A stretch of DNA of 64,000 bases from an uncultured Bacilli bacterium (GTDB lineage: Bacteria; Bacillota_I; Bacilli_A; RF39; UBA660), in NCBI GenBank assembly GCA_910587325.1, contig CAJUKB010000002.1:32349-96348 (forward strand), read 5' to 3'. How positions within the stretch are numbered: position 1 is the first letter of the stretch; each line of letters begins with the position of its first letter. A program made the position numbers and the translations under genes. Shown here piece after piece: positions 1 to 64,000 of the stretch. Below the pieces are notes generated by a model. That model worked only from the letters and a program-made list of their open reading frames with translations. It did no database searches and was not told the origin of the DNA.

Positions 1-388
1 TTTAATTAAAGATAGTATTGATTACACAAGTTTAGTAAGACCACCTCTTGCTCCGCCAAAGATTTTATTTCCTATTTCTTGGACCCTTATTTATTTGTTA
101 ATGGGTATTTCTTATTATCTTTATAAAAAAGAGTATAAAGAAAATGGCATTGTTGATGTAGTTTATTATCTTCAACTTTTTGTAAATGCTTTATGGAGTA
201 TTATTTTCTTTTTGTGGAAAGCAAGATTTATTGCTATTCTATGGATAGTTGCTCTTGATTTCTTAGTTTTATTTCTTATTTATTATTTCTTACAAAGAAA
301 AAAAATAAGTGCTTACCTCAATATCCCTTATTTGTTATGGATACTCTTTGCTACTTATTTAACTATTGGTATTTATGTATTAAATTAA
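1..388 (+). CDS. TspO/MBR family tryptophan-rich sensory protein, 5' end outside the window
   Basis: The frame is open from position 2. The translation RPPLAPPKILFPISWTLIYLLMGISYYLY through LPYLLWILFATYL matches TspO/MBR transmembrane motifs. Confidence 0.6.
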   Translation, partial: LIKDSIDYTSLVRPPLAPPKILFPISWTLIYLLMGISYYLYKKEYKENGIVDVVYYLQLFVNALWSIIFFLWKARFIAILWIVALDFLVLFLIYYFLQRKKISAYLNIPYLLWILFATYLTIGIYVLN

Positions 389-404
389 CTTCTTAGGAAG
401 TTTT

Positions 405-893
405 TTATTTTAGTAAAGCTTCTACTTCGTTAATAACATATTCTTTTGTTTCTTCATATGTTTTATTTAAAACAATACTAAATTCATTATATAGATATTT
501 TTCTGCTAACTCAAAATAATAGCGGTCTTTATCACTCTGTTTCTTTTTATTTTTTTCTCTTTCTTTATTTCTTAAGTATGCGGTTTTAATAATACGCACA
601 TAATCTTTTAAATCATTTGAATTTAATAATGTCTTATATTCATTTTCTAGCTGTTTATCGTCACAAGAAATAACTTCTATTTTGGGAATTTCCTTAATAA
701 TTTTTTCTACTTCTTCTTTGCTAATTAACTCTCTTAAGTAGGTATTTTCTTCTATTGGAATATCGACATGTAATGTATCATCATCTATTGGTATTAAGCG
801 ATAATAATCCTTTCCATTTGCATATTTTTCTTTCCTTTCTACAATCTTACAGACATCCTTTCGATACACAACATATTCTCCATTTTTTTTCAT
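405..893 (-). CDS. hypothetical protein, possibly CarD/CdnL-like
   Basis: The ORF is open. The start at MKKNGEYVVYRK is preferred because GAGAGGGTG lies 5 nt upstream. The N-terminus weakly resembles the CarD_CdnL_TRCF domain. Confidence 0.45.
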   Translation of the reverse strand: MKKNGEYVVYRKDVCKIVERKEKYANGKDYYRLIPIDDDTLHVDIPIEENTYLRELISKEEVEKIIKEIPKIEVISCDDKQLENEYKTLLNSNDLKDYVRIIKTAYLRNKEREKNKKKQSDKDRYYFELAEKYLYNEFSIVLNKTYEETKEYVINEVEALLK

Positions 894-989
894 AAACACA
901 CCCTCTCTATATAAAAAAAAGTAACTATACAACAGGACTTATGCCATATGTATAGCTACACGTTGTTATAGTTATTATACCACATTTTT

Positions 990-1610
990 TTATTTTTCAG
1001 TGCTAAAAAATGACCCCTTTTTTGTTGTTTTAATGTAGAAAAATAGAACAACAAGAGAACACATAAATCCTGTTATGACATCACTAAAGTAATGAACGTA
1101 TATATAAATTCTACTAAAGCAAACTGTAAAAATTAAAAGGGATAATAAGGTAATTCCTGCCAATTTAAGTGGTTTTTTTGCATCACTTTTATAAAGCATA
1201 TAAATTAAGTATCCATAGAATGTTGTAGTTGCCATTGCATGGCCTGAGGGAAAACTATAAGTACTTTCAAATACAGGAACTAAAGAACCCATTAGAGTTG
1301 GTCTTGGTCTTCTAAAAATGAATTTGATTACGTTATTTAAAATAGTAGATAGTATGGTAACTCCATAAAGGTTTACTAACTTTTTTTTAGGTTTATAAAA
1401 AATAAGAAGAAGTATACAAATGACAACGATATATTTAACACTTCCAAAATTAGTGAAAAATAATAAAATTTTGGTTAAGAAGTCATTATGTCCGATATGA
1501 TTATAAACCCAATTATCAAGAGGAAACATATTTCCTGTTGCAATCAAAATCATGTTTAATACTACTAAAAAAATTGGGATAGCAATTAAATAGTCTTTTT
1601 TCCATTTCAT
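990..1610 (-). CDS. PAP2-family membrane phosphatase
   Basis: It has several transmembrane segments and the PAP2 signature motifs (a KxxxxxxRP-type RRPRP and SFPSGHA). Confidence 0.7.
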   Translation of the reverse strand: MKWKKDYLIAIPIFLVVLNMILIATGNMFPLDNWVYNHIGHNDFLTKILLFFTNFGSVKYIVVICILLLIFYKPKKKLVNLYGVTILSTILNNVIKFIFRRPRPTLMGSLVPVFESTYSFPSGHAMATTTFYGYLIYMLYKSDAKKPLKLAGITLLSLLIFTVCFSRIYIYVHYFSDVITGFMCSLVVLFFYIKTTKKGSFFSTEK

Positions 1611-3439
1611 ATTTCATTATACTCCTTATCTAAGAAAAATATTTCGTACCATTTAAGAAAGCAATAAATAGTCCATACTTTTTTATAGGTATCTTTCTTA
1701 TGATTTTTATGTTCATCGAGTAGTTTTAGGATATAATCTTGGTTGAAGAATTCTCCTGCAAAATCTTGCTCAAAAGTATTTTTTACTTCATTATAGAAAT
1801 CCTCTTCTCTTAGCCATTCACGTAAAGGAACAGGAAACCCTAGTTTTTTCTTTTTATAAGATTCATTGGGGATTTCTTTTTTGGCAGCACTTCTTAAGGC
1901 GACTTTGGTGTTTTCTTTTGTAACTTTGTCTTTTTCCGTTAGTGTACTAGCAATTCCAAAAACTTCTTTATCTATAAAAGGAACTCTTCCTTCTATAGAG
2001 TTTGCCATTGTCATACGATCCGCTTTTTGTAAAATGTCTTTGATTAACCAAAAGTGAATATCAATTGCTTGTTTTTTAGTAATGTTATCTTTATCACTAA
2101 CTGACTCAAAAATCGGTTTTGTAATGTCTTTATTTTTGATAGTATCTACACATGTTAAAACTTTTTTACGCTCTCTTTCACTGAAAACTTTGTTCACCCC
2201 TATATAATCACTCTCTAAATTCGTACCACGTCTTACAATAAAGTTTCGCCCTGGAAATTCCGGTAAAAGGTTAAAGATGAGGGCGGCAAAATGTCTTAAT
2301 GGATATGGAATTTTGTTGTACCATTTTAAATCTACTTCTTCACGATAGTTATTGTATCCTCCAAAAAACTCGTCAGCTCCTTCTCCTGATAAAACAACTT
2401 TGACATCTTTACTTGCTAAATTCGAAACAAAATAAAGCATAATTGCAGCAGGGTCACTTGAAGGTTCGTCCATATGATAAAGGATTTTAGGAACAATATT
2501 CTTATATTCTTCTTTGGTAATTTTTTTGCTCGTATTGTTGATTTTCAATTTATCTGCTAAATCTTTTGCATAAAGAGTTTCATCGTATTTAGGGTTATCA
2601 TATCCTACTGTATAGGTTTTATCCGGTTTTGCAAGACTTACAATATAAGAAGAATCAATTCCACTTGATAAGAAAGAACCTACTTCTACATCACTTAACA
2701 TATGGTAAGAAACAGAATCTTTCATTGTGTTATTAATGGTTTCGACTACTTCTTTAAAATCTTGTTTTTTGGGATTAAATTCTATATCATAATAGCGTTC
2801 TATTTTGATGTCACCATCTTGATAAGTTAAAGAGCAACCCGGGTCTAAGCGATATACTCCTTTAAAGAAAGTTTCAGTAGTAGGAGTAAAACTAAACGAA
2901 AGATAAGGTCCAATTAATTCTTTATTAAGAACTTTATCAAATTTTGGATGTTCTAAAAAAGACTTAATTTCAGATGCAAATAGAAAAGTGCCTTCTGTTT
3001 GGTAATAGTAAAATGGTTTAATACCAAAGTTATCCCTTGCACAAAATAAGGAATTTTTATTCTTATCCCATATAGCAAAAGCAAACATTCCACGTAATTT
3101 TTTAGGTAAGTTGCTGCCCCATTCCTCGTACCCATGGATTAACACTTCGGTATCACAGCTTGTTTTAAATTCATGGTTCTTTTTTAACTCTTCTTTTAAT
3201 TCTATATAGTTGTAAATTTCTCCATTAAAGACAATTACTATTTGTTCGTTTTCATTAAACATAGGTTGACTACCTGTTGCTAAATCGATAATGGATAATC
3301 TTCTATGTCCTAATGCAACATAATCGTCTGTATAAAAACCTTCTCCATCCGGTCCACGATGACGAATCCTATCCGCCATGTTCTTAATGATTTGTTTTTT
3401 ATTTTTTTCTTTACTTACAAATCCGACAATTCCACACAT
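1607..3439 (-). CDS. asnB: asparagine synthase, glutamine-hydrolyzing
   Basis: The N-terminal MCGIVGF is the class-II amidotransferase nucleophile, and the synthetase domain motif SGGIDSS is present. Length is 610 aa. Confidence 0.85.
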   Translation of the reverse strand: MCGIVGFVSKEKNKKQIIKNMADRIRHRGPDGEGFYTDDYVALGHRRLSIIDLATGSQPMFNENEQIVIVFNGEIYNYIELKEELKKNHEFKTSCDTEVLIHGYEEWGSNLPKKLRGMFAFAIWDKNKNSLFCARDNFGIKPFYYYQTEGTFLFASEIKSFLEHPKFDKVLNKELIGPYLSFSFTPTTETFFKGVYRLDPGCSLTYQDGDIKIERYYDIEFNPKKQDFKEVVETINNTMKDSVSYHMLSDVEVGSFLSSGIDSSYIVSLAKPDKTYTVGYDNPKYDETLYAKDLADKLKINNTSKKITKEEYKNIVPKILYHMDEPSSDPAAIMLYFVSNLASKDVKVVLSGEGADEFFGGYNNYREEVDLKWYNKIPYPLRHFAALIFNLLPEFPGRNFIVRRGTNLESDYIGVNKVFSERERKKVLTCVDTIKNKDITKPIFESVSDKDNITKKQAIDIHFWLIKDILQKADRMTMANSIEGRVPFIDKEVFGIASTLTEKDKVTKENTKVALRSAAKKEIPNESYKKKKLGFPVPLREWLREEDFYNEVKNTFEQDFAGEFFNQDYILKLLDEHKNHKKDTYKKVWTIYCFLKWYEIFFLDKEYNEI

Positions 3440-3441
3440 AC

Positions 3442-5361
3442 TTATTCTCCTTTCGCTTTAGCAAGTTTACTATAAATATCTTTTTCTAACATAAGTTTAC
3501 TAATCGTAAAACTATTGGCAATTCGTTTATTCATATAAGCGATATAATCGTCACTTACTTCAACTCCCTCAAATCCTTTATTAGAAAAATACGTTCCTTT
3601 ATCGCTTCTCCAACTACGACTTGCAAATATAGCTAGACCTTCTTCGTCGCTAAACATATCTTGTCCAATTAATAATCTTGAATCATACTCAATTCCAAAT
3701 AAATTTAAGATAGTAGGCAAAACGTCTATTTGACTAGCTACTTTGTCAATCACTTTATGTTCATTATTAGTATTCCAAACAATTAAATTACTATGATTGA
3801 CTTCGACCATTTCTTCCCGTTTATATGTTGAAACTTCATTGATTTCTTCTTCTGTTAAAGTGTAGGGATAATGGTCTCCTGTTAAAACGACAACAGTATC
3901 ATCAAGAATTCCAACACTATCCAATTTTTCGATTAATGTTCTTAAAGCATATTCAAGTTCCATTTGGGCAGACAAATAAGCCTTAACTGCTGTACTATAG
4001 GGTAAGTCTTTTACAGCGTCTTTGTTTTTTATAGCAATACTATTGCCTCCCATAAAGTTATAAGGAGCATGTCCACTTACTGTAATGTAATAGGTAACAA
4101 AAGGTGTATTATTTGCATAGTCATTAAATGTTGTGTTAAACATATCTACATCACTTGGAAGCCAAGAACAATTGATTCTTTTTTCCATTCCATTTTTACA
4201 TGCGGTGTAGTTATCAAATCCAAGAGTCGGCATCGTCTTATGTCTACTATAGTACGTATATAACCAATTGTGATAACTTTGCGTGTTGTAACCAAGACGA
4301 GCAAAAGCGTTACCTATTGCATAGGAAATAGTTGGAGTTTCATTACGCCATATGCTTAATATTTCTTGGGTAGGAAGTAAACCTGTCATAGCTTGGAATT
4401 CTCCTCCAGTTGTACTTAAAAATTCAGGAGAATAGTAATTCGTAAAATCAAATCCCTCATGAATTAATTTATAAAGAGTTGGGGTTCTTGCTTCATCTAC
4501 CGCAATGGAATTGAATCCCTCTGCTAATATAAAGATTAAATTCTTTCCCTTATACAATCCTGTATATTCATTTTTGTTGGTTGCTTTTTTTGCATTTAAA
4601 TAACGATAGACATTCTTAACACTTTCGTCTTTTTCTTGGGCTATTAATGCATCAAAATCAATGTCTAGTTTATTATAAGAAATTTCTTCTTTATCTTCCT
4701 CTTTTTCTTCTAACATTAACTTTTCTTCAAAACCAAATATGGCTCTTTTAATACTTAATCTTTGGCTTGTAAATACTCCTAAAACTTCTGTAGAAGTTGT
4801 AAGAGCATCTAAATTGTAATATAGATTATAAGGCGAATATAGACTTGTTTTATCCAAGTTTAAAGATAAAATAGAAAACATATAAATGCAGACGCAAAGA
4901 AAAACTTTTTTTATTTTAACTTTCTTATGTTTTTTTGTAAAATCAAAATTATTCTTATATACAAGGAACACAAAGAATGGAATTAGAAAGATTAAAATAT
5001 TTAAAAAATCAGTTTGAATTAAATGAAGACCTATTTCATAAAAACTTAAAGCATTATTGGCAAGTTCTAAATCATTAATTGAAAAAGGCATAGAAAATAA
5101 GGAAAAATATAAAAAGTTAAATAAATAGAAAGCAACAATCAACACTACAAAAAAAGTAGAAATACGCCTGTTAGTTTTTTCTTTAAAAAAATGGGTAAAA
5201 AAACTTAGTAAGCAAGATAAGCTTAAACTAAACAATAGTACAATTAAAAATTCTTTCCCTAATAATTTATTAAACATTAAAATTTTATTTATTGCTTCTA
5301 AATAAATAAAAAGAAATAGATAGAGAATGATTGTAGAATACTTCTTTTTCATACTTCTCAC
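3442..5361 (-). CDS. LTA synthase (LtaS) family sulfatase-domain membrane protein
   Basis: About five N-terminal transmembrane helices are followed by an extracellular sulfatase/alkaline-phosphatase-like domain. Length is 639 aa. Confidence 0.6.
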   Translation of the reverse strand: MRSMKKKYSTIILYLFLFIYLEAINKILMFNKLLGKEFLIVLLFSLSLSCLLSFFTHFFKEKTNRRISTFFVVLIVAFYLFNFLYFSLFSMPFSINDLELANNALSFYEIGLHLIQTDFLNILIFLIPFFVFLVYKNNFDFTKKHKKVKIKKVFLCVCIYMFSILSLNLDKTSLYSPYNLYYNLDALTTSTEVLGVFTSQRLSIKRAIFGFEEKLMLEEKEEDKEEISYNKLDIDFDALIAQEKDESVKNVYRYLNAKKATNKNEYTGLYKGKNLIFILAEGFNSIAVDEARTPTLYKLIHEGFDFTNYYSPEFLSTTGGEFQAMTGLLPTQEILSIWRNETPTISYAIGNAFARLGYNTQSYHNWLYTYYSRHKTMPTLGFDNYTACKNGMEKRINCSWLPSDVDMFNTTFNDYANNTPFVTYYITVSGHAPYNFMGGNSIAIKNKDAVKDLPYSTAVKAYLSAQMELEYALRTLIEKLDSVGILDDTVVVLTGDHYPYTLTEEEINEVSTYKREEMVEVNHSNLIVWNTNNEHKVIDKVASQIDVLPTILNLFGIEYDSRLLIGQDMFSDEEGLAIFASRSWRSDKGTYFSNKGFEGVEVSDDYIAYMNKRIANSFTISKLMLEKDIYSKLAKAKGE

Positions 5362-5406
5362 CTATTTCTTATTATAGCACAAATTAATGGATAGTTATAG
5401 TTACGT

Positions 5407-6375
5407 CTAATGTTTGATTTGTTCTAGTTGGTTTTCAATTCTTCTGACAAGATTTATGCTTTCTTCGACTTTTTCATTTGAGTATCCGGCATATTTGGCA
5501 ACCTTTTCAATATCATGTTCTTGAGATAAGTCGTATCTACCGCCATAAATAATAGTACTTAATTGAATTAAATTATCTAAATTATTTTTAGTAGATTTTC
5601 TAACAATTTCTCCTACAACTTCAATTTTTCTTTTTTGATGCTCTGCTATTTTGACAGGTTCTTTTATTTTGTTTATTTCTCCTAAAGGAGTAAGCCTATC
5701 TATATCATATTGTAATTGCAAAGAAAGTGGCATTTTATTATCAAGAATAACTTGGTCAAATCCATAATCCAAACTAACATTAAATTGTATTAAAATACAG
5801 AACATTGTTTGCATTTTTATACTAATGTCTTTATCAGTAAAATCCGGATTTTCTCCATAAAATAATTGATAAATTTCACATATTAGTTTATCTTTTTCTG
5901 TTAAATTAATTGAGGAAATATCTTCCAAGTCAGAAATTTGTTGCAATGCATCTTTTATTTTTTCTTTATACATTTCTAAAAGTTCTTCTTTATTCAAGCC
6001 TTTATTTATTACACAAGTATGAAAATTAAATGGTTGTGTATATATTGTATTTAAAGTTTTACCCTTTTCTATTTCTTCATTTGTTTCAAAATAAATTAAC
6101 CTTTTATTTTTGTATTCTACCTTTGTTTCTTTTCCGTTTTTGTCTAACAGCGATAGTTGTAAATAATCATCTTTAAAATCTTTAAGAATGGTTTGTATCC
6201 ATGACATAATTAGATTTATATTTTGATAAAACGGCATTCTTTCAAAGCATTTATCTAGTAATATTTCAATTTTCTCTATAGGTAAATCGTTTTCTTCTAG
6301 ATAGCCATTAAATGTAAATTCTAAAATAGCATTATTTTTTTCATACCATTTTTGAATTCCATAATTTTTTTCCAT
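5407..6375 (-). CDS. hypothetical protein
   Basis: A 322-aa open frame lies tightly downstream of tex. No motif was recognised. Confidence 0.45.
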   Translation of the reverse strand: MEKNYGIQKWYEKNNAILEFTFNGYLEENDLPIEKIEILLDKCFERMPFYQNINLIMSWIQTILKDFKDDYLQLSLLDKNGKETKVEYKNKRLIYFETNEEIEKGKTLNTIYTQPFNFHTCVINKGLNKEELLEMYKEKIKDALQQISDLEDISSINLTEKDKLICEIYQLFYGENPDFTDKDISIKMQTMFCILIQFNVSLDYGFDQVILDNKMPLSLQLQYDIDRLTPLGEINKIKEPVKIAEHQKRKIEVVGEIVRKSTKNNLDNLIQLSTIIYGGRYDLSQEHDIEKVAKYAGYSNEKVEESINLVRRIENQLEQIKH

Positions 6376-6441
6376 TATAATTCCCCCATCTACAATTATA
6401 TTTTATAGTTTTACTTTAACATAAAGATTTTCTTATTGCAA

Positions 6442-8553
6442 TCAAATCAACGTAAGATTTACCTTTTCTTTTTCTTTGTCTATTTTATCAACATGGCAAG
6501 TGATAATGTCTCCCACATGAATTACATCAAGTGGATTACTTACATAGTCTTTACTTAGTTTGGATATGTGGATAAGTCCATCATTATGAAGCCCAATATC
6601 CACAAATGCTCCAAAAGAAACAACGTTACGAACGGTTCCTGTAAGTTCCATTCCAATACTTAAATCGTCGATTGTAAGAATATCACTTTTTAAGAGTACA
6701 TCTTCTAATGCATCTCTTGGGTCAAGCCCTGGAGTAATTAATTCTTTTACAATATCTTCAATTGTATAAATATCTGCATTTAATTCTTTACTTAAGTCTT
6801 CAATATTTGCATTTTCTAGAGTTTTCATAAAATGCTCGTCTTTGTTTGCTAAATCTAATTTTAAATACGCCAAAAGTTTTTCAGTTACTTCATAACTTTC
6901 GGGATGAATTTTGGTTTTATCTAAAGGATTTTCTCCATCATGGATACGTAAAAATCCAATGCATTGTTCGTAAACTTTATCACTAATTCCAGAGATACTT
7001 TTGATTTCTTCTCTATTTTTAAAACTATGTTCTTTTTTAAATTTTTGAATATTTTCAATACACTTTTTATTTAAACCGGAAATGTATTTTAAAATACTAT
7101 CACTAGCGGTATTGATGTTTACTCCTACTTCATTTACGATTTTAGAAACGGTAAAGTCAAGAGCATCTGATAGGTTAGTTTGATTAACATCATGTTGGTA
7201 TTCTCCAACGCCAATGCTTTTCGGGTCAATTTTCACAAGTTCTGATAAAGGGTCTTGTACTCTTCTGCCAATCGATATAGCACTTCTTTTTTCCACTGTT
7301 AAATCAGGAAATTCTGAAATGGCTAGCTTACTTGCAGAATAAACACTTGCTCCTGCTTCACTCACAATATTGTATTTTACATCCATTCCTTTAATCGCTT
7401 CTGCTACAAAAAATTCACTTTCACGAGAAGCTGTTCCGTTTCCAATAGTAATAAGAGAAGCCTTGTACTTGGTAATTAAATCTCTTAGTACTTTAGTTGC
7501 TTCCACCTTTTTGTTATGTGGTTCATGAGGATATATGGTTGCAATTTCTAATACCTCTCCAAAAGGATTTAAAACGGCTAGTTTACAACCTGTACGAAAA
7601 GCGGGGTCAAAACCAATCACTGTTTTATTCTTAATCGGTTTTGTCATTAGGAGTTTTTCTAAGTTATCTTTAAAGGTAATGATTGCTTCCTCACTTGCTT
7701 TATCCGTAAGCATAGTTCGAATTTCTCTTTCGATGCTTGGTAAAATCAAACGCTTTAGGGCATCTTTTATCGCTTCTTCTACAATAGGTACTACAAAGGA
7801 GTTTTGATTCTTTATCACTCTTTCTTTGTAATTTTCTAAAATTTTCGCATTGTCAAAAACTAAACTGACAGAAAGAATTCCTTCTTTTTCTCCACGATTG
7901 ATAGCAAGTGTACGATAATGCTTCATGTATTTAATTCGGTCTTGAAATTCGTAATACATATCGTATACTTTTTTCTCATCTTCGCTATTCTTTTTCTTTT
8001 TTGTAATCAATAAGCCTGTATTATAAATGAAATTACGCGTCCATTTTCTGAAATAAGCATTATCACTTATCCACTCACTTATGATATAGGATGCGTTTTT
8101 AATAGCATCTTCTGTGCTCATATTATAGCCACTTGCAAGTGTTTCAATAGAACCATTAGTTGGAAAAGCCATAATTTTTTTAGCTAAAGGTTCTAGTCCT
8201 AATTTAATGGCTTCGGTTGCTTTCGTTTTTTTCTTTTCTTTAAATGGACGATATAAGTCTTCCACATCAATTAATTTTTCACAAGCACGTATGCTTTTCT
8301 CTAACTCTTCTGTTAATAAATCTTTTTCATCTATTAAACGAATAACATCTTCTTTTCTTTTTTCTAAGTTACATAAATATTTATACTTTTCCGCAATTGT
8401 TCCAATTTGTTCTTCATCTAATGCACCAGTTGCCTCTTTTCTGTAACGTGCAATAAAAGGTATTGTACAATCTTCACTTAATAGTTTTAATACTGCTTCT
8501 ACTTGACTTTCTTTGATATTTAAGATACTAGCTAATTCTTTCGTTATATTCAT
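6442..8553 (-). CDS. tex: Tex-like transcription accessory protein
   Basis: The N-terminus (SQVEAVLKLLSEDCTIPFIARYRKE) is followed by a YqgF-like region and a C-terminal S1 domain. Length is 703 aa. Confidence 0.85.
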   Translation of the reverse strand: MNITKELASILNIKESQVEAVLKLLSEDCTIPFIARYRKEATGALDEEQIGTIAEKYKYLCNLEKRKEDVIRLIDEKDLLTEELEKSIRACEKLIDVEDLYRPFKEKKKTKATEAIKLGLEPLAKKIMAFPTNGSIETLASGYNMSTEDAIKNASYIISEWISDNAYFRKWTRNFIYNTGLLITKKKKNSEDEKKVYDMYYEFQDRIKYMKHYRTLAINRGEKEGILSVSLVFDNAKILENYKERVIKNQNSFVVPIVEEAIKDALKRLILPSIEREIRTMLTDKASEEAIITFKDNLEKLLMTKPIKNKTVIGFDPAFRTGCKLAVLNPFGEVLEIATIYPHEPHNKKVEATKVLRDLITKYKASLITIGNGTASRESEFFVAEAIKGMDVKYNIVSEAGASVYSASKLAISEFPDLTVEKRSAISIGRRVQDPLSELVKIDPKSIGVGEYQHDVNQTNLSDALDFTVSKIVNEVGVNINTASDSILKYISGLNKKCIENIQKFKKEHSFKNREEIKSISGISDKVYEQCIGFLRIHDGENPLDKTKIHPESYEVTEKLLAYLKLDLANKDEHFMKTLENANIEDLSKELNADIYTIEDIVKELITPGLDPRDALEDVLLKSDILTIDDLSIGMELTGTVRNVVSFGAFVDIGLHNDGLIHISKLSKDYVSNPLDVIHVGDIITCHVDKIDKEKEKVNLTLI

Positions 8554-8616
8554 AATTTACACTCCTTTAAAAAAATAAGATATAGAATTATTATTTTCTA
8601 TATCCCTTTGTTCTTC

Positions 8617-9141
8617 TTATAATTCTTTTATAAACAATTTACCGCTAATGGTTTTTCCCATATCTTCTCTTTGGTCTACTTCTGTATTGTTGTAAGTAAT
8701 TGTTATCGTATATGTTTTTCTTTCGCCATTTTTTAAAGTTCTAGTTTCACTTAATTCATTTTGGTTGGCATCATTTGGAAATATTTCGTTTTCTTCTAAG
8801 ATTGTATCATTTTCTTTTAACGTATAAGTTATATCTTGATAACTTATAAACTCATTTACTAAATCATTAATTACAATTCGATAACTAATATCTGTACCAT
8901 TGTTCTCTATAGAAAAAGTTTTTGTAATGCTATCTCCTGGAATCATAATTTTGTTAATTTCTTCTCCATCATCAAATGTAGTACTAAACTTGGCCGTAGA
9001 ACCGCTAATTCCACCCGCTCCTTTTTCTTCTATCGTTGTTGTATAAAAAGCATAACTTGCATAGGAAATCACCGCTACAAATATGGCAATAGCTATAACT
9101 GAAATTATAATCGTTTTTTTGTTACTAGACATGTTAATCAC
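8617..9141 (-). CDS. secreted protein of the TasA/camelysin family with a SipW-type signal peptide
   Basis: There is an N-terminal hydrophobic anchor with a SYAFY cleavage-like region. The segment MIPGDSITKTFSIENNGTDIS resembles the TasA motif LKPGDKLTKDFQFENNGS. Confidence 0.45.
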   Translation of the reverse strand: MINMSSNKKTIIISVIAIAIFVAVISYASYAFYTTTIEEKGAGGISGSTAKFSTTFDDGEEINKIMIPGDSITKTFSIENNGTDISYRIVINDLVNEFISYQDITYTLKENDTILEENEIFPNDANQNELSETRTLKNGERKTYTITITYNNTEVDQREDMGKTISGKLFIKEL

Positions 9142-9211
9142 CTATTCTCTTATAATTATTATCTATTATTCTAGGTTTTTTGTCAAATTATTTTATTAAA
9201 TTGCCTTTAGT

Positions 9212-10117
9212 TTAACCCTTTTTCTTTACATTTTTTTGTTTTCTTACATTTAACGCTGCTACTGCTCCATCATTTGCTGCTGTAATCAATTGGTATATAT
9301 CTTTTTTAATACAATCTCCTACTGCAAAGATACCTTTTATTTTAGTTTCGTAATTCTTATCTACTTTAATATACCCAAATTTATCCGTAATTTCTAAAGT
9401 CCTTAAAAAATCATGATTTGGTTCAAAACCAATATAAGTAAATAAAGCGGATACTTCTAAATGTTTTTCTTTATTTACTAAAATTTCCTTTAGTTTGTTA
9501 TCTTCTTCTACAACGGCAGTAATTTCACTATCGTATAGTATTTCAACGTTCTTCTGCATTTTTACTTGCTCTACTAAAGAGGCATCTGCTCTAAAGGTGT
9601 CACGTCGATGGATTAAATAAACCTTTTTTACAATATTTGATAAATAAAGTGCCTCTTCTAAAGCACTATTGCCTCCCCCAACTACAGCGACTTCTTTATC
9701 TTTATATAAAGCTCCATCACATAAGGCACAAGTACTAATTCCACGTCCTAGTAACTTTTCTTCATTAGAAAGCCCTAATTTTCTATTTTTTCTACCACTT
9801 GCAATAATCACAAAATCGCTTTCAAAAGTATCAAGAGTTGTTTTCACGATTTTCTTATCCTCTTTTACTTCAATACTCTCTACTTCTGCTATTTTATAAG
9901 GAATACCTAATGTATTCACACTTTCAAATAATGCTAAGGATAAATCAGGGCCTGCAACTTCAGAGTATCCTGGATAGTTATTAATTTTATTGATTTTGTT
10001 TAATAATCCTCCGGGAGTATCTTTCTCAAGCAATAACACATTTAAGCCACTATTTTTTGCATAAATAGCAGCAGATATACCTGAAATTCCCATTCCAATA
10101 ATGATTAAATCGTACAT
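9212..10117 (-). CDS. trxB: thioredoxin-disulfide reductase
   Basis: An FAD-binding GxGxxG and the redox CALCDG motif are present. The start at MYDLIIIG is preferred because AAGGAG lies 7 nt upstream. Confidence 0.85.
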   Translation of the reverse strand: MYDLIIIGMGISGISAAIYAKNSGLNVLLLEKDTPGGLLNKINKINNYPGYSEVAGPDLSLALFESVNTLGIPYKIAEVESIEVKEDKKIVKTTLDTFESDFVIIASGRKNRKLGLSNEEKLLGRGISTCALCDGALYKDKEVAVVGGGNSALEEALYLSNIVKKVYLIHRRDTFRADASLVEQVKMQKNVEILYDSEITAVVEEDNKLKEILVNKEKHLEVSALFTYIGFEPNHDFLRTLEITDKFGYIKVDKNYETKIKGIFAVGDCIKKDIYQLITAANDGAVAALNVRKQKNVKKKG

Positions 10118-10127
10118 AATTTTCTCC

Positions 10128-10940
10128 TTAAAATTGTATTTCACTACCTCTAGCTTCGGTGTATAAATCTTCAAATTTTCCTTTACGGCTTAAAATCATA
10201 AATATTAAAAGTCCAATCACAAATAAAGCAATGGATACAATCTGAGCAACTTTAAATCCTCCAAGCATCAAAGAGTCAGTACGTAAGGCTTCAATGAAGA
10301 ATCTTCCTACACTATACCACATTAAGTATATGCTTGATAGTTGACCAACTTTTAAATATTTGTATTTTTTTACAACAAGTAATACGAGTACTCCTAGTAA
10401 ACACCATAAAGATTCGTAGAAAAAAGTGGGATGAAAATAAACTCCATTAATGTTCATTCCTTCAATTATAAATTCTGGAATGTGTTTGTTTTGCAAAGCA
10501 AGTAAGGTTGTGGCACTACCATGTGCTTCTCCATTAAAGAAGTTTCCCCATCTACCAATGGCTTGTCCAAGTAAAAGAGGAATGGTAATCATATCGGTCA
10601 TTTTCGAAATACGAGTATGGTACTTACGACAATAAAGAACGAGTGTAATAAATCCTCCAAGCAAACCACCATGAATAGCTAATCCACCTTCCCATACTTT
10701 TAAAATACTAATGGGGTCATTTAAATAATATTTATAATTAAAAATAACATAATAAATTCTTGCTCCGATAAAACTAAAGACAATTACCCAAAATGCTAAA
10801 TTAAAGATAAAATCTTTTGAATATTCGTAACGTTTCCCCTCTCTAATTAAAATATATAGTCCAAAACCAATGGCAACTAAAAGTAAAAAGGAATACCAAC
10901 GAATTTCTAGTCCAAAAACGCTAATCATAACAGGATTCAT
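10128..10940 (-). CDS. lgt: prolipoprotein diacylglyceryl transferase
   Basis: This is a multi-pass membrane protein. The N-terminus FGLEIRWYS and the signature GARIYYVIF are typical of Lgt. Confidence 0.85.
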   Translation of the reverse strand: MNPVMISVFGLEIRWYSFLLLVAIGFGLYILIREGKRYEYSKDFIFNLAFWVIVFSFIGARIYYVIFNYKYYLNDPISILKVWEGGLAIHGGLLGGFITLVLYCRKYHTRISKMTDMITIPLLLGQAIGRWGNFFNGEAHGSATTLLALQNKHIPEFIIEGMNINGVYFHPTFFYESLWCLLGVLVLLVVKKYKYLKVGQLSSIYLMWYSVGRFFIEALRTDSLMLGGFKVAQIVSIALFVIGLLIFMILSRKGKFEDLYTEARGSEIQF

Positions 10941-10983
10941 AGAACCACCAACTTTCCTTTTTCAATTATAACACTATTTTATA

Positions 10984-11010
10984 CAAAAAACTGCATTTTA
11001 AAGATGCAGT
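10984..11010 (-). terminator. rho-independent terminator after uvrA
   Basis: On the minus strand the hairpin ACTGCAT-ctttaaa-ATGCAGT is followed by TTTTTTG. Confidence 0.5.
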
Positions 11011-11029
11011 CTATTTATTATACATTTTT

Positions 11030-13846
11030 TTACTTTAAATATTTTTTTAAATACTCTCCTGTATAAGAGTCTTTGTTTTTAGCTACTTCTTCCGGAGTTC
11101 CCATTGCTACAATTGTTCCTCCATTATCTCCACCATTCGGTCCTAAATCAATAATGTAATCTGCTACTTTTATCACATCTAAATTATGTTCAATTACGAC
11201 AACTGTATCCCCATTGTCTACTATTCTTTGCAGAATGGTAAGTAATTTTTTTATATCAGCAGAATGTAGTCCCGTTGTGGGTTCATCTAAAATAAATAAA
11301 CTTTTTCCTGTTGGTTTTTTTTGCAGTTCTTTAGCAAGCTTCACACGCCCTGCTTCTCCACCAGATAGAGTAGGAGCTCCTGCTCCAAGTTCTACATAAG
11401 ATAAACCAACATCCATCATAGTATCTAATTTTGTTTTTATTTTCGGAATACTTGCAAAAAACTCTTGTGCTTCTTCTACTCGCATTTTTAAAACTTCCGC
11501 GATATTTTTATCTTTAAATTTAATGTTTAAAGTATCTCTATTGTAACGTGTTCCTTTACAAACGTCACAAGGTACATAAACATCAGGCAAGAAATGCATT
11601 TCTATTTTTTTAACACCATCCCCATAACAAGCTTCACATCTTCCGCCTTTTACGTTAAAAGAAAATCTTGATTTATCAAATCCACGCATTTTACTTTCTT
11701 TCATTTCCGCAAATAAATCACGAATATTATCAAACACGCCTACATATGTTGCCGGATTACTTCTTGGAGTTCTACCAATAGGGTCTTGTGAGATTTGGAC
11801 CACTTTATCAATCTCTTTTAATCCTTTTATTTTTTTGCATTTTCCCGGAATCACCTTAGATTTTGGATATAAGCTTTTAAAAACAGATTTATAAAGAATT
11901 TCATTCACCAATGAGCTTTTTCCTGAACCGGAAACACCTGTTACACAAACAAGTTTTCCTAAAGGAATTTTGACATCTATATTCTTTAGATTGTGTTCAC
12001 TTGCTCCGATAATTTCTAGTGCTTTCCCATTTCCTTTACGTCGCGTTTTTGGGACTTCTATTTTTTCTATTCCTGCTAAGTACCTACCAGTAATGGAATT
12101 TTTGTTTTTCATGACTTCACTAGGAGTTCCCGCTGCTACAATACTTCCACCTTCCCTTCCTGCTCCAGGCCCTACATCAACTAAATAGTCGGCTGCCAAC
12201 ATAGTATCGGTGTCATGTTCTACTACAATCAAAGTATTTCCTAAATCGACCATCTCTTTTAAAGAGGCAATTAATTTATCATTGTCTCTTTGATGAAGGC
12301 CAATAGAAGGTTCATCTAAAACGTATAAAACACCGGATAGTTTACTTCCAATTTGCGTAGCAAGACGAATTCTTTGCAACTCTCCACCGGATAGAGTGCC
12401 TGCCATACGATCTAGCGTAATGTAATCTAATCCTACATTTTTTAAAAACTCCAAACGATTGATAATTTCCTTTATGATAAGGCGACTAATTTCGGTTTGT
12501 TCTTTATTTAGTTTTAAGTTCTTGATAAACTCTAGTAATTTTCCTATACTCATTTGGGTCATTTCATAAATATTTTTCTTGTTTATATAGACATTTAAAA
12601 TGCTTTCTTTTAATCTTGCTCCATGACACATTGGACACTCTATTTCCATCATGTAGTTATCTAGCCACTCTCTTATCCAAGTAGAAGAAGTTTCTAAATA
12701 TCTTCTTTCTAAATTGTTGATAACTCCTTCAAAACGTCTTGTTACATATCTTTTATTTCCATTTTTTGCTGTGTATTCAAAATTAAGTTCTTCAGGAGTT
12801 CCAAAGAATAAAATGTTTTTTTCTTTCTTAGTTAGATTTTTGAAAGGCTTATCCATATCAATTTTATAATGGTCACATGCTGTTTTAACGTCAGTATAAA
12901 AAATGTTTGCATCATCCGACATAGTGGAAATAGCACCCTTATTAATAGACAATTCTTTATCAGGCACCAAAAGTTCTTCTGAAATAGCCGTTTTAAAACC
13001 TAATCCTTTACATTCCGGACAAGCTCCAAATGGGGCATTAAAAGAAAACATTCTTGGTTCTAAATCTGGAATGGAGTAGTTACATTTTACACAAGCAAAC
13101 TTCTCACTCCATAACATTTCTTCTCCACCAATAATGTGAATAAGGACCATACCATCTGCAAGGCGTGTACTTGTTTCGATTGCTTCAAAGATACGACTTC
13201 GTTCTTCTTCCTTTAATACAATTCTATCTACTACCACTTCTATGGTATCTTTGCTATTTTTCTCTAACGTAATTTCTTCGTCTAAAGAACGCATCTCTCC
13301 GTTTAGTCTAATTCTTGTAAATCCTTCTCTTCTTAATTCTTCTAGAAGGTCTTGGTGCATTCCTTTTTCGTCTTTTACAACCGGAGCCATAATCTCTAAC
13401 TTAGAACTCACTTCTAAATTCATGACTTTGTTAGTCATTTCTTCAATGCTTTGATGCGTAATCGCCTCATGATGGTTTGGGCAATAAGGAGTCCCAACTC
13501 TAGCATATAAAAGTTTTAGGTAATCATAAATTTCTGTCACCGTTCCAACAGTACTACGGGGATTGTTATTGGTTGTTTTTTGGTCTATGGCAATAGAAGG
13601 AGAAAGCCCATCAATCGAATCCACATCCGGTTTATCACTGCCACCTAAAAATTGACGTGCATAACTAGATAGACTTTCCACAAATCTTCTTTGCCCTTCA
13701 GCATAAATCGTATCAAAAGCTAGACTACTTTTCCCACTTCCAGATACGCCTGTCATGACAATTAATTTATTTTTTGGTAAATCCAAATCTATATTTTTTA
13801 AATTATTTTCTCTTGCTCCACGTATGATAATCTTATCATTTTTCAA
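11030..13846 (-). CDS. uvrA: excinuclease ABC subunit A
   Basis: It has two ABC ATPase modules (GVSGSGKSSL twice) and zinc-finger CxxC pairs. Length is 938 aa. Confidence 0.9.
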   Translation of the reverse strand: MKNDKIIIRGARENNLKNIDLDLPKNKLIVMTGVSGSGKSSLAFDTIYAEGQRRFVESLSSYARQFLGGSDKPDVDSIDGLSPSIAIDQKTTNNNPRSTVGTVTEIYDYLKLLYARVGTPYCPNHHEAITHQSIEEMTNKVMNLEVSSKLEIMAPVVKDEKGMHQDLLEELRREGFTRIRLNGEMRSLDEEITLEKNSKDTIEVVVDRIVLKEEERSRIFEAIETSTRLADGMVLIHIIGGEEMLWSEKFACVKCNYSIPDLEPRMFSFNAPFGACPECKGLGFKTAISEELLVPDKELSINKGAISTMSDDANIFYTDVKTACDHYKIDMDKPFKNLTKKEKNILFFGTPEELNFEYTAKNGNKRYVTRRFEGVINNLERRYLETSSTWIREWLDNYMMEIECPMCHGARLKESILNVYINKKNIYEMTQMSIGKLLEFIKNLKLNKEQTEISRLIIKEIINRLEFLKNVGLDYITLDRMAGTLSGGELQRIRLATQIGSKLSGVLYVLDEPSIGLHQRDNDKLIASLKEMVDLGNTLIVVEHDTDTMLAADYLVDVGPGAGREGGSIVAAGTPSEVMKNKNSITGRYLAGIEKIEVPKTRRKGNGKALEIIGASEHNLKNIDVKIPLGKLVCVTGVSGSGKSSLVNEILYKSVFKSLYPKSKVIPGKCKKIKGLKEIDKVVQISQDPIGRTPRSNPATYVGVFDNIRDLFAEMKESKMRGFDKSRFSFNVKGGRCEACYGDGVKKIEMHFLPDVYVPCDVCKGTRYNRDTLNIKFKDKNIAEVLKMRVEEAQEFFASIPKIKTKLDTMMDVGLSYVELGAGAPTLSGGEAGRVKLAKELQKKPTGKSLFILDEPTTGLHSADIKKLLTILQRIVDNGDTVVVIEHNLDVIKVADYIIDLGPNGGDNGGTIVAMGTPEEVAKNKDSYTGEYLKKYLK

Positions 13847-13913
13847 AACGCATCACTCCTTAGCGTTACTTATTTTACCACAAAATAACACTTTTTATTT
13901 GCAAAATTACTAT

Positions 13914-13942
13914 AGCATATATTTGTTCGCTTCGCAAGTCAA
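13914..13942 (-). promoter_or_regulatory. candidate sigma-A promoter for uvrA
   Basis: On the minus strand TTGACT, a 17-nt spacer and TATGCT lie about 60 nt upstream of the uvrA start. Only a CGAAC half-site is present, so there is no full Cheo/LexA box. Confidence 0.35.
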
Positions 13943-13974
13943 AAGAAAAGAAGATACAACTTCTCTAACTAAGT

Positions 13975-14334
13975 TTATAATAATGGTTTAGTATCTTCAT
14001 CTAAAATAGTTTGTCTATTCATAACTAAATTCATTTGTTCTAAAACATGATTTACTTTTTGAATCCCTTTCATTATATCAGCAGTTTTTAAAGACCCTTC
14101 TTTTGTATCTTGAGCTATCACATAAATACAGCCGACAATTACCTGATTAATATCCTCATAATATTTATTCTTTTCTATTAATAATTGTTCTTTAACATTT
14201 GGATTTTGCATACATAATTGATTTATGAATTCATTGATAGTTTCTTCATATGATGAGCTATTTGTCGGGAAAACATAACTTTTTAAAATATCGACTATAA
14301 GTGCATAAATCGTTTGTCTAATTTCTCCTTCCAC
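13975..14334 (-). CDS. hypothetical protein
   Basis: A 119-aa ORF with no recognised motif. Confidence 0.4.
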   Translation of the reverse strand: MEGEIRQTIYALIVDILKSYVFPTNSSSYEETINEFINQLCMQNPNVKEQLLIEKNKYYEDINQVIVGCIYVIAQDTKEGSLKTADIMKGIQKVNHVLEQMNLVMNRQTILDEDTKPLL

Positions 14335-14359
14335 ATCAAAATTCCTTTCTCTACATTTT

Positions 14360-15556
14360 CTAATTCTTTTTTACAATCAGTTCTCTTTTCTCTATCAAAA
14401 TAGAAGCAAATATATAATGGATAATGCCAATAATTAAGGCCGGTATGACAAAGTATCGTAAGTCTAAATGAAATACAAGCCCGCAAAAAAAGGTGCCGAT
14501 TGCTTTTCCTAAAAGAGAACTACAATATTTTAATGTGGTTAAAAACAAAGAATATTTTTCTTCTATATTGTTGATAAAATAGCTGCCAAAAATAAAACTA
14601 TAAGGTAAATCCGTTAAGAACAAGTAAATCAAAGTTCCCAACAAAACCATTTTGCTATTGGTTATAAACACAACTATATAGAGTAATACACGTATTCCAT
14701 ATTTTATCATTAGATTTCCATGGTCATTTTTAAAACGGAAATGTTTTACAACTAACATAGATAATATATTGGAACAAATTCCTAATCCTAATATACAAAA
14801 ACTAGCAAAACTAGAGGAAAAACCTAAATTATCTGTTAATAACAACATGGGCATTCCAAGGATAGCTCCCCATATCATATCACCTAAAAAGTTAACAAAT
14901 AAGAAAAAGTACAAAACTTTATTCTGATTAAAATAGTGTATGGTCTTTTTCATATTAAATCTTTCTTCGGTATTATTTTCGAGTGAAACTGCCATTAAAA
15001 CTACAAAAGCTAAAAAGTTAAAAATAACGGATAGCAGTAAACAAATATTATACTCTACTAAGGTATGAAAAATGGTTTTGCCAAGTAAAACAGCAACTAA
15101 TAAAAAACCTAATTTACTAAATAAAGATTCTACAAAGCTTTTTTTAGTATACAAAATATCATCTTTACTAATATTCATCATTAAAGGATACACACTTGCA
15201 AGAATTAATTGACTAAAGGCTATGTTAAAAAACATTAAAAATTTGATAAGAAATGCATTTTCTGTTCCGTTTAAACAAATTAAAATTGCGCCAGTTATCA
15301 TATTTAGGGCAAGCGTAATACAAATTCCCCACTTTAATTTATTGGTCGATACACGAATTGTAAAATAAAATAAGACAAATACCGTTACAATATAAGAAAC
15401 ACTAATAACATGACTTATAGTTGTTGTAGATAATCCATTCGTATTCATCCAAAGTTCACGATAGTTATCAAATAATCCTATTGAAAAACCAAAAAGTGCT
15501 AAGAAAAATAATAAACAAAAACTTTTATTTTCTTTCAATTTTTGCATGCATACCAC
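14360..15556 (-). CDS. polytopic membrane protein, MFS-like transporter
   Basis: It has about 12 predicted transmembrane segments and is 398 aa long. Confidence 0.4.
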   Translation of the reverse strand: MVCMQKLKENKSFCLLFFLALFGFSIGLFDNYRELWMNTNGLSTTTISHVISVSYIVTVFVLFYFTIRVSTNKLKWGICITLALNMITGAILICLNGTENAFLIKFLMFFNIAFSQLILASVYPLMMNISKDDILYTKKSFVESLFSKLGFLLVAVLLGKTIFHTLVEYNICLLLSVIFNFLAFVVLMAVSLENNTEERFNMKKTIHYFNQNKVLYFFLFVNFLGDMIWGAILGMPMLLLTDNLGFSSSFASFCILGLGICSNILSMLVVKHFRFKNDHGNLMIKYGIRVLLYIVVFITNSKMVLLGTLIYLFLTDLPYSFIFGSYFINNIEEKYSLFLTTLKYCSSLLGKAIGTFFCGLVFHLDLRYFVIPALIIGIIHYIFASILIEKRELIVKKN

Positions 15557-15583
15557 CTTATAGATAGTATAGCATAAAAAACT

Positions 15584-16345
15584 CTACTTTTCTTCAGGAT
15601 ATTTTCGTTTTTGAATTTTGTAGGTAATGGCCATAGAAAGTTTCCATGGAATTATACGATTGAAAAACAAACCTAGTTTAACACTAAAGCCGGGTACAAT
15701 GATTAATTTATTTTTAAACATCCTATCAATAGCGTATTTTGCTACTTTACGGCTTGGCATTTCTTTTAAACTAAAAACACCATGAGCAACAGAATTAAAC
15801 TCTGTTGCAACAGGCCCAGGGCATAAACAACTAATATGAACATGACTATTTTGGTGTTTTAATTCTTCATAAATTCCCATTGTAAGTTTAGTAATATAGT
15901 TTTTCGTTGCGTAATACGTATTAAGTCTTGGCCCTACCAAGAACCCTGCACTTGAACAAACATTTAAGATATAGCCATTATCTTTTTTTATAAAGTCAAT
16001 TAAAAATAATTTTGTTAGAATATGGTAGGCTTTAATATTTAAATCAATCATTTCAAGTTCACGAGTTAAATCCGTTTTAGAAAACATTCCAAATAATCCA
16101 AATCCGGCATTATTGATTAAAATGTCAATATTCTCTTTTTTCACTTGTTCATGTAATTTAAAAACATTTTCTTCTTTAAGCAAATCTAGAACAAGTATTT
16201 GAACATTGGTTTTCACTTTTTCTTTAATTTCTTCTAAACGTTCTTTTCTTCTTGCTACTAAAATAAGATCATATCCTAAATTTGCTAAGTAGTAAGCCAT
16301 ATCTCTTCCTATTCCACTACTTGCTCCTGTTATTAATGCTTTCAT
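15584..16345 (-). CDS. SDR-family short-chain dehydrogenase/reductase
   Basis: The N-terminal TGASSGIG Rossmann motif, the NNAG motif and the YxxxK catalytic pair (YYATK) are present. Confidence 0.75.
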   Translation of the reverse strand: MKALITGASSGIGRDMAYYLANLGYDLILVARRKERLEEIKEKVKTNVQILVLDLLKEENVFKLHEQVKKENIDILINNAGFGLFGMFSKTDLTRELEMIDLNIKAYHILTKLFLIDFIKKDNGYILNVCSSAGFLVGPRLNTYYATKNYITKLTMGIYEELKHQNSHVHISCLCPGPVATEFNSVAHGVFSLKEMPSRKVAKYAIDRMFKNKLIIVPGFSVKLGLFFNRIIPWKLSMAITYKIQKRKYPEEK

Positions 16346-16385
16346 ACAATCACCTTTTCTTTTATTATAATGAAAAAAGAAGCTT

Positions 16386-17235
16386 TTATTCTTCTTTTAG
16401 CGTAGTAATTTCTTCTAATGATAAGTTAGTATATTTCATTATTTTATCTAAATCTTCACCCTCAAGTAACATTTTCCTAGCAGTTTTTATTGCATTTTCT
16501 TTTGCTCCTTCTTCTTTGGCAATAGAAATATCCGAATTATAACACTTACGCTTGTCTTCCTCTTCACTCATGTACTCCCGAAATCTTACATCTTTGTTAA
16601 TAATCTCTACATTCATTTTGTAATCCTCCACCCATTTATCTTTTTTGCTTAACTTTTCTATGTCATCAAGTCCTAAATACAACATAATCAAGTATTTGTA
16701 TTTCCCTATTTCTTTTTCATTTTTAGAATACCAAAACTCCATGATTTTGTCCATATTGTATTATAAGATTATAAAATTTTTTACAAACTTATGTTGTCTT
16801 TTATCTTGAATATAATATTTTCTTACAATCTCATTATCTTCTTTTCCTAGTCCATAAGTGAAATTAATTTGAATAATTTGCATGTCTTCTGTATATTTTT
16901 CTCCCACTAAAGTATAATGCGAATAATTATCACATTGGTAAGCTGTATTTCTACTATGTAAATAATCTTTTTTACATGTATTCATTTCTACATCAATTTT
17001 TCCTTGATTGGTGGTAAGGAGAATATCTAGATTTTTTCTTCGGACACTCAAATTGCTTGTATTTCGTTCTACATTTTTCTTACCATTTCTTTTATAGAAA
17101 CACCAAGTGCCATTTCTAAAATCTTTTTTAAAATTTCTTCATTTTTTTCGTTAAGTAAGACTTCTTTAAAAGCTCTATCGTTTCTACAAGTATATAATTT
17201 ATCATTTGTTTCAGTAGTTATTTTTCTCACCTCCC
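16386..17235 (-). pseudogene. disrupted Rpn-family (PD-(D/E)XK) recombination-promoting nuclease/putative transposase
   Basis: Three consecutive minus-strand fragments are separated by stops or frameshifts. The N-terminal piece (DKLYTCRNDRAFKEVLLNEKNEEILKKILE) follows an AGGGAGGTGA site but has no proper start. The middle piece is IDVEMNTCKKDYLH. The C-terminal piece carries the Rpn-type tail LLEGEDLDKIMKYTNLSLEEITTLKEE. Confidence 0.55.
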
Positions 17236-17335
17236 TATTCTTATATATAAACTGCGAATTGGTGATTTCCTTTTTTTGAAGGTGAAATAATTTAAAAAAA
17301 CTTTTATTGATTTTCTCTGTTTTTTATAATAACTT

Positions 17336-18202
17336 TTAACTATGTTTGTTTTTTAACTGCCTCTTTAGTTCTTCTCTATCATAGTCGATATATTGTCTTA
17401 AAAAATATATTTTATCTATATCTTTTTCAAATATTAGATTTGCCAATAAACAAGCATCTTCTAAATAAAGAATTGCATATGGTTTATTAGTAAGATAACT
17501 CCTATAATCAAAATATTCTAAATCAAGGAATGGAATTTTTTCTTGTAAATGATAAAACGTATTAATATAATTTTGCCATAGCCATGCATCATCACAACCA
17601 TTAGGAATTCTATATTCAATTATATCTGGAATAAAAGTATTATTTTTTAAACTATTTTTTAAAGCAATACAATATTCTTTATTATTCCTAAAACGGTTTA
17701 TATTAAATTCTTCAACTTTCCTACATTCCCAAATTTTAAAATATTTTTTTAAACTATTGGCATACGTAAGTGGCCTTAAAAATTCATGATTACTTGTGGA
17801 AAACTTAAATAAGATATGTTCAAATTTCATAAAAAATAGACAAAACTTAAAAAAGTCATTTATTGTCTTATAATGGACATCCATATTTATTTGAAATGCT
17901 GCATAATCAAAATTAATTTGACATTTTTTCATTCTTTCACTTAAAAGAAATAATTGATTCCACACTTCTTTTGTACCATATAATTTGGGTGTCTGTATTT
18001 CATATGGAAAGTCTGTTTTTAAACCCACATCTACTTCATAAGTATAACCCTTTTCTTTTAAACCCTCCATAATGTATTTTCTATCCATCTCATTAAAAAG
18101 ACCCATTTCTATTTCAAGACCAAATACGCGAGGAATTTCTAGATTATAACGATAGGGTAAATTGTCATATAATGCCACTTCAATTAATTCTTGATTTTTC
18201 AT
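17336..18202 (-). CDS. hypothetical protein, possibly a glutamine-synthetase-like carboxylate-amine ligase
   Basis: The start at MKNQELIEV is preferred because GAAGGTG lies 5 nt upstream. The motif PRVFGLEIEMGLF resembles the GIELEM motif of the YbdK/GCS2 and amidoligase families. Confidence 0.3.
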   Translation of the reverse strand: MKNQELIEVALYDNLPYRYNLEIPRVFGLEIEMGLFNEMDRKYIMEGLKEKGYTYEVDVGLKTDFPYEIQTPKLYGTKEVWNQLFLLSERMKKCQINFDYAAFQINMDVHYKTINDFFKFCLFFMKFEHILFKFSTSNHEFLRPLTYANSLKKYFKIWECRKVEEFNINRFRNNKEYCIALKNSLKNNTFIPDIIEYRIPNGCDDAWLWQNYINTFYHLQEKIPFLDLEYFDYRSYLTNKPYAILYLEDACLLANLIFEKDIDKIYFLRQYIDYDREELKRQLKNKHS

Positions 18203-18320
18203 AAGAGCACCTTCTGTAGTGAAAAATATTATATTTTTAAATATATGAAATGTCAAATATTAAAATAGAATCATTAATAAAGTTACTCCTTACTCTTGTT
18301 GCTATTTAAGTAAATCAATT

Positions 18321-18352
18321 TTTATAATAGAAAAAGAAGGGACCTACCTTCT
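18321..18352 (-). terminator. rho-independent terminator after the YugP-like gene
   Basis: On the minus strand AGAAGG-taggtc-CCTTCT is followed by TTTTCTATT. The hairpin overlaps the stop codon. Confidence 0.45.
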
Positions 18353-19018
18353 ATTATTGCTATTCGTAAATATTAAAACTAATCTTACAATTTCTAAAGC
18401 ACTTGATAAAACCCCTGCAAGATAAGTAGAGGCTGCAGCAGAAAGCATCTTCGCTACGCCCTTTTGTTCTTCACTATTTGCTAATTCTAAGGCTTTAATT
18501 TCTTTTTTTGCTCTTTTACTTGCATCTATTTCAACCGGTAATGTAACAAGTTGAAATATAAGTCCTGTTCCTACAAGAAGTATACCTAGCCAAATCATAT
18601 TAATTGATTCCATTGCTAAACCTAAAAATATAACAAAATAGGATAGTCCTGTTGCAAAATGTACTACCGGAAATAATAAACTTCTAATACGCATGTAGGT
18701 GTAACCTACTTTATCTTGTATCGCATGTCCGCATTCATGAGCAGCAACGGATAATGCCGCAATACTAGAACCATGAAAAACTTCTTTTGAAAGTCTAACC
18801 ACTTTTCTTTTTGGGTCATAATGGTCAGTTAAATTTCCATTTACTTCTACGATATAAATGTCTTTTAAATCATTTTTATCTAGTATTTTTCTTGCTACTT
18901 CAAATCCCGTAATATTCGCTTCATTCTCGATATTTTTGTACTTACTATAACTTGATGAAACTAAAAATTGGGCAATGGCAGGTATAGCAAGCATAAGTAT
19001 AAAAATTAATAAATCCAT
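18344..19018 (-). CDS. YugP-type putative neutral zinc metallopeptidase
   Basis: It has a membrane-anchored N-terminus and the HExxH-type motif AAHECGHAIQ. Length is 224 aa. Confidence 0.7.
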   Translation of the reverse strand: MDLLIFILMLAIPAIAQFLVSSSYSKYKNIENEANITGFEVARKILDKNDLKDIYIVEVNGNLTDHYDPKRKVVRLSKEVFHGSSIAALSVAAHECGHAIQDKVGYTYMRIRSLLFPVVHFATGLSYFVIFLGLAMESINMIWLGILLVGTGLIFQLVTLPVEIDASKRAKKEIKALELANSEEQKGVAKMLSAAASTYLAGVLSSALEIVRLVLIFTNSNNRR

Positions 19019-19028
19019 AATCTACCTC

Positions 19029-20339
19029 TTATAATATATTTAGCGCAATCAGTTGCTCTCTTAAACTATCGGCACTCTCAAAGTCTTTATTATTACGTGC
19101 ATCTAACCAACTTTGGTAGAGTTCTTTATCGCTTTCACTAAATTCTTTTAATTCATAATAAAGTCCTAATATAGAATTGATTAGAATAATCTTATCATAA
19201 GTTTGTGAAATCTCTGTGTGGTTTCGAATACTTGTATTTAGTTCTTTTACTAAATCTAAAAGATAAGTAATTAAATTGGGAGTATTAAAATCATTATCCA
19301 TAATTTCATTAATATGTTCGTCTTTTGTTAAGTTGCCAACAGAAATATTTTCTAATTGAATTGTAATATTGGCCTGCTTTAAAGCATTATATACTTTGTC
19401 ATTAATAGCTACACATTCTGTAAAAGTGGTTTTGGTTAAATCTAATGGAGCACGATATTGGTTTTTTAAGAAAGCTAGTCTGATAACATTGCTTGGATAT
19501 TCTTTTCTTAAATCTTTTGCTAGAATAAAGTTATTTAAACTTTTGCTCATTTTTTCGCCTTCTACCATAATGTGACCATTGTGCATCCAATAGTTAGCTA
19601 AGTTATGATTCCAAGCTGCCTTACTTTGAGCCATTTCATTTTCATGATGGGGAAATTTCAAATCCACTCCTCCACCATGGATATCAATTTTTCCTTTAAA
19701 GATATCATGAATCATGACAACACATTCCGTGTGCCATCCAGGTCTTCCTGTTCCAAAAGGAGCATCCCAAATAATGCCTTCCTTTGTTTTTTTCCATAAA
19801 ACAAAGTCAAAAGGATTTTCTTTTTCTTCTGCTACATCAATTCTTTTTCCATAATCTAAGGCTTCTAAATTTTGTTTAGACAAGCATCCATAGTCTTTTA
19901 TCTTAGAAACTCTAAAATAGACATCATCGCCACTTTTATAAGCATACTCTTTTTCAAGTAATAGAGAGATAAAATCTATAATACTATCCATAGTTTCTGT
20001 TACACGAGGACGATAATCAATTGGTAAGCAATTTAGTCCTTCTAATTCTTCTAAATAGGCTTTGATAAACTTATCCGTGATTTCTTTTTCCGTTACAGAT
20101 AATTCAATAGCTGCCTTAATAATTTTGTCGTCTACATCGGTAAAATTAGATGCATAATTCACCTCAAATCCTGCATATTTCAAATAACGATACACCATAT
20201 CAAAAACAATAACCGGATACATATTTCCTACATGGGCGTAGTTATAAACAGTTGGTCCACATACATACATATTCACAACACCTGGTGTAATTGGTGTAAA
20301 CTCTTCTAATTTGTTTGTTAATGTATTAAATATTTTCAT
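19029..20339 (-). CDS. cysS: cysteine--tRNA ligase
   Basis: The class-I HIGH region (CGPTVYNYAHVGN) and the KMSKS motif are both present. Length is 436 aa. Confidence 0.9.
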   Translation of the reverse strand: MKIFNTLTNKLEEFTPITPGVVNMYVCGPTVYNYAHVGNMYPVIVFDMVYRYLKYAGFEVNYASNFTDVDDKIIKAAIELSVTEKEITDKFIKAYLEELEGLNCLPIDYRPRVTETMDSIIDFISLLLEKEYAYKSGDDVYFRVSKIKDYGCLSKQNLEALDYGKRIDVAEEKENPFDFVLWKKTKEGIIWDAPFGTGRPGWHTECVVMIHDIFKGKIDIHGGGVDLKFPHHENEMAQSKAAWNHNLANYWMHNGHIMVEGEKMSKSLNNFILAKDLRKEYPSNVIRLAFLKNQYRAPLDLTKTTFTECVAINDKVYNALKQANITIQLENISVGNLTKDEHINEIMDNDFNTPNLITYLLDLVKELNTSIRNHTEISQTYDKIILINSILGLYYELKEFSESDKELYQSWLDARNNKDFESADSLREQLIALNIL

Positions 20340-20443
20340 ATAAATAACCTCTCATATAATTCTATTAATTATTTTTGATTTGTATAATCGCTTAATTATT
20401 ATTTGGCCTTATCATAAAAATCACCATATTTCCACCTCTTAAT

Positions 20444-20458
20444 ACCATTATATGGTAT
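20444..20458 (-). promoter_or_regulatory. palindrome overlapping a -10 element upstream of cysS
   Basis: The perfect 15-nt palindrome TACCATATAATGGTA contains TATAAT (minus-strand view) and lies about 105 nt upstream of the cysS start. Confidence 0.3.
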
Positions 20459-20499
20459 TTACTAGTGAAAATCGAGTATTAAGTTATATTTTTATAATA

Positions 20500-21897
20500 T
20501 TATTCTCCCAATCTTTCTAAAATAGTTTCTTTCCCTAATAAATAGAGAACATCTAATAAATTAGGTCCACGCATAATCCCCGTTGTCGCAATACGGATTG
20601 GCATATACAGTAGATTTCCTGTAACTCCACTTTGTTCTTCTACTTGCTTAAGTATTTTTGCTACTTCTTCTAAGTTCCAATCGCTTGTACTTTCTATTTC
20701 GTTCTTAAATATTCTTAACGTATTTTCAATACTAACATCACTTTTTAAGAATGCAATACATTCTTCCTCCAATTCTAGATTGCTTATAAAAAACATATGA
20801 GCAGTCAAGGCTATTTCAGAAGCAAAATTCAAACGATTTTTATAAAGTAATAATAAATGGTTTATCCAATCTTCTCCTTTTCCTTCTACATTGTAAAACT
20901 TCTCTAAATAAGGGCGTACAAAGTCAACATACTCATTATCTGTCATTTCTTTTAAATAATGGCGATTAAACCATTCTAACTTTTTAATATCAAAATGACT
21001 AGGACGTTTGTTTATATTTTCTATTTTAAATTCTCTTACAAGTTCTTCCATTGTAAAAAATTCTTTTGTGGATTTAGAACTCCAACCTAAAAGAGCAATA
21101 TAGTTTAAAATAGCCTCTTTTAAAAATCCTTGTGCCAGTAAATCTGTTAAGTTATCAAAGGTATTGGCTATAATTCTAGGAATATGAATAAATTCAGGAG
21201 TTGGAAATCCTAAAGCCTCATATAGTAAAAGATATTTAGGAGTACTGGTTAAAAACTTAGAACTACTTGTAACATGAGTAATATTAAATAAGGCATCATC
21301 TAGAACACTCGCAAAGTTATAAGTAGGTGTTCCATCACTTTTGATTAAGATTTGGTCTTCTAAACAAGCATTTGGAGTTGTAACATCTCCATACACTAAA
21401 TCATGGAAAGTTGTTTGTCCTTCTTTTGAGAATGCTTCACGAATAACATATTTTTCTTCAATTAATATTTTACGACGTGCTTCATCTCTTGGAAAATTCC
21501 TACATGTTCCATCGTACATATAAGAAGTTTTAGCTTCACTTGCTTCTAATCTTTTCCTATTTAACTCTTCTTTTGTACAAAAACAATAATAGGCTTTCCC
21601 TCGTTTAATTAACTTCTCAGCATAGTTTTTATAAATATCTAAACGTTCACTTTGAATATAAGAAGTATTTTCCACTTCTTTTTTAGGTCCTTCATCATAA
21701 ACTAGTCCAAAGGTATTTAATGTATTGTAAATGGATTCTTCTGCTTCTAAATTGTATAGATTTTGGTTGGCGTCGTCTATTCTTAAAAGAAATTCTCCAC
21801 CCTCTTTTTTGGCAATTAAATAGGCAAATAAAGCATTTCGCAAATCTTCTATATCCATTCTATGAACAGGTGTCATAGCAAATCTTGTTCTAGTCAT
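20500..21897 (-). CDS. glutamyl-tRNA synthetase homolog with degenerate catalytic motifs
   Basis: Full-length similarity to bacterial GluRS includes YIQSERLDIYK, KSDGTPTYNFA and the anticodon-binding C-terminus MPIRIATTG. However HIGH reads RMDI, RGEDH reads SSSKF and KLSKR reads NLTD. Confidence 0.8.
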   Translation of the reverse strand: MTRTRFAMTPVHRMDIEDLRNALFAYLIAKKEGGEFLLRIDDANQNLYNLEAEESIYNTLNTFGLVYDEGPKKEVENTSYIQSERLDIYKNYAEKLIKRGKAYYCFCTKEELNRKRLEASEAKTSYMYDGTCRNFPRDEARRKILIEEKYVIREAFSKEGQTTFHDLVYGDVTTPNACLEDQILIKSDGTPTYNFASVLDDALFNITHVTSSSKFLTSTPKYLLLYEALGFPTPEFIHIPRIIANTFDNLTDLLAQGFLKEAILNYIALLGWSSKSTKEFFTMEELVREFKIENINKRPSHFDIKKLEWFNRHYLKEMTDNEYVDFVRPYLEKFYNVEGKGEDWINHLLLLYKNRLNFASEIALTAHMFFISNLELEEECIAFLKSDVSIENTLRIFKNEIESTSDWNLEEVAKILKQVEEQSGVTGNLLYMPIRIATTGIMRGPNLLDVLYLLGKETILERLGE

Positions 21898-21932
21898 AAA
21901 AAGGCCTCTTTTCTACTCTTTTTTCTACATTA

Positions 21933-21962
21933 AGTATACCACAAAGGTGTATTTTTTTCTTT
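21933..21962 (-). promoter_or_regulatory. candidate extended -10 promoter for the GluRS-like gene
   Basis: On the minus strand TGTGGTATACT (TGn followed by TATACT) lies about 35 nt upstream of the start. The -35 is weak. Confidence 0.35.
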
Positions 21963-22094
21963 ATAAAGAGAAAAAAATAGCTTAGAAAGCGTTCTAAACT
22001 ATTTTTATAAAATTATTTATGCTTTGACCATAAATAAGAAATTGTAATAATTCTAAATTGCAATCAACTTATTACTAATTCATCATATCATACC

Positions 22095-24251
22095 TTAAAG
22101 TGGAATTTCAATATCAATTTCATTATTGTATTTTAAAATTAAATTTTTTAAATTACGAAGACCAAATTTTTCACACTCTGCTTCTTTTTTGATTTGAGAA
22201 AATTTAATCTTTTTATTAGTTAAATTCTTTTTGGTATATTCTTTTAAGACTGCCTCAGGCAAGTTTTCAAACGTAATAACATCCGTAAATCTTCCTAGAA
22301 ATTCTTTACTAAAAGTTTCAGGCAAGGTGTTATTCTCTTTGTTTGTAAATCCTACACTATTACTTGCTACAACATTGCTAGTCATAAAAAGCATAGTGTT
22401 GGTAAAATCAATTTTTTCTCCCTTAGCACTTGTAACAAAACCTTCATCCATTATTTGTAAAAATAAGTTTAATACACGAGGATGGGCTTTTTCAATCTCA
22501 TCTACTAAGATAATGGAATAAGGATTATCTAATACACTTCTAAAAATATAAGCATCTTCATACCCCACATAACCAGCACTGACTCCAATTAGTTTATTCA
22601 CAGAAGTATCAAGATTGTATTCACTCATATCTAGGCGAATTAATTTGCTTTTTGGAATACTTTTGGAAATTAATTTTACGCTTTCCGTTTTTCCAACTCC
22701 GCTTGGTCCATTTAAAAGTAAGGTCAGTGGTTTTTCTGTATTGTTTAGTTTAAGCCAAACATTTTGTAAAATCTTTGCTATGGCTCTTTCTTGTCCTAAA
22801 ATATTACTAACTAAGTTCTTTTTAATGTTTTTAAATAACTTTTCTTTATTTTCTAACATAGGAATATTGGTTTTCTTTTCAATTGTTTCTAAAATATCTT
22901 GTTTCGTAATGGTATTGCATTTTTTGCTTGCTTTCTTTTCGAGTTGTAATGCTAGTAAATTTTCTTGTTCTTTACATCTCGTTGCTACGTCATAATCATT
23001 TTTCTTTATAGCTTCTTTCTTTTCTTCTTTTATCATTTCTAATTTTTTATTGAGTGCAACAAGTTCTTTAAATGAAATATCTTTTACTTTTTGTCTAGCG
23101 CAAATCATATCAAGTAAATCAATTGACTTATCCGGATTGCTTTTGGTTTTGATGTATTTGTCTGCAAGAGATACTATATCCTCTATATTTTCTTCACTAA
23201 TGACTAAATGATGATGACGTTCGTATTCTTCTTTCACTCCAAGTAAAATACTCTTGGTTTTTTCTAAATCTGGTTCACTAACTTGGATGGCATAGAAACG
23301 TCTTTCTAAGGCTTTGTCTTTATAAATGGAATTATAGTACTCCTCTGTTGTTGTAGCTCCAATACATTTGATTTCTCCTCTAGCAAGATAAGGTTTTAGA
23401 ATATCGGAGGCATTAATAGCACCTTCTGCTCCTCCGGCATTAATCATTGTATGAATTTCATCTATAAATAAAATAATATCCCCATTTTCCATAACTTCTT
23501 TAATGATTTTCGTTAAACGTTCTTCAAATTCTCCACGATATTTTGTTCCAGAAACTAAAGAACCCATTTCTAGCATTACAATCGTTTTATTTAAAAGTTC
23601 ATGTGGGACTAGGCCTTTATTTATTCTTCTTGCAAGTTCTTCCACAATCGCCGTTTTTCCAACTCCAGCACGACCTATAAGCAAAGGATTGCTTTTTTTC
23701 TTTCGAAGAAGAGCTTCAATTACTAAAGCGATTTCCTCTTCTCTTCCAAGCACGCTTTCATGTTCATCCACGCTTTTATTTAAGTTATTGCCAATTTCCA
23801 TAATTTCTAATTTATCATTTTTATTTCTCACTAAACTAAATTTTAGCTCTTCATAAAGACTATCCAAATCAATATCTAAACCAAGCATAATTCTAATGGC
23901 TATTCCTTCGCCTTCTTCTAGCATAGCCAAAAATAAGTGTCTTTCTGTTACTTTGCCTTTATTATTCTCATTAGCATCATTGGTAGCATTCTCTATAATT
24001 CTCTTTAAAAGAGGAGTGTATAAAACAAAATCGGTATCTTTGTTTGATGTGCCAACAACATTGATAAGTTCACTTTTAAAAATTTCAAAAGTAAGTCCAT
24101 AAAACTTTAATTTTTTACTTACTTCGTTTTCTCCATCTAATAAGGCAAGTAATAAGTGTTCACTTCCTACGTAGGGGTGTTTAAGACTTTTGCGTAATTT
24201 TTCTGCTTTTTTAAAAATTCCTGCTATTTCAATTCCATAATTATCAAACAT
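22095..24251 (-). CDS. clpC: ClpC-like AAA+ ATPase with two Clp_N repeats and two AAA modules
   Basis: A double Clp_N repeat is followed by Walker A GRAGVGKT, a second Walker A GPSGVGKT and a VGF ClpP-docking loop. At 718 aa it is shorter than typical ClpC. Confidence 0.75.
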   Translation of the reverse strand: MFDNYGIEIAGIFKKAEKLRKSLKHPYVGSEHLLLALLDGENEVSKKLKFYGLTFEIFKSELINVVGTSNKDTDFVLYTPLLKRIIENATNDANENNKGKVTERHLFLAMLEEGEGIAIRIMLGLDIDLDSLYEELKFSLVRNKNDKLEIMEIGNNLNKSVDEHESVLGREEEIALVIEALLRKKKSNPLLIGRAGVGKTAIVEELARRINKGLVPHELLNKTIVMLEMGSLVSGTKYRGEFEERLTKIIKEVMENGDIILFIDEIHTMINAGGAEGAINASDILKPYLARGEIKCIGATTTEEYYNSIYKDKALERRFYAIQVSEPDLEKTKSILLGVKEEYERHHHLVISEENIEDIVSLADKYIKTKSNPDKSIDLLDMICARQKVKDISFKELVALNKKLEMIKEEKKEAIKKNDYDVATRCKEQENLLALQLEKKASKKCNTITKQDILETIEKKTNIPMLENKEKLFKNIKKNLVSNILGQERAIAKILQNVWLKLNNTEKPLTLLLNGPSGVGKTESVKLISKSIPKSKLIRLDMSEYNLDTSVNKLIGVSAGYVGYEDAYIFRSVLDNPYSIILVDEIEKAHPRVLNLFLQIMDEGFVTSAKGEKIDFTNTMLFMTSNVVASNSVGFTNKENNTLPETFSKEFLGRFTDVITFENLPEAVLKEYTKKNLTNKKIKFSQIKKEAECEKFGLRNLKNLILKYNNEIDIEIPL

Positions 24252-24327
24252 AATATCCTCCTAATTTATTCTATGTAAATTATGTTTGAAATAGGAGAAT
24301 TTTATGCAAAAGAAAAAAATTTACCTT

Positions 24328-24690
24328 TTCCTATAACCATTTTCCTTTTTAATTATTTCTCGAATTAGTTCTTTTTCTCCTATTTTATTAATTACTTTAG
24401 TAACATTTTCATAAAGACACATCCATTTTTCTCTTCTTTGAAATTCAAACTCAATTTGTTTTTGTTCTTTTTCTGTAGGTACATAAAAATCTTCTTTTTT
24501 TAAAGTTTCTTCGCTAGCATCATATAAATATCCATCTATATCCCTAAAAACACAATGATAATGTTTAATTTTTTTATCTATTAATAGAATTACATTTGGA
24601 AAATATGTTTGTACTATTTTTACTAATTCATAACAGCCACCATTTAAATACGCTTCCCTTGCTTCTTCTATATTGCCTTTACTTCATCTA
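24328..24690 (-). pseudogene. open frame of about 120 codons without a usable start codon, a possible gene remnant
   Basis: The minus-strand frame SKGNIEEAREAYLNGGCYELVK...KENGYRKR is open from an in-frame TGA to a TAA. There is no ATG, GTG or TTG near its 5' end. Confidence 0.25.
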
Positions 24691-24747
24691 TATTAATACT
24701 ATAACAAAAAATATTTTAAGAAAAGCCAAAAAAAAATTAGTCTATTT

Positions 24748-25089
24748 CTAAACTAATTCTAATCTCACTTCTAAAGCATCGTCGCCGATTCTTTCTTTTA
24801 ATTTAATAATTCTTGTATATCCACCATTACGGGTTTCATACCTACTCGCAAGCTCATTAAATACTTTATCAACACATTCTTTGTTGTTATAAACAAATGC
24901 AAGTGCTTTTCTACGAGATACTAATGTCCCGCGTTTTCCATAAGTAATCATTTTATCAACAAACTTACGAACTTCTTTGGCTTTTGCTTCTGTAGTTGTA
25001 ATTCCCTCATTTAAAATTACATCAACAGTAAGTCCTGCAAAAACACTATGTCTTTGTCTTGTTTCTCTTCCAATTTTTCTATATGCCAT
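24748..25089 (-). CDS. rplQ: 50S ribosomal protein L17
   Basis: The N-terminus MAYRKIGRETRQR fits L17 and the gene ends the alpha operon. Confidence 0.9.
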   Translation of the reverse strand: MAYRKIGRETRQRHSVFAGLTVDVILNEGITTTEAKAKEVRKFVDKMITYGKRGTLVSRRKALAFVYNNKECVDKVFNELASRYETRNGGYTRIIKLKERIGDDALEVRLELV

Positions 25090-25100
25090 AAAAATCCTCC

Positions 25101-26045
25101 TTACTCGTGGAATTTAAGTCCCATTTCTACAACTTTGTCTAAAACTTCTTTTAATGATTTTTTACCTAAGTTGCGAATTTTGGTAACTTCCACTTCTCTT
25201 TTTGAAATTAAATCTTGAACAGTATGAATGCCAGCTCTTTTTAAACAGTTATATGCTCTTACAGAAAATTCAATTTCTTCAATTGGTGTTTCTAATGTTT
25301 TGGTAATGGTATCCACTTTCTTTTCAGCCATTAATCCTGAAATATCACTAATTGCATTTAAGTCTGCTACAATATTAAAATGCTCAATTAAAATCTTAGC
25401 AGATAGTGCCATTGCTTCTTCTGGTGTAATGCTTCCATTCGTATTGATTTTCATAATTAATTTATCGTAATTTTCGTTATGTCCAACACGAGCATTTTCT
25501 GTTTCATAAGCCACTTTTTCAACAGGTGAATATAGAGAGTCAATTGCAATAACACCCACTTTTTTACTGTCAAGTAATGATTGATTCTCTTTAGCGTCTA
25601 CATAACCTTTACCAGTAGATACGGTTAATTCCATATCAATTTTTCCACCTTCTACAAGATTACAAATAACTAAGTCTTTATTAATAATTTCTAAGTCCGC
25701 ATCTACTTCAATATCTCCAGCTAATACTGGCCCTGGAGTAGATTTAGATAAATGTACTACCTTATCTTCTTCTGTGTGATTTTTAAGAACCACACTTTTA
25801 AGAGCTAAAATAATACTTGTAACGTCTTCATATACTCCTTCAATTTTTTGAAATTCATGAAGAACACCTTCAATTTTAACACTTGTAAATGCACATCCAG
25901 GAAGACTTGATAACATCACTCTTCTTAAGGCATTTCCAATTGTCGTTCCAAATCCTCTTTCTAAAGGTTCAAGTGTGAATTCTCCATAATGAGAATCTGT
26001 TGCATACTCTGTTATTTTGTATTCTGGTTTTTCAAATTTAATCAT
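25101..26045 (-). CDS. rpoA: DNA-directed RNA polymerase alpha subunit
   Basis: It is 314 aa with N-terminal and C-terminal alpha domains and follows rpsK. Confidence 0.9.
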   Translation of the reverse strand: MIKFEKPEYKITEYATDSHYGEFTLEPLERGFGTTIGNALRRVMLSSLPGCAFTSVKIEGVLHEFQKIEGVYEDVTSIILALKSVVLKNHTEEDKVVHLSKSTPGPVLAGDIEVDADLEIINKDLVICNLVEGGKIDMELTVSTGKGYVDAKENQSLLDSKKVGVIAIDSLYSPVEKVAYETENARVGHNENYDKLIMKINTNGSITPEEAMALSAKILIEHFNIVADLNAISDISGLMAEKKVDTITKTLETPIEEIEFSVRAYNCLKRAGIHTVQDLISKREVEVTKIRNLGKKSLKEVLDKVVEMGLKFHE

Positions 26046-26069
26046 TTCTACATTTTTTCCTTTCCAACA

Positions 26070-26456
26070 TTAATTTCTAGGACGTTTTGGTGGACGGCAA
26101 CCATTATGAGGTACTGGAGTTTTATCATTAATACTGATTACTTCTAATCCTGCTGCTTGTAATGAACGGATTGCAGTGTCTTTTCCTGAACCAAGTCCCA
26201 TAACTTCAACATCAACTTTTTTAACCCCCGCATTATCCATTGCAGATTTAGCAGCAGCCTCAGCAGCCATTCCTGCAGCATATGGAGTTTTCTTTTTACT
26301 TCCCTTGTAACCGATTGTTCCAGAAGATGCCCAACTAATTACGTTTCCATCTTTTTCAGCAATGGTAACAATTGTGTTGTTGTATGTACATTGAATGTGT
26401 GCAACAGCCTCAGGAATATTTTTCTTAACTTTTCTTTTTCTTCTGTTATATGCCAT
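26070..26456 (-). CDS. rpsK: 30S ribosomal protein S11
   Basis: Conserved S11 sequence and position. Confidence 0.9.
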
Positions 26457-26466
26457 GTTTTACCTC

Positions 26467-26841
26467 CTATTTACCTACTTTTTTCTTATTTGCTACTACT
26501 TTACCTTTACCTTTACGAGTACGAGCATTTCTACTTGTTCTTTGGCCTCTTACTGGTAAACCTTTTTTATGTCTAATTCCTTGGTAGCAATTGATTTCCA
26601 TTTTATTTTTAATAGACATTTGAACATCACGACGTAAATCTCCTTCTACATCGTATTTGTCTATTTCTTTACGAAGTCTCGCAATTTCATCGTCCGTTAA
26701 GTCTTTGATTTTTTTTGTTGGATCAACACTCGCTTCTTCACAAAGTGTTTTTGCAAGGCTTCTACCTATACCATAGATAGCAGTTAGTCCAATACAAACG
26801 TGTTTTTCGTTTGGTAATTCAATATTTTTAATTCTTGCCAT
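26467..26841 (-). CDS. rpsM: 30S ribosomal protein S13
   Basis: The N-terminus [15 protein letters not shown] fits S13. Confidence 0.9.
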
Positions 26842-26851
26842 AAATACCTCC

Positions 26852-26968
26852 TATTTTCCTTGGGTTTGTTTGTGTTTTGGATTTTCACAAATAACCATTA
26901 ATTTTCCTTTTCTTCTTATTTTTTTACACTTATTGCATATCGGTTTTACTGATGGTCTCTTTTTCATA
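26852..26968 (-). CDS. rpmJ: 50S ribosomal protein L36
   Basis: A 38-aa [41 protein letters not shown], below the ORF-track length cutoff, lies between infA and rpsM. Confidence 0.85.
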
Positions 26969-26982
26969 ATTATTTACCTCCA

Positions 26983-27258
26983 TTATCTTTTGTTCCATGT
27001 TATGCGCCCACGTGTTAAGTCGTAAGGCGAAAGTTCTATTGTTACTGTATCACCTGGTAGAATACGTATCATATTAACGCGCATTTTACCAGAAACGTAG
27101 GCCTCTACAGTATGTCCATTTGGTAATTCTACAATGTAGTCTCCACCTTTTACAACATCAACTACTTTACCTTCTACTTCAATTTTATCACTATTTTGAC
27201 CTGCTTTTACGTTTGAAGTATTGTTATTTTTTTTCATTTGATTATTTTTTTTCGCCAT
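26983..27258 (-). CDS. infA: translation initiation factor IF-1 with an N-terminal Asn/Lys-rich extension
   Basis: The S1-like core [34 protein letters not shown] is present. AGGAGA lies 6 nt upstream of the first ATG. Confidence 0.85.
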
Positions 27259-27260
27259 AT

Positions 27261-28010
27261 TTATTCTCCTGTTAATATTTCATATCCATTTTCTGTTACA
27301 ACTACAGTATGTTCAAAATGTGCAGACGGACTTTCATCCATAGTTACAATCACCCAGTCGTCTTGGTCAGTCAAACAAACTTCTTTTCCTCCAAGTGTTA
27401 GCATGGGTTCAATTGCAATTGTCATGCCACTCTTTAGTGTTACGCCTGTATTAGCTTCTCCAAAATTTGGAACATCGGGTTCTTCGTGCATATTTGTTCC
27501 TATGCCATGTCCCACTAAATCTTCTACAACACCTAAACCTTTACTATGAGCAAATTCTTCAATTGCATGACTTATGTCTCCTATTTTAACACCACTTTTT
27601 ACTTTACTCAAGCCTATGTTTAAGGCTTCACGAGTATTTTCTACTAAGTTTTTTATATCACGAGGTACATCCCCAACAATATAAGTTCTAGCAGAATCGG
27701 ATTCGTATCCTTTGTATCTTACACAGAAATCAATGGATACAATATCACCATTTTTGATTTTCCTTTTTCCGGGAATTCCATGTACTACTTCATCGTTTAT
27801 GGATACACAGATACTTTTAGGGAATCCTTCGTATCCTAAACAAGAAGGGGTACAATCATTTTTTAATATAAAATCATGAGCAATTTTATCTAACTCTTCT
27901 GTTTTGACTCCTGGTTTTAGATATTTTTTGATTTCTTCATGAGTTAAGTAATTAATATGTCCAGCATGTCGCATGAGTTCTATTTCACGTTCACTTTTAA
28001 TACTAATCAT
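27261..28010 (-). CDS. map: type I methionine aminopeptidase
   Basis: Metal-binding residues sit in a conserved pita-bread fold. Length is 249 aa. Confidence 0.9.
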
Positions 28011-28661
28011 TTACTCACTTCCTAAAATCTTTTCTACATCACTTATAATTTTATCCTTCGTCCCTTTGGCATCGACTCTTTTTAACAAACCTTTTTCTTG
28101 GTAATAGTGAATAAGGGGTTCTGTTTCTTTTGTATATGTTTTTAAACGACTTCTAAATGTCTCTAGTGTATCGTCTTCTCTTTGGATTAGTTCTTTATGA
28201 CATTGGTCACATATACCTAGAACATTTGGTTTGAAGTTATCAAAGTAAATATTGTAACTTGCACCACATTCACATATCCTTCTTCCAACGGCTCTTTTTT
28301 CAAGTACAGCCTCATCAATTACCATGTTAATAACTACATAGTTATTAACATTAAGTTCTTGGAATAAGTTTGTTAAATAATCGGCTTGTTCTATTTTTCT
28401 TGGCATGCCATCGAGAATAAAAGGTTTATCTTTTAATTTCATAAGTTCTTCTTTAAATAAAGGAAGAATAATGTCGTCACCGATAAATTTTCCTTCTTTT
28501 AAAAGTCTCTTTATATTTATGCCCACTTCTGTGTCTAGTTTGGCGACATTTCTTAAGATATCTCCCGTTGAAATATGCTCGTAACCATGGTTTTTAACTA
28601 AATGATCACTAATAGTTCCCTTGCCTGCGGCAGGGGGAGCGATAAAGATAACGTTTTTCAC
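28011..28661 (-). CDS. adk: adenylate kinase
   Basis: The P-loop GPPAAGKGT and a CxxC...CxxC zinc lid are present. Confidence 0.9.
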   Translation of the reverse strand: MKNVIFIAPPAAGKGTISDHLVKNHGYEHISTGDILRNVAKLDTEVGINIKRLLKEGKFIGDDIILPLFKEELMKLKDKPFILDGMPRKIEQADYLTNLFQELNVNNYVVINMVIDEAVLEKRAVGRRICECGASYNIYFDNFKPNVLGICDQCHKELIQREDDTLETFRSRLKTYTKETEPLIHYYQEKGLLKRVDAKGTKDKIISDVEKILGSE

Positions 28662-29923
28662 TATCCTCTTCGTCTCCTATGCTTGTAACTTCTTGTAACA
28701 AGCCCACTTTCCATTTGTTTATAAGTTTCAATCGCAACTCCTACTACAATTAGGATTCCGGTTCCTCCAATAGTTACAGAACTCGGTAAACTTGATATAT
28801 TCCCCATCAAAATTGGAAGTCCTGATAAAATCACTAAGAATAGGGAACCTACAATGGTTAACTTACTTAATGAGTTTGAAATGTATTTAGAAGTATCAGC
28901 TCCAGGTCTTACTCCTGGAATATAGCCGCCACGTTTATTTAAGTCTTTACTCATTTCTTCAGGATTCATCATCATAAATGTGTATACATATCCAAAGAAT
29001 AAAATTAATAAGACATATAGTACAAATCCTGTTGGAGTTGTATATACAATATATTTATTAATAAATGCAAGTGCTGCATCGCTTTTTAGAAGTCCGGCAA
29101 CCGTTGACGGAATCGTTAGGACAATCGACGCAAATATTACAGGAATAACGCCTGCACTATTAATTTTAATCGGTAAAAATGATGATTTTGCTCCATATGC
29201 GCTTGTTGTATGATTGGCATATTGAATTGGAATTCTTCTTTCGGCAATGGTTACCCAAATAATTCCTACAAGTACTAATAAGTAAATAACTAAGAATAAA
29301 ACGAATAACCCAATACCTAATGCTAAGTTATAAGTACTTGATGCAATAAAGGCATTAAAAGCTCCACTAAATATTCCTGGCATACTTTGGATAATACCTG
29401 CCATGATAAGTAAAGATGAACCATTTCCTATTCCTTTCATGGTAATTTGATCCCCTAACCATAGTAAGAAAGAAGTACCTGCTGTCATAACTAGGGAAGT
29501 TTTTAACATCACCATAACATCATTTGTATTTAAATAAAATATCGAAATGACATAGGCTTGCACAAAGGCAAATATAACTGCCAAATAACGATTGATTTTA
29601 TTAATCTTTTGTCTTCCTACATATCCTTGTTCTTTTAATTCTTTAAAGTAAGGAATGATATCCATTTGCAAAAGTTGCGTAATAATAGATGCGGTTATGT
29701 AAGGACTAACTCCTAAAGCAAAGATTGAAAAACTTCTAAGTCCTCCCCCACTCATTAGGTTAAAGATTTCTAAAAAACCTAACTCTTCGTAAAGAACACT
29801 TGCCCAAGGAATGGTAATTCCTGTTCCTAAACAAAATATTCCTAAAGCAAAAAGTGTAAAGTAAATTCTTTTTCTTAAATCTTTGTTTTCACTAGCAAAT
29901 AATTTTGCAATGTGACGGGTCAT
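28661..29923 (-). CDS. secY: preprotein translocase subunit SecY
   Basis: It has 10 transmembrane segments, is 420 aa, and sits between rplO and adk. Confidence 0.9.
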   Translation of the reverse strand: MTRHIAKLFASENKDLRKRIYFTLFALGIFCLGTGITIPWASVLYEELGFLEIFNLMSGGGLRSFSIFALGVSPYITASIITQLLQMDIIPYFKELKEQGYVGRQKINKINRYLAVIFAFVQAYVISIFYLNTNDVMVMLKTSLVMTAGTSFLLWLGDQITMKGIGNGSSLLIMAGIIQSMPGIFSGAFNAFIASSTYNLALGIGLFVLFLVIYLLVLVGIIWVTIAERRIPIQYANHTTSAYGAKSSFLPIKINSAGVIPVIFASIVLTIPSTVAGLLKSDAALAFINKYIVYTTPTGFVLYVLLILFFGYVYTFMMMNPEEMSKDLNKRGGYIPGVRPGADTSKYISNSLSKLTIVGSLFLVILSGLPILMGNISSLPSSVTIGGTGILIVVGVAIETYKQMESGLVTRSYKHRRRRG

Positions 29924-30367
29924 CTAAATCACCTCAGTTTTGCCACCTGCGGTTTCAATAGCACTTACGGCTTTTGTTGAGAAACGATTTGCTTTTACAG
30001 TTATCTTTTTCTCTAATTTTCCGTTTGCAAGCACTTTAATACCGCTTAGTTGTTTTTTAATGATTCCTCTTTCTTTTAAGATTTCAGGTGTTACAATATC
30101 ACCATCATTAAAATAAGTATTTAAATCACTTAAATTGATGCAAGCGTATTTTGTTTCAAACCTTTTATTATTGAATCCTCTTTTTGGTAATCTTCTATAT
30201 AAAGGAGATTGACCTCCTTGGAACCATGCGGATACGCTAACTCCACTTCTTGACTTTTGTCCTTTTTGTCCATGCGTAGAAGTTTTTCCCATACCGGAAC
30301 CTGGTCCTCGTCCAACAATTTTTTTGGCTTTCATTTCTTTAGACTTAGGTAAATTTTCTAATTTCAT
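29924..30367 (-). CDS. rplO: 50S ribosomal protein L15
   Basis: The start at MKLENL is preferred because GGAGGAG lies 7 nt upstream. It lies 1 nt after the rpsE stop, and no rpmD intervenes. Confidence 0.85.
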   Translation of the reverse strand: MKLENLPKSKEMKAKKIVGRGPGSGMGKTSTHGQKGQKSRSGVSVSAWFQGGQSPLYRRLPKRGFNNKRFETKYACINLSDLNTYFNDGDIVTPEILKERGIIKKQLSGIKVLANGKLEKKITVKANRFSTKAVSAIETAGGKTEVI

Positions 30368-30368
30368 A

Positions 30369-30938
30369 TTATAACTCCTCCACTTTCTTACCACGAAGAG
30401 CAGCTATTTTAGCAGGAGTTCTTTCACTTTTTAATGCTTCTAAAGTTGCTTTAGCAACATTAATTTTTGTGTTAGAACCAAGAGACTTAGAAATAACGTC
30501 TTTAATTCCTGCAAGTTCAAGTACACTACGAGCTGCACCACCGGCGATAACTCCTGTACCTTTTACTGCTGGTTTAATAAGTACGTTTGCTCTTCCTACT
30601 TTTCCTGTTGCTTCATGAGGAATTGTTCTTCCATCCATAATTGCTACTTTTGTAACATTTTTATTGGCCATCATGCTTGCTTTCGCGATTGCAGCAGGAA
30701 CTTCGTTTGCTTTTCCTGTTCCAATTCCAACTAAACCTTTTCTATTTCCCACAACAACTGTTGCTGAAAATCTAAAATGTCTACCACCTTTGGTAACTTT
30801 CGTTACACGTCCAATAGAGATTACTTTTTCTTCTAGTAATTTTTTTCTGTCTTTGTTTTCTCTAGAAAAACGTTTTTCCCCAGTTTTAGTAGTATTTTTT
30901 GCAGTATCTTTTGTAATATTAGTGTTCTCTTTTTCCAT
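30369..30938 (-). CDS. rpsE: 30S ribosomal protein S5
   Basis: Conserved S5 sequence ([14 protein letters not shown]). Confidence 0.9.
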
Positions 30939-30948
30939 GATGACCTCC

Positions 30949-31305
30949 TTAGAATTCTAGTCCGTTTTCACGAGCAGCTTCTGCTAAAGCTTTTACGCGA
31001 CCATGATATAGGTTTCCGCCTCTATCAAATACGACTTTCTTTATTTTTGCTTTTGTACATTTTAGAGCGATATCTTTTCCTACCGCTTCGGCAGCCTCTA
31101 TATTTCCACCATTTTTAATTTTTAGAGCAATAGAGGAAGAAGAAGCTAAAGTACTACCTGTTGTATCATCTATAACTTGTACATAGATGCCACTATTTGA
31201 CCTAAATACATTTAATCTTGGTTGTTCAGGAGTTCCACTTAAATTTTTTCTTATACGGGCATGTCTTCTTTTACGAACATCATTTTTTGATTCTTTCTTT
31301 ATCAT
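30949..31305 (-). CDS. rplR: 50S ribosomal protein L18
   Basis: Conserved L18 sequence and position. Confidence 0.9.
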
Positions 31306-31317
31306 ACTATACCTCCA

Positions 31318-31854
31318 TTAAGCCGCTTTCTTACCTTCTTTACGACGTACATATTCGCCTTTGTAACGTATACCTTTACCTTTATAAGGCTCTGGCTCAC
31401 GTATCTTACGAACATTCGCCGCAAATTCAGTTACTTTTTGTTTGTCTATACCACTTAACGTAATTTCCGTGTTACTTACAAGTTCTGCTTTAATTCCATC
31501 TGGAATAATTACTTCCACAGGATGTGAGTAACCTGCACTTACTACAATTTTATTTCCTTGTACGTTGAATCTGTATCCTACACCAACAGCTTCTAAACCT
31601 TTAGAAAATCCTTCACTAACTCCGATTAGCATATTATTAATTAGAGAATTTGTTGTTCCTTGCATTACGTTTGCACGAGTGCTTCCATCTACTACTTTTG
31701 TTGTAAGGATAGTATCGTTTACTTCCACACTAACTAAGTTAGAAGTATTAAGCGATAACTCTCCTTTAGGACCTTTCACTGAAACTTTTCCACTTTCAAT
31801 ATTTACTGTAACACCAGTAGGTATTACTAGTTCTCTATTTCCAATTCTACTCAT
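31318..31854 (-). CDS. rplF: 50S ribosomal protein L6
   Basis: The start at MSRIGN is preferred because AAGGAAAG lies 5 nt upstream. Confidence 0.9.
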   Translation of the reverse strand: MSRIGNRELVIPTGVTVNIESGKVSVKGPKGELSLNTSNLVSVEVNDTILTTKVVDGSTRANVMQGTTNSLINNMLIGVSEGFSKGLEAVGVGYRFNVQGNKIVVSAGYSHPVEVIIPDGIKAELVSNTEITLSGIDKQKVTEFAANVRKIREPEPYKGKGIRYKGEYVRRKEGKKAA

Positions 31855-31865
31855 AGGTTCTTTCC

Positions 31866-32261
31866 TTACCAAATATAGGCAAGTACTTCACCTCCAAGTC
31901 TTTCATTTCTTGCTTCTTTGTCTGTCATAAGTCCTTTACTAGTTGAGATGATTGCAATACCAAGTCCATTTAATACACGAGGAATTTCATCGGCTCCAGC
32001 ATAAACACGAAGTCCGGATTTACTAATTCTTTTAAGTCCAGTAATAACTCTTTCTTTCTTTTCTCCGTATTTCAAAGTTAAAGTCAATTTATCTCCCTTA
32101 ACGTTTTTTTCATAAGTATATTCTGCAATATAACCTTCATTTTTTAGGATTTCAGCAATTCCTAAAGTCATTTTTGTCCCAATACACTCAACTGTTTCAT
32201 ATTTTAATTGATTTGCATTACGTATTCTCGTAAGCATATCTGCTATTTTATCTTGTACCAT
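31866..32261 (-). CDS. rpsH: 30S ribosomal protein S8
   Basis: Conserved S8 sequence and position. Confidence 0.9.
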
Positions 32262-32277
32262 TTAAAATTCCTCCTTT

Positions 32278-32463
32278 CTACCAACTTGACTTCTTAACGC
32301 CAGGTATTTGGCCCTTATTTGCTAATTCTCTAAAACAGATACGACATAATTTGTATTTACGAAGTACACCATGAGGACGTCCACATCTTTCACAACGTGT
32401 ATAGGCACGAACTTTAAATTTTGGTGTTCTTTGTTGTTTCACTTTTAAACTTGTTTTTGCCAT
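32278..32463 (-). CDS. rpsZ: 30S ribosomal protein S14 type Z (zinc-binding)
   Basis: It is 61 aa and carries the CxxC...CxxC zinc-binding motif. Confidence 0.9.
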
Positions 32464-32475
32464 TTTAAATCCTCC

Positions 32476-33015
32476 TTAATTTCTAAAAGGCATTCCGAAT
32501 GCTTTTAGTAAACTTTCGGCTTCCTTATTTGTATTTGCTGTTGTTACGAATACAATATCCATTCCTCTAATTTTTAAAACGTTATCGTATTCAATTTCAG
32601 GAAATATTAATTGTTCTTTAATGCCTAGTGTATAGTTTCCATGTCCATCAAATGCATGATTTGATACTCCACGAAAGTCTCTCACACGAGGAAGAGCGAC
32701 TTTGATTAGTTTTTCCATAAAGTCATACATATTTTCATTACGTAACGTAACTTTTGCACCAATCGTTTGTCCTTCTCTCAATTTAAATCCGGCGATTGAT
32801 TTACGTGCTTTTGTTACTACAGGCTTTTGTCCTGTAATGGTTTTTAAATCTTCTACAGCAGCATCGATGAATTTATCTTCACGTGCGCCTTCTCCAACAC
32901 CCATGTTAATTACAATTTTTTCTAATTTTGGAACTTGCATAATAGTTTTGTAGTTGTATTCTTTCATTAGGGAAGGAATGATTTCTTTGTTATATAATTC
33001 TTTTAAAGTACTCAT
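32476..33015 (-). CDS. rplE: 50S ribosomal protein L5
   Basis: Conserved L5 sequence and position. Confidence 0.9.
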
Positions 33016-33017
33016 AT

Positions 33018-33311
33018 CTATTCACCTACTTGTTCTTTCTTTACTTCTTTTTTAGGTTTGTCTTCCTTTTTAGAAGTTTTTTTTGTCGCTTTTTCATCGT
33101 TTAGTTTTACATTTGATACGTGAATTGGGCTAGCCATTTCAATAATGCCACCTTTATCATTGTTATTTGTAGGTTTTTGATGTTTTTTTACGATATTGAT
33201 ACCATCTACAATGACTTTATCAATATTTTTTAAAGTTTTAATAACCGTTCCAGTTTTACCTTTGTCTTTTCCTGCTATTACTTTTACATTATCTCCAACT
33301 TTTATTTTCAT
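33018..33311 (-). CDS. rplX: 50S ribosomal protein L24
   Basis: It has a KOW motif and a lysine-rich C-terminal tail. Confidence 0.9.
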
Positions 33312-33320
33312 CTTAACCTC

Positions 33321-33689
33321 CTATAAAACCTCAGGTGCTAGTGAAACAATTTTCGCAAAATCTTTTTCTCTTAATTCTCTAGCAACAGGTCCTAATACTC
33401 TTGTACCAACTGGTGTTTTATCGTCTTTAATGATTACACATGCGTTGTCATCAAATTTAATGAAAGAACCATCTTTTCTTTTTACACCTTGTACACTTCT
33501 AACAATGACTGCTTTTACGACTTTTCCTTTTTTTAGGTTTGAGTTTGGAATTGCTTTTTTAACAGTTCCAACAACTACATCCCCAATGTTTCCAAATTTT
33601 CTTGTAGAACCACCTAGTACACGAATTACAAGTAATTCTCTTGCACCAGTATTGTCTGCAACTTTTAATCTTGATTCTTGTTGTACCAT
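33321..33689 (-). CDS. rplN: 50S ribosomal protein L14
   Basis: Conserved L14 sequence ([16 protein letters not shown]). Confidence 0.9.
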
Positions 33690-33698
33690 AGTAACCTC

Positions 33699-33953
33699 CT
33701 ACAGAATTACAGCTTCGATTAGAATTTCTACAAGTTCATATCTTTTGGTTTTTGATAGTGGTCTCGTACTTCTAATTCTTACTGTATCTCCAGCTTTTGC
33801 TTTGTTTTCTTCATCATGGGCTGTATATTTTTTACTTGATTTTACTCTTTTTCCATATAATGGATGACTTTTGTAAGTTTCAACTAGCACAGTAATTGTT
33901 TTGTTGTTTTTAGCACTTACTACTTTTCCAACGAATTCTTGTCTTTTTTCCAT
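33699..33953 (-). CDS. rpsQ: 30S ribosomal protein S17
   Basis: Conserved S17 sequence and position. Confidence 0.9.
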
Positions 33954-34168
33954 TATTCATTCCCTCCTGTGCTTTGTTCTCTTTCTTTTAAGACGGTTAG
34001 CATTCTTGCTACGTCTTTTTTCATTTCCTTTAGCTTTGATGTTTTATCAAGTGAGCCAGTTGCATTTTTAATACGTAAGTTTAATAATTCTTTTTTAGAT
34101 TCTTTTACTTTTTCTAAAATTTCTTCATCTTTTAATTTTCTTATTTCGCTAACTTTCACTTGAAACAC
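33953..34168 (-). CDS. rpmC: 50S ribosomal protein L29
   Basis: It is 71 aa and lies between rplP and rpsQ. Confidence 0.85.
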
Positions 34169-34574
34169 CTTCTCTCATAACGAATTTAGTTTTCACAGCA
34201 AGTTTATGAGAAGCAAGTCTTAATGCTTCACGAGCAACTTCTTCCGATACTCCGCTGATTTCAAACATAATTTTTCCTTCTTTAACTACTGCTACCCATT
34301 CATCTACGTTTCCTTTACCTTTACCTTGACGAGTTTCTAGTGGTTTTTTCGTACGAGGCATATGTGGAAATATATTAATATATACTTTTCCACCACGTTT
34401 CATGTAACGTGTCATAGCAATACGAGCAGCTTCGATTTGACGAGCAGAAATCCAATTTCCTTCTTTGGCCATTAGTCCATAATCTCCAAAATGAAGTTCC
34501 GTATTTCCTTTTGCGTGTCCATCATAAGTCCATCTATGCGTTTTTCTAAATTTAGTTCTTTTTGGCATCAACAT
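34149..34574 (-). CDS. rplP: 50S ribosomal protein L16
   Basis: The start at [11 protein letters not shown] is preferred because AAGGAGAG lies 8 nt upstream. It overlaps the 3' end of rpsC. Confidence 0.9.
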
Positions 34575-35232
34575 TTTGAACACTCTCCTTTTTTGTCCTG
34601 CTGCTAGGAAGAATTTCACCTTTGTAGATCCAAACTTTTACACCAATTTTTCCATAAGTTGTATCTGCTTCACTATGTGCATAATCAATATCAGCTCTAA
34701 GTGTATGAAGTGGAACAGTTCCTTCTGTATATCCTTCGGTTCTTGCCATTTCAGCTCCGGCAAGTCTTCCTGATACAGAAGTTTTGATTCCTTTTGCTCC
34801 TGCTTTCATTGTATTACGTAGCGCCCTTTTTTGTGCACTTCTAAATGGAGCACGATTGGCGATTTGGCTTGCTATATTGTCTGCAACTAACTTTGCAACT
34901 AAATCTGGATTTTTTACTTCTACGATTGAGATGTATACTTCTTCTCCAACGTATTTTGATAAAGCCTTTCTTAACTTTTCAATATCTTCTCCACCACGAC
35001 CAATAATAACGCCTGGTTTTGCAGTATTGATGGTTACTTCGCATTTATCCTTTTTTCTTTCAATAATGACTGAGGCAACAGCGGCATCTTTTAAATTCTT
35101 TGCAATGTATTCACGAATTTTGATATCTTTATTTAAAGTATCACCAAAATCACGTTTTTTTGCATACCACTTAGAATCCCAAGTTTTATTGACTCCAAGT
35201 CTATATCCTATTGGATTTACCTTTTGTCCCAT
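34552..35232 (-). CDS. rpsC: 30S ribosomal protein S3
   Basis: It has a KH domain. The N-terminus is [13 protein letters not shown]. Confidence 0.9.
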
Positions 35233-35577
35233 TTAACTCGCCACCTTCCCATCACTTACTTTAACAGTAATATGACTTGTTCTTTTGTCTCTTCTATCGA
35301 CATTTCCACGACTTGCAAATTTAATTCTTTTGTATACAGGTCCTGGATTGATATAGCATTCACTTACGAATAAATCTGTTTCGCTTGCTCCCTCATTATT
35401 TACAGCATTTGCAATTGCACTTTTTAATACTTTCATAATAAGGCGACTTGCTTTTGTATTGGTTGTTTCTAAAATACCTTCTGCCGTAGCTACATCTTTT
35501 CCTCTTATAAGGTCAAGAGTCATTCTTGCTTTTCTTGGTGCAATCATTGCACTTTTATGTATTGCATAACTTTCCAT
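35233..35577 (-). CDS. rplV: 50S ribosomal protein L22
   Basis: Conserved L22 sequence and position. Confidence 0.9.
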   Translation of the reverse strand: MESYAIHKSAMIAPRKARMTLDLIRGKDVATAEGILETTNTKASRLIMKVLKSAIANAVNNEGASETDLFVSECYINPGPVYKRIKFASRGNVDRRDKRTSHITVKVSDGKVAS

Positions 35578-35589
35578 TTCCAGAGCCTC

Positions 35590-35853
35590 CTACTTTTGTC
35601 CTGCGTGTCCGCCAAATTTACGAGTCCCGGCGAACTCTCCTAATTTGTGTCCAACCATTTCTTCTGTTACATAAACAGGAATAAATTCTTTCCCATTATG
35701 TACTGCAAATGTATGTCCTACAAAATCAGGGAATATCGTTGAACGACGAGAATATGTTTTAATTACTTCTTTTTTATTTACCTTATTTAATTCTTGTACT
35801 TTTTTTAGTAGTCTATCAAATACATAAGGTCCTTTTTTTAAACTTCTTGCCAT
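35590..35853 (-). CDS. rpsS: 30S ribosomal protein S19
   Basis: Conserved S19 sequence ([10 protein letters not shown]). Confidence 0.9.
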
Positions 35854-35862
35854 AACAACCTC

Positions 35863-36693
35863 CTACTTTTTCTTTCTACTAACAATAAGTTTGTTAGAAG
35901 CTTTCTTATTTTTTCTTGTTTTATATCCAAGAGCAGGTTTACCCCAAGGAGTAACTGGTGTTTTACGTCCAATAGGAGCACGTCCTTCTCCACCACCATG
36001 AGGGTGGTCATTAGGGTTCATAACAGAACCACGGTTGGTAGGTTTGATTCCCATGTGACGAGTTCTACCTGCTTTTCCAATGTTTACAAGTTCATAGTCT
36101 TCGTTTCCTACTACACCAATTGTAGCTACACAAGTCCCTAGAATTTTTCTTGTTTCACCTGATTGAAGTCTTACCAAAACATATTTTCCTTCACGACCAA
36201 GGATTTGAGCAGAAGCTCCAGCACTACGACATAATTCTGCGCCTTTTCCCGGCTTTAATTCTATACAATGAATGACTGTACCTACTGGAATATTTTCAAG
36301 TGGAAGTGCATTTCCGACTTTGATATCCGCATTTACTCCACTTTCAATAATAGTTCCAACTGTTAAATCTTTTGGAGCAATGATGTATCTTTTTTCGCCA
36401 TCTTTATAATGAATCAAAGCAATGTTTGCACTACGATTTGGATCGTATTCAATTGTTGCAACACGTCCTGGAACACCAACTTTATTTCTTTTAAAATCAA
36501 TTATACGATATCTTTGTTTTGCTCCTCCGCCAATATGACGAACTGTTAATTTACCTTGGTTATTTCTTCCACCGGTTTTTGTCTTTTTGGTAGTTAGAGA
36601 TTTTAGAGGTTTGCTTGCGGTTAACTCATCGTTTGCAAGTGTTGACATTCCCCTACGGCCATTCGTCGTTGGTTTATATTTCTTAATTGCCAT
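35863..36693 (-). CDS. rplB: 50S ribosomal protein L2
   Basis: Conserved L2 sequence. Length is 276 aa. Confidence 0.9.
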
Positions 36694-36705
36694 AACAATA
36701 CCTCC

Positions 36706-36978
36706 TTACATCTCAATCGTTTCGCCGTCTTTAAGACTTACGATTGCTTTCTTATAAACTTTAGTTTTTCCAGTATATTTTCCTACTCTTCTGTCTTTTG
36801 GTTTTGTAACTAATGTATTAATTTTTTCTACATGTACACCAAATTGAGCTTCAATAGTTTTTTTGATTTGTGTTTTGGTTGCTCTTTTGTCTACTTTGAA
36901 TGTATAAACACCTACTTGAGCGTTCATAGCACTTTTTTCAGTAACTACTGGAGCAATAATAATATCGGGGTTAGTCAT
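36706..36978 (-). CDS. rplW: 50S ribosomal protein L23
   Basis: Conserved L23 sequence and position. Confidence 0.9.
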   Translation of the reverse strand: MTNPDIIIAPVVTEKSAMNAQVGVYTFKVDKRATKTQIKKTIEAQFGVHVEKINTLVTKPKDRRVGKYTGKTKVYKKAIVSLKDGETIEM

Positions 36979-37600
36979 TTTTTAATACCTCCTCCATGTA
37001 ATTAACTGCTGCTTCATCACAAACAAGGTAGTCTGCATTTACTAAGTCTAAGCAATTAATTTCATCTGCAAGTATCGCATAAGCATAACCTAAGTTTCTT
37101 GATGCCATATATAGATTCGGATTATCTTCTTTGGTTACAAATAATACTTTACCTGCTAAATTTAATGTATCAAGTATCGTTTTTACTTCTTTTGTTTTTA
37201 AAGTATCAAGTTTAATGTCATCAATCACGATTAACTCTTTACTTGTGTATTTATAAGTTAGAGCACTCTTAAGAGCAAGTGTTCTTTCTTTTTTATTAAT
37301 TTTAAATGTGTAATCACGTGGAGTAACTCCTAGTGCTACACCTCCACCACGCCATACAGGAGAGCGATTAGATCCAGCTCTTGCACGACCTGTTCCTTTT
37401 TGTTTCCATGGTTTTCTTCCTCCACCAGAAACTTCACTTCTTGTTTTCGTTTTTGCAGTTCCTTGACGAGTCGCATCAAGTTGCAAACGAATCATTTTCT
37501 TTAAACAATCATCATTAGTTTCAATTTTCCATATAGAATCACTTATTGTGATGTCTTTAAGTTTTTCACCTTTAAGGTTTTTAAGTTCAACTTTTGCCAT
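36971..37600 (-). CDS. rplD: 50S ribosomal protein L4
   Basis: Conserved L4 sequence and position. Confidence 0.9.
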   Translation of the reverse strand: MAKVELKNLKGEKLKDITISDSIWKIETNDDCLKKMIRLQLDATRQGTAKTKTRSEVSGGGRKPWKQKGTGRARAGSNRSPVWRGGGVALGVTPRDYTFKINKKERTLALKSALTYKYTSKELIVIDDIKLDTLKTKEVKTILDTLNLAGKVLFVTKEDNPNLYMASRNLGYAYAILADEINCLDLVNADYLVCDEAAVNYMEEVLKND

Positions 37601-37623
37601 TCTTTATCCCTCCAATAAGTGTC

Positions 37624-38439
37624 CTAATTTTCTTCTACTGCTTCTTTAGCAGTCTCTTCTTTTTCTTCTGTTGTTTCTTCTGTAACTTCAGCAGTTTCTT
37701 CTACTGGAGTTTCTACTGTTTCTTCAACAGTTTCAGAAGTAGTATTTACTTCTTCTACTGCATCAACAACGGTTTCTTCTGTATAAGTAATAACTTCGAA
37801 TTCTGCTTTCTTTTTGTTATTCTTAACAGCGTTCTTAATTAAAACTAATGAATTTTTAGGTCCTGGAATATTTCCACTTACTAAAATGTAGTTTTCTTCT
37901 GCATTTACTTCTACAATTTGCAAATTTTGTATTGTAATGGTTTCATGTCCCATATGACCTGGTAATTTTTTACCCTTTAATACTCTTTTTGGTAACATAG
38001 TACCCATTGAACCTGGTCCTCTATGATAGTGTGAGCCATGTCCCATTGGGCCACGATGTTGATTGTGTCTTTTGATTACACCTTGGAAACCTTTTCCTTT
38101 TGAAGTACCAGTGACATCCACAATCTCTCCTACTTCAAATACATCAGCGCTTAAAGTTTGCCCTTGTGTGTAAGTTCCTTCCACATTTCTTAATTCTTTT
38201 AAGAAGCGCTTAGGTGTAGTACTCGCTTTTTTAGCATGTCCTATTGCTTGCTTAGAAGCATTTTTTTCTTTTTTGTCTACTACGCCAAGTTGGATTGCAC
38301 TATAGCCATCATTTTCTACTGTTTTTACTTGCATTACTACATTAGGAGTAACTTCTACAACAGTAACGGGAATCAATTTTCCATCTTTAGTGAAGACTTG
38401 TGTCATTCCAACTTTACGCCCTAAGATTCCTTTTTTCAT
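37624..38439 (-). CDS. rplC: 50S ribosomal protein L3 with an acidic C-terminal extension
   Basis: The conserved L3 core is followed by about 55 extra residues rich in Glu, Thr and Val ([23 protein letters not shown]...EEN). Confidence 0.9.
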
Positions 38440-38459
38440 ATTACTTTTCCTTCCTTATA

Positions 38460-38768
38460 TTATAATTTAATATCAATGTCTACACCACTTGGTATATCTA
38501 AGTGTGTTAAAGCATCAATAACTTCTTTGCTAGGTTCTAAGATATCAATTAGTCTTTTGTGTGTACGACTTTCAAATTGTTCTCTTGAATCTTTGTATTT
38601 GTGAACTGCTCTTAATACTGTAACACGTTCTATTTCAGTAGGAAGAGGAATTGGTCCACTAATACGTCCTCCTAGTCTTTTTACGGTTTCTACAATCTTT
38701 CCTGCTGCTAAATCTAATATTTTATTATCATAAGCTCTAAGATTGATACGTACTTTGTTTTTTGACAT
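38460..38768 (-). CDS. rpsJ: 30S ribosomal protein S10
   Basis: Conserved S10 sequence. It is the first gene of the cluster, with the site AAAGGAGA upstream. Confidence 0.9.
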
Positions 38769-39159
38769 ATTTTATTGTCTCCTTTCGCCTATATCTAGTA
38801 TAGACTAGCTCCGTACAAATTCCCTGAATTATAGATTTTGTTTTAACAACTCAACCTAGTGTATCAGCAACCTCGCACATCCAAGCCGTCATACATATTT
38901 CATTTTAACACTATATAATATGAAATGCAAGCAGAAATTTTGCCTATTTTCCGTTCCTTTCATTTAGTAACATTCAAAAAGATATACAAGTAAATCTATT
39001 TTTATTAAACATAAAAGGAAGTTAAAGATATATTCACTAGCAAAAAACAATTAAAGTCAGTTATCAAATGCAAGTTTAACTTTTATAAAGTGCTTGCCAA
39101 AATCAAGTTTTGGAAATATTAACTTTTTTTAACAAGCAATTCTTATTACAGAAAAATCA
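38769..39159 (-). promoter_or_regulatory. long untranslated leader and promoter region upstream of the S10 operon
   Basis: About 460 nt of non-coding sequence separate rpsJ from the upstream gene. It includes a local GC-rich segment and small palindromes. No specific element was recognised. Confidence 0.3.
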
Positions 39160-39202
39160 CTCATAATAAAAACAACCAATGTTAACTAACGCCATTTTGG
39201 TT
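39160..39202 (-). terminator. rho-independent terminator after the 160-aa membrane protein gene
   Basis: On the minus strand the hairpin CAACCAAAATGG...CCATTGGTTG is followed by TTTTTATTATG. Confidence 0.45.
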
Positions 39203-39230
39203 GCTTATAAAAAATAGTTATGATTATTCT

Positions 39231-39713
39231 TCATATTTCTTTGCAAATGTATCCTAAAATTTCAATGTCCTTAATATAATCGTTTAAAGGTTCATCATTA
39301 TTTACATAATTCTCAAAATTTACAGGAATAAATGTTTTAGAACTATAAGTCTTCATTAATTTTTTTTCATCTATCTCTTCATCAAAATCGTTTTTACTTT
39401 CTCTTTCAAGTGAATCAAATCCTAAAACATTCGTAAATTCATACTTCTCTTGTGTTAAAAAATTAGTCATTTCTATATCATCTTTAATCTTAAAAGAAAT
39501 GCTGTAAATTGATTTATATTTTCCTAAATCTTCATCATCAATGCTTCGGAAATCAAAAGATTCCCAGTCTGTTTTTTTTTCACACAGATATTCTTTTGTC
39601 TTTTTGTCCAATTTGGTTTCATTTTGCTTGTTTATATAGAAATATACACCGATAGCACTAATTAACGCTAATAGAATTAGAATAAATATAATTATTTTCT
39701 TTTTATTTTTCAT
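39231..39713 (-). CDS. hypothetical membrane-anchored protein
   Basis: It has an N-terminal transmembrane anchor (IIIFILILLALISAIGVYFYI) and an acidic extracellular part. Length is 160 aa. Confidence 0.5.
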   Translation of the reverse strand: MKNKKKIIIFILILLALISAIGVYFYINKQNETKLDKKTKEYLCEKKTDWESFDFRSIDDEDLGKYKSIYSISFKIKDDIEMTNFLTQEKYEFTNVLGFDSLERESKNDFDEEIDEKKLMKTYSSKTFIPVNFENYVNNDEPLNDYIKDIEILGYICKEI

Positions 39714-39721
39714 TTTCCCTC

Positions 39722-41167
39722 CTAGTAATAACAGATATTGTTGCTTTTATTTAAAGTTCCGCCATAAGGGCATAAAAAGCATGTATATTTTTCTTTCTTA
39801 GTTCCATACTTCTTAGCATCACACTCAGTATAATACCAATTGCAATGACAATCTTTAGGTCCGTCACATCCCCCTTTATCCTCACCATTGTGATCTTTTT
39901 CACTCCAAGATCCACATCTGTTTTTGCATCTTGGAACTTCTCTTTCACATGTGCTTTGAACAGCAGGATAGTTATGCTTTACTTGAAAAGTTACACTACT
40001 TATTACTCCAGAATTTGCTATTGCTGTACAAGTAACAGTATATACGCCTGATTTTTTACTTACCGTCGGATTACAGCTTACTTTTCCAACTCCAGAAGAA
40101 CCCCAAGTCACATCTATATTATTTACAAAGTCATAATCGCTATTTCCTAAGGTTAATGGATTTTTTTTAGCTGCGATTTTTGGCGGAGTTTTATCTATAT
40201 TTTTTATTTCAAATTTCTTTGTACTTACATCTTCTGAAACATTTCCTGCATTGTCTTTTACGCATACATAATAAATGCCATTATCTTTATAAGTTTCAAA
40301 ACTACTGCTATTATTAGTTTCATACTTTACTTCATTGCAATTCGAATTTGAGCCTACATAATATCCATAAATTCCAGAACCATTTCCATCATTTGCAGTA
40401 ACTGTTACTTTTTTATCTTGGGAAGTATATTCATTTTCACTCTCAATAAAAGTCTCATAAATTACAGGCCTTTGTTTATCTATTTTTACTTTTACTTGTG
40501 CTTGATACATTGTTCCATCACTTAATTCTATTGTGACAAAATACTCTGTATTTACTATTTGTTCTGCTATAACTAAATATTCATTTTTACTAAAGAAATC
40601 TCCACTTATATCTCTTGTTTCTTGTCCTATATTTGATTGCCATGTGATTTTTTTAATATCTTCTACGTTTATTTTTTCTCCAATATATGCTTCCAAAATA
40701 ACATTTTTATTTGTCCAAGTATTTTCTTCTATTTTTTCCCCTTTTGTTACATTGTCACTAGTTGCATAAATGTTAATTCCCAAATTTTGATTTTTTATCA
40801 CTAAATTATCTAAGTTGCATTCTTCTTCTTCTGAATATTCTCCATATAAGTTGTTTTCTTCTTTTCTTATACTGACAATATGGCAATTTAGTCTACTCCC
40901 ATCAATCGGACTTTTTACATTTCCTTCTTCATCATCTGCATCTATATATCCTAATTTCACTAAATTGTCTACATTTGTTAAAAGGTTTCCTGTATCGTTT
41001 GCATAATCACTGGCTTTTGTTTCTATATAACTTACTAAGTTTTCGTGTGATTTTTCTTTTACATTTTTAGATATTTTTCCGTATCCACTCACCGCTATTA
41101 ATATAATAATTGCTAAAACTACAATTACTCCTAATAATTCTACAAGTGTAAAACCTCTTTTTTTCAT
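39722..41167 (-). CDS. large protein with a prepilin-type N-terminal cleavage/methylation domain, Ig-like repeats and a Cys-rich C-terminus
   Basis: The N-terminus MKKRGFTLVELLGVIVVLAIIILIA is a class III signal (G/F cleavage, Glu at +5). The C-terminal 90 aa contain about 18 Cys. Confidence 0.6.
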   Translation of the reverse strand: MKKRGFTLVELLGVIVVLAIIILIAVSGYGKISKNVKEKSHENLVSYIETKASDYANDTGNLLTNVDNLVKLGYIDADDEEGNVKSPIDGSRLNCHIVSIRKEENNLYGEYSEEEECNLDNLVIKNQNLGINIYATSDNVTKGEKIEENTWTNKNVILEAYIGEKINVEDIKKITWQSNIGQETRDISGDFFSKNEYLVIAEQIVNTEYFVTIELSDGTMYQAQVKVKIDKQRPVIYETFIESENEYTSQDKKVTVTANDGNGSGIYGYYVGSNSNCNEVKYETNNSSSFETYKDNGIYYVCVKDNAGNVSEDVSTKKFEIKNIDKTPPKIAAKKNPLTLGNSDYDFVNNIDVTWGSSGVGKVSCNPTVSKKSGVYTVTCTAIANSGVISSVTFQVKHNYPAVQSTCEREVPRCKNRCGSWSEKDHNGEDKGGCDGPKDCHCNWYYTECDAKKYGTKKEKYTCFLCPYGGTLNKSNNICYY

Positions 41168-41254
41168 AATTACTCCTCCAAATTATATTTAAATTATACC
41201 CCAAATTAATCCAAAATAAAAGAGAAACGTATTTCTATGTCTCTCTACCCATGC

Positions 41255-42655
41255 TTATTTTTCTTTGCTTTTTCTATTTTGTCTTTTAGCTATAAATACA
41301 CCTATTCCAATTCCTAAAATCAAATCCACAACCGCAACTACTTTTCCAACTATGTCTTTGCTTACTTCTTTATCCATTAAAGGAATTTTAATGGTATCTT
41401 TTTTCTCCTCTTGTTTTTCTTCTATACTCTCTATTTGGTCTTCTTTAGTTTCTACATTTTGGAGACTATCACTATTTTTATTCGTTTCTTCGTTTTCTAC
41501 ATTCACTTCAATATTAGAACTATTATTATTTTCCTCTTTAGAAGCACTACTTTGACTATTTTTGTTTGCACTTGTTGCATTATTTTTATTTGTAGAAGAA
41601 TTTACATTCGTTGTTGAGGAAGAAGAATTAGCGCTATTAGAAGTACTTCCTGCATTCGAGTTATTTTCTTGGATGATGTTAAATAAATAACTATTTTTGG
41701 TTACTCCATCTTCTGCTGTAATCGTTAATTTACAAGTTTTAGTGCCATCTGCAATTGTACAAGCTTTACTTGTATGGTTTTGTTTATTACTATTAGTGAT
41801 AAAAGTAAAATATAAACTGCTGGCATTTTTATTCATTTTCACATCATATTCATGCGTATTAGGATTAAAAGTTTTGGTTAAAGTTCCACCATGTACTACT
41901 AAATTTGAAATACTTGCATCTGTGGACAACGTATTATTATAAACATTTTTACGTGTCACAGTAATCGTATAAGTTTTTTGGTTTCCTGCTTCCGCCTCAA
42001 CAACAATCTTACAAAGATTAATACCTACTTTTAAAGAACAAGTGCTTCCACTAATCACTTTGGCTTTACTATTGTTAACAATTGGGTTCCATTTTATAGA
42101 ACTAACCTTGTTATTTACAGTAATGCTATAAAGTTCTAAACTAGGATTAAATTTTGGAGATATACTTCCACTACTTGGAGTAATGGATTTTAAAGTGGCG
42201 TCTTTACTAATGCTACATGTTTCATCATAAGTCGATTTTGATACAATACTACCATTTTCTCCAAAATAATTTCCATAAGAATCTTTGACACATTTATTTA
42301 ATTTATAACTTAAGTTATGGACGGTATATTCACTATTATCAGTCATAGTAACTTCTATAGTTGCTACAGTGTAAGAACCTGTCATGCTTCCATTACGATA
42401 AAAATAGAACGTATTATTATTTCCTGTTTTATTTAGCCAAGAATTGCTCATCGTAATTTTGGTGATTTTTCCATTTGTTACTCCAATACTACCACTAATG
42501 GTATTTAGTTTGATGTTATCCACCGTCAATGTAAATTCATAGGTATTATTTGAGGTTTTCACCGGATGATTAAAACGAATTTCTCCTGCATTTACTAAAA
42601 CAGGCAATAACAAAAAGATAATCATTCCAATTAGATAATTTTTGATTTTTTTCAT
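41255..42655 (-). CDS. surface protein with cadherin-like beta-sandwich repeats, a Ser/Asn-rich stalk and a C-terminal transmembrane anchor
   Basis: The signal peptide is MKKIKNYLIGMIIFLLLPVLVNA. Two repeats (SITPSSGSISPKFNPSLELYSITV and LSNLVVHGGTLTKTFNPNTHEYDVKM) are followed by a low-complexity Ser/Asn-rich linker and the C-terminal transmembrane segment VVAVVDLILGIGIGVFIA. Confidence 0.55.
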   Translation of the reverse strand: MKKIKNYLIGMIIFLLLPVLVNAGEIRFNHPVKTSNNTYEFTLTVDNIKLNTISGSIGVTNGKITKITMSNSWLNKTGNNNTFYFYRNGSMTGSYTVATIEVTMTDNSEYTVHNLSYKLNKCVKDSYGNYFGENGSIVSKSTYDETCSISKDATLKSITPSSGSISPKFNPSLELYSITVNNKVSSIKWNPIVNNSKAKVISGSTCSLKVGINLCKIVVEAEAGNQKTYTITVTRKNVYNNTLSTDASISNLVVHGGTLTKTFNPNTHEYDVKMNKNASSLYFTFITNSNKQNHTSKACTIADGTKTCKLTITAEDGVTKNSYLFNIIQENNSNAGSTSNSANSSSSTTNVNSSTNKNNATSANKNSQSSASKEENNNSSNIEVNVENEETNKNSDSLQNVETKEDQIESIEEKQEEKKDTIKIPLMDKEVSKDIVGKVVAVVDLILGIGIGVFIAKRQNRKSKEK

Positions 42656-42680
42656 AATAAAATCCCCCTCGTACTACATT

Positions 42681-44186
42681 TTATTTTATTAATAAGCTTT
42701 CACTATCTTTCATTTCTTTTGGTTTTGCAATGTCCATATAATCTAAAATCGTAGGAGCAATATTGGTTAAATCTCCTTTTTCTTTTAGTTTGACATTTTC
42801 ATCTAGCAGAACAAATGGCACTTTGGATAAAGTATGCGTTGTCACTGGATTTTCTTCCTCGTCTATCATAATATCGGCATTTCCATGGTCTGCTGTTACA
42901 ATGACTTTATAAAAGTTTGCCTCTGCTGCTTCTAAAATTTTTCCAAGGCAGACATCAACTGCCATAACGGCTTTCACTGCTGCATCGTAATTTCCGGTGT
43001 GTCCTACCATATCTGGATTTGCAAAATTCACTAAAATAAAATCCACATCTCGTTCCATACAAGCGATTGTTTTTTTCGTTACTTCTACAGCACTCATTCG
43101 TGGGTCTTGGTCATAAGTTTTGACTTTTAAAGAAGGTATTAAGACTTTTGTACAATTTTCTATATTCCCATCGTATTCTCCATCAAAGAAATAGGTAACA
43201 TGAGCATATTTTTCTGTTTCTGCTATTCTTGCTTGTGAAAGTCCTAGTTTGGATAAATAAATTCCAAGAGGATTTTCAACTATCTCTTCGTCTAAAAATG
43301 AAATTGTTTTGATTTTTTTGTCAATAGGAATAAAACTATAAACATCTAAGTCATTATAACTTACAACTTGAAAGTTATTATAGTCTTTATTGGTGAAACA
43401 ATCAAGTATTTGTTTCGCACGATCTGTACGATAATTCATCCATACAACAATATCCCCCTCTTTGATAATTCCTTTTTGTTTTAATACAATAGGAGGCAAG
43501 AATTCATCTGTAACATTCTTTTTATAACAAGTGTTGATAGCACCATGTACACTTTTTGCTAATGCACCTGTTCCTTTTGTAATCAAATCATAATAGGTTT
43601 TCGTTCTATCTAATTTGTTATCACGATCCATGGCATAAAATCTTCCACAAAGGGTAGCAATACTTCCAACACCTTGTTCTTGCATTTTGTCTTCTAATAC
43701 TTTTATATATTTATAAGCATCGTTGGTTTTAGTATCCCTTCCATCAGTAATGAGATGGAAATAAATTTCTTTTACTCCATCATTCACTAAATGTTCATAT
43801 AGTTTTAAAAAATGGTTCATATCAGAGTGAACTAATCCATCACTAAACAAACCCATAATATGTACTCTATTTTTTTTCTCTTTGTTTTTCTTTATTAATT
43901 CTTGGTAATTTTCATCCTCGTCTATTTGGTTATCTAGAAATTCATGAATACGACTTGCATCTTGAAGTAGTTTTCTTCCAGCACCAATTGTCATATGCCC
44001 TACTTCGCTATTTCCAAATTGTCCTTTTAAAAGTCCAATTGGTTCTTCAGAGGCTGATAGCAAAGTATGAGGATATTTTTTCCATATTTCATTAAAATTA
44101 TTAGGCTTTGCATCAAAAATAGCGTTTCCATGTTCTTCTTCACGATACCCAAACCCATCTAGTATAATTGTTAATATTTTTTTCAT
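42681..44186 (-). CDS. gpmI: 2,3-bisphosphoglycerate-independent phosphoglycerate mutase
   Basis: The iPGM N-terminus ILTIILDGFG and the segment GNSEVGHMTIGAGR are present. Length is 501 aa. Confidence 0.9.
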   Translation of the reverse strand: MKKILTIILDGFGYREEEHGNAIFDAKPNNFNEIWKKYPHTLLSASEEPIGLLKGQFGNSEVGHMTIGAGRKLLQDASRIHEFLDNQIDEDENYQELIKKNKEKKNRVHIMGLFSDGLVHSDMNHFLKLYEHLVNDGVKEIYFHLITDGRDTKTNDAYKYIKVLEDKMQEQGVGSIATLCGRFYAMDRDNKLDRTKTYYDLITKGTGALAKSVHGAINTCYKKNVTDEFLPPIVLKQKGIIKEGDIVVWMNYRTDRAKQILDCFTNKDYNNFQVVSYNDLDVYSFIPIDKKIKTISFLDEEIVENPLGIYLSKLGLSQARIAETEKYAHVTYFFDGEYDGNIENCTKVLIPSLKVKTYDQDPRMSAVEVTKKTIACMERDVDFILVNFANPDMVGHTGNYDAAVKAVMAVDVCLGKILEAAEANFYKVIVTADHGNADIMIDEEENPVTTHTLSKVPFVLLDENVKLKEKGDLTNIAPTILDYMDIAKPKEMKDSESLLIK

Positions 44187-44237
44187 ATAATCACCATTTG
44201 CTTAAATTATACTATTAAATAGTTGAAAATACAAATT

Positions 44238-45428
44238 CTATTCCTTATTTTTTAATGATAACTTTGCTATTTCTACTTCTTCTATTGGTAAAAAATAGTA
44301 CTCATAGTTTTCGCATATTTCGTAATAAAAGCTGCTTACACTTTTTTCCCAGCGTATAATTTCTTCATATAGTTCTTTTTCCTTTTCAGGGTCAGGCATC
44401 TCTTTTCGACCTGCTACGTGATAACAAGCTAACTTTTCTAAACTATCCATGTTATATTCATTATAATGTCTTTTAAAGTTTCCACAAAAACAGATAATTC
44501 CTGCTTCTGGAGTTGGATAGGCTAAATGTTCTCCATTGTATTTCATTCCTCCAAAATTATTACGTGTATTGGATGAATAACTTCCATACATGCTGATTTC
44601 TGTATAAGATGCAGAAAGAGCTATACTTTTATCTTCTATTTTAAAGAAATCACAAATCTTTCCAACAAATGTACTATATTTTTCTCCTGTACTTAAGTAA
44701 AAACTATTTAAGTTATTATGAGAAGCAGTTGTTATTTTCTCGGTTGTTACTAATTCTTCTTTATTATAATCAATGTCTAAATCTCCACGATTAAGAAGAT
44801 AAATAAAAAACAAACAAGCGGATTCTGGAGATGTAATTTCATATTCTTCAGGAATTACATTTTCAAAATTTGTATAATGGTTTGTATAAGTTTTTGCAAG
44901 TTCTATTACCTTTTTAGCATCGAAATGAAAATATTTACTATATTCACGTAAGTAAGATTCATATATAAGATTTTCATCGTCTTCGTCTTCTGGGATGGTA
45001 TAAGATGCAATTAAATCATCTATTTCTTTTTGAATTTCTAAATCATTTTTCTCATATTCATTCTCTATATTGTAAGGGATTTCTATTTTTTCTAAAATCA
45101 TTTCTTCTGCATAACTTTTTTCAACATTTTCTTTACTTGCTAAAGCAGTAGTTACAATTATGCAAATTGCAGCAATATATTTTGCTTTATAAGAAAGTGG
45201 AAATCCATTTAAATTTTTTTCATATTTTTTTAATAATATATTACAAATCTTTTCATATTTCTTATTCACAATAAAAGATTGTGACATAGAGTTAATTATC
45301 ACAGGAGTACTTTTTATATTAACTCCTTTTGCAGAAATTTTATTTAATATATCTAGGTAGATGCACCTCCTAATGTACCCCCCCCCCAGGATACTTCCTA
45401 AAGTTGAGACATTTTTCACTTTCTTCAC
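44238..45428 (-). CDS. hypothetical protein with a G10 tract in its 5' end, possibly a C39-like cysteine peptidase
   Basis: It starts with GTG after the site AGAGGTG. Codons 14-17 (LGGG) are encoded by ctg followed by nine more G. An internal hydrophobic segment and Cys/His motifs (SPESACLFFIY, CYHVAGR) are present. Confidence 0.5.
   Translation of the reverse strand: MKKVKNVSTLGSILGGGYIRRCIYLDILNKISAKGVNIKSTPVIINSMSQSFIVNKKYEKICNILLKKYEKNLNGFPLSYKAKYIAAICIIVTTALASKENVEKSYAEEMILEKIEIPYNIENEYEKNDLEIQKEIDDLIASYTIPEDEDDENLIYESYLREYSKYFHFDAKKVIELAKTYTNHYTNFENVIPEEYEITSPESACLFFIYLLNRGDLDIDYNKEELVTTEKITTASHNNLNSFYLSTGEKYSTFVGKICDFFKIEDKSIALSASYTEISMYGSYSSNTRNNFGGMKYNGEHLAYPTPEAGIICFCGNFKRHYNEYNMDSLEKLACYHVAGRKEMPDPEKEKELYEEIIRWEKSVSSFYYEICENYEYYFLPIEEVEIAKLSLKNKE
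45378..45387 (-). repeat. homopolymeric G10 tract (C10 on the plus strand) inside the 5' coding region
   Basis: It is read directly from the sequence and is the only G or C homopolymer longer than 5 in the window. Confidence 0.9.
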
Positions 45429-45458
45429 CTCTTTCGCTTCGTAAGCACAACAGAAAGC

Positions 45459-45487
45459 ATTTTACTATACTTCACAATGCTTGTCAA
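45459..45487 (-). promoter_or_regulatory. sigma-A-type promoter for the G-tract gene
   Basis: On the minus strand a perfect TTGACA, a 17-nt spacer and TAAAAT lie about 30 nt upstream of the GTG start. Confidence 0.5.
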
Positions 45488-45554
45488 ACGAAAGAATCCA
45501 AAAAACGTCTTAAAAGTTTACCTACTTGTTTAAAATAATTTATTTGCTTTTTTC

Positions 45555-45586
45555 CAAATAAAAAAGATAACATATAGTTCGTTATC
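45555..45586 (-). terminator. rho-independent terminator after spo0A
   Basis: On the minus strand GATAAC-gaactatat-GTTATC is followed by TTTTTTATTT immediately after the TAA stop. Confidence 0.55.
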
Positions 45587-46366
45587 TTATGAAAATACTA
45601 CTTTATTTTTTAATCTTAAGTTGTCCGCTAACGTAGCAATGAACTCAGAATTCGTAGGTTTACTTCTATCAAAGTCTACACTATTTCCAAATAACTCTTC
45701 CATTACGTCATAATCTCCTCTAGCCCAAGAAACTTCAATCGCATGGCGAATGGCTCTTTCTACGCGACTAGCAGTTGTATCAAAACGATTGGCAATTTCC
45801 GGATAGATACATTTTGTAATTCCACCAATCATATCTGGATTTTGATACATCATGTAAATACTTTCACGAATGTATTGGTATCCTCTAATATGAGAAGGAA
45901 TTCCTAAAGCATGAAGCATTCTGCTAATAGCAATTTCTACTTTGTTGTCTTTTATATCTTCTTCTGGCTCATTATTTACAATGCCTATGATTCTTTTTTC
46001 TAGAGTTTGCATATTAATTGGTTTTAACATCAAATAATCTACGTTGTAAGGACTAACGAGTTTCATAGCAGAATCTTTACCATAACTTGTTAAAATCATC
46101 ACATTCTTTTTGATATTACGTTTTTGCATTTCTTCTAAAATACTAATGCCATCCACTTCTGGCATAATAATATCCATTAAAATAATGTCAAACTCGTCAT
46201 GGTGTTTTAAAATGTAATCCAAACCATCCTTCCCATTATTAATTGTTTCTTTTAAATTTATTACTGCGTGACTACTAAAATACTGCTTTGCTCTACTAAT
46301 AACTGATTCTGTATCATCAATCAAAAGTGCATTAATTGTTGTTTTCATCCTCTTCTCCTTTATCAC
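45587..46366 (-). CDS. spo0A: sporulation transcription factor Spo0A
   Basis: The receiver domain has DD and D (LMDIIMPEVDG). The C-terminal domain is near-identical to the Spo0A signature (HIRGYQY, TTASRVERAIRHAIEV, KPTNSEFIA). Confidence 0.85.
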   Translation of the reverse strand: MIKEKRMKTTINALLIDDTESVISRAKQYFSSHAVINLKETINNGKDGLDYILKHHDEFDIILMDIIMPEVDGISILEEMQKRNIKKNVMILTSYGKDSAMKLVSPYNVDYLMLKPINMQTLEKRIIGIVNNEPEEDIKDNKVEIAISRMLHALGIPSHIRGYQYIRESIYMMYQNPDMIGGITKCIYPEIANRFDTTASRVERAIRHAIEVSWARGDYDVMEELFGNSVDFDRSKPTNSEFIATLADNLRLKNKVVFS

Positions 46367-46469
46367 TATATTTTTACTGCACGCAAGTTCATTATAAAAC
46401 GAAAGTAGAAGAAAATACTAGGAAATGTTTTGTCTTGTTGTGTCAAGAGATGTAAAAATTTGTCGTTTC

Positions 46470-47171
46470 TTAGAGAATCTCAAAAACTTTACATATATTT
46501 TTAGGGTTATTGGCACAATTTCCAAGAAGATAGCCATCGATATTGTCAAGTTTTGCAAGGTCTTTTATATTATTTGTAGTAATTCCTCCTCCATAAAGAA
46601 TAGGAAGAGTAAAATTATAAGACTTATAAATTTCCTTTTTTAGTTTTTCTGCAATATTATCTATTACTTTTGTATTGATATCGTATTTCTCATTTATTGC
46701 CCAACAAGGTTCATACGCTAGAATAATATTTTCTCTTTCCTTAGATGTCAATTTTGTAAATATCTTTTTCACTTCTTTCTTTACTTCGACAATGGTTTCG
46801 TCCATCGTTTGGCGATTTTTTTCTCCAACGCATAAAACCACGCGGATATTTTCTTTCGTGGCATTTTTTATTTTTAAAATTATATTTTCAAATGTTTCTT
46901 TTGCCTCAAAGTGATTTACAAGAACATAAGAAATTTTCATACTTTTTAATTGACTAGCTAAAACTTCTCCGGTATGATTACCACTTTCATAAATCGAAAT
47001 AGTTTGACTTCCAATTTTGTAAGAAACATCATAAAAGAAAGGTAAGTAGATGCTCGTTGGAAATAAAACAAGTTCTAATCCTTCCTTATTTATATCTTTC
47101 AGTTTATTCTTGTATTCTAATATTTCTTTTAAAGTTTTATTTGATTTTAAATTACACATCAAGTACTTCAA
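46470..47171 (-). CDS. tpiA: triose-phosphate isomerase, divergent
   Basis: Catalytic Lys (NLKSN), His (VNHFE) and Glu (AYEPCWA) plus the YGGG phosphate loop are conserved. Loop 6 is altered. A TTG start is preferred because AAGGAGG lies 9 nt upstream. It sits between pgk and spo0A. Confidence 0.65.
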   Translation of the reverse strand: MKYLMCNLKSNKTLKEILEYKNKLKDINKEGLELVLFPTSIYLPFFYDVSYKIGSQTISIYESGNHTGEVLASQLKSMKISYVLVNHFEAKETFENIILKIKNATKENIRVVLCVGEKNRQTMDETIVEVKKEVKKIFTKLTSKERENIILAYEPCWAINEKYDINTKVIDNIAEKLKKEIYKSYNFTLPILYGGGITTNNIKDLAKLDNIDGYLLGNCANNPKNICKVFEIL

Positions 47172-48363
47172 TTTCTTCTTCCTCCTTGATAGCATCTATT
47201 CCTACTAAATGGCCTTTAGTTAAGTATTCAAGAGTAGCTCCTCCGCCAACTGAAAGGTAAGTTAAATCCTCAGCAAATCCAAACATTTTCGTAGCGCTAA
47301 CGGAATCTCCTCCTCCAACGACTACAACGGCATCTTGGTTCTTTAGTATATTTAATAATTCCTTCGTTCCGTTTGAGTATCTTGCTTCTTCATATCTTCC
47401 CATTGTTCCATTTAAGAATATGGTTTTACTCGTTTTTATGGCTGTTTTATACTTTTCTAATGTTTTAATGCCTACATCCATAATCACTTCATTATCTCCA
47501 ATTTCGTTAATTCGTTTATAACGAGTGTAGTTCTCTTCATACGTACTTCCAACAATAGCGTCAAGTGGAAGCATAAGTTTGTCACGATAGGTAAGCATAA
47601 TTTGTTTTAAAGTTTCTAAAGTTTTATTACTCTCTGTAGCTAGGGAAGAACCGATATTAAAATTTAGGGCTTTTAAAAAACTATTGGCAAGTCCTCCTGC
47701 TAAAAGTAAATGGTCACATTTTGGTAACATGGTGGAAATAAGCTCTAACTTATCTTCTACTTTCGCTCCTCCCATAATCACTGTAAAAGGGTGTTCGGGC
47801 GTTTTTAAAAAACGGTCTAAAGAAACAAGTTCTCTTTCTACCGAAAATCCAATACAACTTGGTAGGTATTTGGCTATTCCTACAACAGAAGCATGGGCAC
47901 GATGACTCGAGGCAAAAGCATCATTCACAAATACATCAGCAAGAGAAGCAAAAAAGGAAGAAACTTGTGCATCACAGTTTGATTCAAGTTTATTTGGGAC
48001 ATCTAAAAATCTTGTATTTTCAAGCATTAAAATATCACGGGGAAGCATAAGTTCAATTCTCTTCGGAAGCTCAGGGTCTAAAATTTCACGGCTAAAATAT
48101 ACTTCTCTGCCTACAAGTTCTTTTAGTCTTTTTGCTACCGGCTCTAAAGAGTTATATAACTTATCTTCTTCATTTTTCACTTTTCCTAAATGACTTAAAA
48201 TAATAATTTTACAATTGTTTTTAATAAGGTAACGAATTGTTTCTAAACTAGCAACAATTTTTGTGTCGTCTAGAATTCTACCATTATAAATAGGTACGTT
48301 GTAGTCACACCTTACAATGACTGTTTTATCTTTTAATTCCATATTTTCTATTCTTTTTTTCAT
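47152..48363 (-). CDS. pgk: phosphoglycerate kinase
   Basis: The PGK N-terminal motif VRCDYNVP and the C-terminal nucleotide-binding region are present. Length is 403 aa. Confidence 0.9.
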   Translation of the reverse strand: MKKRIENMELKDKTVIVRCDYNVPIYNGRILDDTKIVASLETIRYLIKNNCKIIILSHLGKVKNEEDKLYNSLEPVAKRLKELVGREVYFSREILDPELPKRIELMLPRDILMLENTRFLDVPNKLESNCDAQVSSFFASLADVFVNDAFASSHRAHASVVGIAKYLPSCIGFSVERELVSLDRFLKTPEHPFTVIMGGAKVEDKLELISTMLPKCDHLLLAGGLANSFLKALNFNIGSSLATESNKTLETLKQIMLTYRDKLMLPLDAIVGSTYEENYTRYKRINEIGDNEVIMDVGIKTLEKYKTAIKTSKTIFLNGTMGRYEEARYSNGTKELLNILKNQDAVVVVGGGDSVSATKMFGFAEDLTYLSVGGGATLEYLTKGHLVGIDAIKEEEEIEVLDV

Positions 48364-48383
48364 TTATAAGTTTCCTCCATTCA

Positions 48384-50138
48384 TTATCTTTTCATATCAT
48401 TAGCATATAATCTTTGGTAATATTCATTATTTTTTAATAAATTCTTATGGGTATCTTTTCCTACAACTTTTCCATTTTGCATCACGACAATTTGATTGCT
48501 TTCTTTTATTGTGGATAATCTATGTGCGATAATAATAATTGTATATTCTCCCTGTAAATTGTTTATCGCTTGTGTTATATTTTGTTGCGTTTCATTATCA
48601 AGAGCACTTGTTGCCTCATCAAACAATATGATTTTAGCATCTGTAAGTAAGGCTCTTGCAATTGCAATCCTTTGTCTTTGTCCTCCTGACAAGTTTACAC
48701 CGCCTTCCCCTAACTCCGTTTCGTATTTTTTAGGTAGCGACATAATAAAGTCATGAATACACGCTTTTTTACACACATCCTCAATTTCTTTCATTGTTGC
48801 ATTTTTTTTAACAATTTGAAAGTTTTCCTTAACAGAAAAATTAAATATATACGGATTCTGTGTTATAAAAGAAATATTTCCTCTTAAGCTTTCTTCTGTT
48901 AAATCTTCTATATTATATCCATCGATTGTTATTTTCCCACTATTTATTCTATATAATTTTGTAATAATATTAAAAATAGTTGTTTTTCCAGCACCACTTT
49001 CTCCAACAATAGCAGTTGTTTGGAATGCAGGAATTTCTAGATTTAACTTTTTAAGCACGTTAATCCCTTCAATATATCCAAAATTAACGTTTTCAAATTT
49101 AAAAGTACCATCTAATTTTTTGACTTTTAATGCTCCAAATTGTTCTTTTTGATATTTTCCATCTATAATTTCAAATACTCTCTCTGCAGAAAGATTAAAC
49201 GATTTTAAGACTTCTAGTAACTCTATAATTGTTACTAAAAAATCAAATACTTTATCACTATACATAAACAAAATAACAAAATTGGCAACAAGTAACATAT
49301 CATTCTTTATTAAGTAGATACATAATATTATAAATAATAAGTTAGCAGCATTTTTTAAAAACTCTCGTAATAGTTCATATCGTTTTGTCATTTCAGACAT
49401 TTGGTATTGAATTATATTTGCCTGTTTTAATTTTTTATAGATTTTACTTTCAAAAGCAGAATAACAATTTAGTACTTTGATATCTCTTATTCCTCTAACC
49501 AATTCCGAAACTAACCCGGTGTTGGCTTCTTTTACTTTTTTAAAATATTTTGTTCGTTCATATTGTCTCACTAGGTACATTTTTTCAAAGTAAAAAATAA
49601 TAGTTAAAACAATTATAAAAAAAATAAATACAATTTTATTGATAGTATAAACTGCAAATAAAATTCCCACATTTGTGATAATTACGTTTATTTTCTTAAA
49701 AATAGTTCTAAATATTTCTGCTATATCAGAGGCATCCTGACTTAATCTATCAATAAAAACTCCCGAAGAATTTGCATCGATTTCTTTTGTTTCTAAATCA
49801 ATCATACTTCTAGCCACTTCGACTTGTATATTTAAATAAGTTTCTCTATAAAATACACGTGAAACTTTGCTAGCCAAATAGCTAACAAAGCTTGATAACA
49901 TTCTCATAGAAACAAAACAGATTGCAACTACGATTAATTGTAGCCACAATTCATTTTGGATTTTTAAGATAACTTGGGCTGAAATAAGTGGAATAATAGC
50001 ACCAATTATACCTACTATAATGCTTAAAAAAATATAAGCTATAAATAATTTTTTATTTTCTTCCATATATTTATAGGCTTTTTTCATATATTGTATTGAA
50101 TCTTTTATACCTAATTTTTTCATGTTACTTTTCCTCAT
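48384..50138 (-). CDS. ABC exporter with fused permease and ATPase (MsbA/MdlB-like)
   Basis: Six N-terminal transmembrane helices are followed by Walker A GESGAGKTT, the signature LSGGQRQR and Walker B ILFDEATS. The start is set at an internal Met just after the gap stop. Confidence 0.8.
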   Translation of the reverse strand: MRKSNMKKLGIKDSIQYMKKAYKYMEENKKLFIAYIFLSIIVGIIGAIIPLISAQVILKIQNELWLQLIVVAICFVSMRMLSSFVSYLASKVSRVFYRETYLNIQVEVARSMIDLETKEIDANSSGVFIDRLSQDASDIAEIFRTIFKKINVIITNVGILFAVYTINKIVFIFFIIVLTIIFYFEKMYLVRQYERTKYFKKVKEANTGLVSELVRGIRDIKVLNCYSAFESKIYKKLKQANIIQYQMSEMTKRYELLREFLKNAANLLFIILCIYLIKNDMLLVANFVILFMYSDKVFDFLVTIIELLEVLKSFNLSAERVFEIIDGKYQKEQFGALKVKKLDGTFKFENVNFGYIEGINVLKKLNLEIPAFQTTAIVGESGAGKTTIFNIITKLYRINSGKITIDGYNIEDLTEESLRGNISFITQNPYIFNFSVKENFQIVKKNATMKEIEDVCKKACIHDFIMSLPKKYETELGEGGVNLSGGQRQRIAIARALLTDAKIILFDEATSALDNETQQNITQAINNLQGEYTIIIIAHRLSTIKESNQIVVMQNGKVVGKDTHKNLLKNNEYYQRLYANDMKR

Positions 50139-50145
50139 CTTATAG

Positions 50146-51153
50146 CTATTCTTCAAACATTTTTTTAGCGGTTCGAAGCATTTGTGCCGTGTAGCCCATT
50201 TCATTGTCATACCAACTTGCTATTTTTACAAGTTGTTTGTCTTCTACATCCAATACATTGGTTAGAGAAGCATCTACTAAAGAGCCACACTTTTTACCAA
50301 TAATGTCACTTGATACTACGGGATCAAAGGTTACTTTTAGGGTATCGCTTTGGTTATTTAATAAAGCATTGTTAATATCACTCTCTGTTACTTTTGTTTT
50401 TAGTTCTAAAACCAAGTCTACTAAAGAGCCATCACTTACAGGTACTCGGTAAGCAAGACCATCTAGCTTTCCTGAAAGTTCTGGTATTACTTCTCCAATG
50501 GCTTTCGTTACTCCCGTAGAGGTTGGAATGATATTTTGAGCTGCAGCACGTCCACGTCTTTCTTTAATTCCTTTTTTGTGGGGAATATCAAGAGTTGCTT
50601 GATCATTAGTGTACGCATGAATGGTACTCATAAATCCTTTTTCAATTCCAAAAGTATCATGAATTACTTTTAAAACAGGGGCAAGGCAATTGGTAGTACA
50701 AGACGCTGCTGATAAAATGACATCCTCGTTTGTAATTATAGAATCATTTACACCATACACAATAGTTTTCACTCCACCCTTAGCAGGGGCAGAAATGAGT
50801 ACTTTTTTGGCTCCAGCCTCAATATGTTTATGAGCATCTTCCAAATTAGTAAATAAACCTGTGCATTCTAAAACCAAATCTACCTCTAGTTCTTTCCAAG
50901 GCAAATTGCTTGGGTCACTTTCTTTGTATACTTTAATTCTTTTTCGTGTGTTTATGACTAGCTCATCATTATCAAAGTCAATTAAATCTTCATGAAATGC
51001 GCGATGATTTGTATCGTACTTTAAAAGATAGGCTAGTTGTTCAGGGTCTGTTAAATCGTTTATAGCAACAATATCAAAAGTAGTTCCTGTTATCATTTCA
51101 CGAAAGGCGACTCTTCCAATTCTTCCAAATCCATTAATGGCAACTTTTATCAT
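50146..51153 (-). CDS. gap: glyceraldehyde-3-phosphate dehydrogenase
   Basis: The N-terminus INGFGRIGR and the active-site segment SCTTNCLAP are present. Confidence 0.9.
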   Translation of the reverse strand: MIKVAINGFGRIGRVAFREMITGTTFDIVAINDLTDPEQLAYLLKYDTNHRAFHEDLIDFDNDELVINTRKRIKVYKESDPSNLPWKELEVDLVLECTGLFTNLEDAHKHIEAGAKKVLISAPAKGGVKTIVYGVNDSIITNEDVILSAASCTTNCLAPVLKVIHDTFGIEKGFMSTIHAYTNDQATLDIPHKKGIKERRGRAAAQNIIPTSTGVTKAIGEVIPELSGKLDGLAYRVPVSDGSLVDLVLELKTKVTESDINNALLNNQSDTLKVTFDPVVSSDIIGKKCGSLVDASLTNVLDVEDKQLVKIASWYDNEMGYTAQMLRTAKKMFEE

Positions 51154-51169
51154 AAAATCAAATCCTTTC

Positions 51170-52807
51170 TTATCCGATAAATTCTCTTAAAATGGAATCT
51201 TTACTTATATATTCACTTGGTATAGGGTAAAAACCTCGTAAGGAATCAATTAGTCTTCTTGCTTCTTCATAATAAGGAGAATCAATTCCTACCGAATACA
51301 AAAGTGGTTCTACAAATACTTTTAGTACACCGACTTCAAAAGCATAAGCAGTATTCACAATAGAGTCAGCTTGATGAATAAAGGGAAAAATATATTTTTC
51401 TTCTCCTTCTCTTACACTTTGCCATAACTCAATTGTTTTTGCAACACTTGTTCCACGAGTACGATTGTCTCTAACTATCCTTCTTAGTAACCTTAAGTCC
51501 ACCGTAGAAACATAATTGTGCCTATCGATTCCTAAAGGAATAAAAGGACTTAAATAAATTTTATACTTGTATTTTTCTTCTATAGCAGATGTTAATTCTT
51601 CATTTAAGCCATGCAAGCCTTCAATTAGTAGAATACTATTTTCCTCTATTTTTACAACATTAGCACTTCTACTTTTCTTTTGAATAACAAAATCATAAAC
51701 AGGAAGATGTACTTCTTTTCCCTCTAGTAAGTCTTTTAAATCTTGGTTAAACATTTCCGTATCAATGGACTCTAAAGATTCAAAATCGTATTCTCCTTTT
51801 GCATTTTTTGGTATGTCTTGTCGTTCTTTATAGTAATCATCAACAGATATTGGAACGGTTTGGTATCCTAAGGATTTTAAATAACTTGCAAGTCGCTTCG
51901 TTGTTGTCGTTTTTCCTGTTGAAGAAGGTCCAGAAATTAAAATCATTTTCTTATCTTTAAGAGAGGCTATTTCACTTGCTAATGCAGTAATACTTTCATT
52001 AAAAACAAGTTCACAAGAGCCAATAAATTCTTGAATACGCCCACTACTTACTTCTTCGTTTAAGTCTGAAAGAAAAGGGATATGCATTTTTTTAAGCCAA
52101 TTCTGTCCTTCTAAGAAGGTATTTATAATTCCTTCATAATGAACGTATTCTGGTACAGACCCTTCGGTACGAGAACTTGGATATAATAAAACAATTCGAT
52201 TATTTTCTAAAAGCTTTAAATCAAATTTGTTAATATTCTTTGTATTATAAGGCATATCCGTATAGTAATAATTGTAGATATTTTTTAATTTATAAAAACT
52301 GACAATGTCATTGTTGGTATTATGAATATTCTTGGCTTTTTCATGCTGATTATGTGCATCAAAATAACGAATGGCCTCTTTTTTCTCAACATTGTATTTC
52401 ATTATTTTTTCGTCATTGTGGATAATACGAGCCATAGCTTCTTTTATTCTATTAATGTCTTCTTTTTCAATATCTTTTCCTTCAATTTCCGTCATGATTC
52501 CCTTAGGAACACTATGTAAAAAATGCACCTCAACTCCTGTGTAGGTTTCTTTTACCGCCACTTCAAATATAAATTTTAATGCTGCTTGGTACATACGATA
52601 GCCATAAGGATTTGTCACATCTAAAAAAGATACACTCGCGTTTTTGATTAACTTCGTGTGCATAGGAAGAATTTCGTTGTTTACTTTAACACCAATTATG
52701 TTATGTTTCATTTTAGGCTGATAACTTTCTGCTATTTCATAAAGTGGTGTTGCATAAGAAAAAGATTTCGTTGTTCCGTCAGGAAACGTAATTGTAATCT
52801 CTTGCAT
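51170..52807 (-). CDS. uridine kinase/phosphoribulokinase-family P-loop protein with an N-terminal TGS-like domain
   Basis: The N-terminus ITITFPDGTTKSFSYATPLYEIAE is TGS-like, and the P-loop GPSSTGKTT is present. Length is 545 aa. Confidence 0.6.
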   Translation of the reverse strand: MQEITITFPDGTTKSFSYATPLYEIAESYQPKMKHNIIGVKVNNEILPMHTKLIKNASVSFLDVTNPYGYRMYQAALKFIFEVAVKETYTGVEVHFLHSVPKGIMTEIEGKDIEKEDINRIKEAMARIIHNDEKIMKYNVEKKEAIRYFDAHNQHEKAKNIHNTNNDIVSFYKLKNIYNYYYTDMPYNTKNINKFDLKLLENNRIVLLYPSSRTEGSVPEYVHYEGIINTFLEGQNWLKKMHIPFLSDLNEEVSSGRIQEFIGSCELVFNESITALASEIASLKDKKMILISGPSSTGKTTTTKRLASYLKSLGYQTVPISVDDYYKERQDIPKNAKGEYDFESLESIDTEMFNQDLKDLLEGKEVHLPVYDFVIQKKSRSANVVKIEENSILLIEGLHGLNEELTSAIEEKYKYKIYLSPFIPLGIDRHNYVSTVDLRLLRRIVRDNRTRGTSVAKTIELWQSVREGEEKYIFPFIHQADSIVNTAYAFEVGVLKVFVEPLLYSVGIDSPYYEEARRLIDSLRGFYPIPSEYISKDSILREFIG

Positions 52808-52954
52808 ACTTACCCCTCGTATTCTAATTCATTTTATCACAAATTGAGGAGTTTTGGGTAAAAAGTTTTGTATTTCTTATAGCTAAAATTAGACATCTTT
52901 TTCTCGTATAAAAAATGTATATTTTATCTATGATAGTAGTAGGTGATACTTAAA

Positions 52955-53518
52955 ATGAATATTATACCAACAGTAGTAGAGAAGAGTAGTAACCATGAAT
53001 ATGCATATGATTTGTATTCTAGACTATTAAAGGATAGAATTGTTTTCTTAACCGGAGAAATTAATATGGCTACGGCAAATATTATTATCAGTGAACTTTT
53101 ATATTTAGATTCTTTAAATCACGAAGAAATCTGTTTGTATATCAATAGCCCTGGTGGAGAAGTATGTAGTGGATTTGCTATATTTGATACTATACAATTT
53201 ATAAAAAGTGATGTAAGAACAATTGTTGTAGGTATGGCCGCAAGTATGGCCGCATTCTTGCTTGCTTGTGGCGATAAACGCTCGGCTCTTAAAAACGCCG
53301 AAGTAATGATTCATCAACCTCTTGGTGGTATACAAGGGCAAGCAACCGATATTAAGATTGTTGCGGACCATATTTTAAAAACGAAGAAGAAATTAATTGA
53401 AATATTAGCAAAAAGAACCAAGAAAAAAGCTTCTGTTTTAGAAGCAGATATGGAACGAGATTTTTATATGAACAGTAAAGAAGCTTTAGAGTATGGAATT
53501 ATAGATGAAATTCTATAG
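52955..53518 (+). CDS. clpP: ATP-dependent Clp protease proteolytic subunit
   Basis: The Ser-His-Asp triad context (GMAASMAA, MIHQP) is present. The ATG at 52955 is preferred because AGGTGA lies 8 nt upstream. Confidence 0.9.
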   Translation: MNIIPTVVEKSSNHEYAYDLYSRLLKDRIVFLTGEINMATANIIISELLYLDSLNHEEICLYINSPGGEVCSGFAIFDTIQFIKSDVRTIVVGMAASMAAFLLACGDKRSALKNAEVMIHQPLGGIQGQATDIKIVADHILKTKKKLIEILAKRTKKKASVLEADMERDFYMNSKEALEYGIIDEIL

Positions 53519-54157
53519 TTCTTTTTTATTTGGATTACAAATTGCGTTTATTTCTTTATCGTTTAAACTTTTAACTCTTTTTATTGCTTCATCACGCGAA
53601 GTTTCTAATAATTGTTTAAAATAATAGAGTTGTAAGCGATTGAAAGGCTCTGTTGCATACCCTTTTGTTATTTTCTCTATACCTTTACTAGAATAAAAAT
53701 AAGTTTCTTTTGAAGGGCATTCTAAAAAGTGATTTGGCATAAATATAATACTATTATTATTGCTTGATAACTCTATTAGTCTAGGCTGATTTGTTTCTAA
53801 ATCACAATATAAATTGTATAATTTTAAAGGTTTAGGAATCCCCAAAACCCCTTTAGACCAATCAATGCTTGTTAATTCAGGTTGTCCATCATTTATACAG
53901 GCATCTTTTCTTTGAATGCAATTGATATAAAATAAAATTTGACTGCTTTCTTTTGTATATTGAAAAGTGGATAAAAAGGCATTTCTTAATATTTCCTCTT
54001 TAGTAATTTTCTTAACATTTTCTTCATTCACATTAGAAAAATATTGGCTTGTAAATGTAGAAACAGCATTGTTGGCTACACTTTCTAATAATATTCTTTG
54101 TCCTTCTAATTGCATTTTATATGTTTCTCTAGCTTGTTTTAACTCTAATTCTGTCAT
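53513..54157 (-). CDS. hypothetical protein
   Basis: The ORF lies downstream of whiA. An internal start (MTELELKQ) is chosen so it does not overlap whiA. No motif was recognised. Confidence 0.4.
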   Translation of the reverse strand: MTELELKQARETYKMQLEGQRILLESVANNAVSTFTSQYFSNVNEENVKKITKEEILRNAFLSTFQYTKESSQILFYINCIQRKDACINDGQPELTSIDWSKGVLGIPKPLKLYNLYCDLETNQPRLIELSSNNNSIIFMPNHFLECPSKETYFYSSKGIEKITKGYATEPFNRLQLYYFKQLLETSRDEAIKRVKSLNDKEINAICNPNKKEL

Positions 54158-54185
54158 ATAAATCCTTCTTTCTTGTTTGTTTATT

Positions 54186-55121
54186 CTAACATTTATCTTT
54201 ATATTGTTCAATTAGTTTTTTCATTTTAATAAAATGATGATTAATACCAGATTTCCCTATTTTATAATCCGTTTCTAAAGAAATGATTTCAGCAAGTTCT
54301 GCATAAGAAGATTCAGGATATTTATAACGATATTCCAAAACAATTTGTGTATGGTCATCGAGTAGAGACATTAAGTCATTTTCTTTCATAAATTTTATAC
54401 TTTCTATTTGTTTTATACCCGTTTGAGTTGTTTTTTCTTGATTCGCAATTTCACAATTGTTAAGACGATTGACCATATTCTTGTGGTCTCGATAAATCCT
54501 TATATCTTCAAAGTAGAAAAGAGAATTTACTGCGTGAAACATTTTAATTATATCGCTAATCACTTCCGCACTTTTAATGTAGGTCATATAACGATTGCTT
54601 CTTTTTAATACCTTGGCCTCTATTTTAAAACTTTTTAAGATATTCTTGATAAACTCAGCATCAGTTTTGGTTAGAAAAACAAACTCTAAATGATATCCAC
54701 TAGTACTTGGATCATTTATGGAACCAATTGTTAAAAATGTCCCTCTTAAATAAGATACTTTTTCTTCAAAAGCTTCAAAATAATTTTCGTTTGCTTTTAT
54801 TTTTTTACCATTTTCATAAATATATAGAGATTCTAAAATGTAGTTTACTTTTTCTTTGATTTCTAAAATATAAATTTGTTTTATGCGAAATCTTTTTTGA
54901 TTACGCACGATAATCTTGATATTAATTCCAAATACTTCTTTTAAATAAGAGTAAATCCGACGTGCAATTTTAGCATTTTCACTTGTTAAAGTAATTTTAT
55001 CTTTTTCTATTTTAGCATCGTATCTTAGGATGGCAGAAAGTTCTGCTCTTTTTTCCATGAGGTTACTATTGTATTCAGTCATTTCTTCTTTTAAACGTGT
55101 TGAAAAAGTCAAAGTTATCAC
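54186..55121 (-). CDS. whiA: probable sporulation/cell-division regulator WhiA
   Basis: It is 311 aa with an N-terminal LAGLIDADG-like region and a C-terminal helix-turn-helix. Length and organisation are typical of WhiA (YvcL). Confidence 0.55.
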   Translation of the reverse strand: MITLTFSTRLKEEMTEYNSNLMEKRAELSAILRYDAKIEKDKITLTSENAKIARRIYSYLKEVFGINIKIIVRNQKRFRIKQIYILEIKEKVNYILESLYIYENGKKIKANENYFEAFEEKVSYLRGTFLTIGSINDPSTSGYHLEFVFLTKTDAEFIKNILKSFKIEAKVLKRSNRYMTYIKSAEVISDIIKMFHAVNSLFYFEDIRIYRDHKNMVNRLNNCEIANQEKTTQTGIKQIESIKFMKENDLMSLLDDHTQIVLEYRYKYPESSYAELAEIISLETDYKIGKSGINHHFIKMKKLIEQYKDKC

Positions 55122-55188
55122 TTTCTTTCTTTTTGTTTATTATATCAATAATTGCAAAAGAAAAGAAACTTATTTTTAGTTTCTCACT

Positions 55189-56430
55189 TTATTTTGCATA
55201 AGCAGTACGAGTAGTCCAACTATATCCTTTTTGATTTTTAAATCCTGGAGGAACAATTACTTTAGAAGTTGGTATACTTCCGGAATAATATCCTTTTGCT
55301 ACTCCAAAATGCAAGTGAGCCCCTGTAGTACAGCTATCGTATCCACCATTTTTCTTGGCAGTAGAGCCTCCCCCTACAGTTCCTATAATTGTATTTTGGG
55401 TAACAACTTGTCCAACTTTTACATTGATTTTAAGTAAATGATAATAATAGGTTGTGTATTTTACTCCACCAACATTCACAGTAATATAAACCATATTTCC
55501 ACCGCAACTATAACGATTAACAACACCAGAAACAGTTCCTGCTGCTGCGGCATAAATAGGAGTTCCTTCGGCATTCTTGCCAATATCAATCCCACTATGA
55601 AAACTATATTTTACACCTGTTACGGGATGAGTTCTATATCCTTCTGGACTTGTAACTGTACCTTTATTTAAAGGTTTTAACCATCCGGCATTGTATACTA
55701 AAAATTCATCTATTTTGGCAGTTGCTACTACTTTCCCATATTTTTCTTTACATTTGTTTTCCAAATCTTTCAAGTTCGCTTCAGCTAATTTTATTTTAGT
55801 GTCTATATCGAGTTCAAATTTATCATAAGATTCTAAATCTCCATATAAACTTTCAATCTTTTTTTGATAATCCTCTATCTTTTGCTCTAAATCTTTTTGT
55901 TTTTGTGCTAAATCAATTTTTAGTTGTTCATTTTGTTTAATTAAAACTTTTAAATTTTCTAGATTTTTTTGATTAGAATCTGTAATTTGTTCTACAGCTG
56001 CAATACGCATGACAAGGTCAGTAATCGAAGAAGAATCTGAGATGTATTTTAAGTAGACATTCTGACTTTGTAATTGTTGTAGTACTTTTAAGATTTGTTC
56101 GGTTTGTTCTTTTAATCCTTCTATTCTTTCGTTGGATTCTTCAATCTTAGCTTCGGCTTCATCCATATCCGATTCTGCTTGGGTTATGTCGGCTTCCGCT
56201 TGCGTTATGGCATTTTTCTTATTTTTAATTTCATTTTGAGCACTTTGTTGTTTTCGATCAATTTCAGCTTTTTGTTTTTTTAATTCCGTTAAATTATGTT
56301 GTAAATCTCCAATTGTTTGTGGTTCTTTAATCTCAGCTGCTTTTACAGAAATAGGTGTAAAAGTATAGGTGAATAAAACTGAAATCAACATTATAATGCT
56401 AAATGTTCTTTTCATCCTTTTCTTCATCAT
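55189..56430 (-). CDS. secreted M23 (LytM) peptidase with an N-terminal coiled-coil, EnvC/PcsB-like
   Basis: A signal peptide and a long coiled-coil are followed by a C-terminal LytM domain (HSGIDIG...GAHLHFGV). It lies immediately downstream of ftsEX. Confidence 0.75.
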   Translation of the reverse strand: MMKKRMKRTFSIIMLISVLFTYTFTPISVKAAEIKEPQTIGDLQHNLTELKKQKAEIDRKQQSAQNEIKNKKNAITQAEADITQAESDMDEAEAKIEESNERIEGLKEQTEQILKVLQQLQSQNVYLKYISDSSSITDLVMRIAAVEQITDSNQKNLENLKVLIKQNEQLKIDLAQKQKDLEQKIEDYQKKIESLYGDLESYDKFELDIDTKIKLAEANLKDLENKCKEKYGKVVATAKIDEFLVYNAGWLKPLNKGTVTSPEGYRTHPVTGVKYSFHSGIDIGKNAEGTPIYAAAAGTVSGVVNRYSCGGNMVYITVNVGGVKYTTYYYHLLKINVKVGQVVTQNTIIGTVGGGSTAKKNGGYDSCTTGAHLHFGVAKGYYSGSIPTSKVIVPPGFKNQKGYSWTTRTAYAK

Positions 56431-57320
56431 ATCTTCAAATACTTCCTTACTGCTCTGTAACTACCTAGCATACCGATAACCGCACCAATAATCACTAATA
56501 TTCCCGAAACATATAAAATGAAATTAAATGGTTCTGCTAAACGTATAATTTGGGTAAATAAGTATCCGTTAAAGTGGTCAAATAATAAAACATAGCCATA
56601 AATAGTTACCAATATTGGAATAATACTTCCAAGAATTCCTAAGAAGAGCCCTTCAAAAAGGAATGGTAAACGGATAGAAACATTACTAGCTCCCACTAAA
56701 CGCATAATTTCAATTTCACTTTTTCTAGAAAATATGGTTAATTTAATGGTATTACCTATTAAAAAAGCGGTAACGAGTACTAAAGCTAAAACAATGATAA
56801 TCGTTACTTTTTCAATAACATCAAAGGCTTTTACTAAGTTTTCTGCCATTCCTTCTCCGTAATCAGCACTAGCAACATAGTCGTATTTTTTGATTTCCTC
56901 TGTAGTATCTTTGAGATGCGTTACATCTTTTACCGTTACTGTAAAGGAATTTAGTAAAGGATTAGTATCTAGAAAATCTAAGGCTGTATTAAATGTATCA
57001 GAATACGTTTTCATTTCTAGTTTCCATTCGTCTTTGCTTTTGTATTTATAGGAAGCAACGTTTTTCATATTATCTAAGCTTGTTTTTAATTCGTTAATAT
57101 TTTCTTCTGTTCCTGTGTCTTTTATATAGACAACAATGGTTAATTCACGTTCCAAGTCACTTGTAACATTTTTTACATTGTAAGAAATCACCATAGCAAC
57201 AGCTACTAAGATTAATGTAATGCTGCTACAAGTAATAGCAGCTGTAGATAAACTAAAGTTACGAATAACACTTTTTAGGGAATCACGTATTCCGCGAGTA
57301 AATATTCTAATTGCTTTCAT
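56427..57320 (-). CDS. ftsX: cell division permease-like protein FtsX
   Basis: An N-terminal transmembrane helix, a large extracellular loop and three C-terminal transmembrane helices are present. It overlaps ftsE by a few nucleotides. Confidence 0.8.
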   Translation of the reverse strand: MKAIRIFTRGIRDSLKSVIRNFSLSTAAITCSSITLILVAVAMVISYNVKNVTSDLERELTIVVYIKDTGTEENINELKTSLDNMKNVASYKYKSKDEWKLEMKTYSDTFNTALDFLDTNPLLNSFTVTVKDVTHLKDTTEEIKKYDYVASADYGEGMAENLVKAFDVIEKVTIIIVLALVLVTAFLIGNTIKLTIFSRKSEIEIMRLVGASNVSIRLPFLFEGLFLGILGSIIPILVTIYGYVLLFDHFNGYLFTQIIRLAEPFNFILYVSGILVIIGAVIGMLGSYRAVRKYLKI

Positions 57321-58020
57321 GTACTACATAACTTCCTTTCTTATCATCTCCTGCTAAAACACCATTATCTAATAAAAGTACTCTTTTTTTCATTTTATTT
57401 ACAATGTCTCTATCATGGGTAGCCATAATAATAGTCGTTCCTAATTCACGATTAATTTTATCTAATATTCCCACTATTTCTCTTGAAATATCTGGGTCTA
57501 AATTTCCTGTTGGTTCATCACAAATTAAAAGCCTTGGTTCATTTACGATTGCTCTTGCAATACAAACTCTTTGTTGTTCTCCGCCAGATAATTGATTAGG
57601 AAAACTACGCATTTTATCTTTTAAACCAACGTTTTCTAAGGCTTTAATAACTTTTGGCCTTATATCTTTATTATGCATGCCAATTGCTTCTAGAGCAAAA
57701 GCAACATTTTCATACACGGTTAGTTTAGGAAGTAACTTAAAATCTTGAAATACGATTCCTAATTTTCTTCTTAATTTAAATACTTTAGAATTTCTTAGTT
57801 TCGCCACGTTAATACCTCCAACAAAAACACTACCATTTGTTGGTTTTTCTTCACGATATAACATTTTAATAAATGTAGATTTACCACTACCACTTGCTCC
57901 AATAACAAAGACGAATTCTCCTTTTTCAATAGATAAATTTAAATCTGCAATCGCTGTAACGCCATTGTTATATACTTTATAGCAATTTTTTACTTCAATT
58001 AACTTCACTACTATTTCCAC
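57307..58020 (-). CDS. ftsE: cell division ABC ATPase FtsE
   Basis: Walker A GASGSGKST, the signature LSGGEQQR and Walker B LLICDEPT are present. Confidence 0.85.
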   Translation of the reverse strand: MEIVVKLIEVKNCYKVYNNGVTAIADLNLSIEKGEFVFVIGASGSGKSTFIKMLYREEKPTNGSVFVGGINVAKLRNSKVFKLRRKLGIVFQDFKLLPKLTVYENVAFALEAIGMHNKDIRPKVIKALENVGLKDKMRSFPNQLSGGEQQRVCIARAIVNEPRLLICDEPTGNLDPDISREIVGILDKINRELGTTIIMATHDRDIVNKMKKRVLLLDNGVLAGDDKKGSYVVHESN

Positions 58021-58109
58021 CTCATATTATAAGTAATTATATCATTATTTTTACATTTAATAAATGGTAAATTTCTCCGGTTTATAAAGTTGGAGCTTGT
58101 TCTTCCATC

Positions 58110-59066
58110 TTACTCCCCTTTTATACTTCCAATTATTTTTCGTGTCTTTTGAACTCCACCGGTAACTTCATAGCAATCGTTAATGACAAAGAAGGCATTT
58201 TTATCTATTTCTAAAACGGTTTCTTTAAATAAATAATAATCCTTATTCGGCACTACACACATTAAAACATGATTTTCTTCTCCACTAAATCCACCTTTTG
58301 CATTAAAAATGGTTACCCCTGTTTTTAACTCGTCCATGATAAAGTCTTTTACTTTTTCTTCTTCCTTGGTGTAGATAAAGAATAGTTTGCTATTGGATAT
58401 ACCGATAATAATTCTATCAATTAACATGGTATTTAAAAATAAAACAATTAAAGAATAAATAAATTTATTGGCTCCGAAAATAATTAGGCCAAATACCATA
58501 ATAACGATATTAATAGAAAAAACAGCTTTTCCTTCTGGTAATTTTCCGTATTTATTGACAATCTTCATTACTACATCACTACCTCCGGTATTAAATCCGG
58601 TTTTGTAAATCAAGCCATTAGCAACTCCACATAAAACGCCTCCGATTAAGGCAACTATAATGGTAGAATCAAATTCTAAATGAGGAAGTAAATAAATAGC
58701 AAGTGGCTCTGTAATGCTAACAAAAACAGGATACAAAATAGAACCAAGTATACAACGTCTTGTTTCTTTCCAACCTAAAAAGAAAAAGGCAAGTAAAATC
58801 AATATAAAACTAGAAATACCAATAAAAATAGCAGGGTTTAAACCAAAAAGCTCTTTTAAAATAATTGCAAGTCCACTTGTTCCTCCAATAACAAAATTGT
58901 TCGGAGATAAAAATAAATTATAGTTTAAAGCAAGTAGAGCGACACTAAAAATAAGAATAAAACTTCTAATATAAAAATTTTTTTTGGTTACAGCTTCTCT
59001 AATACTTCTTAAATCAAAATTTAAATCCATATTATTCACCATATCTATTATACTAAAGTTTATCAT
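58110..59066 (-). CDS. YitT-family membrane protein (DUF161/DUF2179)
   Basis: A five-transmembrane core is followed by a C-terminal soluble domain. Length is 318 aa. Confidence 0.65.
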   Translation of the reverse strand: MINFSIIDMVNNMDLNFDLRSIREAVTKKNFYIRSFILIFSVALLALNYNLFLSPNNFVIGGTSGLAIILKELFGLNPAIFIGISSFILILLAFFFLGWKETRRCILGSILYPVFVSITEPLAIYLLPHLEFDSTIIVALIGGVLCGVANGLIYKTGFNTGGSDVVMKIVNKYGKLPEGKAVFSINIVIMVFGLIIFGANKFIYSLIVLFLNTMLIDRIIIGISNSKLFFIYTKEEEKVKDFIMDELKTGVTIFNAKGGFSGEENHVLMCVVPNKDYYLFKETVLEIDKNAFFVINDCYEVTGGVQKTRKIIGSIKGE

Positions 59067-59111
59067 AATTTGAAACCATAACCATATACATTACTAGAGG
59101 TGAAATTTTAA

Positions 59112-59492
59112 ATGAATGGTAGTTACTATCAAAATCCAACATTTCCAGGAGCAAATGACAATATAGGTTTTAACGGAAATTATACAACACAGAGTACTCC
59201 TCCAGGAAATATAAGCTATAATCCTGATATAGATATGGAACAAAGTTACATTGAAAACATTTTAAGACTAAATAAAGGGCAAAGAGTTAGAGCTTACGTA
59301 TCTTATCCGGATTCTGTAGAATGGCGTGATAGAGTTTATAATGGCATTATTGAAGAAGCAGGAAAAGACCACTTAATTATTAGTGATCCTAATACAGGAA
59401 AATGGTATTTAATTCGTATGATTTACTTAGATTATGTTGAATTTGATGAACGTATTCACTATAGTCATGCTTATTCAGAAAAAACTTTTTAG
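59112..59492 (+). CDS. GerQ-like spore coat protein
   Basis: The core YIENILRLNKGQRVRAY...IISDPNTGKWYLIRMIYLDYVEF resembles the GerQ/YwdL family. Confidence 0.4.
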   Translation: MNGSYYQNPTFPGANDNIGFNGNYTTQSTPPGNISYNPDIDMEQSYIENILRLNKGQRVRAYVSYPDSVEWRDRVYNGIIEEAGKDHLIISDPNTGKWYLIRMIYLDYVEFDERIHYSHAYSEKTF

Positions 59493-59520
59493 ACAAGAAC
59501 AGCGTTTCTTGTTTTTCTTT
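59493..59520 (+). terminator. rho-independent terminator after the gerQ-like gene
   Basis: ACAAGAA-cagcgt-TTCTTGT is followed by TTTTCTTT directly after the TAG stop. Confidence 0.6.
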
Positions 59521-59591
59521 ACTTCTATAAAAAAGTATATTAAACTTATTTTAAGCGAGACACATAAATAGTGCTTGCTATTTAGAACATT

Positions 59592-59620
59592 CACCATCTT
59601 AACAGATGGTGTCTTTTAAT
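59592..59620 (+). terminator. second terminator-like hairpin
   Basis: CACCATCT-taac-AGATGGTG is followed by TCTTTTAATGTTTC. Confidence 0.4.
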
Positions 59621-59966
59621 GTTTCTCAAGAACCAAAACCCGTCTGAATTTAATCATCTAGTTAAATAGTATCAAGAGAATGATTATAACAATCAAGAGT
59701 AAAATAAGAAATTCTTTTTTGGGAGTCTAGCCGCTACCTCCGTAAAATTATTTTTTAAAGTAGCAAACACAACCTGTTTTTTGCATCTCGCAAGAACACT
59801 ATATAACATGAGAAAATGAAATGCAAATCACTAATTTTCCAAATTGGAGTTCCAAAATAACAAATTGAAGCTTCAATTCCCCAAAAGAAAAGCTAAATTT
59901 ATTAAAATTGAATATAACTTTAACAAAATTAGCAAAATTTTAATTTTTGCTTATTTTTTTATTTTA

Positions 59967-60464
59967 TTAAAAATAATATTTAAATAATCTTTTTTCATTG
60001 CCTAACATAGAAGAAGGTCCATGTCCCGGATAGATTTTTATATCATCTTCGTATTTTTCTATTTTCTCTAAACTCTCTTGCATTTCTTTTTCACTTCCTC
60101 CAGGTAAATCCATTCGTCCAATAGTTCCTTGAAATAAAAAGTCTCCTGTAAACATTATTTTTTCTTGTGGAAAATAAAAGGTTAGAGAATCCTTTGAATG
60201 TCCTGGTGTTTTTATTACTTCATAGAAAAACTCTTTTGTCTTTCCATTATGTTGTAAGCCATATTTTTCTTCAAAATAGGACAAAGATCCTACATGGTCA
60301 AAATGATTATGAGTTAGAAAAATACCAACTAACTCTAAGCCTTTTAACTCATTTTCTATTTTTTCGTATTCATCTCCGGGATCTATTAAAATCCCTTTAC
60401 TTTCCTTGCTTACTATATAACAATTTGCTTGCAAAGCTCCAACAGGAATACATTTGATTTGCAT
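59967..60464 (-). CDS. MBL-fold metallo-hydrolase
   Basis: The motif HxHxDH appears as THNHFDHVGS. Length is 165 aa. Confidence 0.7.
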   Translation of the reverse strand: MQIKCIPVGALQANCYIVSKESKGILIDPGDEYEKIENELKGLELVGIFLTHNHFDHVGSLSYFEEKYGLQHNGKTKEFFYEVIKTPGHSKDSLTFYFPQEKIMFTGDFLFQGTIGRMDLPGGSEKEMQESLEKIEKYEDDIKIYPGHGPSSMLGNEKRLFKYYF

Positions 60465-60550
60465 AGAATTTCCTCTTTTCTTTTTTTATTATAACATTCT
60501 TATTAAATAAATTAGAAATTAATGGTATAATGAATTAGTGAAGTATGTAG

Positions 60551-61105
60551 GTGAAGTATATGAATTTTTTTACTGTTTTATTAATCTTTATTATATTAAT
60601 TGCTAGTCTTGCTATAGTCTATATTTCTTACTTTAATAAAATGCAATACTTGAAAACGAAACTAGAAAATGCGGAAGGGATTATCGATGAATTGTTAAGA
60701 AAAAGATACGATATGTTAGCAAGAGCCGATAGTATTGTAAAATCTAGTTTAAACGATGGAAAAGAATATTTTAAAGAGTATATACAGTTAAAGACGCAAA
60801 AAATCACAAACTTTGATATGGACAGAAAATTAAAAGAAGCTTTCAATACTCTTGAAAAATTTAAAGACGATTATCCTGAACTTGGGAGCCATAAAGAACT
60901 AAAGGAAATCTTTACTTCTATCAAAGAATCAGACGAAAAAATAGCAGCTATTACAAGCTATTATAATAAGAATACTAATCTATTAAATGGCTATATACGG
61001 AAATTCCCTTCTAATATTATTGCAAAATTTCATCAATTTAAAATCAGTTCTTTCTTTGATGGTAAAGATATGACAGATGAAATTTATGACGATTTTAAGC
61101 TATAA
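60551..61105 (+). CDS. LemA-family membrane protein
   Basis: A single N-terminal transmembrane helix is followed by a LemA helical domain. Length is 184 aa. Confidence 0.7.
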   Translation: MKYMNFFTVLLIFIILIASLAIVYISYFNKMQYLKTKLENAEGIIDELLRKRYDMLARADSIVKSSLNDGKEYFKEYIQLKTQKITNFDMDRKLKEAFNTLEKFKDDYPELGSHKELKEIFTSIKESDEKIAAITSYYNKNTNLLNGYIRKFPSNIIAKFHQFKISSFFDGKDMTDEIYDDFKL

Positions 61106-61140
61106 AAAACAACCTTTACAATTTTAATGGTTGTTTTTTA
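61105..61140. terminator. bidirectional terminator between lemA and ung
   Basis: The hairpin AACAACC-(14-nt loop)-GGTTGTT is flanked by T-runs on both strands. It overlaps the last codons of ung. Confidence 0.55.
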
Positions 61141-61795
61141 AATCCCAATCAATAGGAGTTATATTATTTTTTATTAAGAAGTTATTTGTTTTAGAAAAAG
61201 GTCTACTACCAAAGAAACCATAACTTGCAGAATAAGGACTTGGATGTGCAGAGGTTAATACCAAATGTTTTGGATTGGTAATTAATACTTTTTTTTCTTT
61301 CGCAAAATTACCCCATAATATAAAAACAACCGGTTCTTCATTATTATTTAATGATTTGATAATATAATCTGTAAGTCGCTCCCACCCTAGTTTTCTATGA
61401 CTTGCCGGTGTATCTTTTACAACCGTTAGTACAGCATTTAATAAAAGCACTCCTTGTTTTGCCCAATAAGTTAAATCTCCTTCATTATAAGGCGTAATTC
61501 CCAAATCACTTTCTAGTTCTTTATAAATATTTTTAAGAGATGGCGGCACTTTAATTCCTTTTTGAACAGAGAAAGATAGTCCATGAGCTTCTCCTTCGCC
61601 ATGATAAGGGTCTTGTCCAACAATTACCACTTTCACATCTTTGTATGGTGTTAACTTTAAAGCATTAAAGATATAATCTTTTGGAGGAAAAATTGTTTTT
61701 GTATTGTATTCATTTTCTACAATACTATAAAACTTTTTAAATCCTTCACTTTCAAATACTATTTTTAGGACTTCATCCCAATCATTATTTAACAT
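61124..61795 (-). CDS. ung: uracil-DNA glycosylase
   Basis: The family-1 UDG motifs GQDPYHG and HPSPYSA are present. Confidence 0.9.
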   Translation of the reverse strand: MLNNDWDEVLKIVFESEGFKKFYSIVENEYNTKTIFPPKDYIFNALKLTPYKDVKVVIVGQDPYHGEGEAHGLSFSVQKGIKVPPSLKNIYKELESDLGITPYNEGDLTYWAKQGVLLLNAVLTVVKDTPASHRKLGWERLTDYIIKSLNNNEEPVVFILWGNFAKEKKVLITNPKHLVLTSAHPSPYSASYGFFGSRPFSKTNNFLIKNNITPIDWDLKNNH

Positions 61796-61796
61796 A

Positions 61797-62549
61797 TTAC
61801 TGCTCCTTTTTTGTTCTTGTTAATTGGTAATCTTTCATTGTTACATAACTATAGCTATGTGTTTGCTCTATAAAACGACCATTAAGAGTTTGAGATACTC
61901 CCCAATCTTTTAAGTCATTACATCCTACTTTTATATTTAAAATATCATGTTCTCGTCCATCAATATATTCATTGATTATTTTTTTATAAATTACTCCAAA
62001 AGGAGCAGTCTGATTTATAATAAAAGTAAAATCTGTAATATTTGGAATCATTGTTTTTATCTCTGGTAGGTAATATTCTAAGAAAACATTGCTTATTTCC
62101 ATTTCTTTTACTAATTTTTGATTGATTTCACTATTTTCAATATAATCTAAATATAAATCTTTACTAATTTCTTGGCAATTTTGTAATACTTTTTGGGCAT
62201 TATCAAATGTTGTAAAAACATCCCCTAATAAAAATGGTAACATATTTTCTAGCTTCTCTAATTCTTCACTTGGTAAATCTTTTGCTAGTTTTTCAAAAAG
62301 TAAAGAAGAAAGTACAAATTCAATATGGTCTCTTTCTAATAAATCTGCTGTTATATCTAAAGGTGTATTTTCATAATCAGGCAGTCCAACGTAATCTGTA
62401 TAAATTATAAAAGGTTGTTCTTTATCCCTATCATACTTATATTCATTTGCTAAATGCATTAAATATTTTATTCGTTCTTGTTCTTCTCCATAAACAAATA
62501 CATGTTGCCAACGTATAATTGCTTCCTTTAACACTTCACTATATTCCAT
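61797..62549 (-). CDS. hypothetical protein
   Basis: A 250-aa ORF with no recognised motif. Confidence 0.45.
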   Translation of the reverse strand: MEYSEVLKEAIIRWQHVFVYGEEQERIKYLMHLANEYKYDRDKEQPFIIYTDYVGLPDYENTPLDITADLLERDHIEFVLSSLLFEKLAKDLPSEELEKLENMLPFLLGDVFTTFDNAQKVLQNCQEISKDLYLDYIENSEINQKLVKEMEISNVFLEYYLPEIKTMIPNITDFTFIINQTAPFGVIYKKIINEYIDGREHDILNIKVGCNDLKDWGVSQTLNGRFIEQTHSYSYVTMKDYQLTRTKKEQ

Positions 62550-62598
62550 ACACTAACCCTCTTATTTAAAGTTTAACATTAAAATTTTTTATTTTCTA

Positions 62599-63036
62599 CT
62601 ATTTATGATAACTTTCATTGTTTCTAATTTTAAAGGCACGATAGATTTGTTCAAGTAATATCCCTCTGAATAATCCATGAGGAAATGTCATTTTGGAAAA
62701 AGAGAGTGCACATTGGCTTAAGCTTTTAATTTTTTTAGATAAACCTAGCGAACTTCCTATTACAAAGGTAATATTGCTATGGGTAATAAATGTTTTGTCT
62801 ATTACACTTGCAAGCTCTTCACTCGTCATTTCTTTACCTTCTATTTCTAAGGTAATAACAAAATCTTTTACTTCTATGTATTTTAAAATGTTTTCCTCTT
62901 CTTTTTCTAAGGAATCTTCATCTTTTAATTCAATGATTTCTAGTTTATGATAACGATTAATTCTTTTTACATAATCATTTACTAACTCTATTAAATACTT
63001 TTCTTTTAACTTTCCCAAGCAAATAATTTTAATCAT
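62599..63036 (-). CDS. rlmH: 23S rRNA (pseudouridine1915-N3)-methyltransferase RlmH
   Basis: It is 145 aa with a SPOUT fold. The N-terminus is MIKIICLGKLKEKYL. Confidence 0.75.
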   Translation of the reverse strand: MIKIICLGKLKEKYLIELVNDYVKRINRYHKLEIIELKDEDSLEKEEENILKYIEVKDFVITLEIEGKEMTSEELASVIDKTFITHSNITFVIGSSLGLSKKIKSLSQCALSFSKMTFPHGLFRGILLEQIYRAFKIRNNESYHK

Positions 63037-63791
63037 ACAACCTCCGTTATACTAGAGCGTTTGGCACAAGTTACTTCTTTAAAGTTTATATCATATTCTT
63101 TAAAAGTTTCGCGGACCATTTCTAATGCTTTTTCTTCAGTATTGTTGATATGACTTAAGTGCATCAAAATAATTTTCTTGGTATGAGGTCCAATAAGTTT
63201 ACTTAAATAGAAAGCAGAATCTTTATTGGATAAATGTCCATAACTACCCACTACTCTTGTTTTTAACCATTTAGGATAGGGGCCATTTAGAAGCATTTCT
63301 ATATCATGGTTGCTTTCAAACAAATAAATCTCTTTATCCTTTAGTAGAGAAAAGTATTTACGATTTACGTAACCAGTATCGGTTACATAAACAACAGATT
63401 TTCCTTTATGTTCTACAATAAAGTTTCTTGCATCGGGGGCATCATGAGATGATTTAAAGCTTTTAATTTTTATATCTTTTAGATATATGTCATCTTCATA
63501 AATAATAATGTTTTCATAAGTTTTAATATCTTCCAAGTCATAAAACATTTGCTGACTTAATAAAACAGTAGTTTTGTAACGATTTACAAATGTTTTTAAA
63601 GCACTTGTGTGGTCTTTATGGGTGTGGCTAATCACAATGTAATCAATTTCTTCAGGAGAAGTACCAATTTCTAAAAGTTTTTCTTTAATGTATTTGGCAT
63701 TTCTCCCTAAATCAATTAGCAGTTTGGTTTCATCGGTTTCTATATAAGTAGAATTTCCTTCAGAACCACTTGCTAAAACAACAACTTTCAT
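63033..63791 (-). CDS. MBL-fold metallo-hydrolase, YycJ/WalJ-like
   Basis: The N-terminus VLASGSEGNSTYIETD and the motif HTHKDH are present. It lies upstream of rlmH as in Bacillus. Confidence 0.7.
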   Translation of the reverse strand: MKVVVLASGSEGNSTYIETDETKLLIDLGRNAKYIKEKLLEIGTSPEEIDYIVISHTHKDHTSALKTFVNRYKTTVLLSQQMFYDLEDIKTYENIIIYEDDIYLKDIKIKSFKSSHDAPDARNFIVEHKGKSVVYVTDTGYVNRKYFSLLKDKEIYLFESNHDIEMLLNGPYPKWLKTRVVGSYGHLSNKDSAFYLSKLIGPHTKKIILMHLSHINNTEEKALEMVRETFKEYDINFKEVTCAKRSSITEVV

Positions 63792-64000
63792 TATCTATAA
63801 TACTTCATTGGATTTTGCCAAACGCCACCTTTATTTGGCTCTCCAATAGATATTCCATAGTGTAAGTGAACTCCTGTTGAGGAACCACTACTTCCCATAT
63901 ATCCAATAACTTCTCCACGTGTCACTCTATCTCCTACATTTACTTCCACATTTTGCATTAAATGGGCATACATCGTATAGAATCCATCTTGGTGATTAAT
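63791..64000 (-). CDS. M23 peptidase, C-terminal part only (5' end beyond the window)
   Basis: The LytM C-terminal motif GYMGSSGSSTGVHLHYG is present and the frame runs open to the window edge. Confidence 0.6.
   Translation of the reverse strand: MNHQDGFYTMYAHLMQNVEVNVGDRVTRGEVIGYMGSSGSSTGVHLHYGISIGEPNKGGVWQNPMKYYR

Follow-up and report, generated by a model that had tools for sequence, protein, structure and literature searches.

An uncultured, Spo0A-encoding Bacilli bacterium carries a run of ten G residues on the coding strand at the beginning of a gene adjacent to spo0A, and the question raised by this locus is whether the run serves as a switch for the gene that contains it. We considered this question using the 64-kb stretch of DNA that was analyzed as a whole (64,000 nucleotides, hereafter the window) together with related public assemblies. 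The gene, referred to here as gene X, occupies positions 44238..45419 on the minus strand. Overall, our observations make it probable that slipped-strand mispairing at this hypermutable G10 repeat turns translation of gene X ON and OFF.

Position and Composition of the Poly-G Tract

Positions 45378..45387 of the window are ten consecutive C residues on the plus strand, which read as G10 in the minus-strand gene. An earlier reading of this DNA from its letters alone (the sequence-only reading) had drawn attention to this run and described it as the only run of G or C longer than 5 nt in the 64 kb, and a run count agrees on both points. At the GC content of the window (30.4%), the expected number of G/C runs of at least 10 nt under an iid model is 0.002. 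Repeats of a single G or C were considered capable of slipping at lengths of about 7 nt or more, a range that includes the G10 of gene X.

The tract lies ~30 nt inside the gene X ORF, downstream of the start codon, and covers the last base of codon 11 and all of codons 12–14 (CT[G] GGG GGG GGG, encoding Leu11-Gly12-Gly13-Gly14). Its earlier placement in the extreme 5′ coding region holds, and its assignment to codons 14–17 is off by three because a different start codon had been chosen. The tract is also written in the rarest codons. Specifically, GGG accounts for 8.8% of Gly codons, CTG for 1% of Leu codons, and TCG for 3% of Ser codons, and each of the eight Gly-Gly-Gly triplets found elsewhere in the window is built from mixed codons.

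Expression Signals and Neighboring Genes

With respect to transcription, a σA-type promoter precedes gene X at 45459..45487 (minus strand), consisting of TTGACA (45487-45482), a 17-nt spacer, and TAAAAT (45464-45459), elements that the sequence-only reading had recognized, and it matches 11 of 12 consensus positions. Both hexamers, as well as a downstream CTGTTGTG motif, are kept in all lineages, including those with orthologs at only 34–41% identity. The AGAGGTG ribosome-binding site that had been read from the sequence is likewise present (45426..45432, minus strand), and at every gene X ortholog locus GAGGTG is followed 5–8 nt later by a start codon.

The 396-aa ORF originally described (44238..45428) does exist; its first GTG (45428-45426) falls within the Shine–Dalgarno sequence. 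The likeliest start codon is instead the GTG at 45417..45419 (minus strand), which lines up with ATG start codons in the distant orthologs L016, L018, and L030 and was chosen by gene callers for P0001, P0020, P0021, and P0024. This start gives a protein of 393 aa and the codon numbering used above. Between start and tract, orthologs show a 3-nt indel that keeps the frame, and the N-terminal peptides align. A start downstream of the tract, which would render the tract noncoding, was rejected, as sister species do not retain the GGAGGTG that follows the tract and this motif is not followed by any canonical start. As judged from these conserved signals, the tract is coding and located downstream of the genuine start.

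The upstream neighbor of gene X is indeed spo0A (45587..46366, minus strand), which scores 233 bits against TIGR02875 (cutoff 200) and matches Spo0A_C at 8.7e-41; other gene callers put its start at 46348 (253 aa). Gene X is syntenic with spo0A in every lineage seen. An intrinsic terminator (45560..45586, minus strand; GATAAC-loop-GTTATC followed by T6) separates the two genes, and its stem and T-run are kept, with differing loops, in L004, L029, L030, and L019. This terminator is absent from a G+C-based scan because its stem is A+T-rich. Downstream, a putative separate promoter for gpmI (TTGTAT-17-TATAAT) is found at 44206..44234 (minus strand), and the intergenic sequence between gene X and gpmI is conserved in the same four contigs. 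With this predicted promoter of its own, gpmI need not be silenced by an OFF frameshift in gene X, and we consider a polar effect unlikely.

Tract Length Varies on Identical Haplotypes

Tract length was compared across 20 sequences of the same species, comprising the window and 19 other assemblies, that are 99.2–100% identical. Lengths were taken directly from the DNA, as gene calls proved unreliable: five contigs with 349-aa calls (L009-12 and L023) carry G10, so that caller output inflates the count of OFF alleles and was rejected as a proxy for them. Four lengths were found on identical SNP haplotypes within this one species. G10 is the commonest, being present in most assemblies (>10 samples; the window, L001-3, L009-12, L023, L026, and L027), and the others are G9 (L006 from SRR21846309 and L022 from ERR15105057), G8 (L007 and L008), and G7 (L013-15 and L024, with the 392-aa proteins P0018 and P0023 containing ‘ILGGY’). 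In a haplotype test over 1250 nt, which contain only seven SNP columns, the same haplotype was seen to carry G10 versus G7, G10 versus G8, and G10 versus G9. These pairs require at least four independent tract changes, at a rate per site ~700 times that of the remaining gene. An invariant length across strains, which would have argued against a contingency locus, is not what the assemblies show.

Among the same-species sequences, gene X and its promoter contain no indel other than the tract. Illumina instruments are prone to errors in G-rich homopolymers, so that some of the lengths called may be incorrect. We considered a homopolymer-error platform as the cause and rejected it after listing all indels in aligned flanks of 1.6–7 kb, in which A/T runs are present and the sole other homopolymer difference is one G5/G6 site. 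Tract lengths moreover agree within sequencing projects, with G7 seen in at least four runs of SRR312033xx plus five similar places and G8 in two runs. In the NCBI MAG GCA_948716395.1, the sequence reads GGGGGG and then, precisely where the tract lies, breaks into an N10 gap, which is the sole hint of mixed lengths within a population.

In terms of coding consequences, 3n changes keep the gene X ORF, with G7 and G10 both in frame, and all other lengths lead to an early stop. The G8 (and G11) frame ends at a TAG at 45370..45372 (minus strand) after 13 codons, and the G9 (and G12) frame ends at a TAG at 45353..45355 (minus strand) after 19 codons, in agreement with the earlier proposal that loss of a G would switch the gene off. 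Only four of the ~20 contigs are truly out of frame. These OFF alleles retain an intact downstream ORF of 349 codons and are without secondary lesions.

The Tract in Sister Species and Distant Orthologs

An exact G10 tract is also found in two sister species (L004, L005, and L029) whose proteins are 66–68% identical to that of the window and in which both flanks of the tract diverge. In one lineage the tenth G completes a CTG codon (Leu) as its third base, and in the others it completes TCG (Ser). Independent G10 tracts occur elsewhere in more distant orthologs, at approximately codon 224 in P0008 (L018:4506) and at approximately codon 63 in P0062 (L037-40). Taken together, the rare codons, the independent ortholog tracts, and a G10 that is unchanged in three species despite diverging flanks argue that selection keeps the repeat beyond what coding requires. 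A counterpoint to a switch is found in the same data, as G10 predominates and is the length in all three tract-bearing species, whereas a freely drifting tract would be expected to be more variable.

In L019, another G10 tract was seen in a neighboring surface gene. With respect to wider searches, a DNA-pattern scan of JGI metagenomes gave no matches, and a protein-pattern scan of the same metagenomes gave one distant locus that is without the tract. A scan of representative-genome contigs, a set from which the window's own species is absent, yielded orthologs at ≤42% identity only. The relatives bear ‘Tenericutes’ or ‘Bacilli’ labels in MAG records.

Gene X Encodes a Predicted Membrane-Anchored GH73-Like Hydrolase

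The 393-aa product of gene X comprises a basic cytoplasmic tail, one transmembrane (TM) helix, an acidic linker, an all-α domain, and a GH73-like domain, an arrangement that marks it as a type II membrane protein on sequence grounds. The single TM helix (KAKYIAAICIIVTTALASKE; residues ~75–94, 45138..45197 on the minus strand) is apparent in the sequence, is a helix at residues 75–94 in the AF2 model, and corresponds to a hydrophobic block conserved in the family alignment. Its N-terminal flank is rich in Lys/Arg and its C-terminal flank in Glu/Asp, which by the positive-inside rule indicates an N-in topology.

The GH73-like N-acetylglucosaminidase core (residues ~245–376, 44292..44687 on the minus strand) contains invariant E274 (YTEIS), N287-N288-x-x-G291 (NNFGGMK), and T303-x-E305-x-G307 (TPEAG), and is preceded by an extra conserved all-α subdomain (residues ~145–240). 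E274 is invariant in 17 of 17 aligned sequences and in the alignment with 8yxk is matched by the Glu of ‘SIHETGN’, a conserved GH73 position at which it would act as the catalytic general acid. The family profile matches the GH73 chain 8yxk_A at 1.2e-5, and the predicted fold is the lysozyme-like α/β fold of GH73. PF01832 gave no match to the window protein at E ≤ 1 and matched four of the 17 family members, the best at 2.9e-5. On the basis of profile, motifs, and fold, gene X probably encodes a membrane-anchored protein with a GH73-type peptidoglycan glucosaminidase domain. The family is a small one, with 67 representatives out of 1.84 billion at E ≤ 1e-30, and its family-wide invariant residues of catalytic type point to purifying selection on the protein.

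Known GH73 relatives include the Clostridioides difficile endolysin Ecd09610 (8yxk), Streptococcus pneumoniae LytB (7pj3), Enterococcus faecalis AtlA (7qfu), Listeria Auto (3fi7), and FlgJ. Gene X shares with 8yxk the conserved Glu in ‘xxE(T/I)G’ and the ‘NNFxGxK’ motif, which align. It has an N-terminal cytoplasmic tail and TM anchor where the known GH73 enzymes have a signal peptide combined with SH3b, LysM, or choline-binding repeats.

The sequence-only reading had suggested a secreted papain/C39-like peptidase on the strength of Cys/His motifs, an assignment that we abandoned along with transglutaminase-like families. HMM searches of Pfam and NCBIfam matched the gene X protein to no peptidase family, and no cysteine peptidase was among the fold matches listed for it. 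P0011, P0013, and P0017 have another residue in place of the Cys of ‘ESACLFF’, and the His of ‘CYHVAGR’ lies outside the invariant and near-invariant columns of the family alignment.

A Switch and Its Alternatives

In the switch that we favor, gene X would be transcribed from the TTGACA-17-TAAAAT promoter and translated from the GTG at 45419. With G10 (or G7 or G13), the frame would pass through two or three Gly codons to give an anchored protein of 392–393 aa with a predicted GH73-like extracytoplasmic part, and with G9 or G8 (and G11 or G12), ribosomes would halt at the TAG at 45355-45353 or the TAG at 45372-45370 and no anchored hydrolase would be made. The length changes would arise by replication slippage, presumably at high and reversible frequency within populations, and the outcome may be an adaptive form of bet-hedging in which a wall-remodeling enzyme is present or absent. 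The processes affected might include, for example, autolysis, the shedding of wall fragments, the separation of cells or the length of their chains, and a sporulation-linked step. The architecture of slipped-strand contingency genes, with a tract in 5′ coding sequence behind a strong promoter, had been proposed from the first, and the length polymorphism and coding position support it. Alternatively, the tract-length variants could represent indels that were fixed on rare occasions and not the products of frequent switching.

A quite unlikely alternative is that the tract is a genuine mutational hotspot without adaptive value, such that OFF alleles reflect loss of function in a dispensable gene under relaxed selection, with pseudogenization under way. 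In its favor, the L028 lineage has an interrupted tract (GGGGGAGGGG) and a 1-nt deletion that splits the gene; gene X is also without a known phenotype, and out-of-frame contigs are few. An unselected G10 at 30% GC should, however, break fast, yet the tract is exact at 66–68% amino acid identity, and new tracts have been acquired elsewhere in orthologs. The invariant catalytic-type residues and the lack of secondary lesions in OFF alleles also speak against a decaying gene.

We give only a slim chance to a stable G10 whose sole role is to code for a Gly3 linker, with G7, G8, G9, and the N gap being sequencing or assembly errors. The predominance of G10, its identity in three species, and the general difficulty of Illumina chemistry with G runs speak for such a model, and the break in one MAG could be caused by either poor reads or true heterogeneity. 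Errors are nonetheless difficult to reconcile with variant lengths that are reproducible within projects or with neighboring A/T runs that are untouched. A need for three Gly residues, moreover, leaves unexplained why the rarest Gly codon is used three times behind a rare NNG codon in differing amino acid contexts, and why independent G10 tracts arose elsewhere in orthologs. Action of the G run in RNA or translation (transcriptional slippage, ribosomal frameshifting, or mRNA structure at the start) is highly improbable: RNA polymerase slippage is possible at homopolymers (PMC3711429), and the start codon is near, but DNA length itself differs between strains, the reference length is already in frame and needs no recoding, the 5′ region folds no more stably than shuffles (z = −1.2), the window has no Rfam family match, and the GGAGGTG past the tract is not kept in sister species.

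Comparison with Known Phase-Variable Systems

Among the closest known systems to the slipped-strand switch proposed here are the poly-G contingency genes (‘phasome’) of Campylobacter jejuni and C. coli (PMC6321876). In both cases, a low-GC (~30%) gut bacterium carries G/C homopolymers of ~8–11 nt within surface-related coding regions, non-3n changes truncate the ORF, and tracts are kept across strains and species. The host here differs in being an uncultured Spo0A-encoding Bacilli lineage rather than an epsilonproteobacterium, and there is one tract in 64 kb. In Campylobacter, tract instability is underlain by an absence of mismatch repair.

A functional parallel is provided by Campylobacter pgp1 and pgp2, which also encode peptidoglycan-modifying enzymes subject to intragenic homopolymer indels; this variation changes cell shape, and the morphological heterogeneity has been proposed to be phase-variable (PMC5133587, PMC5530802). 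These enzymes are periplasmic carboxypeptidases whose tracts are mostly poly-A at several positions, whereas gene X encodes a predicted anchored GH73-like glycosidase with a single 5′ poly-G. Frameshifting homopolymers within ORFs have also been described for the poly-A of Mycoplasma fermentans p78 (cited in PMC3711429) and the poly-C of Mycobacterium tuberculosis glpK (10.1101/717272), both with experimental data on reversibility. In these cases, a surface or metabolic function is lost reversibly, and they differ from gene X in nucleotide, gene, and lineage.

Significance

Phase variation driven by homopolymers is a textbook phenomenon in Campylobacter, Helicobacter, Neisseria, Haemophilus, and mycoplasmas and, to our knowledge, has rarely been documented in uncultured commensal gut Firmicutes/Bacilli. 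Our literature search found no example of a homopolymer switch in a GH73-type wall hydrolase. A further reading, which we consider unlikely, is that the switch provides heritable bet-hedging over a Spo0A-linked decision in development or in the cell envelope, as suggested by the synteny with spo0A everywhere and by independent poly-G gains at no fewer than three positions in different species. If so, the hydrolase might serve, for example, in remodeling of the asymmetric septum, engulfment, spore release, or cell separation, and gut populations would be mixtures of cells competent and incompetent for sporulation or dispersal. Together with the L019 tract, this would amount to a poly-G ‘phasome’ resembling that of Campylobacter in a gut lineage that forms spores and is related to Mollicutes.

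Fast mutation of the tract, its preservation across species, and the repeated appearance of tracts in orthologs together form a signature of selection for switchability, and public assemblies alone suffice to reveal this mutability, preservation, and recurrence. For annotators, the implication is that 349-aa calls, truncated calls, and N gaps at this locus would be biological rather than errors. Our analysis also offers a probable function, that of a predicted peptidoglycan glucosaminidase, for an unannotated family syntenic with spo0A, and tract length as counted in reads provides a concrete marker of how heterogeneous populations are in a lineage for which MAGs are the sole source of knowledge.

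Sequence context and reading frame of the tract

The homopolymer is a run of ten G residues on the minus strand (C10 on the plus strand, 45378-45387) within the ORF at 44238..45428, here termed gene X. In a window of 30.4% G+C it is the only G/C run longer than five, and an iid model predicts 0.002 runs of ten or more. Also on the minus strand are a promoter-like TTGACA-17-TAAAAT sequence (45487..45459; 11/12 matches), the Shine-Dalgarno sequence AGAGGTG (45432..45426) and, as the next gene upstream, spo0A (45587..46366; TIGR02875, 233 bits; Spo0A_C, 8.7e-41). All of these features had been described in the sequence-only reading, and all are present. Orthologs as distant as 34-41% identity still carry the promoter hexamers. 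After spo0A, a hairpin and T-run (45586..45560) are kept among the loci with varying loops, and gene X therefore has its own transcription unit. A CTGTTGTG motif (45443-45450, minus strand) lies directly downstream of the -10 hexamer, at the start of the 5′ UTR; it recurs at equivalent positions in loci L004, L005, L016, L018, L029 and L030 and is kept in all lineages, including the orthologs at 34-41% identity.

With respect to the start codon, the first GTG, at 45428, falls within the Shine-Dalgarno sequence. A second GTG, at 45419, is located 6 nt past GAGGTG and matches the ATG starts of distant orthologs in the alignment; in L016, L018 and L030, GAGGTG is followed after 5-8 nt by ATG. The tract is coding sequence downstream of the most likely start, the GTG at 45419, because a 3-nt indel between start and tract among sister species preserves the frame and the peptides align on either side. 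It reads CT[G] GGG GGG GGG, corresponding to Leu11-Gly12-14 of a 393-aa protein.

Wherever flanking DNA sufficed, gene X was found between spo0A and gpmI. Both spo0A and gene X sit inside a gap-pgk-tpi-...-gpmI glycolytic cluster, between tpi and gpmI in all lineages (window 44186-52807; L001, L004, L029, L030, L037), with cadherin-like and pilin-like (N_methyl) surface genes downstream. As gpmI keeps its own promoter (44234..44206, minus strand), conserved among loci, a frameshift in gene X need not be polar. An ABC transporter gene (ABC_membrane + ABC_tran; 48384-50210) between gap and pgk is present in the window strain and in the sister species locus L029 and absent from same-species L001 and from L004, and thus is a strain-variable insertion inside the cluster.

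Variation of tract length within the species

Protein clustering at 90% identity groups gene X with members of 393, 392 and 349 aa. The encoding contigs were fetched, yielding 20 same-species sequences (window included; 99.2-100% identity). Some 349-aa calls are on G10 contigs and therefore reflect the gene caller's choice of start rather than a frameshift, so tract lengths were taken from the DNA only. G10 is carried by the window, L001-L003, L009-L012, L023, L026 and L027; G9 by L006 and L022, from two unrelated projects; G8 by L007 and L008; and G7 by at least L013-L015 and L024, with five further similar places. G7 is in frame and yields 'ILGGY', whereas the G8 frame (GTA CAT TAG) stops at 45372-70 and the G9 frame at a TAG at 45355-53. 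Every such OFF allele retains an undamaged 349-codon remainder. In another of the 20, an NCBI MAG (GCA_948716395.1; L025:1396-1411 of CAPUWB010000022.1), the tract is replaced by GGGGGG and then N10 between aligned flanks 100% identical to the window, the assembly having broken or been scaffolded right at the homopolymer.

One explanation for these variants is sequencing artefact. This is disfavored by the reproducibility of lengths within projects and by conservation of the homopolymer at the DNA level. Moreover, in pairwise alignments of each contig with the window (1.6-7 kb), the tract is the sole indel in gene X and its promoter, and no A/T run in the aligned same-species contigs bears an indel, which argues against homopolymer-error platforms. 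Elsewhere in the aligned flanks just one homopolymer indel occurs, at 42667. There, a G5 (42663-42667, minus strand) in the Shine-Dalgarno sequence 'GAGGGGGATTTTATTATG' of a cadherin-like surface protein gene (ORF 41255..42655) becomes G6 in L006, L007, L008 and L010, shifting the spacing to the start by 1 nt.

Between promoter and stop (1250 nt) only 7 SNP columns occur, and the same haplotype bears differing lengths (G10 vs G7, G10 vs G8, G10 vs G9), implying that tract length changed independently at least four times. The per-site rate of change in the tract is ~700-fold that of the rest of gene X. The search for length heterogeneity among related assemblies suggested by the earlier reading thus uncovered G7, G8, G9 and G10 on identical haplotypes.

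Conservation and independent origins of G10 tracts

Exactly G10 is found at the same place, with both flanks diverged, in two sister species at 68% (P0002/L004) and 66% (P0003, P0026/L005, L029) amino acid identity. Its tenth G occupies the wobble position of a Leu codon (CTG) in the window species and of a Ser codon (TCG) in both sister species. Among codons in the long ORFs of the window, GGG accounts for 8.8% of those for Gly, CTG for 1.0% of those for Leu and TCG for 3.1% of those for Ser, and the eight other Gly-Gly-Gly triplets use mixed codons; coding need does not explain G10. The tract region is a clade-specific insertion in the family alignment. Distant orthologs of the same synteny that lack the 5′ tract contain in-frame G10 runs elsewhere, at about codon 224 in L018 (4506-4515; 'EEWGGGKKEE') and about codon 63 in L037 (2685-2694; 'KPSWGGGIF') and L038-L040, and these tracts are independent of the 5′ tract. 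All G/C runs of eight or more in the fetched loci and the 64-kb window fall in gene X or in one L019 neighbor. The family representative P0028 has a C-terminal 'YLGGGSPN'.

That neighbor, in a rabbit-gut 'uncultured Bacilli' MAG, is a gene (2161/2192..3802) for a 536-aa membrane/surface protein, without a match in a Pfam search, between spo0A and the gene X ortholog. Its G10 (L019:2205-2214), fifteen codons past an ATG with a strong RBS, stops the ATG frame (OFF); G9 or G12 would join the ATG to the long ORF. L028 (176-345) comes from a fourth related lineage (P0027, P0004); here the tract is broken up (GGGGGAGGGG) and a downstream 1-nt deletion splits gene X into 45-aa and 363-aa ORFs overlapping at GTGA. 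This single contig may show the switch after fixation or decay, or may itself contain an error; loss of a switch would look like this. The G10 tracts seen (window 45376-45390; L004, L005, L018, L019, L037) occupy four differing gene positions and include one in a different gene. All have a T before the run (CCT, TTC or AAT) and TA after it, and the length in nearly all species' reference sequences is exactly 10. Both could stem from a mutational equilibrium or from a preference for sequence context.

A non-adaptive hotspot or pseudogenization would also generate length variants. This reading is disfavored by maintenance of the tract across species, convergent tract gains and OFF alleles that are otherwise intact. 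RNA-level recoding or structure is likewise disfavored, as recoding is not required, folding gives a z-score of -1.2 and Rfam yields no match.

The product of gene X

Neither Pfam nor NCBIfam gives a match to the window protein. At E = 1.2e-5, a profile built from 17 family members picks up the glucosaminidase domain of an endolysin from C. difficile (PDB 8yxk_A; '..sysEigk....kNNfgGmk' to 'SIHETGN...KNNFFGMK'), and PF01832 is matched by 4/17 members. Residues E274, N287, N288, G291, T303, E305 and G307 are invariant across the family alignment. The papain/C39-like peptidase first guessed was abandoned, as its Cys/His motifs are not conserved and Pfam and NCBIfam searches gave no peptidase signal; it is replaced by a putative GH73-like peptidoglycan hydrolase. 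A basic stretch of 74 residues at the N terminus leads into a single hydrophobic helix (residues 75-94) and then an acidic linker; by the positive-inside rule, this predicts a type II membrane protein, N-in, whose hydrolase domain lies outside. It belongs to a small family, with 67 representatives at E ≤ 1e-30 among 1.84 billion.

A candidate phase-variable wall hydrolase

Taken together, the public assemblies support the tract as a probable slipped-strand phase-variation locus, as the earlier reading had proposed: lengths vary among strains, OFF alleles truncate the product and the tract is kept across species. Slipped-strand mispairing of the classic type at a coding poly-G tract would toggle production of a membrane-anchored GH73-like wall hydrolase. 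Since the tract specifies a Gly linker within the cytoplasmic tail, changes of 3n would be tolerated. The mechanism is already known and therefore not new: the architecture matches that of poly-G contingency genes in Campylobacter (PMC6321876) and Neisseria (PMC3786947), and functionally the nearest parallel is the homopolymer variation of pgp1 and pgp2, which encode peptidoglycan peptidases in Campylobacter (PMC5133587). The novelty lies in the host, the target and the convergence, the last drawn entirely from public assemblies. The host belongs to an uncultured lineage of gut Bacilli that encodes Spo0A, with relatives labeled 'Tenericutes' or 'Bacilli' MAGs, and the target is an unannotated GH73-like family syntenic with spo0A.
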